A stretch of 64,000 nucleotides of DNA. It comes from Dendrobates tinctorius. Lineage: Eukaryota. Each line of letters opens with the position of its first letter. Position 1 is the first letter of the stretch. The DNA lies in NCBI RefSeq assembly GCF_039654945.1, contig NW_027361898.1:11284001-11348000 (forward strand). The letters are read 5' to 3'. Positions 1-64,000 of this stretch are shown here, in pieces. The translations under genes and the position numbers were made by a program. The notes below the pieces were generated by a model. That model was not told the DNA's origin, did no database searches, and saw nothing but the letters and a program-made list of their open reading frames with translations.

Positions 1-240
1 ATAAACTACAGCCATAAAGTGACTGCTAAATTAAATACCTATATCAATAAAGGTGTGTAGCCAAAATAAATAAGGTACAACGGAAAACATGACATCTAAG
101 CCTAAGTCCCTATACCTCTGCAAACTAAAGCTAATAGCCCAGTGAACCAAATGAGGATGAATGAACCAAAAGTGATATTACCTAAATGCTGTGGACACAG
201 GTAACGGTGAGCGCTGCAGCCTCCTCCACTATTCTAGTGT

Positions 241-785
241 AATTATGTAGTATATATGTAGTATGTGTGTAGTATGTATGTATGTTGTATGAATGTAGTA
301 TATATGTAGTATGTATGTATGTTGTATGAATGTAGTATATATGTAGCATGTATGTATTATGTAGTATGTATGTTGTATGAATGTATTATATATGTAGTAT
401 GTATGTGGTATGTAGTATGTATGTATGTTGTATGAATGCAGCATATATGTAGTATGTATGTATTATGCAGTATGTATGTATGTAGTATGTATGTATGTTG
501 TATGAATGTAGTATATATGAAGTATGTATGTATGTTGTATGAATGTATTATATATGTAGTATGTATGTAGTATGTAGTATGTATGTATGTTGTATGAATG
601 CAGCATATATGTAGTATGTATGTATTATGCAGTATGTATATATGTAGTATGTATGTATGTTGTATGAATGTAGTATATATGAAGTATGTATGTAGTATGT
701 ATGTATGTTGTATGAATGTTGTATATATGTAGTATGTATGCAGTATGTATGCAGTATGTATGTAGTATGTATGTGGTATGTATGT
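241..785. repeat. Low-complexity (TATG/TAGTATG)n satellite followed by poly-T
   Basis: Reiterated tatg/tagtatg/tatgaatg motifs are directly visible. The overlapping Y/H/T/I-rich ORFs are by-products. Confidence 0.95.
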
Positions 786-934
786 TTTTTTTTTTTTTAC
801 ATTCAACACATTAGCCGGATGATGGAACTACTACTGTACCATCATTGGCTAATGTGTCAATCACTGTCATTGTAGCAGACATAGCCTGATGGGACTTGTA
901 GTCCCATCGGACGATGCCTGCGCACACACACAAC

Positions 935-1246
935 CCCCGACAGGCTCGTACAGACCCCCGGCAGGCCCATACAAACCCCCGACAGACCCGCACAGACCCC
1001 GGGCAGCCCACACCGACCCCCAGCAGGCCCGCACAGACCCCCGGCAGCCCGCACAGACCCCCCGGCAGTCCCGCACAGACCCCCGGCAGTCCCGCACAGA
1101 CCCCCGGCAGCCCGCACAGACCCCCGGCAGGCCCGCACAGACCCCCGGCAGCCCGCACAGACCCCCGGCAGGCCCGTACAAACCCCGGCAGGCCCGTACA
1201 GACCCCCGGCAGGCCCGCACAGACCCCCGGCAGGCCCGCACAGACC
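935..1246. repeat. GC-rich 20-21 bp minisatellite (GCCCGCACAGACCCCCGGCA[G])n
   Basis: About 14-15 tandem units visible. Confidence 0.95.
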
Positions 1247-1334
1247 GTGCATCATGATGACATCATTTCAGCCGTCAATCACAGCCATGCCATTAGTTAA
1301 CATGGCTAACACAACTGGCTCATTGCATTATGGG

Positions 1335-1449
1335 ATCTTCCGATTCCGGTATTCGATATTGTAAAAATATCGGAACTTGGTATTGGAACTCCGATACAGC
1401 GAATATCTGCCGATACCCAATATTTGAAGTATCGGAATGCTCAACACTA
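1335..1449. mobile_element. Right end of a hAT-type MITE
   Basis: Ends in GCTCAACACTA, the reverse complement of the TAG(A/T)G(A/T)TGAGC TIR seen on other hAT elements here. Subterminal CCGATA/TATCGG repeats. Confidence 0.6.
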
Positions 1450-1698
1450 GTCATTGATGATTATGTGGCCATATTCAGTAGGAAAGTTATGTATTATACG
1501 GCACCTATTCACAAGTCATGACTGAGGAGAAGCTGATTTTCTCCTACCCTCTATACAATATTCATATGTTATAATAGGTAGATGAAAAGCTAATATTTAG
1601 ATTGGATAGCCCCTTGAGGTACCATATAGGTGGTTATCAATCACATTCCTGATATTGGTAAATCTGCATGATGAAAATTAAATTATTTTTGAATTTAA

Positions 1699-1941
1699 AG
1701 GGGTTTTCCACTAAAATGATATCAATGGCTAAATATTAGAGTAGGTCATCAGTATCAGATCAGTGGGAGCCCAACACTCGGTATCCCCACAGTTCATCGC
1801 TCACCAGTTTTGCAAGTAGCTGGACATAAAAACAGTACAAAGTGGAATACTACAGCTACAATACAAATGGTGTAGCTGTGGTGTTCTATTCCCCACACTT
1901 CAAAGGATAGATCATTAATGTCATTGTAGTGAAAAGCACCT
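1699..1941. mobile_element. T2/Kolobok-type MITE, TTAA target
   Basis: TTAA|AGGGGTTTTCCACT ... AGTGAAAAGCACCT|TTAA. Confidence 0.8.
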
Positions 1942-2921
1942 TTAAGAATATTAAAGACTAGTATATAAGTCAAAAATAATTCAACAAATCAGCTTCTTGT
2001 AAAAAGAATGGCACAACAGAAGAGATGATAGAATACAGAATCATCGAGCACATTAATCCTCACTGTCCTCTGATAATGCTAGTACTATAGAACAATATGG
2101 AACTGTATCAGTTATTCCCATAGTATATAGATTATTAAAAAATATTAATTTTCCTTCTGAAGTTCTGGTAATCCAGCTGAGTCCCACGTTGACAAAGCTG
2201 GAGATCTATAATCCTTTTGTGTTCCTTGATGACAATATTTTCATTGTATGGATTCATGTTTTCGGATTCCAATATACGCATTTGATTATATTTCATAGTA
2301 GCAAATATATTATGCATGTTTATCTCCATACCTATGAAATTTAATGTAACTGCACAACTTATTACAAGATAAAGCTAGATATGAGCCTTTGAAATTAGAA
2401 TTCACAGTCTTTGACTAATTTTTGCCAAAAATACAATTTCTGATAAACAAATTTGTATGACGCGCATAATTAAAAAGTCTCTAATTCCCAGGAAAATATG
2501 CGTAAAAGAGTCAATTGAACATGTTTTGAGCTATGTAATGCAAACCAAAGGCATATTTGACAATACACTGCAGTACTTTTCACGGTACTTAAAGACTAAT
2601 TTTAATTTTAATTTCCTAAATCAAGAGTACGCATGAAAATAAGAAACATTGTAATATATCTTATCAGAGAAATCAGTTCTTTATCTGCCAAAATTGATAA
2701 TTGATTATCAAAATTCTCAATTCTGTGGTAAAAATCTGTATTCAGTGAAGACAGACTTTCCAATTATAGAATAAATGTGAAGAAAAAAATAGCTCACTGT
2801 CCGATGGAATACAATCTGCATAGAAGCATGTGATCCACGCCACTGCCGGGCGATGATTAGCACAGGAACAGAAAGAGTTGATCAAGCTTCTAATCCCCAA
2901 TTCCACAATGTATAAAAATAA

Positions 2922-4115
2922 TCTATTCTATTATTTCTAAACACTGTTTTTGGAGATTCCTTTGTATCCCCGTTCTTACTGCACCCACACACACAAGTGA
3001 TACACCATTTGAAAGGTAAACTTGCCCCCTTCGGCAAGAAAATAGCCAAACAAGCTACACATCCACGATTTGATCACAAAATACAGTTTAAACATTCATT
3101 TTCATAAAGCTGCAGTAAGGAAAAATGACCTGCAGGTGGCACCACAGTACCCCAAAGCACACTACCAACACACTTGTAAACATGCACTGCTTTTTCGCTG
3201 ATTACTTCGCCCCACACACACACATGCTAAACCATTTGAAAGAGAAACTTGCTCCCTTCAGCAAGAAAACAGCCAAACAAACCGTACATTAAAGGGGTTG
3301 TCCGGGCTTTTCACATAATCTCAGTGCATATCTGGGCTGCAGAATGCTGACAATAAGTAATTTACCTTCTGTGGCCAGTTTGCAGGGTTTCCAAGATATG
3401 ATCTCTTGCTTGTAAGAAAAACGTCCAAGGGGGGGGTGTTCTGGCATTGAAATGAGAACTGGTTGTTTCCTCCTACTCTACTAAAAACATGCCCTCTATA
3501 GCAACAACCCCACCCTCCATAGCTACAGGCCCTCCCTGACCACATGAACAAGCCCTCCTCACACAGTATCAAATCCTCCCCCTCTAGCAGCCTCAGTGCA
3601 GAGAGCAGCTGCTCCTCCCCCAGACACACGCTGGACAGTGATCTATGGAAAGTGAAACTAGTGAGGAGGAAACGACCAGTTCTCATTTCAATGCCAGCAT
3701 ACACCCCCCCTGGACGTTTTTCTTACAAGGAAGAGATGATATCTGGCAAACGCTGCAAACTGGCCGCAGAAGGTAAATTACTTATTGACAGCATTCTGCA
3801 GCCCAGATATGCACTAAGATTATGTGAAAAGCCCGAACAACCCCTTTAACAATTTTATCACTAAATGCAGTTTAAACATTCATTTTCATAAACTTGCAGA
3901 AAGACACAATAACCTATAGGTGGGACCTCAACCGGAAAACATTTTTTGGCCTCTAGTTATCAAACCAATTTATTGTATTACCAATCTACATATATAAATA
4001 CCTGTCTGTGTTCATCAGCTCATGAAATACATTTACATTTGACCAGCTTACTTTTTCTGAAATTCCCTGTGCCCCCAACGACCAATGTGCAAAAATTTTG
4101 TGCTGGCCAAGCTAG
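2922..4115 (+). mobile_element. Non-autonomous Helitron, copy 1, interrupted by a T2 MITE
   Basis: A|TCTATTC 5' end, CTAG|T 3' end, decayed hairpin TGTGCAAAAATTTTGTGC just upstream, no TSD. Same boundaries as the homologous copy at 8712-10051. Confidence 0.8.
3293..3845. mobile_element. T2/Kolobok-type palindromic MITE
   Basis: TTAA TSDs at 3289-3292 and 3846-3849. Long inverted arms AGGGGTTGTCCGGGCTTTTCACATAATC.../...GATTATGTGAAAAGCCCGAACAACCCCT. Absent from Helitron copy 2. Confidence 0.9.
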
Positions 4116-4224
4116 TAAACATTAAAATATGATAATAGAAGAAAAATGTATTTAGTTGATATGCAGAAAAAAGCAACCTAAATATAATGTAGAGGTAAGG
4201 GGAACAGGGGGAGAAAAAGATGAG

Positions 4225-4618
4225 GATGCCACACATGTTTCGAACTCAAGTGCGTTCTTAGACTTGGTTTGAATATATTTCTACAAAAGGGAGGAACCTT
4301 ATAAAGGGCATGTGATTAATCAAAAGCAGTTACGAGTGTGTAAAGTCAGACATAAAGAAAACCTTGACAAAAATGCTTTCAATTCACAATATTTTTAAAA
4401 CATAAACTAAATCTATTGATGGAAATTTAACAGTGTAGTATTATTTCTCTCCTGAGATTCAGACCTGTAGGTATTCGGGTATTCAAAGAAAAAATATAAT
4501 ATGCGTCTCTGTTATGAAGTGCCTTTGCGCGATCACCGCCTCGTATCTGTTTTGGAATCAATTCAATAGCATTAACTGAAAAGTTTGTAACCTGTCTATT
4601 GTGGTAAGAAATGAAATG
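4225..4618 (-). mobile_element. Penelope-like element 3' end (GIY-YIG C-terminus plus hammerhead-like motif)
   Basis: Minus-strand translation HFISYHNRQVTNFSVNAIELIPKQIRGGDRAKALHNRDAYYIFSLNTRIPTGLNLRREIILHC* matches the PLE pattern HF..H..IE..RGGD..L..IF.L.T..P.GLN. CTAAGA-stem-GAAAC motif downstream. Confidence 0.85.
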
Positions 4619-5035
4619 ATGAAAGCTGTGGTATCCTTAGGTCACACTGCCACATTACACAATTACACGTCACCTGATCTCCTTCATCCAATAAGAACTC
4701 CAATTTATGAAACTTGGAGTTGGAAAATCTGCATAAAAATTGTACAGTACCACATAATCTCCTGATTTTCCTTGGTTACATGGTACAAGACCTAGTCCAA
4801 TGTATTATGAAGTTATGATTTGGGGTACATTTCTAATATACCTTAATCAAAAATTACTGGGTAAATTACATATAAATATAATAAATGTAATAGATATATT
4901 ATAGTAAATCCAGTGTCGGAGTGGGGTGATAAGGGCCCACCAGTAACATTGACTTTGGTGGGGCCCACTTTTCACCTGCATACAAATATTATACTGGCCT
5001 CATTCACAAATTTACTTATATCTCTATACGGACCT

Positions 5036-5245
5036 CACGGTGGCTCAGTGGTTAGCACTGCAGCCTTGCAGTGCTGGGGTTCTTCGTTCAAATCCCACCA
5101 AGAACAACATCTGCAAGGAGCTTGTATGTTCTCCCCATGTTTGAGTCCAAAGACATACTGATAAGGAATTTAGATTATGAGCCCCATCGGGAACAGTGCT
5201 CATAATGTCTGTAAAGCACTATATAAAATAATAAAATAAATAATA
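5036..5245 (+). mobile_element. tRNA-derived SINE (V-SINE-like), internally deleted
   Basis: A box TGGCTCAGTGG, B box GTTCAAATCC, body shared with 17047-17292, A-rich tail. Confidence 0.85.
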
Positions 5246-6331
5246 ATATACAAGGTAGTTTGGTAAATGAATGATGAGAGGCTGCTTTTTTTCTGTACGG
5301 AGTGAATCAATTGAATTATGCCAAGTACTTCCCATACAGTGGGGTTGGGAGCCCAGATCTTCACAGGGGCCCAACTGTGGATTCCCCTGCTACCCTATGG
5401 GCCAGTCCAAGCCTAAGTACATCTGTGCTTTTCTTCACTGTTTTTAATAAATAATTGAATAAATAAGCCAATACATAGTCTGTTATTTATTAACTTGTGC
5501 TGATTTAGCTTTTCTGTGATTGTGCAAAAACCATGCACGTTAGCATTTTGTAGGTTAATATTTATTGAAGGGAGTATTCATGACATTAGGCTTGACTGAA
5601 TTCCTTGCACACAGTATACAGCATTTCCACTCCGAGCTCTGAGCATATGACAGGAAGGCATTCTCTACAACATCCAATGCTCAGCCATTCCATTAGTGAA
5701 TAATTTCATTCAATGGAATCAAATGCTATAATGTATTTGAATACAAGCCGTAGATGTGTTTATTTTCCTGGGCAGTTCTGTCCTTGTAAAACATCTTTGG
5801 TCACTGTTAAAACTAGGAAGCTGGGTGTAATCTGGTGAGTCCATAGGGAGAACTATGGGGCAGCTAATTAATGCAAGAAGTCTAGTCTAGACCCGGTCAG
5901 ATTTGGGATCTCCTGCTTGGATAGACACAGATCAGTTTACGGCTTCATTCTGAACTGCTTTGATTTCTATCTGCTGCATCGTTCGTAGAACATAATTCAA
6001 TTTTCCTTTTTACTAAACAATCCCCGTTTTGAAACAAAAACAAAAAAAATTAAAGCCAGCCAACTGAGAGACTTACGGATTCTTGTAGCTGTCTGCCAGA
6101 TGCTGTGAGGTTAACCACTTAGAGCACAGGAATCCTCCTGAAATGGCTGCCGTCACTTTAAACAGGTTAAATGTACAATTCTATATTGTAAATTGGTTAA
6201 AAAGAAGGGATTCTTCCTAACTTGTAAAATATTTTTGGGATGTTTATGTTATTAATGATATTTCTTGGCGGAGGGCCACTGTGGATAAACACCTGTTTTA
6301 TCGGTAATAAGTATCATATGGAATGTGAAAA

Positions 6332-6795
6332 GATGGGGGAACTACAATACCCAGAGAGATTAGCAAAACTAGGTTTATTTAGTATAGAAAAAAGACGACT
6401 GAGGGGCGAACTAATAATCATGTATAAGTATATAAGGGGACAATACAAATATCTCTCCGAGGATCTGTTTATACCAAGGAAGGTGACGGTCACAAGGGGG
6501 CATTCTCTGCGTCTGGAGGAGAGAAGGTTTTTCCACCAACATAGAAAAGGATTCTTTACTGTTAGGACAGTGAGAATCTGGAATTCCTTGCCTGAGGAGG
6601 TGGTGATGGCAAACTCAGTCGAAGGGTTCAAAAGAGGCCTGGATGTCTTCCTGTAGCGCAACAATATTGTATCTTACAGTTATTGTTAGGTTCTTTAGAA
6701 GGACGTAGATCTGGAGATTTATTCTGACAGAATTTTATAGGCTGAACTGGATGGACTAATGTCTTTTTTCGGCCTTACTTACTAACTAACTATGA
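6332..6795 (+). mobile_element. CR1-clade LINE, 5'-truncated 3' end
   Basis: YPERLAKLGLFSIEKRRLRGELI...TRGHSLRL...FFTVRTVRIWNSLP...FKRGLD is the typical CR1 ORF2 C-terminus. Short ACTA-repeat tail. Confidence 0.92.
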
Positions 6796-7500
6796 AGGTT
6801 TTCTTTTCTTCTTTTCTTAAATAAATCCACAATGCGGCTGTAATGCTATGTAGGAACTAAGTTTCTTTAATAAATAACTGATCATAAAACCAATGGTTTC
6901 GCTGAGTTTCACCTCTGGGTAAGAGCGCTCTACATATGTCACTCGTTCCTTTGTAAACTCAGCTCGGTCTGCAGGATATTTGTTATTTCTATTGTCAGGT
7001 TGTGGAGAAGAACATCTAATCTAATATGTGCCAGAACTACTTGTATCGGAAGCTCTTTACCCAGACAAATGTTAAACAGTTGTCTGTTCAAAGCTAACCC
7101 TTCACCCTTACAAAGGTATACCCTGAGGACAGGACACAGCAGCATGACAGGTCTCCGCTCCCCCCTCTTTACTAAAATTAGTTTTGGGAGGCAGTGGCTG
7201 CAGGACTGTGGCCACCGAAAACATGGGAGGTGTGAGCTTAAAATATTTTGTCCATTTTAGGTGCACCTATATAGTCATTGTTTGAAGAATGAAGCACTTT
7301 TTGTCAAAATTATTCATTGCCTCTTTAGTTGTTTTGACATTTTTCAGCTAAAAAATGCTGCAAATACAGCAGAAGTAGGACAGTAGCTGGAACCAAGGCA
7401 GACTCAGGGGCACAACACCACTTCATAGTCTTTAGAATAGAAAAGAGTCTGGTCATGGTCATCATGGACACTGAAATTTCTGTGTTAAAACGGGGACTAA

Positions 7501-7688
7501 AGGCCCCGTCACACACAGCGATCTCGCTAGCGAGATCGCTGATTTTGTGATGCCACAGTGATCTCGCCAGCGAGATCGCTGTATGTGACACGCAACAGCG
7601 ACCGCCCCCCCGCCGGGTATAGCTGATCGTGCTCGATCGTCCTGGACCATTTTTTGATAGCTGGTCTCCCGCTGGCCAGCGCGCATCT
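7501..7688. mobile_element. PIF/Harbinger-type MITE, left half only
   Basis: TAA|AGGCCCCGTCACAC TIR; homologous to 38451-38820 and 44920-45188. Confidence 0.8.
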
Positions 7689-7689
7689 G

Positions 7690-8535
7690 TGGACACCTGG
7701 ATGTTCGGGTCCGGTGGATTCGGCCGAACAGTTAAAAATGTTCTGGTTCGGGTACCAGAACAGTACCCGGACCTGAACCCGGACCTCATTCACTTGAATT
7801 GGAGCCCGAACATCCAGCATTTGTCACGCTGTCTTATGCATGACAATGCGGCAAACACCGCTTCTGATCGGCGGTGCAATCATCCCCGCCGGTCAGAGAG
7901 CCGCGGTTCCCAATGCTGTCAAAAGATAGTGGGAGCGCTCAGCTGTGATCAGAGGTATAAAGTTCACCTCCGGTCAATGGTGATGGCTGATAGGACTACT
8001 GCTCCCATTAGCCGAGCCCTGCTGCCCCTAATGACAGCGAGAGCAGGAGCGACTGATGGGAGTATTCATCAGCCAATTCCTACGCTGTAAATAAATAATT
8101 TTAAAAAAAGGCATGGGTTCCTCTGTATTTTTGATAAACAGCCAGGAAAAAGTCACAGCTGGTTGCTACATCCCTCAGCTGTCAGCATCAGCAAGGCAAG
8201 GCTGGTTATCAAGACTAGCGGGGTACCCATGCTGTACTTTTGAATTATTTGAATAAATGTCTTAAAAAAACTGCATGGGGTCCCCCCATTTTTGACAACC
8301 AGTCTTGCTAAAGCAGGCAGCTGGAGGCTGGTATTCTCAGGCTGGTAAGGGGGCATGGATATAGCCCTTAGCCACCCAGAAATGGCGCATCTATTAGATG
8401 CACCAATTCTAGCTCTTTGCCCGGCTCTTGCCACTTGCCTTGTAGCGGTGGCAAGTGGGGTTCATATTTGTGGGTTTGTTGTCACTTTTGTATTGTCAGG
8501 TGACATCAAGCCCATGACTTAGTAATGGAGAGGCA
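7690..8535 (+). mobile_element. Non-autonomous hAT-type element, truncated copy
   Basis: Highly similar to 11632-12480 but lacks the TAGAGATGG terminus. Confidence 0.7.
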
Positions 8536-8711
8536 CCATAGTTACTCTTTGAACCTCCAAAGCTCACTGTAGCTATGCCATTGCCGCACTTTGTTTCTGC
8601 TGCAATCTGGAGTGGTGGGAACATAGAAGGATAGGTGCAGCTAAATCCAGCTCCCAGTGTTCTTGTACGGCAATCTACACTATATAAAATGATGGCTGCA
8701 CTAACAGAAAA

Positions 8712-10051
8712 TCTATTCTATTATTTCTAAACACTGTTTTTCAGTGATCCCTTTGTATCCCCGTTCATACCGCACACACAAATGATACACCATTTGAAAG
8801 GTAAACTTACCCCCTTCAGCAAGAAAATAGCCAAACAAACCACACATCTACGATTTGATCACAAAATACAGTTTAAACATTAATTTTCATAAACCTGCAA
8901 TAAGGAAAAATGACCTGCAGGTGGCACCACAGTACCACCCCAAAGCGCACTACCAACACATTTGTAAACACGCACTGCTTTTTCACTTATTACTTTGCCC
9001 CACACACACACATGATACACCATTTGAAAGTAAACTTGCTCCCTTCAGCAAGAAAACAGCCAAACAAACCACACATTCTCGATTTTATCAATAAATACAG
9101 TTTAAACAGTCATTTTCACAAACCTGCAGAAAGACACAATGACCTGCAGGTGGGACCTCAACCGGAAAAAAATTTTTGGCCTCTACTTATCAAAACAATT
9201 CATTGTATTACCAATCTACATATATATATATATATATTGTAGGGATTCGACTCGCTCAGGTGCAGCGGGAGACAATCATGAGGCAGGTTCTTCCCAAAGT
9301 TCATGAGGTTTATTTGCTCCATAAACCATAAATCAGCGTATCACCAAAATAGCCTCTAGCTTAGGCACAAAAGAACATAAACGTCCGTGGCTTCAGACTC
9401 GGACCGAGAGTCTCAGCACATGCTGGGAGGTGTAGTCCTCCCCATATACAACTAATATACCCAGCTCAGGGCAATGTCCAGAGCAGCGCTCTATCTGCAG
9501 CCGCAGACCCAGGAAGGCTTCTCCTTCCTTAGCACACAGGCCCCTCTCTGTAGTGTCCCACCTGGACACAGGGAAGTCTGTCCACACTCTCACAGACTCC
9601 CTCCACTCTCTCTCACATGTGCCAAACACCTCAATTACATAGCCCTGTAACCACACCCACAGGTGATCACATGGCTATGACATCACTAAAGGTTGTATAG
9701 ACACACACAGGTTTCCCTGACACAGTGTAACAGAAAGATCAGCAGTACCTCTGCTGATCAATACACCCTGGAGCCTGCATCCCAAGGCCACCCACCTTGA
9801 GACCCATAATGGTCATTTAGGACCCTGCTCCTGTTACCACACTGAATGTGCCTGTACACCCGTCCTGGGACACCCACACAGCGCCCCCTAGCTGACATAG
9901 TGGTAACTACACCACAATATATATATATATATATATACCTGTCTGTGTTCATCAGCTCATGAAGTACATTTACATTTGACCAGCTTGCTTTTTCTGAAAT
10001 TGCCTGCGCCCCGACGAACAATGTGCGAAAATTTCGTATGGGCCAAGCTAG
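8712..10051 (+). mobile_element. Non-autonomous Helitron, copy 2, interrupted by a solo LTR
   Basis: A|TC start, hairpin GTGCGAAAATTTCGTAT, CTAG|T end. Homologous to 2922-4115. Confidence 0.8.
9238..9916. mobile_element. Solo LTR (probably Gypsy)
   Basis: TG...CA ends (TGTAGGG...ACACCACA), 4-bp TSD ATAT inside a (TA)n tract, absent from Helitron copy 1. Confidence 0.8.
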
Positions 10052-11622
10052 TCAAATTAAAAAGGTATTTTTTTTAATGTATCTTGCTACAAAAATGTCA
10101 CTGCTATCTCTGATGTTAACATTTTTGTCAATCTATTATTTAAATTATATTAATAGTTCAAGTTTATTTTTCTTTGAATAAATTTGCAGCACTTCCTCTG
10201 ACTGTTTCTGTAACACATTACGACCTATAACAGATGGATTCTGTAATGGCCTGGAAAGCAATATGCAGCTGAACTTGATGTGAGTAGAGGCTAATGCTCC
10301 TCTCTCATTACTAGGAATGGGAATAATAATGCTTCTCATTGTATGGGATCCTTACAAATCCCACAGGACTACACTGGTGACTGCACCTGCTGAGTCCGAC
10401 CCATTAATAACTTCTCTCTGTTTCCTGAGACGCATTCAGTCCAGTATCTGTTTACAAATGTTTTCATTACGGCACCAGTCTGTAATGAAGGCGCTGGGTC
10501 AAAGGTCCATACTGTGTCCAAAATATTGTGAGGGACAGAAGAACTTATTATGTGACAAAGAGAGTCAAATGTAGCAAGTGTCAAGTGAAAAGTCGATATT
10601 TGGCTGACAGAATTTGCTGTTGATTTTCACAGCTTAGAGTTGCATTTCAATGCCAGGATTCCCCCAACTGTTACAACAAGAAAAGTTCAGAAACAATGGG
10701 GATAAAGTAGCCAAGGCATAGGATGATCAATAAGTACACACTGTAGCCATAAAAGATTCTGGTTATAAAAGTACAATACAAATTGTGACAAGAGGAAAAT
10801 ATAAAGGGGATTTCTTACAAAATCATCAAACTTAAAGGATGAGCTAATATAAAAAATTTGAATTCTCCAGATTTGCCATGTCGTTCCTTTTTAGGAAGGG
10901 CCTAATAGCAGCATCATCATCACCACACCACTGATACCAGCCATCTGGACAGTAGTACTAATATATGCTGGTCACAATTGTCCTTCTTTGCCTTTGGCAA
11001 GTGTATTTGCCTATTCTTTTAGAATCTAGACTCCGACTCCCCACTCCCAACCTCATCCTCAACTAAACGCACCAGACCATAGTGTGATACCTTTATACGA
11101 GATATATTAAAACCCGCTAATATGCTTACCTAAACAAGTTGTGTAGTAACTTCTGTGAAAGCTCAATAACGGTTGCTGCTGCCTCATTGATGGGGATGGA
11201 CTCCACCATGATGAATGAAGAAAAATAGAATTCATGGTTTTGGGCTGCACTAACTGAAATAATGATCCTTGATCCAATATATAAAAAAGCAGTTTATATA
11301 TTGGATCAAGAATCAACCTTTCGGATAGCGCAGCTCAAAACTGTGAATTGTCTTTTCCTTTAAATTATTTTTGTCACAGCTGAAATAAACCATTTTTTTA
11401 TCCTCTTGCTTTACCTAACTGCAACACAAGTTTTAAAGTTTTCTTTAACAATTTTGTGAAACCGTTACTGCTGCCAAAGAAAAAAATTACATTTTTTTCA
11501 CAAATTTTATACATTCCATTTTTTTTCATTCACATTTTATTATCTTATCACAGTTCTTGATTATTATTACCTCCACTCATCACTTTTTACTCTCACCCAG
11601 TCAATTATATTCATGTCGGCAA

Positions 11623-12680
11623 TAGAGATGGGTGGACACCTGGATGTTCGGGTCCGGCGGATTGGGCCGAACAGATAAAACTGTTCTGGTTCGGGTACCA
11701 GAACAGTACCCGGACCTCATTCACTTGAATTGGAGCCCGAACATCCAGCATTTGCCACGCTGTCTTGTGCATGACAATGCGGCAAACACCGCTTCTGATC
11801 GGCGGTGCAATCAACCCCGCCGGTCAGAGAGCCGCGGTTCCCAATGCTGTCAAAAGACAGCATGAGCCAGCAGCTGTAATCAGAGGTATAAAGTTCACCT
11901 CCGGTCACTAGTGACGGCTGATAGGACTACTGCTCCCATCAGCCGAGCCCTGCTGCCGCTAATGACAGCGAGAGCAGGAGTGGCTGATGGGAGTATTCAT
12001 CAGCCAATTCCTACGCTGTAAATAAATAATTTAAAAAAAGGCATGGGTTCCTCTGTATTTTTGAAAAACAGCCAGGAAAAACTCACAGCTGGTTGCTACA
12101 TCCCTCAGCTGTCAGCATCATCAAGGCTGGTTATCAAGACTAGAGGGGTACCCATGCTGTACTTTTTAATTATTTCAATAAATAATTTTAAAAAACGGTG
12201 TGGGGTCCCCCCATTTTTGACAACTAGTCTTATTAAAGCAGGCAGCTGAAGACTGGTATTCTCAGGCTGGTAAGGGGCCATGGATATTGGCCCCTGCAGC
12301 CTAAAAATAGCAACCCATAGCCACCCAGAAATGGCTCATCTAGTAGATGCACCAATTCTAGCACTTTGTCTGGCTCTTCCCACGTGTCCTGTAGCGGTGG
12401 CAAGTGGGGTTCATATTTGTGGGTTTGATGTCACCTTTGTATTGTCAGGTGACATCAAGCCCATGGCTTAGTAATGGAGGAGCACCTATCCATTACTAAT
12501 CCTATAATTGTATTGTAAATAAAGACACAGCCAGAATAAAGTCCTTTATTAGAAATAAAACAAAACATACTTTTACTTTTTTATTTAAAAATAACAAACA
12601 CAGTTATACTCACCTAACACCTATTTCACTGAAGCCCTTGTTCTCCTGTAATAAAACTAAAATAAAAAAAATCCTCACCT
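11623..12680 (+). mobile_element. Non-autonomous hAT-type element, left end intact
   Basis: Starts TAGAGATGGG with CCGAAC/GTTCGG subterminal repeats. Second copy at 7690-8535. Confidence 0.7.
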
Positions 12681-13796
12681 CTCCAACGTTCTGCCCACAC
12701 CGCATGTTCTGCACAGACTGTCTCACTTCTTCTGTACCAGCTTCTTCTTTAAACCCTGAGCAAATTAGTCTTAATGTGTTGTGTTTGACAGAGACATCAG
12801 TGACAGTGTCTAATGACCTTCTGTCTGCCAAATTTTAGGTTGCTTAGCTTTTAGACTGAATAATAGTATGCTGGTCTATATCTATCTATCTATTTATCAA
12901 TCTATGAAAAAAAAGGATATGGAACAGCACCAGGCCTCCAAACAATTTTTTTAATCTATCTTAACTCCTAACAGAAAGAAGCAGGTGTAAACAGGTTCAA
13001 GCCACTGTGACTGTATTGTATACAAACCGAAGAATACAGCAGCCTCTGTAACTACTGAGATATTTGCAAACATTGAGATAAGAAATTTAGACTTCATTAC
13101 TGCTATATAGAATGTACATATAAAATGAAGGTGGTTAGTGCATAAATTGGCCAATTCGTGTGTCCAACAGTCATAAGATATAAGACATACCGATTTTTCC
13201 ATGTGAGCTTAACCATTTCTGCCAGACATGAATTTCCCAGTCCAAAAGTCCATTTATAGGAAAAGTAGGATCCTATGTTAATGAAAAAAAAGCCTAAACC
13301 TGATAGGAGGAGTTCAGCCAGCTAAGGAGGCAGTTACTACTTCCAAATGTACTCTACAAAGAAACTAAAATTGACAAGCACCTTCTAACAGAATGAAGTG
13401 TGAACAGGTGCAAGTTGCTGTTACTGTATTATATACAAACCAAAGAGGCTTTTGACCAAGGAGATGCATGTCTAATATAAATAGATAGGATCTGACAAAA
13501 GAAAGGTGCACATTGTTGTGGCTGGTGGTCACACAAAAGTGGTCAAATTTATTCTCTATGTACCTTCATTTTATAAGTATATTCTACATGGCAGTAGCTT
13601 ATTTTTTACACATAACCAATGTTTCTAATCACAAGAATGTAAGAAGAAGTTTGAGCAATGTAAGTATACCATATTAGTACAGGAAAGATGTATATCTTTG
13701 TACCGTTGTTAGCCAGTAGATAGAAGAATATTTAGAATTGGGAGTCCTCAGTGGTTGATACCTTTTAATGGCTAACTGAAAAGATGGTAACACATT

Positions 13797-13833
13797 GCAA
13801 GCTTTCGAGACTACTCTGGTCTCTTCATCAGGC
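13797..13833 (-). ncRNA. Minimal type-I hammerhead ribozyme (Penelope-type)
   Basis: Minus strand GC-CTGATGA-A-GAGAC-CAGAGTA-GTCTC-GAAA-GCTT-GC: intact CUGAUGA/GAAA core, 5-bp stem II, palindromic AGCT in place of stem III. Confidence 0.75.
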
Positions 13834-14126
13834 TAGACTAATACAACAGATCTACTATACTAGTACTAATTTTAGTATGATATTTTTATCTAAATTTTCT
13901 AATGCACCTTTTAATCTAATTTGTAATTATTAATCTAAGTATCTATCTATCTTCAAAGAGAAGCAACATCATCAAAAAGTGTGTGGTGCCAAACCTCCCA
14001 GGCAGAGACCATTCCTACAATAATAAAGAAAATAATGGAGGCAGTACACCAACTGAAAAAATGAAAAAGTGACAGTGTTTTAGTAAGTCCATAATGGTAA
14101 CGTTTCGGTTCATGATGTGAGCTTCC

Positions 14127-14127
14127 T

Positions 14128-14187
<60 letters not shown>
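14127..14187. repeat. (TTTC)n microsatellite
   Basis: Directly visible. Confidence 0.95.
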
Positions 14188-17046
14188 ATCCAAATAATTA
14201 TATATTTGGATACTGCAATCTTATAATGTTTATTGTCTCACCAAATATTGGACATACTTGAATCTACTTAACATAAAAAAAATCTAAATTATGCTAAAAT
14301 GCATTACAGATTCTCAAGGGTAGTCCTGTTCATAACTATAAAAATGATTGGGTTCAGCTAGTGACAAAAAGTAAGAATGCTAGATAAAATCATTCTACAG
14401 TGTGAATATAAAGAAAACGGATATGATAAATAACAGGAAGATTGTATCTTGCTCATTCTCATCTGAAATCTTACTCATTCATCAATCATGAAGAGTACAT
14501 ATGATAGTTGTAAACATCTGGACATCTCTCTTATGGAGATGTCTAACATCAATTGCTCATATAAAGACATTGGAACGCGTATTTGGACCATTTCACAAGA
14601 TTTTTCCACTTGACCCATTTCATGCCTTGTTGACACTGAATGGCACAATCTGGTCTCTTCCGCTCAGTTGGTCTGATAGGTTTAACAAGACACACAACAC
14701 AGTATATCTTCTTGGCGCCATTCTGTTATTCACTAATATTATTTTCTCAGTGATGACTTGCCCTATAGTTGTACAGAAGCTCGGAAGACGGAAAGTAACC
14801 CCAGTAGAAGGATGACCTTTGGAATATCAATATCCTGCATTACTTGAATTACCAAATTGATCAAGTCTGTCAGATGGTTCAGTACCGGGCGTGAAGCATA
14901 CAACAGGAGAATCCCCAATGCTTCATAGATCTCTAGAATTCAGGAGCATAAAGAAATAGTTGGAGACAAGAAATGTAAAGGTCCGAGAACAGAAATTAAT
15001 CATTCAATTTATAAATGAATGTGGTATTTAACAACTTGTGCCTTTGAGGAATCTGGCCATGAAACTTCTCTGCTTGTGGCTACAATGGTTGTTATTGTAC
15101 TTTTTAATAAGAGGTAAATTGTAAAGTTACTTGATTTTACATGCACTTTGTCATTTTACCACTTTATGATGAGACAATCTCTTTAGGTATGATCCTACAA
15201 TGAGTTTTTGAATGCATATTTTTGCTGAAAAAAAGGCAAAAAATTACAGGTCCACCAGAGTCGATGTGATTTGTAGAAATCCCCTGCCCACTGTTACTTT
15301 TTTTTTTACGCAGAGTAAACTGACCTGAGATGTGTTTTTGAAATCCGCGACATGTCAATTTCTCGTGCAGTAAACAGGCATTTTCTTTGTGGATTTTCTG
15401 CATAGACTTGAATGAAATTAGGAAAATTTGCAGGTAAGAAAACACATGTGCATTTTTAATACATTTCAGCAGCGGAAATGCATTTTATCAATAAGGATTT
15501 GTCAAAGCTAAATAATAGGAAGTATCCAAACCAAAGCAGTTTTATTTAAAACATGACATTTCAAAGAGAGACTAAAACCACAGAACAAAAAAGGCAATTA
15601 AAACCCATGTAACCAAAATATACTAAATTATGCAGAGAAAAAATGACAATAACCTAATTTATCTAATAGGTGTAGAAATTTTGCAGAAAATCTGTAACAT
15701 CACAAACTCAGCAAATATTAGTGGGATCTTAGCCTTTAGGTTTGGGGAACTGTAGAGCCTCTCCATACACATTAGACTACTGTCATCTTAATCCGTCAAT
15801 ATCAACGGGTTCGGACAAAACTCCATTGTGCATGGGGGCATCGGCAAACTGATCATTGGGGGAGATAGCTATTGGGTATATCTGATTTTGGACTGTTGAT
15901 CACTTTGTTCTCAGGGAATAAAGCTCCTAGCAGAGATGTCTGTTGGATGGTTTTTCATCGACAACACTGCAGTGAACCTGTGTATAGGAGAGACAGCTCC
16001 CGGCCAAGTGATCGACCAAAACATTATTCGACAGATAGCCACCCAATGTGTATGACCGGCTTTAGGGTCAATCTACATGGGACTGATCTGCTGTGGATTT
16101 CATTGCAAAGTGCCCACTGATACTGATTTATCGCAATTTAACTCTTTGCCTTGCAAAGGTTGACATCTGTAAAAATCTGGGGAAAAGAAATTAAATGATT
16201 TCCTCTGCTGATTTTCTCCACAGTGCAGATGAGACTTCCTAAAATATCGCCCATATTGCTGATAATATAAAATGCAGTTGATTTTTTGCTTGCAAATCTG
16301 AAACAGAAAATCCACTGCATATGTACCCCATGTACACATACCCTGGGGATGTGTTCACACGTTTCTGGCATTTTTGCGCTGCTATTTTTCTTTTTTTCAC
16401 AAAAATGCAGAAGGTACATGTCTTTATCAATTTCAGAACATAGATCTAAATGAAAACACATTAAAGATAGATTAAACACAAATTACGCCAATCTAAATTC
16501 AATGTGGCTTGCAGAAGCAGATTCTCACATATATACATATTTATTCATTTCTATGTACACCCATGCCCAGCAGAGTTTATCAATTATCAGTTGGTGGGAT
16601 GACAGTAAGTTTACCTATTTACCATATAAGAAGAATTACAGCACTCACCAAGCTGCATATAAATCTTCCTCTATTTCCAATATAAGTGCTTATCACAGAA
16701 AAGCATTACATGGTATAGTACTAGGTTACAGAGGTTTCGCATTCACTTACGCTTCATCTGACCCTCAGTCAGATGAAGCATAGTTGAATGCGAAACTTTT
16801 GTTCTCAAGTCCTGTATCATGTAATTCTCTATTGTGATATTTACTAATTTTAGAAATAAAGGAAGATTTTTTTATTCAGCTTAGTGAATGCCATAATTTT
16901 TTCTTTGTTATAGTTATACTTTGCCTATTTCAATTTACTGAGTGCCACTATTGCTTTTTCCTCCGAGCCCTGGCAGAACTTATTTTCCCACTGATGATAG
17001 TGTTAGGTGCATACTTCCATTTTTTGGACTATTCTTGTTTATAGTG

Positions 17047-17292
17047 GGCAGCACGGTGGCTCAGTCCTGGGTTTGAATCCCACCAAGGACAACATCTGCA
17101 AGAAGTTTGTATGTGCTCCCCGTGTTTGCATGGGTTTCCTCCGGGTACTCCGGTTTCCTCCCACATTCCAAAGACATACTGATAGGGAATTTAGATTGTG
17201 AGCCCCATTGGGGACAGTGATGATAATGTGTGCAAACTGCAAAGCGCTGTGGAATATGTTAGTGCTATATAAACATAAAGATTATTATTATT
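17047..17292 (+). mobile_element. tRNA-derived V-SINE-like element
   Basis: GGCAGCACGGTGGCTCAG head (segment between A and B boxes deleted), core GGGTACTCCGGTTTCCTCCCACA, (ATT)n tail. Confidence 0.88.
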
Positions 17293-17879
17293 ACCGGTAT
17301 TTATATATATGGGGCAGGCTGTGGAGTGTCCTCTAAATTCATGCAGATGTAATGGTACGTTATTAGAGATGCCCATGATCTTCTAAGCTCTTTGTTCTGC
17401 CATGAGCCCACGTTCAGACAGACAGAAGATGAATTCAGCATTCGCTCCCAGTTTTGATGAGCTTCATGAAGGAGGTAATGAGGCCCAATCACAGCTAAAC
17501 ATACTAATCAGCATTTCTAAATGATGTTAATTGATAGCTGTGATTCCTCAGCCTTGTCTTCTTACCTGTCAATCACAGACTGGGGCTGCTTTTCCCAGAG
17601 ATAAAAAGGGATTAGAGAGGAGACTATTGCGGATTTTTGTGCGATTTGTAACTAATTACACAGCTCTCTGACTGGGGTTATCTCTGCTTCATTCAACAAG
17701 TGCTCAGAGATGAGGCACATTACAGGAAGATGCTGGAGAGTCCAGGTTCACTACGTTGCTCAGATATTGCTTCTGGCACATCCACGCTGGTGTCTTTAGA
17801 TTCTCGGGGATTTTATGTTTGGATGGAGGCACACAACTGATGCATTTTTATACAAAACCTACAAAAGACAAAATGGAAA

Positions 17880-18130
17880 AAAAACCCTGCTATAATTAAA
17901 TAAGTAAAAAGCAAAAGTGCATTTAAATCATACAGAGTTCTTAGTAATACTGCATTTGATCAAACATAGCATAAAAGCCGTCCCACCATCGACAAGGTGA
18001 CTCTGTGGTCGGGGCGGTCCTACACTGTCTAGTATTAATAACCTTATCATGTGTCAAAATTGACGTCTGTGTGAATAAGGGCAGACAAGGACCGGGTCCC
18101 AACCACCGGACACCAGTCAGGGGAAGCCTT
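17880..18130. repeat. Interspersed repeat of unassigned class
   Basis: Diverged reverse-complement copy at about 37620-37840 (GTGAATAAGGGCAGA / TCTGCCCTTATTCAC; CCCTGCTATAA / TTATAGCAGGG). Confidence 0.6.
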
Positions 18131-19896
18131 TAAACACAATTTCCAGCTCAGGAGAGTGAAGCCACACCACAGCTTGCACAGAATGCAAAAATACAAAGAC
18201 AAAAAACAAAAATTGAGCTTGGTTTGAGTTGGTACACATGCAACATATACATTTTTTGATGCATTTTTATGCCAGATATTCAAATCAAATTTAAACAGAA
18301 GAATATGATTTTTATTTTTAATGTTCTAATTTATATGTTATTTTTCTTCATGTGATGTCAATGGGTTGCAAATTGGATAACCAAGTTTAGTGCTAGACAT
18401 GATGTGTGGTGGGGTGGATGTAATTTATGTGACATTTTTAATTGTAAAGTGCTGCGGACTATGTTAGCGTTATATAAATAAAAATTATTATTGTAATTTA
18501 TTTTAATTTTACCAACCACTGTAAGAAATGGTTTATGAGTTCTGAGCGATCATCACTATTAGGGCCCTTTTACATGGGTCACTGATCAGCAGAAGGAGAG
18601 TTCTTAGGAATATTAATTCCTGATCAGTTTCCACTGCAAACATGCCCAGTGATCACATATGAACAAAAGCTAGTTTATTGGCTCAACACAGGCTAAAAAT
18701 CAATGATTGCCAGCAACACATCGCCTCGTGCAACCAGAGGCTATACGGTCATCAATAATGAGAACTGCATGGGACGAACGATCATAATGATAATTTATTC
18801 CAAATTGTCCCAATACAGTTTGCCCTCCACTATGATGGCATATAACACGTGCACCTATCAAACTCCTATAATGTCAATCAGTGGGGTTTATCTACCCACG
18901 TGAAATGACTTAGACTCATGAAATTCTCTTGTATCCTAATTTATTAGCTGTAAAACTTTTGATAGCTCAAGATCCAAGGTGGCAAAATTACTGGTCATCA
19001 AATATAAGCAGCTGCCTTAATTTGTGCTGCGGACTGCTCAGAGTCAGGACCAAGGACAACATTTGCAGGTTCTCCATGTGTTTGAGATGGTTTCCTCCAG
19101 GTATTCCATCTGTAAAACACATGCTGGTGCTATGAACGTAAGCATACAAAATAAATACATTATGTGGGTCCAAATATATATGTGTATATACCATAAAGCA
19201 CATGCACATTTGGAAAGAAACTTTTTAGGACATCCAACCAAAGAAAGTGTTGTCTTCCTCACCCTTGAACCTTCTGAAGTCCTGTTAATGTCCAATCTAA
19301 AAAAAAGTCTTTATGTAAAACAGTATATCGAATTCAGGGGAGGAGGAGGATGCAGCTGCCCGGTGGAAAATGTCTTTGCTACTAATCTTTCCTTCCCTTT
19401 TATCATAGGAATGAGAAGAATTGGACCCTCGCTGGGAAGAAGGTGCCTAGAGGTCTAATCTCAGAAAAAATATCGCAATGACCTTAGATGTCAAAGAGAC
19501 ATGTTAATGGTATATAGCAGGAGTAAAGGGGTTACAGATCACAGACGTGCCCTGCTCCTAAAATAGCAACCGATGGGAAAAAGAAAAGATGAGCATAGAT
19601 AAGATAAGTGTATATTGTATTTCTAAGGAAGGGCCTACAGTATTTTCACTGTGAAATTTGCAACGCTAAATCTTTAAACCTTAAGTTTTTTTATGCACTC
19701 AGAACAATCACTAAGGCATCATTCAGTGCACATAAGCTGCCTTTATTCTCGGCAGCACAGGTCCTGTTTACACAGTATGATGTGCTGCCAAGAATAATGA
19801 TCTTTTGTGCAACCCAAAACATCTTTTTACCCAACGAACGAACAAGTGTTTTGCTCATTCCTCGGTTGATCTTTAGACTGCACAATTATTGTGAAA

Positions 19897-20484
19897 CTAG
19901 CTGCTGGCCCGACTCTAAAGCATCGGGTACTCTAGAATATGGCCACCGGCAGATTAAAATAAAAAATGTGATATACTTACCATCCGACGGCCCCCGGAAT
20001 CTGTCCCTCCTCTCCACGCTGCCGGCATCTTCCGTTCCCAGTACTGCTTTGCGCCAAAGACCGCTGCTGACATCCTCTTGCGAGAGCGTGACGTCATCAG
20101 CGGTATTTCGCGCAAAGCAGTACTGGGAACGGAAGATGCCGGCAGCGTGGAGAGGAGGGACAGATTCCGGGGGCCGTCGGAAGGTGAGTAGATCACTATT
20201 TTTTAAATTAATTCTATTTATTACACGTTTAAGGTACCGAGGGTCCGAAGGAGTCTCTTCTCCTCCGGGCAATTCCGGCTGCGTCGCCGCTGACGCCCGT
20301 GTGCCCGGAGATGACCCGTGGCACGGTAGTGGTGGCGTGCATCCTGCTAATTGCGGACTGCACTTGCGCGCTGCGCCTGTTGCAGATTGGTTGCGGCCTG
20401 GCGGGGGCCTGGCGGCTGCGACCAGTCAGCGCAGTGGGATTTCGGTTACAGACAGACATGATAAGGCGTTTATATATATATAGA
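19897..20484 (-). mobile_element. Non-autonomous Helitron with internal palindrome
   Basis: Minus strand starts TCTATATA and ends with hairpin CCCGATGCTTTAGAGTCGGG plus CCAGCAG-CTAG|T. No TSD. The 5' flank is T rather than the usual A. Confidence 0.75.
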
Positions 20485-22656
20485 AGAGCATTCCTAGAAA
20501 TGCTTGGTTCAGTAAATGATGCGGTGTAAATGCAATTTCAAGGTTCAATTACATTGTGCAATATACAGCATTAAACAACCACCGTCTGGCAACATGTCTG
20601 CTGGTCGGTGGTCATTTCATTGCCTTTTTACTTAGGTCAACCTTGCTTCTGATGTGCACAGAATGATCGGTAATAAACTCTTGTGTGCACATAGGCTGCC
20701 ATTGTTCTTAACAGCAGGTCCTGTTTGTAGGGGAAGATGCTATGCCGAGGCGATGGTCGTCTGTGCAATACAAAAGATCATTTCACCTGACGAATGAACA
20801 TCTTGTTCGTCCGGTGATCAGTAATTTGTTTATATGAAACAATCTCCTTTTGTAAGAGCATCCCAGGAGCAAGGGTTCACGTTAGCGGTGCAGTGTAAAT
20901 GGACCTCACATCAGAGCATCACCCTGGATTTGGGAATTAATTCTTTTCCTTACTGCTCCACTATTCTGTTTTCAAACTCTAATACAGCACTTGGCTCTAG
21001 AAAAGTACATGGCATGATATGGACCTCATCAGCCATGCAGCGTGAATGGGTTATATGCATCTAGTTTTAAAGCATCTCAAACAGTGAAATAATCTGACTT
21101 GGAAGGGAAAATAAAGAGATAATGCAGACCCATAGAAGAAAGCCTTGTAAAAGCACTCAGCAAGTTATCTACTGCTCTACGACATATGTTGTAAGTTTGC
21201 TAATGCAATATATGTGTATTTAGCAGCTTCTCACATATACACCAAGATGCCTCAGAGAAATCCCGTGGAATGTGCAGCACAAACTGATCCCTATAGAAAA
21301 CAGTGCTAATTTGATCCTAAAGTAAAGGGGGCGATACACAGCTGTCGTGAAAGAAATGCACTGTGGTGGCCATTTTTAGAGGATGAAGTACATGACAGAA
21401 TTTTAGACCTTACAATAATATTAGTTCAAGATTCTTAACCCTTTCTTTGCAATAAGGGCAGTTTACGTCCAGGCAGGCGAGTTAGAAATAATAATAATAA
21501 TAATAATGATAATAATAATAATGTAAGAACAACAGGATTCTGACTACTGAATTACATTTGTACAACACATTTATATTTTGAGAAAAACTAAGCTTGAGGC
21601 TAATAGAAAGTTTTTAGCAATAGCATGACTGTTGTATTAGTACTAGACAGTAACATAGTTTATTGCAATGTGGTAATCGTCCACAATTTGATTTCTACCT
21701 GTGACATATATTTGGCGTTAGAAGTTGCCCAACTGTATAACGAGTTACCACCTTCTCAGTTTTAGTGTTTTTTTGCTGTGTACATTGTCATTAGTGAGCA
21801 CTGCAGCAGTTTATTTGATATATTGCCAAAATGCTACCCATCTCACCACAATGTGGGTACGGATTTCTCAGCATATTCCATTCACTAGACTCCATGACGC
21901 GATCTTCAAAGCTGATTTATATATCAAAATATCAACATCGTCCTTTATTAAAGAGGAGAGAAAGAATAAATGAGAGTATAGGGTAGGAAAAATATATAGA
22001 GAGGGATAGAAATTAACAGGTAGGGAATGAGGGAAGAAAAACGAAAAGTGGGATAGATTATCATAAGCAATTTTAATCTTGGCATTTTTATATTGTTTTC
22101 TTATTTCTTATATATTTTTTATTATACAATATAACTCGAAACATTTTAAGTAAACAACAATAACTTCTTATACCAAGCTTGTCTGATTTTCATAGTGAAT
22201 TGATGCCTTTTTGTTTCGTGTGGTTATGGTATTGCTGAGTGTTATTTTTGGGGATTTGGTTGTGAAGTTGTTTTAGATTGGGGAAATGTTTTGAGCCACA
22301 ATTGCTTCTATTACTATTATTATAGGCAGCGAAACTGTTATTTCTGAGTGCGAAAATGTGTTCATAAATGTTGTGTATTTATTTTTCCAATACCTTTCCT
22401 TATTGTCGGTGTTTCTGCTTGTCTCCAGATGGGGGCTGGGGAGGGCACAGCCTGAGAGGAAGCCCCCCATGACTGCAATGGGCGGGCAGGTTTTTCAAAA
22501 TTGTTTGGGCTTCGGGTGTCCTGAATGGCTGGGTCTGGGTCAAGGGAGATGTTCTGGGCGTGGACGCCCTGGGGGTAGTGGTAGAAAGTGCGGGAAAAAC
22601 TGCATTCGGGTCAGAGAAGCAGAGAACCGAAGAGCCCACCTGATCACAGAAGAAGT

Positions 22657-24617
22657 ATGGAGATCGTGGATGCGCTTATGTCCAGGCTCCAGGACGTGGC
22701 CCGGTCCAGGAGGGGGGGATGGCTCCAGTCTCAGCTGTCCTCTCTCCTCCGGTCTGTGGATACGCCCGGAATTAGCCAGCGTGGCAGGAGGACGAGGCCC
22801 CCTGAGAGGTTGTCACCGGAGGTCACAGCGCGCAGCAGGCGACGGCTACGGAGCCCCTCTGGCACAAGCTCCGGGGCAGCTTCCCCCCTCAGAGCCCGTC
22901 CCGGCAGGAATCCGCCCAGCTGACTTGCGAGTGCAGGAAGAAGGAGAGCGGGAGTCGCGCCGGAACAGCAGGCCAGCCAGGAAGTGAGGACGTCGCGGGT
23001 GGGAGCCGAAGTATCGCGGGACGGAGCGGCGCCAGGCAGGTCCCCAGGCACAGGAGCGGTCCGCGGCAGGCCTGCATCACAGCGGCGAGCAGGCAGAGGC
23101 TATGTCAGCGAGGACGGCATCAGCAGGCAAGGCAGCGGGCGCTACGGGGGAGGTCCGCACTGGGGGGCCTGCCGGACAGAGTGCCAGACAGAGCGGCGCA
23201 ATGGGCAGGCGGGGGCATTATGATGACGTCCTGCCGTACCCCAGCACTGATTACAGGTCGGGGAGAGCGGCGGGCATCAACGGACAGCTGTCTGGCAGTC
23301 GGCTGGAGTCTGATACGGACCGGACAGGCCGGTCCGGGTCTGGGGATCGACACAGGTCCCGCTCAGGCCGGAGATCCACGGAGCACCAGGAGTCACATGC
23401 ACAGGTTCCCCCTGGTGATGAGGAGGCCGGGGGCGTGGGCCGGGAGCAGCACAGAGGGTCTGACGGTACTGGCTCTGGCAGTGAACGGCAGGATCGGGGA
23501 AGACGGCAGGATTCTGGACAGTCGGCTGGCGGGGACACAGCACCCGCGCAGCTATGTGAGTATGGCTCTATGTCGTGTCTGTCGCCCGCAGGGGCAGTAT
23601 TGCAGGATGTTGGGGGTATTTTAGGGGGTAGTAGGGAGCAGAGGGGGTGTAGCGGGCATAGCGGGGCTGAAGTGCCTGGGCTGAGAGATATTTTGAATAA
23701 TATGTCAAACATTTTAAGGAGACTCGAGGGGGGGGTAATTGGGGAGGCAGCCCAATCTCCGGTGGGGGCATGGTTAGTGGGTCGAGGATCTGGCACTCAG
23801 GCAGAAGGAGAGGTGTTACGCCCAGTCGAGTGCGACGGAAGGGCATCAGCGGGGGTATCGGTTTTGGTGCAAATGGAGACGGACAAGGGTGACAAGATAA
23901 AACTGGACGATAGGGCTAAGGGAGAGGTTTATGTGTGTTTTGAGGGGCCTTTGGGTGCCCATTTAAAGAAGGAAGTGAAGGAAAAGATCTGACGGGACGA
24001 GTATGTCGAGATATTCTCCCTCCTTCCGTTGGAGAAATTTAACTTGGATAAGAGGAAAAAAAGACGATAGTAAAAAAGAGGAGGAAAAAAAGAGGAGGTG
24101 GCGGTTGATTCCACAGACGTTTGTCAATTGGATGCAGGTATTCGCTATGTTGGCGAGTGTCACTCATAGGCGAAAAGTTTCCGGAAAATTGTTCTGGCCT
24201 ATTTTGCTATTTAGATGCTATTGGGGAGGCGCATCGTATTTACGGGGGTCAGGCGTGGTTACGATACGATGAGCAGTTTAGACAGAGGAAGGCGGTGCGG
24301 CCAGAGATAAAATGGGATCAGAAGGATATCGGGTTGTGGCTGAAGGTGATGGCTCCAGTGACGTATGGGCAGTCCTTTCACGGGAGCGGGGGGCAGTGGC
24401 AGCCAGCAGGCAGGACATGGAAGTGGTGGTCAGGGAGGAAAGGAGAAGTCTGGAACGTGTTGGCAATTTAATGACGGCCAGTGTTAGTACGCAAACAGCT
24501 GTAAGTTCAAGCACGTGTGCTCCCACTGCAATGGTACCTCTCACGGGGTGGCAAAATGTTTCAAAAAGGGGAAGGGTAAGCCACACGTGGGTACTGGTCA
24601 AGGGGGAGAGCCCAGTG
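22657..24617 (+). pseudogene. Ngaro ORF1/Gag-like protein (stops and frameshifts)
   Basis: MEIVDALMSRL..., PLGAHLKKEVKEKI*RDEYVEIFSLL, AWLRYDEQFRQR, C-terminal CWQFNDGQC...CKFKHVCSHC...H...C zinc fingers. Stops at 22921 and 23990. Confidence 0.8.
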
Positions 24618-26200
24618 AGAATTCAAGAGATGGCCCCCTTTCTAAATAGGTACCTGGATCGGGTGGAGGCCGATGTTGTTTGGAAAGGTTTTGTTGAGGG
24701 CTTCAGGATTCCCCCTCCAAGCCATGTGGTTCCTTTCTTGGTTAAAAATTTGCGGTCGGCAACGATGCATGGGGAGGTAGTGGATGCGAAGTTAAAAAAG
24801 GAAGTGGAACTGGGCAGGATGGCTGGTCCGTTCCCCACTGCGCCAGTAGCGGGTTTGATTGTTTCCCCTTTGGGGGTAGTGCCAAAAAAGGAACCGAACA
24901 AGTTTTGTTTGATCCAGCATTTATCATACCTGAACGGTTTGTCAGTTAACGATGGGATTGATAAAGAGCTGTGTTCGGTGGAGTATACCTCGTTCGATAC
25001 GGCTGTGCATTGGGTGCGGCGTTATGGTTTTGGGGCTCTGTTAGCAAAGACCGACATTGAATCGGCCTTTCGTTTATTGCCGGTTCACGCGGAGAGTATC
25101 CCGCTGTTGGGTTGTTTTTGGAATGGGGATTTTTACCTCGATAGGTGTTTGCTGATGGGTTGTTCAATTTCTTGTTCACTTTTCGAGATGTTTAGCACTT
25201 TTTTGGAATGGGTGGTGAAGGATGTTGCAGGTGTGCAATCGATCATTTATTACCTGGATGATTTTCTTTTTATCGGTCCCCCCGGATTCATCATTGTGTA
25301 GGAATGCGTTAGCAGCCATGGTTTGGGTGGCAGAGCGTTTTGGGGTGCCTTTGGCGACGGAAAAGACGGAAGGCTCTAAGACCGTTATAAGTTTTTTGGG
25401 CATAGTAATTGATTCGGAAAAGATGGAGTGTCGCTTACCAGAGGACAAATTGTCATTGTTGAAGCATGAGGTAGAGAGGATCGCGAGGTTGCGGAAGGTG
25501 ACGTTAAAGGAGTTGCAATCTTTATTGGGGAGATTGAACTTCGCTTGTAGGATTATGCCCATGGGTCGCATTTTTTCCCGTCGTCTGGCATGCGTGACAG
25601 CTGGAGTGAAGGCTCCGCACCATTATGTTCAATTCACTAAGGAACATAGGGAGGATTTGATGGTTTGGCAGCGTTTTTTACGGAATTACAACGGTCAGTC
25701 GTTGATGCAGGAGGAGACTTTGAGCGATTTTGACTTTGAGATCTATACAGATGCAGCAGGCAGCTCTGGTTACGGCGCCTACTGTAAGGGGAAGTAGAGT
25801 GTGGGGCAATGGCCACAGGAATGGAAGTCTTTGGGCCTTACCAAAAACTTGGCGTTGTTGGAATTGTTTCCTATTGTCGTAGCTGTCTCGATTTGGGGTT
25901 CTATGTTCGCGAATCGGAGGGTGCGATTTCATTGTGACAACGCGAGCGTAGTGGCGGTGATTAACAGTTTGTCGGCCTCATCCCCCCCCCCTGTGATTAG
26001 GTTGGTTAGGGTTTTGGTTCTACTGTGTCTGGAGTTGAATGCGGGGATTTCTGCAGTACATGTGCCCGGGGTTACAAACTCAATAGCAGATTCTTTGTCT
26101 CGTTTTCAGTGGGGGCGCTTTCGAGAGTTGGTGCCAGAAGCGGATGCCTTGGGCGTGGAATGCCCTTCTTATCTGTGGCTAGTGATTACGGAAGAGCGGG
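24600..26200 (+). pseudogene. Ngaro reverse transcriptase / RNase H
   Basis: SPLGVVPKK, KTDIESAFRLLPV, MGCSISC, YLDDFL. RNase H motifs YTDAAG, LLELFPI, HCDNASVV, HVPGVTNSIADSLSR. Frameshift near 25280, stop at 25795. Confidence 0.93.
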
Positions 26201-27070
26201 AAGATTCATCCAGGAATCGGTATTGCACCAGACCTGGTCGGCTTATGAATCCTCGTGGTGAGTATGGCAGAGTTGGGTGTCCGAATGGGGCGGAGTTAAC
26301 GGCGAGGAGGAGAGAATGTTAGCAGTATTGCTTTTAATTGGAAAAGCGGCTGATAGTGGTTGGTCTGCGGCCAAGGTGAACAAATTTGTAGTGGGTCTGG
26401 CTTTTGGTTTTAAATTACAGGGTGTGACGGACGTGACAAAACAATTTTTGGTTAGACAGGCGTTGCGAGGTTTTCGCAGGGGTAATAAAACTCATGACAA
26501 ACGGAGGCCTATTTCGTTCAGTACATTGGAAGCCTTGGGCAGGGTCTTGGAGGGTATTTGTACTTCAGGGTTTGAGCTGACATTGTTTAGGTTAGCTTTT
26601 TCTTTGGCCTTTTTTGGGGCAATGCGCATCGGTGAGGTAGTGTCAAGTAGCAGGGTCATGGCCAGAGGTTTGTTGGCAGAAGATGTGGAATTTTGGGCGG
26701 GGGGCATTGTTTTTTGGATTAGGCGCTCCAAAACCGATCAACTGTGTAGAGGCAGGAGGGTAGTGTTGGGGCGAGTTGATGGGACAGTAATGTGCCCTCA
26801 GAAGTGTATGGAGTTGTATTGGTAAGGGTGGTCAGGTGGGAGGGTCCTTTGCTGTGCCATGCGGATGGTACGTATTTGTCTAGTTTTGACTTCATTGCGG
26901 TCTTGAAGAAGGGATTGTTGGAGCTTGGCCTTCCCCCGGATATATATGGGTCCCATTCCTTTAGTATAGGGGCAGCATCCGAGGCTGACAGTCTTGGTCT
27001 GCTGGCTGAGGTGATCAGGAGAATTGGCAGGTGGAGGTCGGATCGTTATTTATTGTATGTTCGGCATTAA
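26180..27070 (+). pseudogene. Ngaro tyrosine recombinase
   Basis: AFFGAMRIGE, IRRSKTDQ, HSFSIGAAS (HxxR arginine changed to S), GRWRSDRYLLYVR. Frameshift near 26820. Confidence 0.92.
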
Positions 27071-27126
27071 TAGTCGTTATTGAATGCTGAGGTATTTGTT
27101 TTCCATACTTTGTTATATTTTTTCAG

Positions 27127-27721
27127 GTGGCGACCCCTTTCTGGCCTGGATATTTGGACACTCGTACGTGTACTGGGGTGCGCTACGAGCTGATGCAAGG
27201 CTGGATGGTAGGCAATTGGGCTTTAAGAGGGAGCAAGTGGTGATCCGTTGGTTGGGTTTTCGAGGCATGGTGTGGAGCAGGGTGCTCTCTGAAGTAGCCA
27301 AGTCCGCTCACCTTGATAGACCTCCCGACGTTCTGGTCATACATGTGGGTGGTAACGATTTAGGGGTTAAGCCGGTGAGGGAATTGATTAGGGACATACG
27401 TTCCGATTTTTTGAGATTGTGGATGTCTTTCCGGACGTCTTGACTGTGTGGTCAGATGTGGTACCCAGTCAGAAGTGGAGGCACGCAAGGTCGTTAAAAG
27501 GGATTAATAGGGCTAGGGTAAAATTGAATCGGGCAGTGTCGGGATTTGTATCTAGGAATGGGGGTATTAGTGTTAGGCATTTTGAGCTGGAATCGGGTGT
27601 CGGTAATTATTGGTTGGCCGACGGGGTTCATTTGAATTCTATTGGGATTGATTTGTGGGCATTGGCAATACAGGAGGAGATAGAGAGGGCCTTGGTGGCT
27701 TTGGGGCACTCTCGAGCCTGA
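27127..27721 (+). pseudogene. Ngaro SGNH/GDSL-family hydrolase domain
   Basis: Blocks IFGHSYV, LGFRG, VIHVGGNDLG, DGVHLN. One frameshift near 27430. Preceded by a splice-acceptor-like TTTTTTCAG. Confidence 0.88.
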
Positions 27722-29429
27722 GGTTGTCAGCGCTGTTCGTTGTTGGCGGGGGGTACGGTTCTTGGAGTTGACGATGATTGGTCAGGGAAGGATTTGGAAG
27801 AAAAATTCCCGGCAGTTTTCAAATGGTATGGGGGATCTGGCTTTTTGGTTATGGGCTCTGGACGGGGTTTTTACCTCGGGAGCTCTGGTGGTTAGTCTCC
27901 CGGGAGTTACGGTGCCCTCAAGCTGGGGATGGACGGCTGAGGGTAACATGGAGGTTTTAGCCAGATCTTTTAGCTCCAAGAACCCTCCCCTCATATTTTG
28001 CATTATGATTGCATATTAATGCTTATTGTTAAATGTTATTGTTTGTTAATAAACTTGGCCGCTGTGGCCAAATTATCCAAAGAATTCAAGTATTGGCATG
28101 TGTTATTGTGGGAATGGGGGTCTCGGAGGGGGGTCGGGTAGGTATTGGATAATGGTAAAAGGGGAAAAAACTGGACTCGCCATATGCGGTCAAGATGGGG
28201 GCTGGGGAGGGCACAGCCTGAGAAGAAGCCCGCCCCATGACTGCAATGGGCGGGCAGGTTTTTCAAAATTGTTTGGGCTTCGGGTGTCCTGAATGGCTGG
28301 TTCTGGGTCAAGGGAGGAGTTATGGGCGTGGACGCCCTGGGGGTAGTGGGAGAAAGTGCGGGAAAATCTGCATTCGGGTCAGAGAAGCAGAGAACCGAAG
28401 ACCCACCCTCCCTCCCAGTTATGCAGTAATACGGGGCAGGAGGTGATAAGGGTTATTAAAAAAAAAAAGAAAAAAAGAATGTGCTGAAGAGATTTATGTG
28501 GATCGTTTGCTGTTTTCTGTCGTCACAGTGGCTAGTGGGGCGGGGGTAGGATTTGGAAGAAAAATTCCCCGCAGTTTTCAAATGGTATGGGGGATCTGGC
28601 TTTTTGGTTATGGGCTCTGGACGGGGTTTTTACCTCGGGAGCTCTGGTGGTTAGTCTCCCGTAACGGGAGTTACTGTGCCCTCGAGCTGGGGATGGACGG
28701 CTGAGGGTAACATGGAGGTTTTAGCCAGATCTTTTAGCTCCAAGAACCCTCCCCTCATATTTTGCATTATGATTGCATATTAATGTTATTGTTTGTTAAT
28801 AAACTTGGCCGCTGTGGCCAAATTATACAAAGAATTCAAGTATTGGCGTGTGTTATTGTGGGAATGGGGATCTCGGAGGGGGGCCGGGTAGGTATTGGAT
28901 AATGGTAAAAGGGGAAAAAACTGGACTCGCCATATGAGGTCAAGTGCTCTGCTCTAATCATTTCTGTGACTAGGATGAAGTGAAATGTAATGGGTCTTAC
29001 TTTTAGCGGAATATTTTTAGAGCGCAGTGAAAGTAATGCAAGTTGTGGAGTCGGGTGTAAATTTATGAATTCTCTACTTCTTCTCATGGTGGTCTGATCT
29101 TTGGGCAGTTCCGAAAGCTGTGTATTCGATTACCATTTTAATTCCTTATTTTTTGTTCTTGAATAATGCCACTGTTCCTAATTTACCTAAGTTTTATCGT
29201 AGGTAAAATGCAAACACAAGATGACAGACCTCATTGAATAATGTGCTCAAACTTTCCTCGCTACCGTGACGCTACCACTCCTCAAGATATACTGTACATC
29301 AAGCTTTTAGTGTTTGAAGACACAGAAAGAATACTGTAATTTGCTTCATGGGGTGAGGAAACAACAGAATACAACACACAAAAAAAATCTCTTGAAATTG
29401 CAGTTAGAGATCTGGGCACCTAGACATAA

Positions 29430-29807
29430 AGTGGGTATTTCCATCTACAAGATCCTATCCAATGCATAGCAGGTGTAATAATAATAATAATAATAACAAA
29501 TACCTCCAAATCAAAATATAGTACAGTTCTTCTGATTCATTTTGTTGCTTACCCTATGTGCAGGCATTTCGGTACTTTAGGAATCTATGGTTACGACCAC
29601 TAACAGGTAACTAGATAACTGTCACTTTATGAGTGGTTGTAACCATGGATACTTAAGCTACTGCAATTTCCTGCACATGGGGTAAGTGACATAGTGAATC
29701 AGAAGAACTATATTTCTAATACATTTCTAATTGGAGGAATTTGCTGCTATTATTATTATTACAACTACTGCATATTGGGAGAAGATCTTGGTGGTGGAAA
29801 AACCCCT
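29430..29807. mobile_element. T2/Kolobok-type palindromic MITE
   Basis: ATAA|AGTGGGTATTTCC ... GGAAAAACCCCT|TTAA; the whole body is an imperfect inverted repeat. Confidence 0.75.
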
Positions 29808-30530
29808 TTAAAGATTAAATGCCCTAAACCACATGCTACAGTCAATATACCCTACATTTAATTTACTGAAATGTATCAATCAGTTTTTATCACTTCCATA
29901 TCATGTTTTGCAAGCTCTATAACTAAATTGAAGAGGTAGTGAAATGAAATAGATCGACTTCGAGTGAAATTTCCTGAAAGTCGAAGGTTCCCACAAATTA
30001 AAACGCCCTGCAAATCGATTTGCCCGTGCATAAAAAAATGCTTGGTGCCATTTCACACACTGTTGAAAATTCTAACAGGATGGGCTCATGAAGTCAGGGC
30101 TAGTCACTTGGGCTTACCCATGTTTTGCAGTTATCGCATCACATGGTTCACTAGCTCACCCAATCAGGAGGGACTATAACAATGACCATAAACAATGCAG
30201 GTTGGCAAAAGAGCACCAATTTTAAGATTTTATAGCCTAGGTATAGGAGGTCACAGTGCACACAGGGATAGAAAAAGACCAAATCTAATTTTGGTGTCCT
30301 TTTGCTGAAACACAATAAAATGGAAGTGCTAGTCTCAGTTTTTGAATAATAATGCAATGATTCAAGTGATAAGTAGCTGTACCTGTAGATTCCGTGTGAT
30401 GGAGTATTGAATGACCTAGGATATACATTACATGTTCTAGCGCAGCTAACCAGGGAGGATTTATTTTACTCTTCACACACTGCAAACAAGGAGACAAAAC
30501 TCCTGAAAGCAAGTCAAGTTTGTCACACAA

Positions 30531-30720
30531 AGGGCGCTGTCAGATGTATGACACAGCGACGATCTAATTGCAATGCTTGGACTGGCCAGCGGCTCTACTG
30601 ACCCGAGCCTGACAGCATGTATTTCTATGCAGCTGTCAGGGCTGGGTCAGGAGAGACGCCGGCCAGTCCGAGGATTGCAATTAGATCATCGTCCGTGTTA
30701 TACGGTCATCTGACTTTGCT
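30531..30720. mobile_element. Palindromic Harbinger-type MITE
   Basis: Inverted arms around ATGTATTTCTATGCA. Related copy at about 45222-45417. Confidence 0.7.
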
Positions 30721-30777
30721 CAAAGTGTTCTTCTTGGATTGTGGGAGTGAAAAGCCATATCTTTTTATATATATGTA

Positions 30778-32392
30778 CACTAACGTTCAAAAGTTTAGGG
30801 TCACTTAGAAATTTCCTTATTTTTTAAAGAAAAGCACAGTTTTTTCCAATGAAGCTAACATTAAGTGATTCAGAAATATACTCTATACATTGTTAATGTG
30901 GTAAATGACTATTCTAGCTGCAAACGTCTGGTTTGTAATGCAATATCTTCATAGGTGTATAGAGGTCCATTTCTAACAACCATCACTCCAGTGTTCTTAT
31001 GGTACTTTATGTTGGCTAACTGTGTAAGACGGCTAATGGATGGTTAGAATAGCCTTGAAAACCCTTGTGCAAGTATGTTAGCACAGCTGAAAATAGTTTG
31101 GCTGATTAGAAAAGCTATAAACCTGACATACCTTTGAGCTAGTTGAGAATCTGGAGCATTACATTTTTTGGTTCCATTAAACTCTCAAAATGGCCAGAAA
31201 AAAAGAACTTTCATGTGAAACTAGACAGTCGATTCTTGTTCTCAGAAATGAAGTCTATTCCATGCGAGAAATTGCCAAGAAACCGAAGATTTCCTACAAC
31301 GGTGTGTACTACTCCCTTCAGAGGAGAGCACAAACAGGCTCTAACCAGAGTAGAAAGAGAAGTGGGAGACCTCCGTGCACAACTGAGCAACAAGACAAGT
31401 ACATTAGAGTCTGTAGTTTGAGAAATCAATGCCTCACAGGTCCTCAACTGGCAGCTTTATTAAATAGTACACACAAAACACCAGTGTCAGCATCTACAGT
31501 GAAGAGGCGACTCTGGGATGCTAGCCTTCAGGGCAGAGTGGTAAATAAAAAGCCATATCTGAGACTGGCTAATAAAAGGAGAAGATTAATATGGGCAAAA
31601 GAACACAGACATTGGACAGAGGAAGATTGGTAAAAAATGTTATGGACAGACGAATCCAAGTTTGAAGTGTTTGGATCACACAGAAGAACATTTGTGAGAC
31701 CCAGAACAACTGAAAAGATGTTGGAAGAGTGCCTGACACCATCTGTCAAGCATGGTGGTGGTAATGTGATGGTCTGGGGTTGCATTGGTGCTGGTAAAGT
31801 GGGAGATTTGTACAAAGTAAAAGGGATTTTGAATAAGGAAGGCTATCACTCCATTTTGCAACACCATGCCATACCCTGTGGACAGCGCTTGATTTGAGCC
31901 AATTTCATCCTACAACAGGACAATGACCCAAAGCACACCTCCAAATTATGCAAGAACTATTTAGGGAAGAATCAGGCAGCTGGTATTCTATCTGTAATGA
32001 AGAGGCCAGCGCAGTCACCAGATCTCAACCCCATTGATCTGTTGTGGGAGCAGCTTGACCGTATGGTACGCAAAAAGTGCCCATCAAGCCAAACCAACTT
32101 GTGGGAGGGGCTTCTGGAAGCATGGGGTGAAATTTCTCCTGATTACCTCAGCAAATTAACTGCTGGAAAGCCAAACGTCTGCAATGCTGGAATTGCTGCA
32201 AAGGGAGCATTCTTTGACGAAAGCAAAGTTTGAAGGAGAAAATTATTTCAAAGAAAAATCTTTTTTTCGAACCTTGTCAAAGTCTGGACTAGATTTTAAA
32301 TTCATTTGGCAACTCATTTGATTAATAAAAGTATGAGTTTTCATGGAAAACACAAAATTGTTTGGGTGACCCCAAACTTTTGAGCGGTAGTG
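30778..32392 (+). mobile_element. Tc1/mariner-superfamily transposon, full length (DD38E/Intruder-like)
   Basis: TA|CACTAACGTTCAAAAGTTTAGGGTCAC ... GTGACCCCAAACTTTTGAGCGGTAGTG|TA, 1615 bp, with internal transposase. Confidence 0.95.
31190..32233 (+). pseudogene. Tc1-like transposase with in-frame stops at 31631 and 31895
   Basis: RSGRP, KKPYL, WTDESKF, KHGGGNVMVWGC, QQDNDPKH, SPDLNPIDLLW, all in one frame. Confidence 0.93.
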
Positions 32393-32692
32393 TATTTTTT
32401 TTTAAAGACAAAGCGAAATTTCCTCATTACTGTAAACTTCTGTCCACTTCATAGATTATGTAATTTTTGCACACTTCCTTTCAATATTAGAACTGTACAC
32501 TCAAATACAGCTGCTGGTTACCATACATTTACATCTGCTTGGCCCTACTCAGATAAGTGGGGATCACATGGACATTAATAAGGCTGTTTGCTTTATAGAC
32601 CTCAAAAGGGGGTTCAATCCACCCCTGGGAGAGCTCAGGGTGTTATATAAGGGATTTCTGGGCAATTAGAGGCTTTGCAGTAATGAGAGTCA

Positions 32693-32888
32693 GGCCGGAG
32701 TCACACTACAGCGAGATACGGCCGAGTCTCGCAGGTTAAAACCAAGCTCTGGCGCCGGCACTCCGGAGCGGAGCATGCAGCCGCACAGCAATACATGAAG
32801 CTGCATGCTGAGCTCCGGAGTGCCGGTGCCAGAGGTTGGTTTTAACCTGCGAGACTCGGCCGTATCTCGCTGTAGTGTGACTCCCGCC
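32693..32888. mobile_element. Palindromic Harbinger-type MITE
   Basis: 3-bp TSD TCA, TIR GGCCGGAGTCACACT, near-perfect arms of about 90 bp. Confidence 0.88.
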
Positions 32889-33267
32889 TCACTGTGAGAT
32901 TGTTAGCTGAAAATCAATTGCTTTTGAACATTCAGCGAAGCTGGAAATTCTTATTTATTATTGTTATTATTATTTTCCTTGCTTATATATTGCCATTAAT
33001 TAAGCAGCACTTTACAGACATCATCATCACTGTTGTTGAATCTCATAGCATTACTAAAGAATTCTGTCAATGAACGTGGGATTTATTCTTGAGTCATGCT
33101 AAAATTGGAAGAAAAATGTATTTATGTGATGATATTCTACTTTCGCTGTATTACTGCATAAAGCCAAACCCATCTGCCCTTTACTTATAATAGCTATTGC
33201 GAAAATAATTGGTTTAGGCTGTGACATTGAGAGACATCTCATCTTGTGGAGAGAGAGATGTAGAGAC

Positions 33268-33570
33268 TAGAGATGAGCGAAGCCAAACTGTAAAGTTTGG
33301 GGATTGTGCGTGAACTCTGAACATGGACTTCTCCTGGAAATCTGTTTTATGGGAGAGAGAGAGAGAGACTGCGTGTTGGTACTCTGCTTCCTTTGGTAAC
33401 TCCCTTAGACCTTATTAGGACCATTTTATAGCACTGAAGTTTGGGTGCCCATTAACTTCTATGGGGTTTGGGTTCAAGTAAGGGTAGAGTTCTGGTACCC
33501 AAACTGAACTTTGGACTAAAGTTTGGTCGAACCCCACAAACCCAAACATCCATGGGTCTGCTCATCCCTA
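33268..33570. mobile_element. hAT-type MITE
   Basis: TAGAGATGAGC ... GCTCATCCCTA, with diverged 8-bp TSD GTAGAGAC/CTAAAGAC. Confidence 0.75.
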
Positions 33571-33653
33571 CTAAAGACTATATGATTTTCTAAAAAAAAA
33601 AAAAAAAGTCTATGACATTAATTCTCTTTTGTCTTCTCTTTCCAGATAATATG

Positions 33654-33963
33654 TAGTTATGAGCAAGTATGCTCGTTACTCGAGATTTCCGAGCATGCTC
33701 GGATCTTCTCCAAGTATTTTGGGCATACTAGGAGATTTAATTTGTGTAGCCACAGCTGCATGATTTACGGCTGATAGACAGCCTGAACACATATGGGGAA
33801 TTCCTAACAAACAGGCCATCCCCACATGTATTAAGACTGGCTAGCAGCTGCAAATCATGCAACTACGGCGACAAAAACTAAATCTTCGAGCTTTCCCCAA
33901 TACTTGGAGATCACCCGAGCATGCTCAGAAGTCTTGAGTAACGAGCACACTCACTCATCACTA
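33654..33963. mobile_element. hAT-type palindromic MITE
   Basis: TAGTTATGAGC ... ACTCATCACTA. Deleted sister copy at 39270-39403. Confidence 0.75.
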
Positions 33964-34602
33964 ATAATTTGTTTTCATAAGGAAAAGGGTTCCCTGAGTT
34001 TGGAAAACCCCTGTTCCCTGGCAGCAGTTTATTGTAAAATACAAATGCGGCCTTTCTCACCTTCCCCAGGTCCAGAACTAAGTCTGCTTCTGTTCCCAGT
34101 GTCTGTTATAGCCAGTTGCACTGACGTATGGGCGACAGCATAATATTCGAACAGTGAGAACAGCAGTTCATGCCGTCAACTCAGGCAGGGCCACTGAGTT
34201 CAGGTACTGGCTACACATCACGTCGGTGCTGCGGACAATAGCAGACATCAGGGGCAGTGGTGGAGTCGCATCGCTGGACCCAAGGAGGGTGAGGTAAGCT
34301 CAGGTTTCGTTTTTTCAATAAATGGCAGCTAGGGAACGGGGTTCTGTTTCACCTCAGAGAGAAAAACAAAGATCCTGAAAACTGGTGAGAACATGGTAGA
34401 GCTAGCCTCATACTGTATTCTAACTTGTTTATTTCTATATGACCAGTATACTTGGTGTAAGCATCGATCGAAGCCCCATCTTTTGACTCTGGCTACCAAT
34501 AAGACATTCATGGCTTATTAATCGTTTATTGCAGGAAAACCCCTATAAAATACAGATTGTAAAAATACACCCATATATTTCCAATATTCCAGCAAACTCT
34601 TA

Positions 34603-35816
34603 GGCTGGAGTCACACACAACGAATAAAAAATCTGTCCCAATTTAACGGTCCGAAATCGCACAATGGTATCTTAACCAGTGATGCGTTTTTGATGCGATT
34701 TATCTTAATTGATGCGATTTTAATCGCATGTAAGCATCCTTTTGACATCCGTCTGGCGAGATTTTCTCACTGGATAGCAAAATGGACATATAATGGAGCC
34801 CAATGACAGGTTTCCCCACACAAACTAATTAATAGATCTAGACACATTAAATAAATATATATATATATATATTATACATGTTATAGAGACACATTAATAT
34901 ATATATTTCTAGTTCATACAGTTCTTAATTGCAGAATAGCCGCTGACACATTAGCCGGCTTTTGTATAACATTCTCCTGCCCGACATGAAATGACACATG
35001 GTTTACATATAGTTAACCATATCATTTTTTTTTATGTCTATCACTATTAATTATATGAGGGCTTGTGGGTTAAATTTTGGGCTTGTAGGGGTTCATTTAA
35101 GGGGTTAATTCGTTGTATTAAATTGCTGAGCCTCCCGCTGACGTCACTGAGGCTGCAGGGAGTCCCCGTAATTTAATACAACGAATTAACCCCTTAAATG
35201 AACCCCTACAAGCCCCAAATTTAACCCACAAGCCCTCATATAATTAATAGTGATAGACATAAAAAAAAAACCATGAAATGAAATGGTTAACTATATGTAA
35301 ACCATGTGTCATTTCATGTCGGGCAGGAGAATGTTATACAAAAGCCGGCTAATGTGTCAGCGGCTATTCTGCAATTAAGAACGGTATGAATTAGAAATAT
35401 ATGTATAAATGTGTCTCTATAACCTGTATAAAATATATATATATATATAAAAATATATATATATATACATTTATTTAATGTGTCTATATCTATTAATTCG
35501 TTGCTTTATTTAACTGGACACTGTGATTTTACTGTATTTAGGAAAAAAAATTGCCGGCTTTTGGTGCGATTTTTATCGCGACTCACACATCGGGTCCGTT
35601 TTCAATCCAAGTTTTTCTTGCCCCCATAGACATGCATTGTCGAATCTGATCCGAAAATCGGTGACAATCGCAGCATGCTGCGATTGGGTCAGAGGATCGG
35701 ATGCGATAAAAAATCACATGATGAGAGCTGCCCCATAGAATAACATGGGTTCGAATGCAATGCGATATTTTATCGCATTGCATTCGTCTGTTTTATTCGC
35801 CAGTGTGACTCCAGCC
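34603..35816. mobile_element. Non-autonomous Harbinger-type element with large internal palindrome
   Basis: TTA|GGCTGGAGTCACAC ... GTGTGACTCCAGCC|TTA. Inverted arms about 34825-35125 and 35168-35497. Confidence 0.88.
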
Positions 35817-35819
35817 TTA

Positions 35820-36165
35820 GGGTCCCGTTTCACTTAGCGACGCACCAGTGATCCCGACAACGATACGACCTGGTAAGGATCGCTGGTGCGTCGCTAAATG
35901 GTCTCTAGTAAGCTGCCAAACAGGCAGATCTCTTCAGCGACGCAGCAACGATCCGGCGATCCGTATAACGACCTCGCCGGTCGTTGGTACCTTGTCACAC
36001 AGCAGCTATTCTGATGACTCCCGCATGTGTCCCTGAGTTCAGCTTTGCCAACGAGGGGGAGCCGGTCGCCGCTGCACGTCACATGTAGCGAGATCGCTGG
36101 CGAGGTCGCTATTGCGTCACAAAATCGATGACGCTTCAGCGATCTCGCTATGTGAGAAGGGGGCT
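35820..36165. mobile_element. Harbinger-type MITE abutting the previous element at a shared TTA
   Basis: TTA|GGGTCCCGTTTCAC ... GTGAGAAGGGGGCT|TTA, with AGCGAT/ATCGCT subrepeats. Confidence 0.75.
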
Positions 36166-37288
36166 TTATAACTTTATTTTTAAATTAATTTTCTGAAGAG
36201 AAAAGGATAAAGTGTGTCAAGATCTAGTGTGATAATAGGTGACTGACTCAGGAAGGATCTGTCGCAGGAACGGCTGCTCCGAGGGTGGTGCCGCTAACAT
36301 TGGCCCCTATGCCAGGTGCTTTGTGCTTTTACTGATACCATAATCCTTCTGTCTGACATGTCCAGGGACCATCTCCAGCCTCTCTATGTTCAGCATTCAG
36401 TGTAGTTCTTAGAAACGGTCATTTGATGGCAGCAGCCACTAAGGATCGCAGCATCTACTAATGTAATTCATGTCACAAGGTAAAGGCTTCTTAAACACAA
36501 TATCTGAATGTTGATTTCCGCTTAGAAAGCTCTTTAATCCCATTATTATAAGGTCAAAACTCATCTCCAAGAAAAGAAATGTATTTCCAATTTTTAATCC
36601 TCCCATGATCCTTTTTTCCTTTTCTACCAGGAGATTACAAGCTCTGTTTCTGTAATTTGATTATTGTATGGCTTCTGTTTCCTTTCCCACCCATATATTC
36701 CACCTATCAGGATTTATTCCCAATGCATGAAGTGTCTGGAAACTACAGGAGCTCTTACCTGATGCCACATTTTGCTTAATTTGAAGGTTGAATGATAGAT
36801 GTTCAGGACTCAGAACTTCACAGATCTTCTTCATACCTTCACATTCATTCATTCCGATCTTTAAAGAGGGCTGATGGATTCCATAGCGGTGCATGCCCAA
36901 AATACTCACCTAAGCTCTGAGTTGCCAACTATCCAGAAATTCCTGGACAATCTATAAAAATTGGTACCTTTGGTCCCTGTCCGTAAAAAAAAATTAAGTC
37001 ATCTGTGACTTTTTGAAGCTGGAGAAACTTCTACAAATTATTTTGACTATAATGATCATCATTTTACAGGTTATAGTGAATGCAGCTGTTTGCTTACAGC
37101 AGGGTATTTATTTTTTAAATTTTTTTTGCCTTTGGTTTTGTCCGTTTTTTGGCCAGTGTGAACATGCTCCTATTTTGCATGTATTCCAGCTTGACTCCAG
37201 TTCATTTAATTCAGTTTAGCTCTAGGTTTCTGAATTTAGTGCACGGAAGGGTGTGGACTCCCTTCCTTTGAGCTGAATATCACATTTA

Positions 37289-37595
37289 GGGCTCATACTC
37301 ACATGCGAGAAACTCAGACGAGTCTCACATGTCAGTACTCGGCACTGGCGCAGACACTCGGATCGGAGCGTTTAGCTGCATGTATTTCTATTCAGCTGAA
37401 CGCTCCGCTCCCGAGTGCCGACAGCAGTGCCGGGTATTGACATGTGAGACTCGTCCGAGTTTCTCGCTTGTGGGTATGAGCCCTTAGGCTTATAGCGATA
37501 CATGCAGCTGCACGCCCCGCTCCTGAGTGCCGGGGGCAGTGCCAGGTATTAACATGCAAGACTCGTCCAAGTTTCTCACATGTGTGATCCCGGCC
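37289..37595. mobile_element. Two tandem Harbinger-type MITEs (37289-37483 complete, 37487-37595 deleted)
   Basis: TTA at 37286, 37484 and 37596. TIR GGGCTCATACTCAC/GTGGGTATGAGCCC. Confidence 0.8.
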
Positions 37596-38450
37596 TTAAG
37601 AAGCTACTCACCAGCTGTGTGTCCATTTCTGGGACACGGTCTTGCTCTGCCCTTATTCACATAACTATGACACAGGTTTTAATATTGGAAGTTAGGACCA
37701 TCTCAAACTTGGGTACACCGTGACATTGGTAGGATGGATTTTATGCTTTTTTTAATCAAAAACTGTGTTTACTAAGTACCCTGCATTATTTATATGAGTT
37801 ATTACTTTTACTCATTTACTTATAGCAGGGTATTTTAGTTTATTGTTTTTGTTTCTGTCTTGGGTCATATCAGAATTATGAGCTATAGACATGTATCACT
37901 GATAATCATAATGATTTATTATGGTTTTCCAGTGTGTCCATAAAAATATTGTCTGGCCATGTATTTTTGATAAGCTATCCAGAAAATGTAGAAATTCAAA
38001 TCTGCAACCATGACTGTGCTCACATCAGAACCTGCAGCTACGTACTAAGCTAATTTATGTATCTCAAAATACAGACAGATGGATAGAGATACCAGGTGTA
38101 GGGAAGTTGTAAATGTAGTGACCTGAAAAAAATGTCCTAAAAACAAAAATTAAAGTTGAAAATTTTTATTAAAAACACAATGTGTTTAGGTTTTAGCCAG
38201 CCTTCTTCACGTGAAAAAGTTGAGGAAGGCTGCATATAGCAGAAACGCCTTATTTTTGTTTGTTTAATTTAAAATGTTCATTTTTGGTACATTTATTACC
38301 ATTTGCTACTGTCGTGGGAGCGCTCTACACCTGGTATCTCTACCAATCAATGCACACTGCTGGAACTCCCCTGGAGGAATTTCCAAGAGCACATCACGTA
38401 GTCTGCATGTTCTGGACTTACTTCACTCTTTGGAGCTCCTTGTTGCCTAA

Positions 38451-38820
38451 ATGCCCCGCCACATACAGCGATATCGGCAGAGGGATCGCTGATTTTGTGA
38501 CGCCACAGTGATCTCGCCAGTGTATCAGCGACCGCCCCCCCTGCCGGGTATCGCTGATCACGCTCCATCGTCCTGGGCCGTTTTTGGATCGTTGGTGTCC
38601 CGCTGGCCAGCGCGCATCGCTGCATATACCAGCGATCAGCGACGCAGGACGCTGGTTTCCAATGTAAACAGTGGGTATCTAAGAGCACGCTGGTCCTGAT
38701 CGCTGGAGGGGCTGTCTATGTGACAGCTCACCAGTGATCAGCCTAACGATGTCCCAGTGATCCCATCCATTTCGGATCGTTGGTGGGACCGCTGGGACAT
38801 CGTTATGTGTAACGGGGCCT
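38451..38820. mobile_element. Harbinger-type MITE
   Basis: TAA TSD; same family as 7501 and 44920. Confidence 0.8.
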
Positions 38821-39546
38821 TAACTCCACCAGTTATGCAATTTTCCCTATCTTTCCATTTCTTCCAATCCCTGCTAATTTACTACACTCAGAAAGTTCCA
38901 CTAAATTGCAGACATAGTCATATATACACCAGTCTCTAAGGGTCGTCTATTTTTGTTTTGCGGGAGGCAACTAAAGTACCTGATGGAACTGCAGTGAAGG
39001 GGAACATGCAAGCCCTGTGCAGATATTGTCCTGGTCAGATCCTGTCCTGATGCCATCCTACCACAGACATCAAAAAAATATGTGCCAATTAAAGGTAAAA
39101 TGGATCTGTACACTTTTACTCACAACCACTTATCTTAACAACTGTTTATAACACATGTAGACAAATAATGGACAGTTAATGAATCAATAGTTCCTGTTTC
39201 GGTACGGGGTCATCTGGACAGGGAACCCATATTATCTTGATGCTGAGGGCTTAGCAAAAGGGTCAGAATTAGTGAGGAGCAAGTATGCTCGTTACTCGAG
39301 TTTTCAGAGCATGCTCGAGTGTTCTCCGAGTATTTTGGCGTGCTCGGAGATTTAGTTTGTGTTGCTGCAGTACTCGAGTAACGAGCATACTCGCTCATCA
39401 CTAGTCAGAATGTTTTGTTTTTCGGATATTGTACCTTACCCGTTTAGTCTATGCTCATATACAGACCCCACTCTTCAACAATTAAGTGCCTTAGCTTTAT
39501 TTCTCATATTTTTATCCAACTACAGGCTTTATTTCAATTGAAAATA

Positions 39547-39757
39547 TACTGCTCAAAAAATAAAGGGAACACTAGACACTCTTACTGAGCAGACACATGG
39601 ATGTTAGTTACCTTCCTATCATTTCTACCTGTTGTTTATTCCATTGGGGCAACAGCAGGAGAAATTGAATCACAATCTGTGTTGATTTCACAGAAGTGTG
39701 ACTGACTTGGAGTTACATTTTGTTGCTTAAGTGTTCCCTTTATTTTTTTGAGCAGTG
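39547..39757. mobile_element. Tc1-type deletion derivative (MITE)
   Basis: TA|TACTGCTCAAAAAATAAAGGGAACACT ... AGTGTTCCCTTTATTTTTTTGAGCAGTG|TA. Confidence 0.88.
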
Positions 39758-40569
39758 TATATACTTTTTTTCATAAAAGTATTTATATATGGAATGAACC
39801 GAATAAAAGTTACTGTATATTTAATTCTTTTGATGTAATTCCACCAAAGTACTTGCAGTATACAAAGAGCTCTGAACTTCTCCATAGACCCCAAAATTTG
39901 ATCATTGTCTAAGAGGAGTTGTTTCAGATTGGTATTATAATGCAGGCAGGACAGACCTTCATCCTATGGGATCTGTTTGAGATGTCATGTTGTTTCTCAG
40001 GGTTATGTCTCTTAGGTCTTGCTCACCCTACCAATGTTATTTGAGGCCGCAGTGCTGATGACTGTTTTTTTTTTTTTCACTGACAGAATGCCTGTGAAAA
40101 AATTGTCAGCATGCTATGATTTCACTCTAAAATCATATGGGTGTGAGAAAACAAAAATCCGATGCCCTACGGAATCACAGTACAGCATTCGGTTTTTACG
40201 GGTACATTCCATTTCAGCAGCACAGGAAACTGTAAATGGTCCAGTAAATGACAGCTGCTGAGTAAGAAAAAAACGGATTGTATACGGACTTAACACGGAT
40301 GACAATTGATAAAAAAGAATTGCCTCACTTTGCTAAATGAAAATCAGACTTTCTTTTTTTCATACGCTCGAGTTACCCCAGTCTAACTTGTATTGTGTAG
40401 ATGAAAGAGCACTATTATTTTTGTTAAGTAGACTCTCATAGAAAACATGAAAAAGCCTCCCTGTGCTTCCATGTACAATCAGAGTTAACAGAATTCTATG
40501 GAAACCGTAATATGAACCTGTACCAGCTGAATGTAAGAAAGATATTGACTACTGCCAGGTGTGACACAT

Positions 40570-42270
40570 TGAAATGGACGGATCACTCAGGATGCAGCGA
40601 TGACACCGGAATTAATTAGGGGAACAGCTATGGGCAAATCAACAATGAAATCACTGGACAAGGTCTTTAAATTAAGGAACATTTTACTTACAATGAAGAC
40701 ATGGATCGTGCATAGTTTGATCTTTTCTGCAATACTATATGGATGTAAAACCTGGACGACAAAGAAACAAGACAGAAGAAATATCAACTCCTTCAAAATG
40801 TGGTGCAGGAGAAAGAAGTTATCAATACCATGGATGGTAAGAAGAAGAACAAACAAATCAATCTTGGAATAAATGAAGCCAGACAAGTCACTTGAAGCAA
40901 GGATCACTAATGTACGACTTGCCTACTTTGGACACAAGAGAGCGATTACTGGAGAAGTACATTGGATAGCCCGCCAGGGCACTGGGGATACTCGGTACCG
41001 GGCCGGTTCTTAAAGGGGATGTGTCACAGCAGCGGTGACCCTGTCCGTGGCCCTGGGCACCCAACTAAATGGATATTTACAAGGGAATAATAAAGTTTGT
41101 AATAAAGTTTATGATAAAGTGTTCGTGACACCACCTGTGGTTTCTGGTCAGAGGTGAGCAGCCCTGCAGGGCAGATCCTCTGAGACGGATGGTAATGCAG
41201 CTGAGTTGGAACAGCTCTCCACAGGCAGAGTTTTGTCCCAGGGCAGTTATAATAGGAAAGATATTGTATTTGATGATGGTAGATGTAGCAGAGTTGAGTA
41301 GGTGACGCAAGAATAATTAGAGGGCACAGCTGGGTGCAGTTCCAAAGGTTTACTCACTGTTCTTATGTACCCGGGTGCCCGCTTGGTGCTGCGTCCTCCA
41401 GGTGAGGACTCCAGCAATCTCTCAGGTAGATCAGGATTCACCTTTCCAGGACTCCTTTCTGTATCTGCCTTTCTTGGCTGTCTCACTGTGTTGGCGTACC
41501 GCCTCTCCTGCCCAACACCTCTCTGTCAGTGTTCCAGGCCAGCAGCCGCGGACCTTGTCAGGTAACGTCCTCTTTGTGTTCCCTTGCTCCCTTATGGCTG
41601 CCTTTCCGGTGAAGATAACTGTGGCTTGTGGCTGAAACACCTACAGGTGCCTCTGCCACCGGCTTGCTAGTTTACTCTGATGATTTCTCCACTAGGCTAG
41701 GGGGCCGGTACCCCTGCGCAACCTGGTCTCTCCAATACTGGAAGAGGCCCCATGGGTGGCATCTGCACTTCCCGTGCCCCTAAGATCCCTTCTGTTCTCC
41801 AAAAGCTTCTTTCTGTCTCTTTCTCTAAGACACCCAGGGAGCTGCTTGTCAGTACATCTGCTCCCTTTCCTTCCACACTCCCTTTCTGAGCTCTCTACAC
41901 TGTCCTACTTCCTGCTCTCTAAACTCCACCCACCTCCCAACCCCTTTACTACCCAGACTGGGATAACAGGAGGCCTTGCTACAGTAGTGTGTGTTGGGTG
42001 CAGATGATAGAGTCCTGAGCTGTGCGCCCTCCTTACCTGAGAATTGGGTACCACACCTCTGGCTGAGGTGCAGTACCTCTGTGGCAACTGAACCCTCAGG
42101 GGCGCCACAACATCTTGATCAGAAAAATTGAAGGAACAAGACAAAGAGGAAGACCAGCAACCTGATGGCTTGATACAATCAAGATAGTGGTGCAGAAGAC
42201 CCTGGTGTACGTATACTGTATATGCTTGCACAAGATTGATCTTCCTACAGAGCGTTCATCATGGCTAGAG
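40570..42270 (+). mobile_element. RTE-clade LINE 3' fragment (40570-40962 and 42110-42270), split by a solo LTR
   Basis: LIFSAILYGCKTWT...FKMWCRRKKLSIPW...TNKSIL, LAYFGH, then KIEGTRQRGRPAT*WLDTIK after the LTR. Confidence 0.85.
40963..42109. mobile_element. Solo LTR (Gypsy-like), 1147 bp
   Basis: TG...CA ends with 4-bp TSD ACAT at 40959-40962 and 42110-42113; interrupts the RTE coding remnant. Confidence 0.88.
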
Positions 42271-43020
42271 ATCAAATAACATGTGTAATACTGCCAAATG
42301 TATGTGTCATGATACCAGTGCTGGTGGACCGGCACTTCTGGGGTTAATGGTTTGACCTCAGTGCAGACTCTTACCTGCACACCTGGGACTTATTATGGTG
42401 GCCTCTCATTGGTTCTGGGAAAGCTTCTTATTGCCCCAGGAAGCTCCCATCCCCTGTCAGTTATACTTTCGCCCTTGGCATTGTGTGGTGACCCCTGAGT
42501 GTGTTTGTGCTGTGTTCTGGTTGCTTGATACTCTGTGTACGACTCGGTCTGTTCTCTGGATATTGCTTGTTGGATTCTGCTTGGTACCTTCTATGTCTGT
42601 TTGGTTTTGACCCCTGCTTGGCACCAACTATTCATTCTTGTCTCATCCCTGGTACTTTACTGCTATCTCTTTGTATGACCTCCATTTTGCCTGACTCTGA
42701 GTATTTCGGTATAGTGTCCTGCCATCTCTGAAAGCAGGACGCTAAGCCCCGCTCCCTTGCAGTCACATGACCGTAGGTCCTTTACTGCTTGCTAAACTAT
42801 AGCATCCACAGGTCCTGTGTATCTGTACTTTCTCGCTGTACCTGACCCCGGGCCCCCCTACAGTGTGAGTGAGTCCCTGCTCAGCGGAGGCTGCACGCTG
42901 GCGCTGGCAGGATCTGGACAGTATGTACCTAAAATAAAGTCAGAGCTTTATATATAAAAAACTTCCTTCTCACCCCCCACTGGGGGTAGTCTTTGTTGTC
43001 CTTTCTCATTATCAGGTCCT

Positions 43021-43405
43021 CTACCAGAGGCCTTGGAGTTTGAGGGTTCTGAACAGGATCTTAGTTGTTCTGAGCATTGCCCTTTTCTGGACAGAGAGCT
43101 CAGATGTTGCTCCTGGGATCTGTTGTAGCCATTCTTCCTGCTTAGGGGTCACTGCTCCAAGTGCTCCTATCACCACTGGAATCACTGTTGCCTTCAGCTT
43201 CCACATATTCTACAGTTCTCCTTTGAGACCCTGGTATTTCTTCAGCTTCTCATATTCCTTCTTTCTGATGTTGCTGTCACTTGGCACTGCCACATCTACT
43301 GTATTATTATTGCTGTCTTCTGATCCTTGTCTACTATCACAATGTCTGGTTGGTTAGCCAACACCTGCTTACCCATCTGGATTTTTAAGTCCCACAGGAT
43401 TTTTG
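43021..43405 (-). mobile_element. R4-clade (Dong/Rex6-like) non-LTR element, restriction-like endonuclease end
   Basis: KILWDL, LANQPDIV, DVAVPSDSNIRKKEYEKLKKYQGL, WKLKATVIPVVIGALGAV, VQKRAML: PD..D..K REL-endonuclease signature. Confidence 0.82.
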
Positions 43406-43556
43406 CCCTTTAATTCTCCACCTCTTTCTCTGTGGTCTCCCACATGGACTTAGGGGGCTTAGCCCATATGCCCATATGCTGTGCAGATGGTCCTGTATAC
43501 AATTCCCTGCATTGTGAGGAGCTTCCGTGTTTTCACATCTATATATAAAGTATGTA

Positions 43557-43625
43557 CAGTGCCTTGTGAAAGTATTCAGCTCCCTGGAACTTTTCAACCT
43601 TTTCCCACATATCATGCTTCAATTT
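43557..43625. mobile_element. Tc1 TIR fragment
   Basis: TA|CAGTGCCTTGTGAAAGTATTCAGC start typical of Tc1 elements; no partner TIR seen. Confidence 0.65.
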
Positions 43626-44919
43626 TTGTGGAAATTCAAAAACTGAAAAGTGTGGCACAAATATCAGTTTTGTAGAGTACTATTGTCAGAAAAATCTAAA
43701 AATAGCAGTAACATGGGTAGTTGAATCAATGGAAGTGGAGACCTGATGGTCTCGGAGGCCTACTGCTACAGGGAACATGTATGAAGGAGACCCAACCAGG
43801 CAGACACCACTGAAGTGGCATCAATTTCACAAGATTAAAAATAGTATAAAAGGGACCGACATGTCTTCCACTACAGCCTACCCAGCAGATGTAGACCCAA
43901 TCAGGAGTCTTTATCCCTGTGTAAGAGGGCAATTTTGCCAATAATTAATTTTGTGCCCCTAAACACCTTATATCGGGAACCCAGTGTGTGTGCATGGGGT
44001 CGTGATTTTGTTAGAGACACCTTCAGGTTTAGTTCTGTCACAATTTTGTATGGCACTGGACTTTAACTTCACATTGAAGAAAATAGGTGGTTTTGCAAAA
44101 ATATAGTTTTGTTTAATGAGGTTGAAACATATATACATTGGGTACCAGAAACAATGATGGACTTTCTCTTCTGCACAATATCGAGGCTATTCTTAGTGGT
44201 TACGGACGTCAACACATTACTTATGAAGGATGTTATATATGCATAACAGGTTATGCTGGGGGACTCCATCTTCCCAGCACAAGGCCACATGGGTCAATGT
44301 GTTACTCTGTGCCCACTGCACCCTAACTGTACTCTGTGAACGATGTAAGGGAGCTCTCACTAGCTGCCATCTTATAGATATGCTCCAGCTTGGCTGATCC
44401 TATATCCTTTCACTTCTGATCTGAAGGGCTGGCTAACCCATACATGCGCCCTGCGCTCACTTGACAATCTGTACCTTTTCCTTTTCTCTATGGTATGCGC
44501 ACAAGAATGCTGAATACACAGACCATAGGAAAAAGGAAGAGGTACAGATTGTCGAGCAAGTGCAGGGCGCATGCGTGGGATTCAGGCACCAAAATTGCAT
44601 GTCACAGGTCAGTGTGACATGCATGGGAGTGGGGTGATAGTATAATGAAGAACGGAGGCTTGGATTTCTTCCAGACATCGCATGCCCTGTAACTTAGAAG
44701 AAATCATTAACATAATGAAATAAAAGTCTATTTCTCCACATTTAGACAACAACTATGATGCATACAGGTAAGACTAGATTAACATTTCTATTACCTGTAT
44801 GCACATAGTAATAGCTGAAAAGTGTCCCAGGTGGTGACAGATTCCCTTTAATAACACAATGCACTGACAGACTTTTCATGCTTTTTCAAATGAAAAAAGT
44901 CGACCAATTATCTCGCTTA

Positions 44920-45188
44920 AGGCCCCGTCACACACAGCGATATTGCCAGCGAGATCGCTGATTTTGTGACGCCACAGCGATCTCGCCAGTTACATCGCTG
45001 TGTGTGACATGGATCAGCGACGGGCCCCCCTGCCAGGTATCGCTGATCATGCAGGATCGTCCTGGGACGTTTTTTGATCGTTGGTCTCCCGGTGGCCAGC
45101 ACTCATCGCTGCATGTGGCAGCGAGTGACCAGCGATCAGCGACACTGGACGCTGGTTTCCAATGTAAACAGCGGGTACCTAAGGGCCT
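44920..45188. mobile_element. Harbinger-type MITE, internally deleted
   Basis: TTA flanks, AGGCCCCGTCACAC TIR, homologous to 38451-38820. Confidence 0.78.
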
Positions 45189-46399
45189 TTAGTCTTTTCT
45201 GATTGGGCCAATCTGTCTGTTAGGGCAGGGTCAGACGGCCGTATAACTCATGCGAGAATGGCATGGCACTGCACACACTGGCCTGGCATCTCTCCTGACC
45301 TGAGCAAGACAGCATGATGGATTACTATGCAGCTGTCAAGCTCAGGTCAGGAGAGCCGACAGCCAGTACAAGTTTTACGATGCGATTTTGGCCCGAGTTA
45401 TACCATCATCTGCCCTTACTGTCAGTAATTCCAGGAGAATTACTGAAATTTCCTGCACAAGGTCCCACTAAGAATTCCCTTGCTTAGGCATGTGGACTAA
45501 GCCAAACCTAATTTAACTATGCATTTTATAAATGATGCATGCATGGTCTTGGATTTGATGATGGTCATCCAATCTTGTGAAACTGTCTATCCTATAAACT
45601 TGATATGTTGCTCTCTGTGTCTACCATTGTGTCATGACCATGTGAAACAATATGAACCTATTCAATATGTATGGTATTTAATCCGTCAGTCTTATTGAGG
45701 GCGTGGCGTGTAGGAATAAGATGCACCAAATTCATTAAAAGGCGCATAACGCTTTATGAATACGGCTCATTTTATTACTGCCACATGGGAGACACAGACA
45801 GAAGAAGGTCACTGTGCAAAAACAGTATTTGGGCCCTTTTTAGACCAATATTGTGTTTGTGACAGAAGCTGGCTTGCTAGTTTGAAGGTGGAAGTAGGCT
45901 CTACATTTTGGGCCCATGTGAGGAATTAATGTCTCTTATTAAGAAACAGTGTCTGCTCCTTTCTTCCTCAGTTTCAGAACACCATGCTCCTCCTAAAGGG
46001 TTTACACTCTCCCCCTGGTGAGTTGCTGTATCCTACCAAGCACAAAATGAAGACTCACCACCTGAAATAAAAACTTCTGGTGAAACATCCTTACTGCCAC
46101 CATGGCCAGCCACAAGCAAATCACTTACGGTCGACATCGGAGCAGAGTGGAAATACCGCCACTTACAATTGAAATGAAGGTGTACTACTCTGGGAACCTC
46201 AGTGGTTTGCCCCAATTGATCATATGTTAGCATCATGGGGGGGCCTAATGTCCTGTATGGCATGAGTGTGTAAAACAGGGACCCTCTTATTGACACTGAG
46301 CTCTCGACTTTCAAGCTCTGGCCCCATGACAATGATTTCTTCTCCAGGCTCTTCTGCTTCTCTAAACTCTCTCCCAAGCTGGTGAAGGCATGGGCTTGA

Positions 46400-49300
46400 A
46401 ACTGGAACACACTCTTCTTCATAATCATCTTTAACTGACTAATCTCTATAGTCTTTGGCTACAGAGCATGGGTTGTCTATCATTCACTAGTATAGCCCAA
46501 ATTCATTACTTGATGCACTCTCAGTACCTTCAGGAATGAACACCGGCCAATTGTCAATGCCAAAGAATCCTACAGGAAGATTGGTTGGCTGCTTTGGGGG
46601 CACTGCAGCCTGATGTTCTGCCTTACAGGCAGCAAATTCTGATGATACATCTTGACACTTCCACCTTCTTTTCCAGGCCTCACTCTGTAGACTGGTATAT
46701 CAGACAGCTTATCTACCACCACATAGGGTTTTTAATGCCATAGGTCAGCAAGCTTGTATTTTCCATGAAAGCCCAACTGATGAATGAGGAATCTATCTTC
46801 TGGCTGCAAACTTGGTCTCGGACTCTGCAGTCATAACGAGTATGTTTCTACTCTACGATTGACCACAGGCCTGATTGGCCATTCTATAGGCCTCTTTTAA
46901 TTCTTCCTTTCACTGTGACACATACTTCAGGTAGTTCTTCCCAGATGAATGATACAGGGATACTTCAAAACTAATATCCATTGGTTGTTTGTATTCTCTT
47001 CCAAATATGAGGAAGTAGGGTGAGTACTCATGGGACTCCGTTTTGGTACAGTTGTAGGCATGGATTAATTGACTTGAATGTCGGCTCTTACACCATTTCT
47101 GTTTTAGATCCATAGTGCCCAACATGTTAAGGAAGGTATACTTGAACCTTTATGGTTGAGGGTCTCCTTGAGTATGAAACAGTGTGGTTATTGACTTCTT
47201 GATCACAGAAACCTCACAGAACTCCTTAGTTAGCCAACTCTTGAAGTCTCTTCCTTGGTCACAATAGATGTGTGCTCACAACCCATAATGCACAAAGAAT
47301 TTCTCCCACAATGTTTTGGCTCCAATGGTTGCCTTCTAGTCTTTGGTGGTGTAATCACGAGCACATCTTGTGAAATGATCAGGGACCACTACAACATTGC
47401 CTATATTTCCTTCATCAGACTCACTTGAAAGGAAGTTGATGCACACTACATCAAGTGGGCAATCAATGAATGATGTTGACAAGGGGGCTGAGTGAGAAAG
47501 CAGAGTTTTCCTCAGGACACACTGCACAAGATTTACAGTAATGCTCAATGTCAGCTTCCATACTTGGCCTGTGAAACCAATCTGCAATGACTGGTGGACT
47601 TCTCAACACCAAGGTTCCCATGGTCATCATGCAGCACCCTCATGACCATCTGAATGGGAAACACTAACTTTCTACAAACTTCCCTGTTTTGACGCTTGAT
47701 CTCTTGGTACAGCAATCCATTTTTTACAGGAGTCTAACTGTCGGGTCAACAAGACAGAATCTTCAGTCCTCAATGCATTCTGCTCAAGTTTCTTTTCAAC
47801 CACCATCAAACAGCCCCCACAGAAGGATCTTCCTGCTGGATGTTTTAAATCTGATTTTGAGTCATTTGAGGCAGGAAGCTGGCATCTACCTTAGTCAACT
47901 AAACTCTTAAGACAGTAGCACAGACCCTGGATCAAACAGTCTCTTGATTTTGATGACACAAAGATTTCACCTCTGGGGCTGGGACCTCATTCCAGGCTTT
48001 TTCTTAATCTTTAAACATCTGCATGAGCAAGTGGGACAGAGCATTGTCATCAATGCTAGTAGAGCACAGTCAGGATCTTGAGTTGAAATCATATACTGTA
48101 TAGTACAGTGGGCAATAGATGGCCAGCAGCATCAATTTTTGCTGTGGTCCTAACTTAGGTCAGCAGATTGTTGTCAGTGTGAATTTGGAAATGCACCCCC
48201 CATAAAGGTAGTCATGCAGCTTGTTTATCACAGCCCACTTCAATGTGTGGAAATCCATTTTATGTGCTGGGTAATTGTGCTCACTTGGAGTTTGTTTCTT
48301 GACTGCTGTAGTTGACTGGTCGCAGGACACCATTATGCTCCTGGTACAGGACTGCTCCAAGTCGCTCAAAAGAAGCATCCACATGAAGTACATATAGTTT
48401 GTTGGGGTTCACATATGTCAACAATGGCGCCTATGTCAAGTAGGACTTGAGTTTCTCAAAGGCCTCATGACGCACTGTTGTCCATCTTTCTCCAAAGGGC
48501 TCAACTACCTTGAAGTAGGCCTTCATTTCAGGTTTCTTTGAGCAAGTTTCCACTTGCAGAGGGGAATATCATTGTGTGAGGGTAGTCATTGGCTTCGTAA
48601 TTTTAGAATATTGTGGTACAAATCTTCTGTAGTACATGCAGAAGCCTAGAAAAGATCTGAGCTTTTCCAGTTTGGTGGGTTTGGGCCACTCAACCACAGC
48701 TTCTACTTTGGCTGGGTCTGTAGAGATCTCTTCCTGGTTAACAATGTGGCCTACAGGTGTCCTGGCACTTGTCACAGGATAGTTTTATTCCAGCTTCTTC
48801 TAGCCGGTTCAACACCTTCAATAACCTCTGGTTGTGCTCTACCCAGATGAACCCAAATACAATAAGACCATCTAGGCAGTTCATGTCTCCCACCACTTTA
48901 TGTATACACCTCTGGAGGATAGCAGAGGCACCAGTCACTCTCTAAGGCATCCTCTGGAATTGGTAGAACCTAGTAAGACAAATGGAAAGCGGTCTTCTCT
49001 TGATCCTCCTTGGTCATGAGTACCCACTTTGGAGATCTAACACAGAAAGCCACTGGCTGCCTTGCAGGCAATCTAAGGCTTCATCAATCCTAGGCATGAA
49101 ATACTAGTAGGGTACTGTTAATCCACACACATCCTGAGAGCCCCATTTTTCTTCCAAGCAGCCACAATGGGAGATGCGTATGGGTTATTGGATTATATGA
49201 CGCCAGTGTCTGGCAAGCCCCATAAGTGCCATCTGACATCCTCCACATCTGCGGGAGCCAATCGTTGGGATCTCTCTCAGAATGGCTTTTCATCAGTCAG

Positions 49301-51090
49301 CCAGATGTGGTGCTCAACTCCTTTTGTGAGGCCCAAGTCCCAATGAGAAGGCTCTGACACGTTTCAGCATACCCCTTATTACTGACTGTTTTTCCTTCTC
49401 GTTGAAGTCACTACCTTCAAAACAGGGGTCAAAATGTTCAGAATGTAGTTCCCTCCCTTTCTCTTCCTATTTCTTTTTGTATGCAGCCAGAAAGATAAAA
49501 TGAATTGTGATGGTCTGCAAATATCTATCACCTCCAACTTCTCGACACCACTGACCCAGAGAATGGAAAAGGTCAGCATTCCTCCCCACTATAACAAGCA
49601 CTGTTCCCCGGTCTTCGTCTACCTATGGACAGACTAATGCTGTGATGGGTAGCATTCTCTTCACCCCAACGATGGTTTTTGGAAACTGTAGCGTGGCAAA
49701 TGCATATCCTCTGTAGGGGTAAAATATAACCCTTGTGACTGTTCACAAGGGTGATGTTCGTCAATATCATTTTTTAATCCTTGAATAAAAGATATATTTT
49801 ATCCATTGCTAATTTGGATTTACATCTTGGATACAAATCCTGCTACTATATTATACCTCTGTAGGGGTAACTGCTTTCAGGCTATGTGCCCACGTTAGCG
49901 TTTTTAAACGCTCAGGAAACTGATCTCCTTCCCAGAAAACGCGTGTCTTTTTTCCGCGCGTTTTTTGCGCATTTTTTGCACAAAAGACGCACGTTTTTTA
50001 TGTGTTTTTTGACGCACGTTTTCTGGGAACATTGGGGAAGGCTAAAAATGCTCAGCAATGCGGAAATTAATGAGCATGCTGCGTTTTTAGCCACTAAGCA
50101 ATTCCTGAGTGTTTAAAAACGCATGCATTGGTACAAAAAGCCAAAAACGCAAGCAAATTAATTTGAAACTTCTTTTAAGCGTTTCTGCAGCATCTGAGCC
50201 GGCACAAACGCTGCGGAAACGCTTAAAAAACGCAACGTGGGCACACAGCCTCACTGTGTCCCCAGACGACAAATCCAGATAGGGATTGCAGGTTCATGTC
50301 CAACAAATATTTTTTGTACCTTTTCTTAAAAGTGACACTTGAGATGCACTATCCAGCAGCACAGTGCAAGATTGGCCTTTGATACAGGCTAGTAAATGTA
50401 GCGTTGGTCCCACAAGATGATTTTGTGCGGGCCAGTACGGAACTCTACTAAACCCCCTTCCCCTGTATGCCATCTGCCCTTTCTTAGGATGAGAGAATTT
50501 CAGAGATTTCTTTGAGCTTCAGCTCTTTGGGCACTGGGGAGCTACATTATGGGCAGTTCAAAAGACTCTCCCGATTTTGTATTTTCCACCCAACTCTGGT
50601 CATCGCTCGTCAATTTCAAAGATTGTGGTCGGCTCTTGAAGCTGGACTCAACAATTTGTGTCATTTTCACAATCTCCATAGCCAGGGCACTTAGACATTT
50701 GGCAATTTTGTTCCCCTTGCTTCTCACTGACATTCAGGAATTTCCCCTCTTGATTGGTCACTTGGCTGCCAGGATGGTTTCCTTTTGTCGTACTTCCTTA
50801 AGCAGCAGATGGAAAAAACACGGGACCTGCTCTTTATCACAAAACCTCAGTCATGGGACCATGAGTCAGGGCTCCTCTTAGTACTTGATCCAGAAAACAC
50901 TCATCACCTTGTCTGGGACTAAGTTTGCCCTTGGATACTATTCTATGCACCAGCTTATCCAGTCCATATAATTAATCTGACATCTTTTCATCAGAGTCAT
51001 GGTAAGTGGTGCCAAGTTTCTAAAGAAGATGTGTGTCATAGAAGGACCTTTTAGACGCTCTACAATTCCTTGTTTCTTTACAGCATCAGT
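46400..51090 (-). mobile_element. Heavily decayed Gypsy/Ty3 internal region (gag-PR-RT-RNaseH-IN)
   Basis: In order on the minus strand: protease LLDSASQVS (about 50350), RT ISTDPAKVEAVVEWPKP..LRSFLGFCMYYRRFV, RNase H EHNYPAHK..LKWAV..LHDYLYG, integrase DHFTR, AYNCT..YSPYFLIFGRE. Many stops and frameshifts; no flanking LTRs recognised. Confidence 0.88.
49880..50250. mobile_element. Harbinger-type MITE nested in the Gypsy element
   Basis: TCA|GGCTATGTGCCCACGTT ... AACGTGGGCACACAGCC|TCA. Confidence 0.85.
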
Positions 51091-51835
51091 GCACACGATT
51101 CAAGGTTTTGGTGCACAGATAAAAATGTTTTTTTTTCTATCTTGAGCTGTTTTTGCGATTTCTCAGGGCAAAATATCAAACGATTTGCAAAATGTGGTAA
51201 ATCTTGCCTAAAAATATAGATGTGCTCAAAAATAGACTAGGAGGGTGACTGGAGTTGAGTTGTGTCAAATTTTGTATCTTTTTAAAAAGTCTCAATTGAT
51301 AAATCAGGCGAAAATATCTAGAATTACTAAACTCTGCCCACAAAATGGAAAATGAAAAAAAAAACATGCGAACATTATAAAACAGACTTAAAAAACGTGC
51401 AAATAGAATTGAGTGCAAACAAAAAAGGCGCAAAACACACAAAGCTAGACGAAAAAACAGATGTAACCGTAATGATGAAGTGGGTTTTTTTTACTTCTTC
51501 TGACCTTTTTTTGGGCCATTTTCTATGAGTCTTCGAAGTTGGAACCAAAGTCACATGTTTTGGAATCTGTTTAAAAGGGTGGTCCAAAGTAAAACTAAAT
51601 TTCAGTGTAATTCCCTATCTATGTCATGCTGTAATGTAAGCAATTTTCTAATATAATAGTAAAAAAAATTCTCAGGTACAAGAAGCATAGCCCCAGAAAG
51701 GAGCGCCACTGATGATGCTTCATTTCAGGCAGGGGGAAGGGGCTGTGACAGTGACTGCAGCCTCTTCCCCCTGCTTTGAGGATCCTTTGTTTGAGTTTCC
51801 CAGGGAATAGGGGAAGAAATAGTATAGCTGTTAGC

Positions 51836-52160
51836 TAGAGATGAGTGACTTTGCCTTTTTTAGGGTCGAGTCGGGTTTCATGAAACCCAACTTTCGCAAA
51901 AGTCAGGTTGAATGAAATCGACAGACTATAGTGAAAAGTTGGTGGCTGACTGAAACACGAAACCCAATGCAAGTCAATGGGGAAGCAAAGTCGGCAGGGA
52001 GTGGAGGACAGTAAACACACCTACAGTGCCCATTTCAATGCCCAAAACATCAATTCTTATTACTGAAGTTTGTCAACCTTAATTTACTTCATAATATTTG
52101 TTACGCATTGAAAATTGGGGGTTATTTGGCTAAAGTTGTGGGGGGGTAGGGCTGGCTCCA
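51836..52160. mobile_element. hAT element terminus
   Basis: TAGAGATGAG TIR and GTCGGGTTTCATGAAAC subterminal motif shared with 57663-57750. Confidence 0.7.
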
Positions 52161-52369
52161 GGTTTTCGTGTGCCCTGGGCCAAAGAGTGTCAGTGCGCCC
52201 CTTTAACACATACCACAACTCATGATGCTCCGATACGGCACAGAAATATAGGTATAGTACAATGACAAATACTTCACTGCTTACATGACATGACTGATCT
52301 AATTTAAATTGTACAATAGCTCAAAAACAGGGCAGTATATTACTCCATACAGTGTTATAGCCACCACAT

Positions 52370-52945
52370 TGTGCGCCATAAAGAATAATGAGCCCCATAC
52401 TTTTCTCCATATAGAATAATTGGTCACATATAATGTTCTATACAGTATATGATGAGCTCCACTTAATGCTACAGTATATGATGGTCCCTATGGACGATGC
52501 TCCAGTGTGTTATGGGCCCAAATAATGCTCCATATATAATGGACCCCATTTCTAATGCTCCAGTGTATAATGTGCCCCATAGATGCTGCTCCAGTGTCTG
52601 ATCTGCCCCATTTACAATGCTCCAGTATATGATGTGCCTCATGGATGATGCTCCAGTGTATGATGGGCCCAAATAATGCTCCATATATAATGGGCCCCAT
52701 TTCTAATGCTCCAGTGTATAATGTGCCCCATAAATGCTGCTCCAGTGTCTGATGTCCCCTATCTGGAATGCTCCAGTATATGATGGGCCTCATGGATGAT
52801 GCTCCAGTGTATGATGGGCCCTAATAATGCTCCACATATAATGGGCCCCATTTCTAATGCACCAGTGTATAATGGGCCCCATAAATGCTGCTCCAGTGTC
52901 TGATGTCCCCCATTTGGAATGCTCCAGTATATGATGGGCCCCATT
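52370..52945. repeat. About 28-33 bp minisatellite (ATGCTCCAGTGTATAATGGGCCCCAT) with a higher-order period of about 180 bp
   Basis: Visible tandem units; the ORF track repeats HQTLEQHLWGTLYTGALEMG about every 60 aa. Confidence 0.85.
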
Positions 52946-52952
52946 TTTAATT

Positions 52953-53377
52953 AACCCAGGCATGGTATGTGAAAAGATCTCCATGGAGTAATCTGAAGAG
53001 TATGCTGCCGCATCCTTCACTTTTGGTGTGGGTGAAGGACTCAAGAAAAGGTGTTTCTCCTGACCAGAAGCCTGCACTTACGACTCAGTTCTTGCATTTT
53101 TTTAACCTTCAGAAGAGGAGGCGATAGAGCTGGAGGCTGTTTCAGCAATGTAAGCCAAAAACAGTTCCTGATGCTCCAGCTTTAAAAGCAGTCTGCCTAC
53201 TCCCAGAAAACGGAGCCTTACAGGCTTTCCAGAGCTACACCATGACGCAGGCTCAACACCTCCTGCCTTAGCTGCTATTGTGTTTTTGGCACTACCAGCA
53301 GATGCACCACCACCACCATCAGTACCAGGTGGCCCCCCATGCCCACGTCCACGTCCTCTTCCACCATACTTCCTCAT
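52953..53377 (-). pseudogene. N-terminal fragment of a hAT transposase (diverged relative of the 60601 copy)
   Basis: MRKYGGRGRGRG...FLGVGRLLLKLEHQE...YIAETASS and LSPSPTPKVKDAAAYSSDYSMEIFSHTMPGL align by eye to 60601-61025. Confidence 0.8.
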
Positions 53378-53409
53378 GTTTTGGAAAATGGACCCAAAAT
53401 ACCAGCAGA

Positions 53410-54420
53410 TATATGGTACTGTATCAGAAGCGTACAGCTCTATACAGTCTAGGGATAACCGTAAATCTCCGTATATATTTCATGAGTCATACACAGACGC
53501 TCTCAGGCTCAGTATGGATTACCCAATAAAATAAAAAGTTGAGAAAGGGTACAGTATCACCAGATACAAGGTATATATAGTATAGTGTAAACATTCTGAA
53601 TTTCCAAAAAAACATTTCAGGAGGCATTCACAAACGCTCTCAGGCCCAGTATGGATAACACAAGAATATGAAAAGCTGTAAATGGTTAATGTAACACAAG
53701 CGTACAGCTGTATACAGTGTTGGGGTAATCTTAAAGCTTCAAATATATTGCCGGAGAAACAGACAGACGTTCACTGTCTCATTAAGGATAACACCAGAAT
53801 CTAAATAGCTAAAAAGGTTACTGTGTCAGAAGCGTACAGCTGTATACAGTGTTGGCCAATTTGAAATCTCGCTATATATTTCTGGAGTCACCCTCAGACG
53901 CTCACTCAGTCTGGGTTTGACCATAATAAAAAATGTTGTAAAAAAGGTACTGGATAACAAGGTAGCAAGTATATATATTATAGGGAACAACTGAAATCTC
54001 TGTATACATATTCCCGTAGTCACTCTCAGATGCTTACTCAGTATGGATTTGACCGTTAAACTAAATGTCGAACAAAGGTACTGTATAGCAAGATACAAGC
54101 TGTATCGAGTAAAGGGTAAAATTTGGTATCTCCGATTCACCATACATATAGAAGGCGTAAACCACACACGCTCACTTACTATGGATGATACCGTAATACA
54201 AAATTTTGAACAAAGGTACTGTATAAGCACATACCAGGTGTATCCAGTCTAGGGGTAATTGTCAATTTCCGTCTATACTTCCGGAGTCAGAGACAGACAC
54301 TCACAGGCTCACTATGTATTAAACCAGAATTTAAAAAGTAGAAAAAGGGAAAGGTAGTCGAAGCGTACAACAGTATACAGTGTTGTGGTACTTTTAAATC
54401 TTCGTATATATTTCAATCTC
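53410..54420. repeat. Old diverged tandem array, unit about 133 bp, about 8 copies
   Basis: AAGCGTACAGC/AGATACAAG, CAGACGCTC and AGTATGGAT motifs recur at about 133-bp spacing (53428, 53561, 53698, 53830 ... 54361). Confidence 0.75.
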
Positions 54421-54559
54421 AGTAAGCCACTCCAGACTCTCCGCTACTGGAAACTACATGTATACAAGTACAGATGGAAAGTCGAGTGTTAGCAGAAATT
54501 TGGGAATTACTCATTGCGGGGAAAACCTCCCGGTAGATGTTGCAGAGCCGATGAAGACC

Positions 54560-55026
54560 CTCAATTACTGTGTCTGTGGAGACAGCAAAAATGGTTCTTT
54601 GTGAAGAAAGGATTGCTTTATCGCAGTAGCGTGGATCACATCACTGTTTCTCGTCTCCATCAAATTGTGATCACAGGGAGAGATGTAGACATGGTCCTCA
54701 CTGCCTATCATGATGTGTCTGGTCATTCTGGAGTGCAAAAAACAGAAGCCACAGGCCGTAGGTGATTCTATTGGATTGGCATGAGAGGAGACTTTGAAAA
54801 ATGGTGGCAGGAATGTCACACGTCTGTGACTATCACAACTGTGAAAGGTGATCATAAAGCACCACTTCATCCTTTTGTAAGTTGACATCCATTACAAATG
54901 GTAGCCATTGATCATCTGAAGGTAGATGTAAGCAGGACAGGCCATAGCTACATCTTAACCATCATTGATCAATACACCAAATTTCGAGTGGCCATCCCTG
55001 TGAAGGATTTAACTGCCCAGACTACA
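54560..55026 (+). mobile_element. Gypsy integrase fragment
   Basis: GLLYR, YHDVSGHSGVQKT, FYWIGM, PLQMVAIDHL, YILTIIDQYTKF..AIPVKDLTAQTT (zinc-binding region plus first catalytic D). Confidence 0.85.
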
Positions 55027-55431
55027 CAGCGGTGGAGCAGGGAGAGGTAAGTATTTCAACTTGCAAGTGCTGTGGCCATGACCAAGCGGTGGGCACACTC
55101 GTGGTCGACGGTACTGGCACAGGGCCCCTCATAGTACGCTGGTGTGTCTGATGGCAAGTGGGCCCCCCACCATCAGAGACCCTGTATTGTACTATGAGGG
55201 GCCCAGTGCCAGTGCCGTCGGTCATCAGTGGGCCCATCCACCTGTTCAGAGCAACAGCACTTGCCTGGGTGTGCCAGGTGTTGACCCCAGCCCTTGGGGG
55301 GGCAGCCCAGTTAGGGAGGTTTAAAAAATGGCATGTGTTGATGTGTTGGCTGGACATTCAGCTGCTGCAAAGGGTGGAATTGGGCAAGTCCGAGGAAGAG
55401 GAGGACAAAAGCGAGGCAGTTTTCTGGCAAC

Positions 55432-57660
55432 CTATGTGTCATCAGGGGAAGGTGGGACAAAATCCTTTGAAACCCATGCAAGGTTCATTTTAATGAAGGT
55501 TAGATCATCCACATTTTGGGTTGACAGATGGGTCCTTTTTTCTGTCAGGATTGATCCAGCAGCACTGAAGACTCTTTCGGATAACACACTAGCAGCAGAG
55601 CAAGCGAGCTCCTGTACGGCATATTGTTCCAATTCAGGCCAGGTGTCCAGTTTAGAGGCCCAATAGTCAAAGGGGAATGACCTTTGAGGGAGAACATCAA
55701 TATGGGAGGAAAAGTCGTTTGTAACCATAGTTGACAACTGCTGTCTCCTGTCACTTTTAATCGATGCAGTGTTAGCAGTCGTGTGAGCGGTACTTAAGAA
55801 ATCATTCCACAACATGGTCATTAAACCCCTGTCTCCAATGCCACTTCAGCTGTGTGCACCACGAACACCTCTTCCATTGTGCCCACTATGGCTCATGGGA
55901 GAACCATCACCGCTGCTGTGTGCTTGGAAAGCCTCAAACAAATGGTTTACCAGAGTTGCTTGTTTGTTAGCCAATATTATCTCTAGGTTCTCCTGTGGCA
56001 TGATGTTGTGTAATTTGCTTTTGTAGCGTGGATCGAGGATGCTGGCCAGCCAGTAGTCGTCATCCCTCATCATTTTAGCAATGCGGGGGTCCATTTTTAG
56101 GATCTGCAAAGCATAATGTCCCAGGTGTCATTAATGCACTGCCACTGCTGGGTGGAGGAGCACTTTCTGGCAAATCCACATCCCTACAGTCACGCAAAAA
56201 TACTGTACTTGACCTTGGAACGCCAACATTTTCTCTTGCCCCCTGAGAAGCATCCTCCTGCCCAAAATATTCATCCCCCTCATCCTCCTCCTCCTCCTCT
56301 TCCTCTTCTTCCTCCACCTTGTCCAGGACAGTTCCCTGACTAGACAATGGCTCACTGTCATCAAGGCTTCCCTCCTCCTCCTCCTCTGCTGCAGACGCCT
56401 GTTCCTTAATGTGCATCACACTTTGCATAAGCAGATGCATAAGTGGGATGCTCATGCTTATGATGGCGTCGTCTGCGCTTACCAGCCACGTGCATTCCTC
56501 AAAACATTGAAGGACTTTACAGAGGTCTTTCAGCTTTGACCACTGCACACCCGACAATTCCATGTCTTCCCTCAAACTGCCTCCCACAAATGCACTACAG
56601 CCTGCCTCTGTTTGCACAGCCTCTCAACCATGTGCAGGGTGGAGTTCCACCTTGTTGCAACGTCTATTATTAGGCGGTGCTTGGGGAGGTGGAGCAATCG
56701 CTGCAGTGGAGTGGACGTTTGAGCGACGGATGTGCGAGCACAGTCTTCACACCTTATGGAGCAGGGATGTTAACTCCAGATAATTATTAAAGAAGCACCA
56801 GGTTCAAAGTGTGAGCCAGGCAAGGTATGTGTGTGAGTTTTGCATGGGCTATGGCTGCCACAAAATTACGGCCGTTATCACTGACTACCTTGCCTGTCTC
56901 AAGATGTAGACTGCCCAGCCATGACTCAGTTTGTCACTGCAAGTAGTCGGCCAGTACCTCCACGGTCTGTCTGTTGTTGCCCAAAGACATCATCTTTAAC
57001 ACAGCCTGCTGACGCTTACCACTAGCTGTTTGAAAGTGGAACACCTCGTGTGCAACACTGCCAGCTGCGGATGCAGTGCTCGTGTGACTGCGCTCTGTGG
57101 ATGAGATTTCACTGATGGAGGAGGAAAAGGAGGGTCGAAAGCCTACAGCCAACTGTTTCCTATACCGTGGGCTAGGCAGCACTATTCAACCACCGCTGTC
57201 CCCTCTGGAGCCTGCATCCACCACATTAACCCAGTGCGCAGTGATGGACATGTAACGGCCCTGGCCATGCCTACTTGTCCATGCATCTGTTGTGAGGTGC
57301 AACTTTCCACTCACTGACTGTTTTAGTGCATGGACAATGCGGACTTTCACATGCCGATGTAGGGGAGGGATGGCTTTTCGAGAAAAGAAGTGCCGACTGG
57401 GTAGGTCATAGCGTGGGACAGCGTAGGCCATGAGCTCGCGGAAAGCTTCGCTTTCAACCAAACGGTAGAGCATCATCTATAATGGGATTAGTTTGGCAAT
57501 GTAGGCGTTCAAGCACAGTGTACGTGGATGAGAGGATGAGTACTTTCTTGTCCTATTCAGAGTGTTTGGTAGGGTGAGCTGGACTGGAGAGCTGCATATG
57601 GGGGAAGTAGCGGTGGACCGGACGGAGTGAGAGGCGGTTGGTGATGGTATTAATGGTGAT
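55432..57660 (-). pseudogene. Decayed hAT (Ac/ZBED4-like) transposase, central and C-terminal part
   Basis: HLTTDAWTSRHGQGRY, ILDPRYK, YWASKLDTWPEL...AASVLSERVFSAAG; multiple frameshifts. Confidence 0.92.
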
Positions 57661-58043
57661 GGTTAGAGTTGAGCGAAACGGGTCGAAAAAATTCAAAAGT
57701 CGACGACTTTTGGCAAAGTCGGGTTTCATGAAACGAAACCCGACCCTAGGATGAGGTCGGCCACGAGGTCGGCGACTTACGCGCCAAAGTCGCGTTTCAA
57801 AAGTTTATTTTGCGCTCTTTTTCAGCCAATCAGGATCCACGGACACTGTGGGCAACGTGATGACATAGGCACGGGTCACCACCATCTTTCAGAAGGGCAT
57901 GCAAGTGATTGGCTTGCTTTGGTGGGCGTCACAGGGGGTATAAAAGGGCGTGCACGCCGACCGCCATCTTACTTCTGCCGATCTTAGTATAGGGAGAGGT
58001 TGCTGCTGATTCTGTAGGGAGAGCGTTAGGCAGGGAAGAAGAC

Positions 58044-58452
58044 AAAAAAACTGCTTCTGCTGCTAGCGATTTGGCCTGCACAACACACCAGTCACTGTGT
58101 GTGCAGTGCAAGGGGAGGCTATATAGTGGTGTATCAGTGGTGTTGGTTGTTGGGCTGCCTTTTAAGGCTTCCTGACAGGCTGGCATTGCTGTTTACCCAC
58201 TGCTCTGCAAACTGCTTTTTTAAAAGCAATCCCAATTTTTTTTTTTTGTCCTGCTGAGAAGGAAAAAAAACAGCTTCTGCAGCTAGCAATTTGGCCTGCA
58301 CAACACACCAGTCACTGTGTGTGCAGTGCAAGGGGAGGCTATATAGTGGTGTATCAGTGGTGTTGGTTGTTGGGCTGCCTTCTAAGGCTTCCTGACAGGC
58401 TGGCATTGCTGTTTACCAACTGCTCCGCAAACTGCTTTTTTAAAAGCAATCC
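58044..58452. repeat. Two-copy 220-bp tandem duplication
   Basis: GCTTCTGC...TTTTTAAAAGCAATCC at 58053 and 58273. Confidence 0.9.
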
Positions 58453-60524
58453 AATCTCCCTTATCCTCTAGTCACTTTTGTCACAGCTGTGCCATCGAGC
58501 CTGTCACATAGCGCTCAGATATCAGTGGGCCTCACACAATCCAAAAGTGTCCAGTGTCCAAAAGTGTGTGCAGATATTCAAAATCTCCCTTATCCTCTAG
58601 TCACTTTTGTCACAGCAGTGCCATCGAGCCTGTCACATAGCGCTCAGATATCAGTGGGCCTCACACAATCCAAAAGTGTCCAGTGTCCAAAAGTGTGTGC
58701 AGATATTCAAAATCTCCCTTATCCTCTAGTCACTTTTGTCACAGCAGTGCCATCGAGCCTGTCACATAGCGCTCAGATATCAGTGGGCCTCACACAATCC
58801 AAAAGTGTCCAGTGTCCAAAAGTGTGTGCAGATATTCAAAATCTCCCTTATCCTCTAGTCACTTTTGTCACAGCAGTGCCATCGAGCCTGTCACATAGCG
58901 CTCAGATATCAGTGGGCCTCACACAATCCAAAAGTGTCCACTGTCCACAAGTGTGTGCAGAAATTCAAAATCTCCCTTATCCTCTAGTCACTTTTGTCAC
59001 AGCTGTGCCATCGAGCCTGTCACATAGCGCTCAGATATCAGTGGGCCTCACACAATCCAAAAGTGTCCACTGTCCACAAGTGTGTGCAGAAATTCAAAAT
59101 CTCCCTTATCCTCTAGTCACTTTTGTCACAGCAGTGCCATCGAGCCTGTCACATAGCGCTCAGATATCAGTGGGCCTCACACAATCCAAAAGTGTCCACT
59201 GTCCACAAGTGTGTGCAGAAATTCAAAATCTCCCTTATCCTCTAGTCACTTTTGTCACAGCTGTGCCATCGAGCCTGTCACATAGCGCTCAGATATCAGT
59301 GGGCCTCACACAATCCAAAAGTGTCCACTGTCCACAAGTGTGTGCAGAAATTCAAAATCTCCCTTATCCTCTAGTCAGTTTTGTCACAGCAGTGCCATCG
59401 AGCCTGTCACATAGCGCTCAGATATCAGTGGGCCTCACACAATCCAAAAGTGTCCAGTGTCCAAAAGTGTGTGCAGATATTCAAAATCTCCCTTATCCTC
59501 TAGTCACTTTTGTCACAGCAGTGCCATCGAGCCTGTCACATAACGCTCAGATATCAGTGGGCCTCACACAATCCAAAAGTGTCCACTGTCCACAAGTGTG
59601 TGCAGATATTCAAAATCTCCCTTATCCTCTAGTCACTTTTGTCACAGCAGTGCCATCGAGCCTGTCACATAGCGCTCAGATATCAGTGGGCCTCACACAA
59701 TCCAAAAGTGTCCAGTGTCCAAAAGTGTGTGCAGATATTCAAAATCTCCCTTATCCTCTAGTCACTTTTGTCACAGCAGTGCCATCGAGCCTGTCACATA
59801 GCGCTCAGATATCAGTGGGCCTCACACAATCCAAAAGTGTCCACTGTCCACAAGTGTGTGCAGAAATTCAAAATCTCCCTTATCCTCTAGTCACTTTTGT
59901 CACAGCTGTGCCATCGAGCCTGTCACATAGCGCTCAGATATCAGTGGGCCTCACACAATCCAAAAGTGTCCACTGTCCACAAGTGTGTGCAGAAATTCAA
60001 AATCTCCCTTATCCTCTAGTCACTTTTGTCACAGCAGTGCCATCGAGCCTGTCACATAGCGCTCAGATATCAGTGGGCCTCACACAATCCAAAAGTGTCC
60101 AGTGTCCAAAAGTGTGTGCAGATATTCAAAATCTCCCTTATCCTCTAGTCACTTTTGTCACAGCAGTGCCATCGAGCCTGTCACATAGCGCTCAGATATC
60201 AGTGGGCCTCACACAATCCAAAAGTGTCCAGTGTCCAAAAGTGTGTGCAGATATTCAAAATCTCCCTTATCCTCTAGTCACTTTTGTCACAGCAGTGCCA
60301 TCGAGCCTGTCACATAGCGCTCAGATATCAGTGGGCCTCACACAATCCAAAAGTGTCCACTGTCCACAAGTGTGTGCAGAAATTCAAAATCTCCCTTATC
60401 CTCTAGTCACTTTTGTCACAGCTGTGCCATCGAGCCTGTCACATAGCGCTCAGATATCAGTGGGCCTCACACAATCCAAAAGTGTCCAGTGTCCAAAAGT
60501 GTGTGCAGAAATTCAAAATCTCCC
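58453..60524. repeat. 129-bp tandem repeat, 16 near-identical units
   Basis: AATCTCCC recurs from 58453 to 60517 (2064 bp = 16 x 129); translated unit is 43 aa. Confidence 0.97.
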
Positions 60525-60600
60525 CTGTCCTATAGACACCTTGTACCTTGTTTTACATTACTATATAGTTTGTTGGATTTTGTCTACATTTCTACCAAAA

Positions 60601-63600
60601 ATGAGAAAGGCTGGTGGAAGAGGCCGTGGAATTGGGCGGGGGTTGGCAGCTGGTAATGATGGTGTTGGTGGTGGATCTGATGGTAGTGGCAAGAGCAAAA
60701 TAGGACCGAATGCAGGAGGTGCTGACCCTGCGTCATCGTCTGGCTACATAAGGCCTCGAACGCTTAGTTTTCTAGGAGTTGGCAAACCGCTTTTAAAGCC
60801 AGAGCATCAGGAAAAAGTTTTGTCTTACATTGCTGACTCAGCCTCCAGACTATCGCCTCCTCTTCTTCAGTTGTAAAAAGTAAAAGCACTGAGTCGTCAT
60901 TGGAGGCTCATGTTCATGAACCACACCTTTCCTTGTGTCCTTCACCCCAACCAAGATTGAAGGATGACGCAGGCCATACTACTGATTACTCCATGGAGCT
61001 GTTTTCACATACCATGCCTGGATTATCAGGTCAAATGGTGAATTACCCAGGCCAAGATGAATCTGACATGGAGTGCACTGATGCACAGCCGCTGATGGAT
61101 GATTCTGCTGGTACATTCACTCAGAGCACTACATTGTCCTCGCAGTGTACAGAGCCAGATTCTGACCCTGATGAGACTCAGGTGACCCTTCCCGCACACT
61201 ATACCACCATACACGGTGACACAGAGGAAGGTGCACATGACATAGAAGAGGAGGTGATGGATGACCCAGTTGTTGACCCAGATTGGCATCCATTGGGGGA
61301 AGAGGGTGCTGCTTCCAATAGCTCAGATGAGGATCATCCACAACAGACATCGACATCGCAACAGCTGTTATCTGGCAGGCCCGGAGCACTCCAAAGACAG
61401 GTTCCAAACATCAAAAGAGTTGCTGGACAGCTTGTCCAGAGGGTCAAAAGATCACAGCGTGCAAGGCAGCAAAATGTCTGCCAAAGTAGGAAGAGTGCAG
61501 TGTGGCACTTTTTTGAACAAAATCCTCATGATCAGGCCAAGGTTATCTGTAAGAAGTGCGCAAAGACCTTTAGCCGAGGGAAAAATCTGAAAAATTTGAA
61601 TACCAGTTGCATGCTTAGACATTTAACCAGCATGCACTTGCAAGCGTGGACACAACACCAAACCTCAAGTGCCACATGTGCAACTGATCACAACGAAGGT
61701 AGTCAGTAACGCTACATTGTTTCCCCCACTGTAAGCCCACCGGTTAGCACAGCAGCAAATGTTGAGGTGTCGTTGCAAGACCACAGCAGTCAGGGACTCC
61801 CACTGTTATATCAACGAAAGACTGATTCTAGGCCATCAGAAAGAACACCAACTCCATCACCATCATCAACCCTCTCTCAGTCCGCCCTGTCCACCGCTAC
61901 TTCCACCATATGTAGCTCTCAAGTCCAGACACTATGAGTAGGTCAAGAAAGTACTCAGTCTCTCATCCGCGTACACTGGGTTTGAACGCCCACATTGCCA
62001 AACTAATCTTGTTTGAGATGATTCCCTTTCGGTTGGTGGAAAGCACAGCTTTCCGCGAACTCATGGCCTATGCAGTACCACGCTATGACCTACCCAGTCG
62101 CCACTTCTTCTGTCGCAAAGCCATCCCAGCCCTCCACCATCATGTGAAAGACCGCATTGTCCATGCACTCAAGCAGTCAGTGAGCGGAAAGGTGCACCTC
62201 ACAACTGATGCATGGTCCAGTCGGCATGGCCAGGGCCGTTACGTGGCCATCACTGCGCACTGGGTTAATGTGGTGGATGCAGGGTCCACAGGGGACAGCG
62301 GTGGTGGGACAGTGCTGCCTAGCCCACGGTATAGGAAACAGTTGGCTGTAGGTGTTCGACCCTCCTCCTCCTCCTCCAGAAGCGAAAGCTCGTCCACAGA
62401 GCGCAGTCGTACGAGCACTCCATCTGCAGCTGCCACTGTTGCACACGATGTGTCCCCCTATCGAGCAGCTAGTGGAAAGCGTCAGCAGGCTGTGTTGCAG
62501 ATGATGTGTTTGGGCGACAGACACACCGCCGAGGTGCTGGCCGAGTACTTGAAGCGACAAACTGAGTCATGGCTGGGCAGTGTACATCTTGAGGCAGGCG
62601 AGGTAGTTAGTGATAACGGCCGTAATTTTGTGGCAGCCATAGCCCTTTCAAAACTCAGCCACATACCTTGCTTGGCTCACACCTTGAACCTGGTGGTGCA
62701 GTGCTTCCTCAAAAATTATCCGGAGTTAACAGCCCTGCTCCAGAAGGTGCGAAGACTGTGCGCGCACATCCGCCGGTCGCCTGTACACTCCATTCGTATG
62801 CAGAAGCTGCAGCGATTGCTCCACCTTCCCAACCACCGCCTCATTATCGACATTGCAACAAGGTGGAACTGCACCCTGCACATGGTGGAGTGGCTGTGCG
62901 AGCAGAGGCAGGCCATAATGCATTTGTGGGAGGACACACGGCCAGGCACTTTGAGAGCAGACATGGAGTTGACAGGTGTGCAGTGGTCGAAGCTGAAAGA
63001 CCTTTGTAAAGTCCTTCAGTGTTTTGAGGAATGCACACGGCTGGTAAGCGCAGACGACGCCATCCTAAGCATGAGCATCCCACTTATGCGTCTGCTCATG
63101 CAAACTTTGACGCACCTTAAGGAGCAGGCGTCTGCAGCCAATGTTGATGAGGAGGAAGAGGAGGAGGGAATCCTTGATGACATTCAGCCATTGTCTGCTC
63201 AGGGACCTCTCCTGGACGAGGTGGAGGAAGAAGAGGAGGAGGAGGAGGATGATGGGGATGATTACTTAGGGGAGGAGGATGCATCTCGTGGGGCAAGTGA
63301 AAATGTTGGCGTGGCAAGGTCTGGTACAGGGTTTGTGCGTGACTGGAGGGATGTGGATTTGCCAGAAAGTGCTCCTCCACCCAGCACTCGCAGTGCATCA
63401 TTGACACCGGGAACATTGGCCCACATGTCAGATTATGCCTTGCGGATCCTAAAAAGGGACCCCCGCATTGCCAAAATGATGAACGATGACGACTACTGTT
63501 TGGCCAGCATCCTGGATCCACGCTATAAAGGCAAATTACAAAACATCATGCCACAGGAGAACCTTGACCTAATATTGGCTAATAAACAAGCAACTCTGGT

Positions 63601-64000
63601 AAATCGGTTGCTTGAGGCATTCCCAGCACACAGCAGCGGTGATGGTTCTCACACGAGCCGTACGGGCCGGGGGCAGCTTGGCAGAGGTGTTCGTGGTGCA
63701 CACAGCAGAAGTGGCGTTGGAGACAGGGGTTTCATGACAATGTTGTGGACTGATTTTTCAAATACCGCTCACACAACTGGTAATACTGCATCGATGGAAA
63801 GTGACAGGAGACAGCAGTTGTCAACTATGGTAACAAACTACTTTTCCTCCCATATCGATGTTCTCCCACACAGGTCATTCCCCTTTGACTATTGGGCCGC
63901 TAAACTGGACACCTGGCCTGAATTGGCCCAATATGCCTTACAGGAGCTCGCTTGCCCAGCTGCAAGTGTGCTATCGGAAAGAGTCTTCAGTGCAGCTGGA
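60601..64000 (+). pseudogene. BED-finger hAT transposase (frameshift about 60850, stop 61707, 13-bp deletion about 61929; 61934-64000 open for 689 codons)
   Basis: BED finger SAVWHFF..VICKKC..MLRHLTSMH; TTDAWS, VSDNGRN, CLAHTLNLVV, TRWN, LDPRYK, PAASVLSERVFSAAG. Confidence 0.93.

What the first reader, a model, noticed from the sequence alone, without database searches (positions are those of the whole stretch)
23556..27126. Phase-matched intron in the Ngaro element would fuse the Gag N-terminus to the SGNH hydrolase
Seen: a donor CTAT|GTGAGT at 23555/23556, at the end of the low-complexity G/R/S-rich part of ORF1 (phase 1). An acceptor with GCTGAG, a T-rich tract and TTTTTTCAG|GT lies at 27126/27127, just ahead of the hydrolase block I (also phase 1). 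Splicing gives ...DTAPAQL-C-GDPFLAWIFGHSYV in frame and removes the Gag core, RT, RNase H and YR. The only nearby ATG for the hydrolase lies in the intron-like tract. Established: some Ngaro elements carry an SGNH hydrolase ORF. Inference: it is expressed from a spliced subgenomic mRNA (analogous to retroviral env) as a second ORF1 isoform, a two-isoform system that could place an esterase or lipid-binding module in the particle. I am not aware of this being described but cannot check the literature. This copy is mutated upstream, so the claim concerns the family.
Basis: partly seen in the sequence, partly recalled or inferred. Interest (0 to 1): 0.75.

Follow-up and report, generated by a model that had tools for sequence, protein, structure and literature searches.

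The report
Frog retrotransposon splices Gag onto enzymes
This decayed frog jumping gene belongs to a family that, judging by public gene models of its relatives, likely splices the front part of its structural protein onto either its lipid-type esterase or its recombinase, which would explain how these two start-less genes get made.

Summary
The sites are as described: phase-1 donor 23555/23556, phase-1 acceptor 27126/27127, in a decayed Ngaro element. The motifs alone are near chance; relatives decide it.

Ten of 29 longer SGNH homologs, and 36 of 150 top 50%-identity representatives, begin with the Ngaro ORF1 N-terminus and lack the Gag core. Named ones are mostly RefSeq models from frogs. 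In the closest families they join after the same TAPxQx motif, and unspliced ORF1s read Q-x-G-E-x there, which fits G|GTGAG.

Single Bufo loci carry ORF1N-YR, ORF1N-mini-exon-SGNH and ORF1N-SGNH isoforms sharing an identical first 298 residues. So one donor likely serves both enzymes, where a review proposed frameshifting for YR.

ORF1N-SGNH has the layout of the ZfL2-1 ORF1p (dimerising helix, Arg-rich stretch, esterase). No junction read was seen; the available runs did not cover the sites. I found no description in ten open-access searches.

The parts
22424..22641 (+). Split direct repeat A1
   Evidence: 95% identical to A2
22657..22920 (+). ORF1 N-terminus: ATG 22657, helical segment, Arg-rich RPPxRLSP region; in-frame stop at 22921 in this copy
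   Evidence: predicted homodimer for the first 42 residues read from 22654
22988..23555 (+). Low-complexity G/R/S-rich ORF1 linker, 3' part of the shared first exon
23556..23561 (+). Phase-1 splice donor GTGAGT; the codon reads Cys here where most relatives read Gly
23876..24634 (+). Gag-like core and CCCH finger of ORF1, broken; skipped by both introns
   Evidence: tblastn with P0073 and P0090; Pfam zf-CCCH in relatives
24630..26190 (+). RT and RNase H, broken; end coordinate approximate
26090..26109 (+).
   Evidence: matches the junction of Bufo ORF1N-YR models
26110..26190 (+). 27-codon leader of the YR exon, a cassette exon in relatives; GA rather than GT follows it in this copy
26191..27070 (+). 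Tyrosine recombinase, with stops at 26259 and 26823 and a frame break
27086..27126 (+). Branch-point-like GCTGAG, T-rich tract and phase-1 acceptor for the SGNH exon
27127..27721 (+). SGNH hydrolase exon: GHS 27156, GFRG 27255, GGND 27348, DGVH 27620; frame break near 27431
27785..28194 (+). Split direct repeat B1, AATAAA at 28048
28190..28409 (+). Split direct repeat A2
28544..28944 (+). Split direct repeat B2, AATAAA at 28798

Best explanation
This is a decayed copy of a frog Ngaro retrotransposon whose family likely uses one phase-1 splice donor inside ORF1 (23555/23556) with two alternative acceptors, 26109/26110 and 27126/27127, so that the recombinase and the SGNH esterase are predicted to be made as fusions behind the ORF1 N-terminus. 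Unspliced RNA would give full ORF1 and serve as the genome. The 2554-nt splice gives ORF1N-YR. The 3571-nt splice gives ORF1N-SGNH. In several families a further donor after a 27-40-codon leader gives ORF1N-mini-exon-SGNH. Shown here: the sites and phases, the matching gene models in relatives, and the conserved codon signatures. Inferred: that the models rest on real junction reads; that the shared N-terminal helices and Arg-rich stretch let the enzyme fusions co-assemble with full ORF1 and RNA (about 0.45); that the esterase acts on lipids or membranes as proposed for ZfL2-1 (about 0.4). This copy itself is almost certainly non-functional.
For: (1) 10 of 29 longer SGNH homologs carry the ORF1 N-terminus and no Gag core (P0005-9, 12, 13, 14, 20, 29). 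They are RefSeq or NCBI models from Bufo bufo, B. gargarizans, Rhinoderma, Dendropsophus, Engystomops and Phyllobates. (2) An HMM built only from 11 Gag-core-bearing ORF1s plus the window hits 36 of the top 150 SGNH representatives at E<=1e-3, and 0 of 150 reversed; none of the 36 has the Gag core and 1 has YR. (3) Bufo, Engystomops, Dendropsophus and Rhinoderma models join after TAPxQx, although among 13 linkers only one cross-family pair aligns. (4) Unspliced ORF1s read Q-x-[G/S]-[E/K]-x 115-164 residues before the Gag core in 8 of the 9 non-Xenopus proteins with native sequence that far upstream; the window gives 130. P0245 reads TAPGQL-G-E-N. (5) Two Xenopus-type pairs of full ORF1 and fusion are 93-94% identical over the aligned N-part and part at G-T and G-N, which fits G|GTA. 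(6) Five genomic read-through ORFs and the window show [S/P]-[G/D] at positions -11/-10 before block I, which fits YCAG|G, while upstream Met positions scatter. (7) Same-locus Bufo isoforms share 220-326 residues with 0 mismatches in 9 of 9 pairs, then diverge into YR or SGNH. (8) The window SGNH falls in a starred 14-row clade (100/99) with these families. (9) The predicted N-terminal homodimer scores 0.41 against a best control of 0.02; runs agree in at least 87% of contacts, pLDDT at least 76. The mark was reached by 21 of 30 solved pairs and 0 of 23 single chains in microbes, and by 17 of 29 and 0 of 30 in eukaryotes.
Against: No junction read and no DNA of any relative was seen, so splice sites in relatives are read from protein translations. 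The fusion proteins are automated models; that multi-isoform RefSeq models need transcript support is recalled, not checked. No fusion among the proteins whose source I could see came from a Logan or ENA contig. Motifs in the window are near chance, the donor has T at -1, and the cassette donor is absent. Many other models join SGNH to host exons or to RT/YR pieces (P0002, 4, 10, 28, 58, 91), so the acceptor is promiscuous or some models are wrong. Several families have a Met just before the first YR helix (P0263, P0122, P0159, P0160, P0170), so YR could start on its own there. P0060 lacks the exact donor signature, and Xenopus ORF1s lack the Q-x-G-E form. Only 23 of the 36 fusions keep all three SGNH motifs by a strict pattern. 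Only 1 of 7 eukaryotic pairs without an older solved relative reached the complex mark, and my alignment was not used.
Confidence: 0.85

Rival explanations
1. The junctions are real but incidental: a strong SGNH acceptor captures any upstream donor, and the hydrolase and YR are actually translated by frameshifting, re-initiation or an internal start.
For: Models join SGNH to host exons and to RT/YR fragments. Cassette-donor position varies between families. A Met precedes the YR helix in several families. A review quoted in PMC13003380 proposes frameshifting for Ngaro YR.
Against: Donor codons are conserved inside an otherwise unalignable linker. All three junctions are phase 1 and in frame. 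The SGNH has no conserved Met. Bufo P0241 has no Met between its junction and the first YR helix. In the window the YR stop (27068-27070) lies upstream of the SGNH frame's only ATG and its acceptor tract.
Confidence: 0.08
2. The fusion proteins are annotation artefacts: gene predictors bridged stops and frameshifts in decayed copies and spread the model between species through protein alignments.
For: All fusions seen are automated models. Obvious chimeric models exist (P0002, P0004, P0027, P0058, P0091 from Ranitomeya). No junction read was seen here.
Against: Several isoforms per locus with identical first exons; the same junction motif in families whose linkers do not align; matching donor and acceptor codons in independently called genomic ORFs.
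Confidence: 0.04
3. ORF1N-SGNH proteins come from intron-less, internally deleted or domesticated genomic copies rather than from splicing of intact elements.
For: Some fusions look host-like: repeat expansions and altered catalytic motifs in P0115, P0108 and P0231, and a set with near-identical starts (P0009, P0102, P0214).
Against: The same Bufo loci also yield the YR isoform, so the internal sequence is present there. Deletion end points at GT/AG-type codons would themselves imply a spliced template.
Confidence: 0.03

Closest known systems
Amphibian Ngaro retrotransposons with an SGNH ORF (X. tropicalis DIRS-53_XT and DIRS-54_XT; PMC9210276)
   Same: Split direct repeats; gag-like, RT/RNase H, YR and a fourth SGNH ORF in the same order.
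   Different: That paper treats them as four overlapping ORFs, hydrolase 'with no proven function', and has 0 hits for 'splic' or 'intron' in its main text. Here YR and SGNH appear to be alternative 3' exons of ORF1.
Esterase-type ORF1p of CR1/L2, RTEX and Penelope elements (ZfL2-1 ORF1p, PDB 4C1B; PMC3905857)
   Same: Order of parts: self-associating N-terminal helix, Arg-rich motif, poorly conserved linker, C-terminal SGNH esterase. 4C1B is the best PDB match by sequence profile (E 2e-4).
   Different: There it is the only ORF1 product and is encoded contiguously. Here it would be a spliced side product of a Gag-like ORF1 in a tyrosine-recombinase element. By fold search 4C1B ranks 28th, behind bacterial GDSL lipases. 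The N-terminal helices were not shown to be homologous.
Spliced subgenomic RNAs of other retroelements (Ty1/Copia Gag, PMC5580714, listing only; retroviral and gypsy env, foamy-virus pol, recalled)
   Same: The full-length RNA keeps the intron and is the genome; splicing gives extra proteins.
   Different: Here one donor inside the gag-like ORF feeds two different enzyme exons, including the integration enzyme, each behind a shared exon of about 220-410 residues.

Membership tests
Ngaro retrotransposon (order DIRS) | Split direct repeats A1 ... B1 A2 B2 | tested here: met
   (A 95%; B 93-98%)
Ngaro retrotransposon (order DIRS) | gag-like, RT/RNase H and tyrosine recombinase ORFs in that order, YR overlapping the RNase H end | tested here: met
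   all broken in this copy; Pfam hits are below curated cut-offs
Ngaro retrotransposon (order DIRS) | No methyltransferase domain | tested here: inconclusive
   No Pfam MT hit in the 10 ORF pieces scanned, but Pfam was weak on all pieces
Ngaro retrotransposon (order DIRS) | RT phylogeny within the Ngaro clade | not tested
   Only an SGNH tree was built
SGNH/GDSL hydrolase | Blocks I, II, III, V with Ser, Gly, Asn, Asp-x-x-His | tested here: met
   GHS 27156, GFRG 27255, GGND 27348, DGVH 27620, across a frame break
SGNH/GDSL hydrolase | SGNH fold | tested here: met
   Model of relative P0001, pLDDT 94.6; Foldseek top hits are GDSL lipases, E about 1e-8, TM about 0.7
SGNH/GDSL hydrolase | Esterase activity | not testable with these tools
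   Needs an assay
Spliceosomal (U2-type) intron 23556-27126 | GT..AG ends, pyrimidine tract, phase match | tested here: met
   motif strength alone is near chance
Spliceosomal (U2-type) intron 23556-27126 | Sites conserved in relatives | tested here: met
   Indirect, from codons and gene models; no DNA of relatives seen
Spliceosomal (U2-type) intron 23556-27126 | Junction reads in RNA | tested here: inconclusive
   Three small guessed-RNA contig runs had no cover at either site
Esterase-type ORF1p (ZfL2-1 class) | N-terminal self-associating helix, Arg-rich motif, C-terminal SGNH | tested here: met
   Layout; dimer is predicted only
Esterase-type ORF1p (ZfL2-1 class) | Encoded as the contiguous ORF1 of a non-LTR or Penelope element | tested here: not met
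   The host element is a YR retrotransposon and the product needs splicing; it works like this class but is not a member

The most novel reading that the evidence does not exclude
Frog Ngaro elements build a family of proteins on one shared, self-associating, Arg-rich ORF1 first exon: full Gag, ORF1N-recombinase and ORF1N-esterase. The shared end would load both enzymes into the ribonucleoprotein particle, so the element would have rebuilt the ZfL2-1-type esterase ORF1p by splicing, and recombinase supply would be set by splicing rather than frameshifting. The same kind of SGNH exon appears to have been captured by host genes, notably a squamate-wide TSG101 isoform lacking the catalytic His.
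Probability: 0.4. Interest if true: 0.8.

Novelty: new variant of a known kind. Interest (0 to 1): 0.68.

Why it matters
How DIRS-order elements express their overlapping, start-poor YR and hydrolase ORFs is open. The review quoted in PMC13003380 guesses frameshifting for YR, and PMC9210276, PMC7192593 and PMC6681497 list the hydrolase without a known role. A shared-donor splicing plan answers both in a vertebrate group with model species and public RNA-seq, so it is directly testable. It changes which proteins should be assayed: fusions rather than bare ORFs. It ties the Ngaro esterase to the lipid-binding ORF1p class of non-LTR elements. It also explains many mis-named RefSeq frog genes ('IF-2-like', 'SRRM1-like', 'collagen-like') as transposon isoforms.

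Tried and rejected
No whole genome is held for this window, so copies in the same genome could not be compared.

No RNA holder was listed. The three guessed-RNA contig runs laid at 80% likeness gave 11 records, none over 23388-23963 or 26460-27611 and no intron-like joint. This is uninformative either way.

Motif enrichment against shuffles gave little. The ESM Atlas gave no usable hit for the ORF1 N-terminus.

An independent ATG for the hydrolase was rejected because upstream Met positions are not conserved. The env analogy was set aside: the product has no envelope features that I noticed and resembles the esterase ORF1p class.

How RT is expressed was not resolved. Its ATG (24630) overlaps the ORF1 end, no pyrimidine tract precedes it, and no ORF1N-RT model appeared among the 11 hits (lengths 287-916 only).

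The search of earlier findings by sequence, by place and by two word sets returned nothing.

Supplements of PMC9210276 (Tables S1 and S2, ORF coordinates and transcripts) could not be read and may bear on novelty. [quoted passage not shown]
Full report
**1. Observation.** The window holds one Ngaro-type element at about 22424-28944 on the + strand, with split direct repeats A1, B1, A2 and B2; no second copy is in the window. The copy is decayed: a stop at 22921 and a frame change before the donor, and breaks in Gag, RT, YR and SGNH. The motifs alone prove little. GTRAGT occurs 3 times against 3.5 expected. Acceptor-like sites occur 5 times against 2.2 (15 of 300 shuffles) at one cut-off, and neither real acceptor passes the stricter one.

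**2. The predicted fusion exists in public gene models.** A search for longer homologs of the SGNH N-half returned 29 proteins. Ten start with the Ngaro ORF1 N-terminus, continue through a low-complexity linker and end in SGNH, with no Gag core: P0005-P0009, P0012-P0014, P0020 and P0029 (P0012 judged by eye). They are NCBI models, with XP_ accessions for those looked up, from two Bufo species, Rhinoderma, Dendropsophus, Engystomops and Phyllobates. The other 19 are short read-through ORFs, N-terminally partial forms, or chimeric models with host, RT or YR parts. A profile search of 1.84 billion representatives found 2748 proteins at E<=0.001. An HMM built only from 11 Gag-core-bearing ORF1 N-termini plus the window hit 36 of the top 150, and 0 of 150 reversed; none of the 36 has the Gag core and one has YR. 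Of 20 representatives looked up, those among the 36 with a named organism are from Xenopus, Engystomops, Leptodactylus, Eleutherodactylus, Rhinoderma, Spea and Discoglossus. The window's SGNH half falls in a starred 14-row clade with the Bufo, Rhinoderma, Engystomops, Dendropsophus and Phyllobates proteins.

**3. The junction is the predicted one.** Bufo, Engystomops, Dendropsophus and Rhinoderma models leave ORF1 right after TAPxQx, the motif that ends at 23554 in the window. Among 13 linkers only one cross-family pair aligns at E<=1e-3, so copying models between species would not easily place it there. In unspliced ORF1 homologs (36 proteins), 9 non-Xenopus proteins have native sequence at least 115 residues upstream of the Gag core. 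Eight read Q-x-[G/S]-[E/K]-x at 115-164 residues (P0057, 62, 65, 73, 74, 78, 80, 90), the translation of a phase-1 GTRAG; P0060 has a variant. I left out proteins that were too short or had unrelated N-terminal exons, and the Xenopus proteins, which lack this form. The window reads Q-L-C-E-Y at 130. P0245 continues TAPGQL with G-E-N. Two Xenopus-type pairs of full ORF1 and fusion (P0081/P0124, P0079/P0126) are 93-94% identical over the aligned N-part and part at G-T and G-N, compatible with G|GTA. At the acceptor, 20 of 23 scorable proteins have a residue with a G-starting codon at -10 from the block I Gly. Five genomic read-through ORFs and the window show [S/P]-[G/D] at -11/-10 after an F/L/V/I-rich stretch, as expected of a T-rich tract ending YCAG, while upstream Met positions scatter or are absent.

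**4. A second acceptor gives the recombinase.** Bufo and Xenopus fusions come with and without an insert of 27-40 residues. Its counterpart in the window begins at 26110, after a second acceptor (TTTTCAG at 26109) inside the RNase H motif SLSRFQ|W and in the YR frame. A search with the Bufo ORF1 N-part returned P0241, a 619-aa ORF1N-YR model in a cluster of 16 (weak Phage_integrase hit). Single loci carry sets. LOC120984168 has X1 (619 aa, YR), X3 (523, cassette plus SGNH) and X4 (496, SGNH); LOC122929128, LOC122942287 and a second family at LOC122936402 show the same. In 9 of 9 pairs compared, the shared prefix of 220-326 residues has no mismatch. Spea P0133 also has ORF1N followed by YR. In the window GA, not GT, follows the 27-codon leader, so the cassette form is not predicted here. 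Against a strict need for splicing, several families have a Met just before the first YR helix.

**5. Mechanism.** Unspliced RNA would be the genome and the ORF1 message. One donor with two acceptors gives ORF1N-YR and ORF1N-SGNH; an optional second donor gives the cassette form. The shared exon carries two short helices, an Arg-rich RPPxRLSP region (18 Arg in 88 residues in the window) and a variable linker. ESMFold2 scored a homodimer of the first 42 residues at 0.41 against a best control of 0.02, with at least 87% of contacts shared and pLDDT at least 76. The mark was reached by 21 of 30 solved pairs and 0 of 23 single chains in microbes, by 17 of 29 and 0 of 30 in eukaryotes, but by only 1 of 7 eukaryotic pairs with no older relative. 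This supports self-association and does not show it. I infer that the shared end recruits both enzymes to the ORF1-RNA particle (about 0.45). The SGNH has all four blocks in the window and a confident SGNH fold in a relative; its best PDB sequence match is the ZfL2-1 ORF1p esterase 4C1B (E 2e-4). RT expression is unresolved.

**6. What is missing.** No RNA holder was listed, and the three small guessed-RNA contig runs did not cover either site. No DNA of relatives was available. The case therefore rests on automated gene models plus codon signatures. That RefSeq alternative isoforms need transcript alignments is my recollection of NCBI's pipeline. Reads from a multicopy family map to many loci, so the many loci are not independent. 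No fusion with a visible source came from raw contigs.

**7. Literature.** PMC9210276 (passages and section 8): SGNH ORF known, no proven function, no hit for splicing or intron; supplements unreadable. PMC13003380 (passages) quotes Poulter and Butler 2015 that Ngaro YR is probably made by ribosomal frameshifting. PMC3905857 (passages and section 13): coiled coil, Arg-rich motif and esterase in ZfL2-1; no mention of DIRS or Ngaro. Passages of PMC7192593, PMC6681497, PMC4157794, PMC8547959 and bioRxiv 2021.04.08.439009 showed no Ngaro splicing. PMC4495291: abstract only. PMC5580714: listing only. Ten searches listed no paper on this by title or abstract start; one search listed only 30 of 80 papers and 10 of 12. 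Subscription papers and Repbase reports were not searched. Unchecked AI notes from other genomes describe similar shared-donor or Gag-to-YR splicing in protist, diatom and fungal Ngaro elements. I saw them after finding the YR acceptor and count them as leads only.

**8. Verdict.** Observation confirmed; interpretation supported and extended from two isoforms to a shared-donor plan covering both YR and SGNH. Known element class, apparently undescribed expression plan, already implicit in RefSeq. Confidence at family level 0.85; this copy is not functional. Interest 0.68.

Noticed in passing
P0226, P0264-P0277: A TSG101 isoform of 408-409 aa in at least ten squamate genera (geckos, amphisbaenian, iguanians, anguimorph, snakes, skink) replaces the C-terminal half with an SGNH domain that scores E 9e-45 to the Ngaro profile. 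14 of the 15 listed members have [D/N]GVLL in place of DGVH (the 15th is a longer model whose end was not scored). It looks like a domesticated, catalytically altered retroelement exon on an ESCRT-I protein. In the tree it forms its own clade, so a Ngaro origin is not shown. A search for TSG101 with SGNH found one unrelated paper. Precedent for this route: LAP2alpha (PMC4495291, abstract).
   Followed up: partly
P0220; P0092, P0093, P0111, P0113, P0117, P0118, P0171, P0193: Other host-like proteins with this SGNH type: a newt RNF31 isoform ending in SGNH, and unnamed 1200-3100-aa proteins with 2-6 SGNH copies, one with cold-shock and PRY/SPRY domains.
   Followed up: no
P0009, P0102, P0214, P0115, P0108, P0231: ORF1N-SGNH proteins with repeat expansions or altered catalytic motifs, possibly host genes derived from the spliced form.
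   Followed up: no
P0223: A lungfish model joins a different, Cys-rich ORF1-like N-terminus to SGNH; the plan may extend beyond frogs. Its likeness to DIRS1 ORF1 is recalled, not tested.
   Followed up: no
P0087 vs P0088: Two X. laevis ORF1 models differ by about 15 codons right after the donor position, hinting at a short optional intron within ORF1 itself.
   Followed up: no
window 28509-28528: An acceptor-like tract between A2 and B2; a similar T-rich tract ending CACAG precedes the B-repeat match in contigs of all three runs.
   Followed up: no
window 24600-24650: The RT ATG (24630) overlaps the end of ORF1 and the RT frame is open upstream of it; how RT is translated is unexplained.
   Followed up: partly
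window 58444-64000 (+) and 56078-56623 (-): Long ORFs (810, 290, 695 aa; the first internally repetitive) that look like a DNA-transposon gene region by eye; not scanned.
   Followed up: no
window 19961-20203, 30557-30691, 32688-32893: Short near-perfect palindromes, MITE-like.
   Followed up: no
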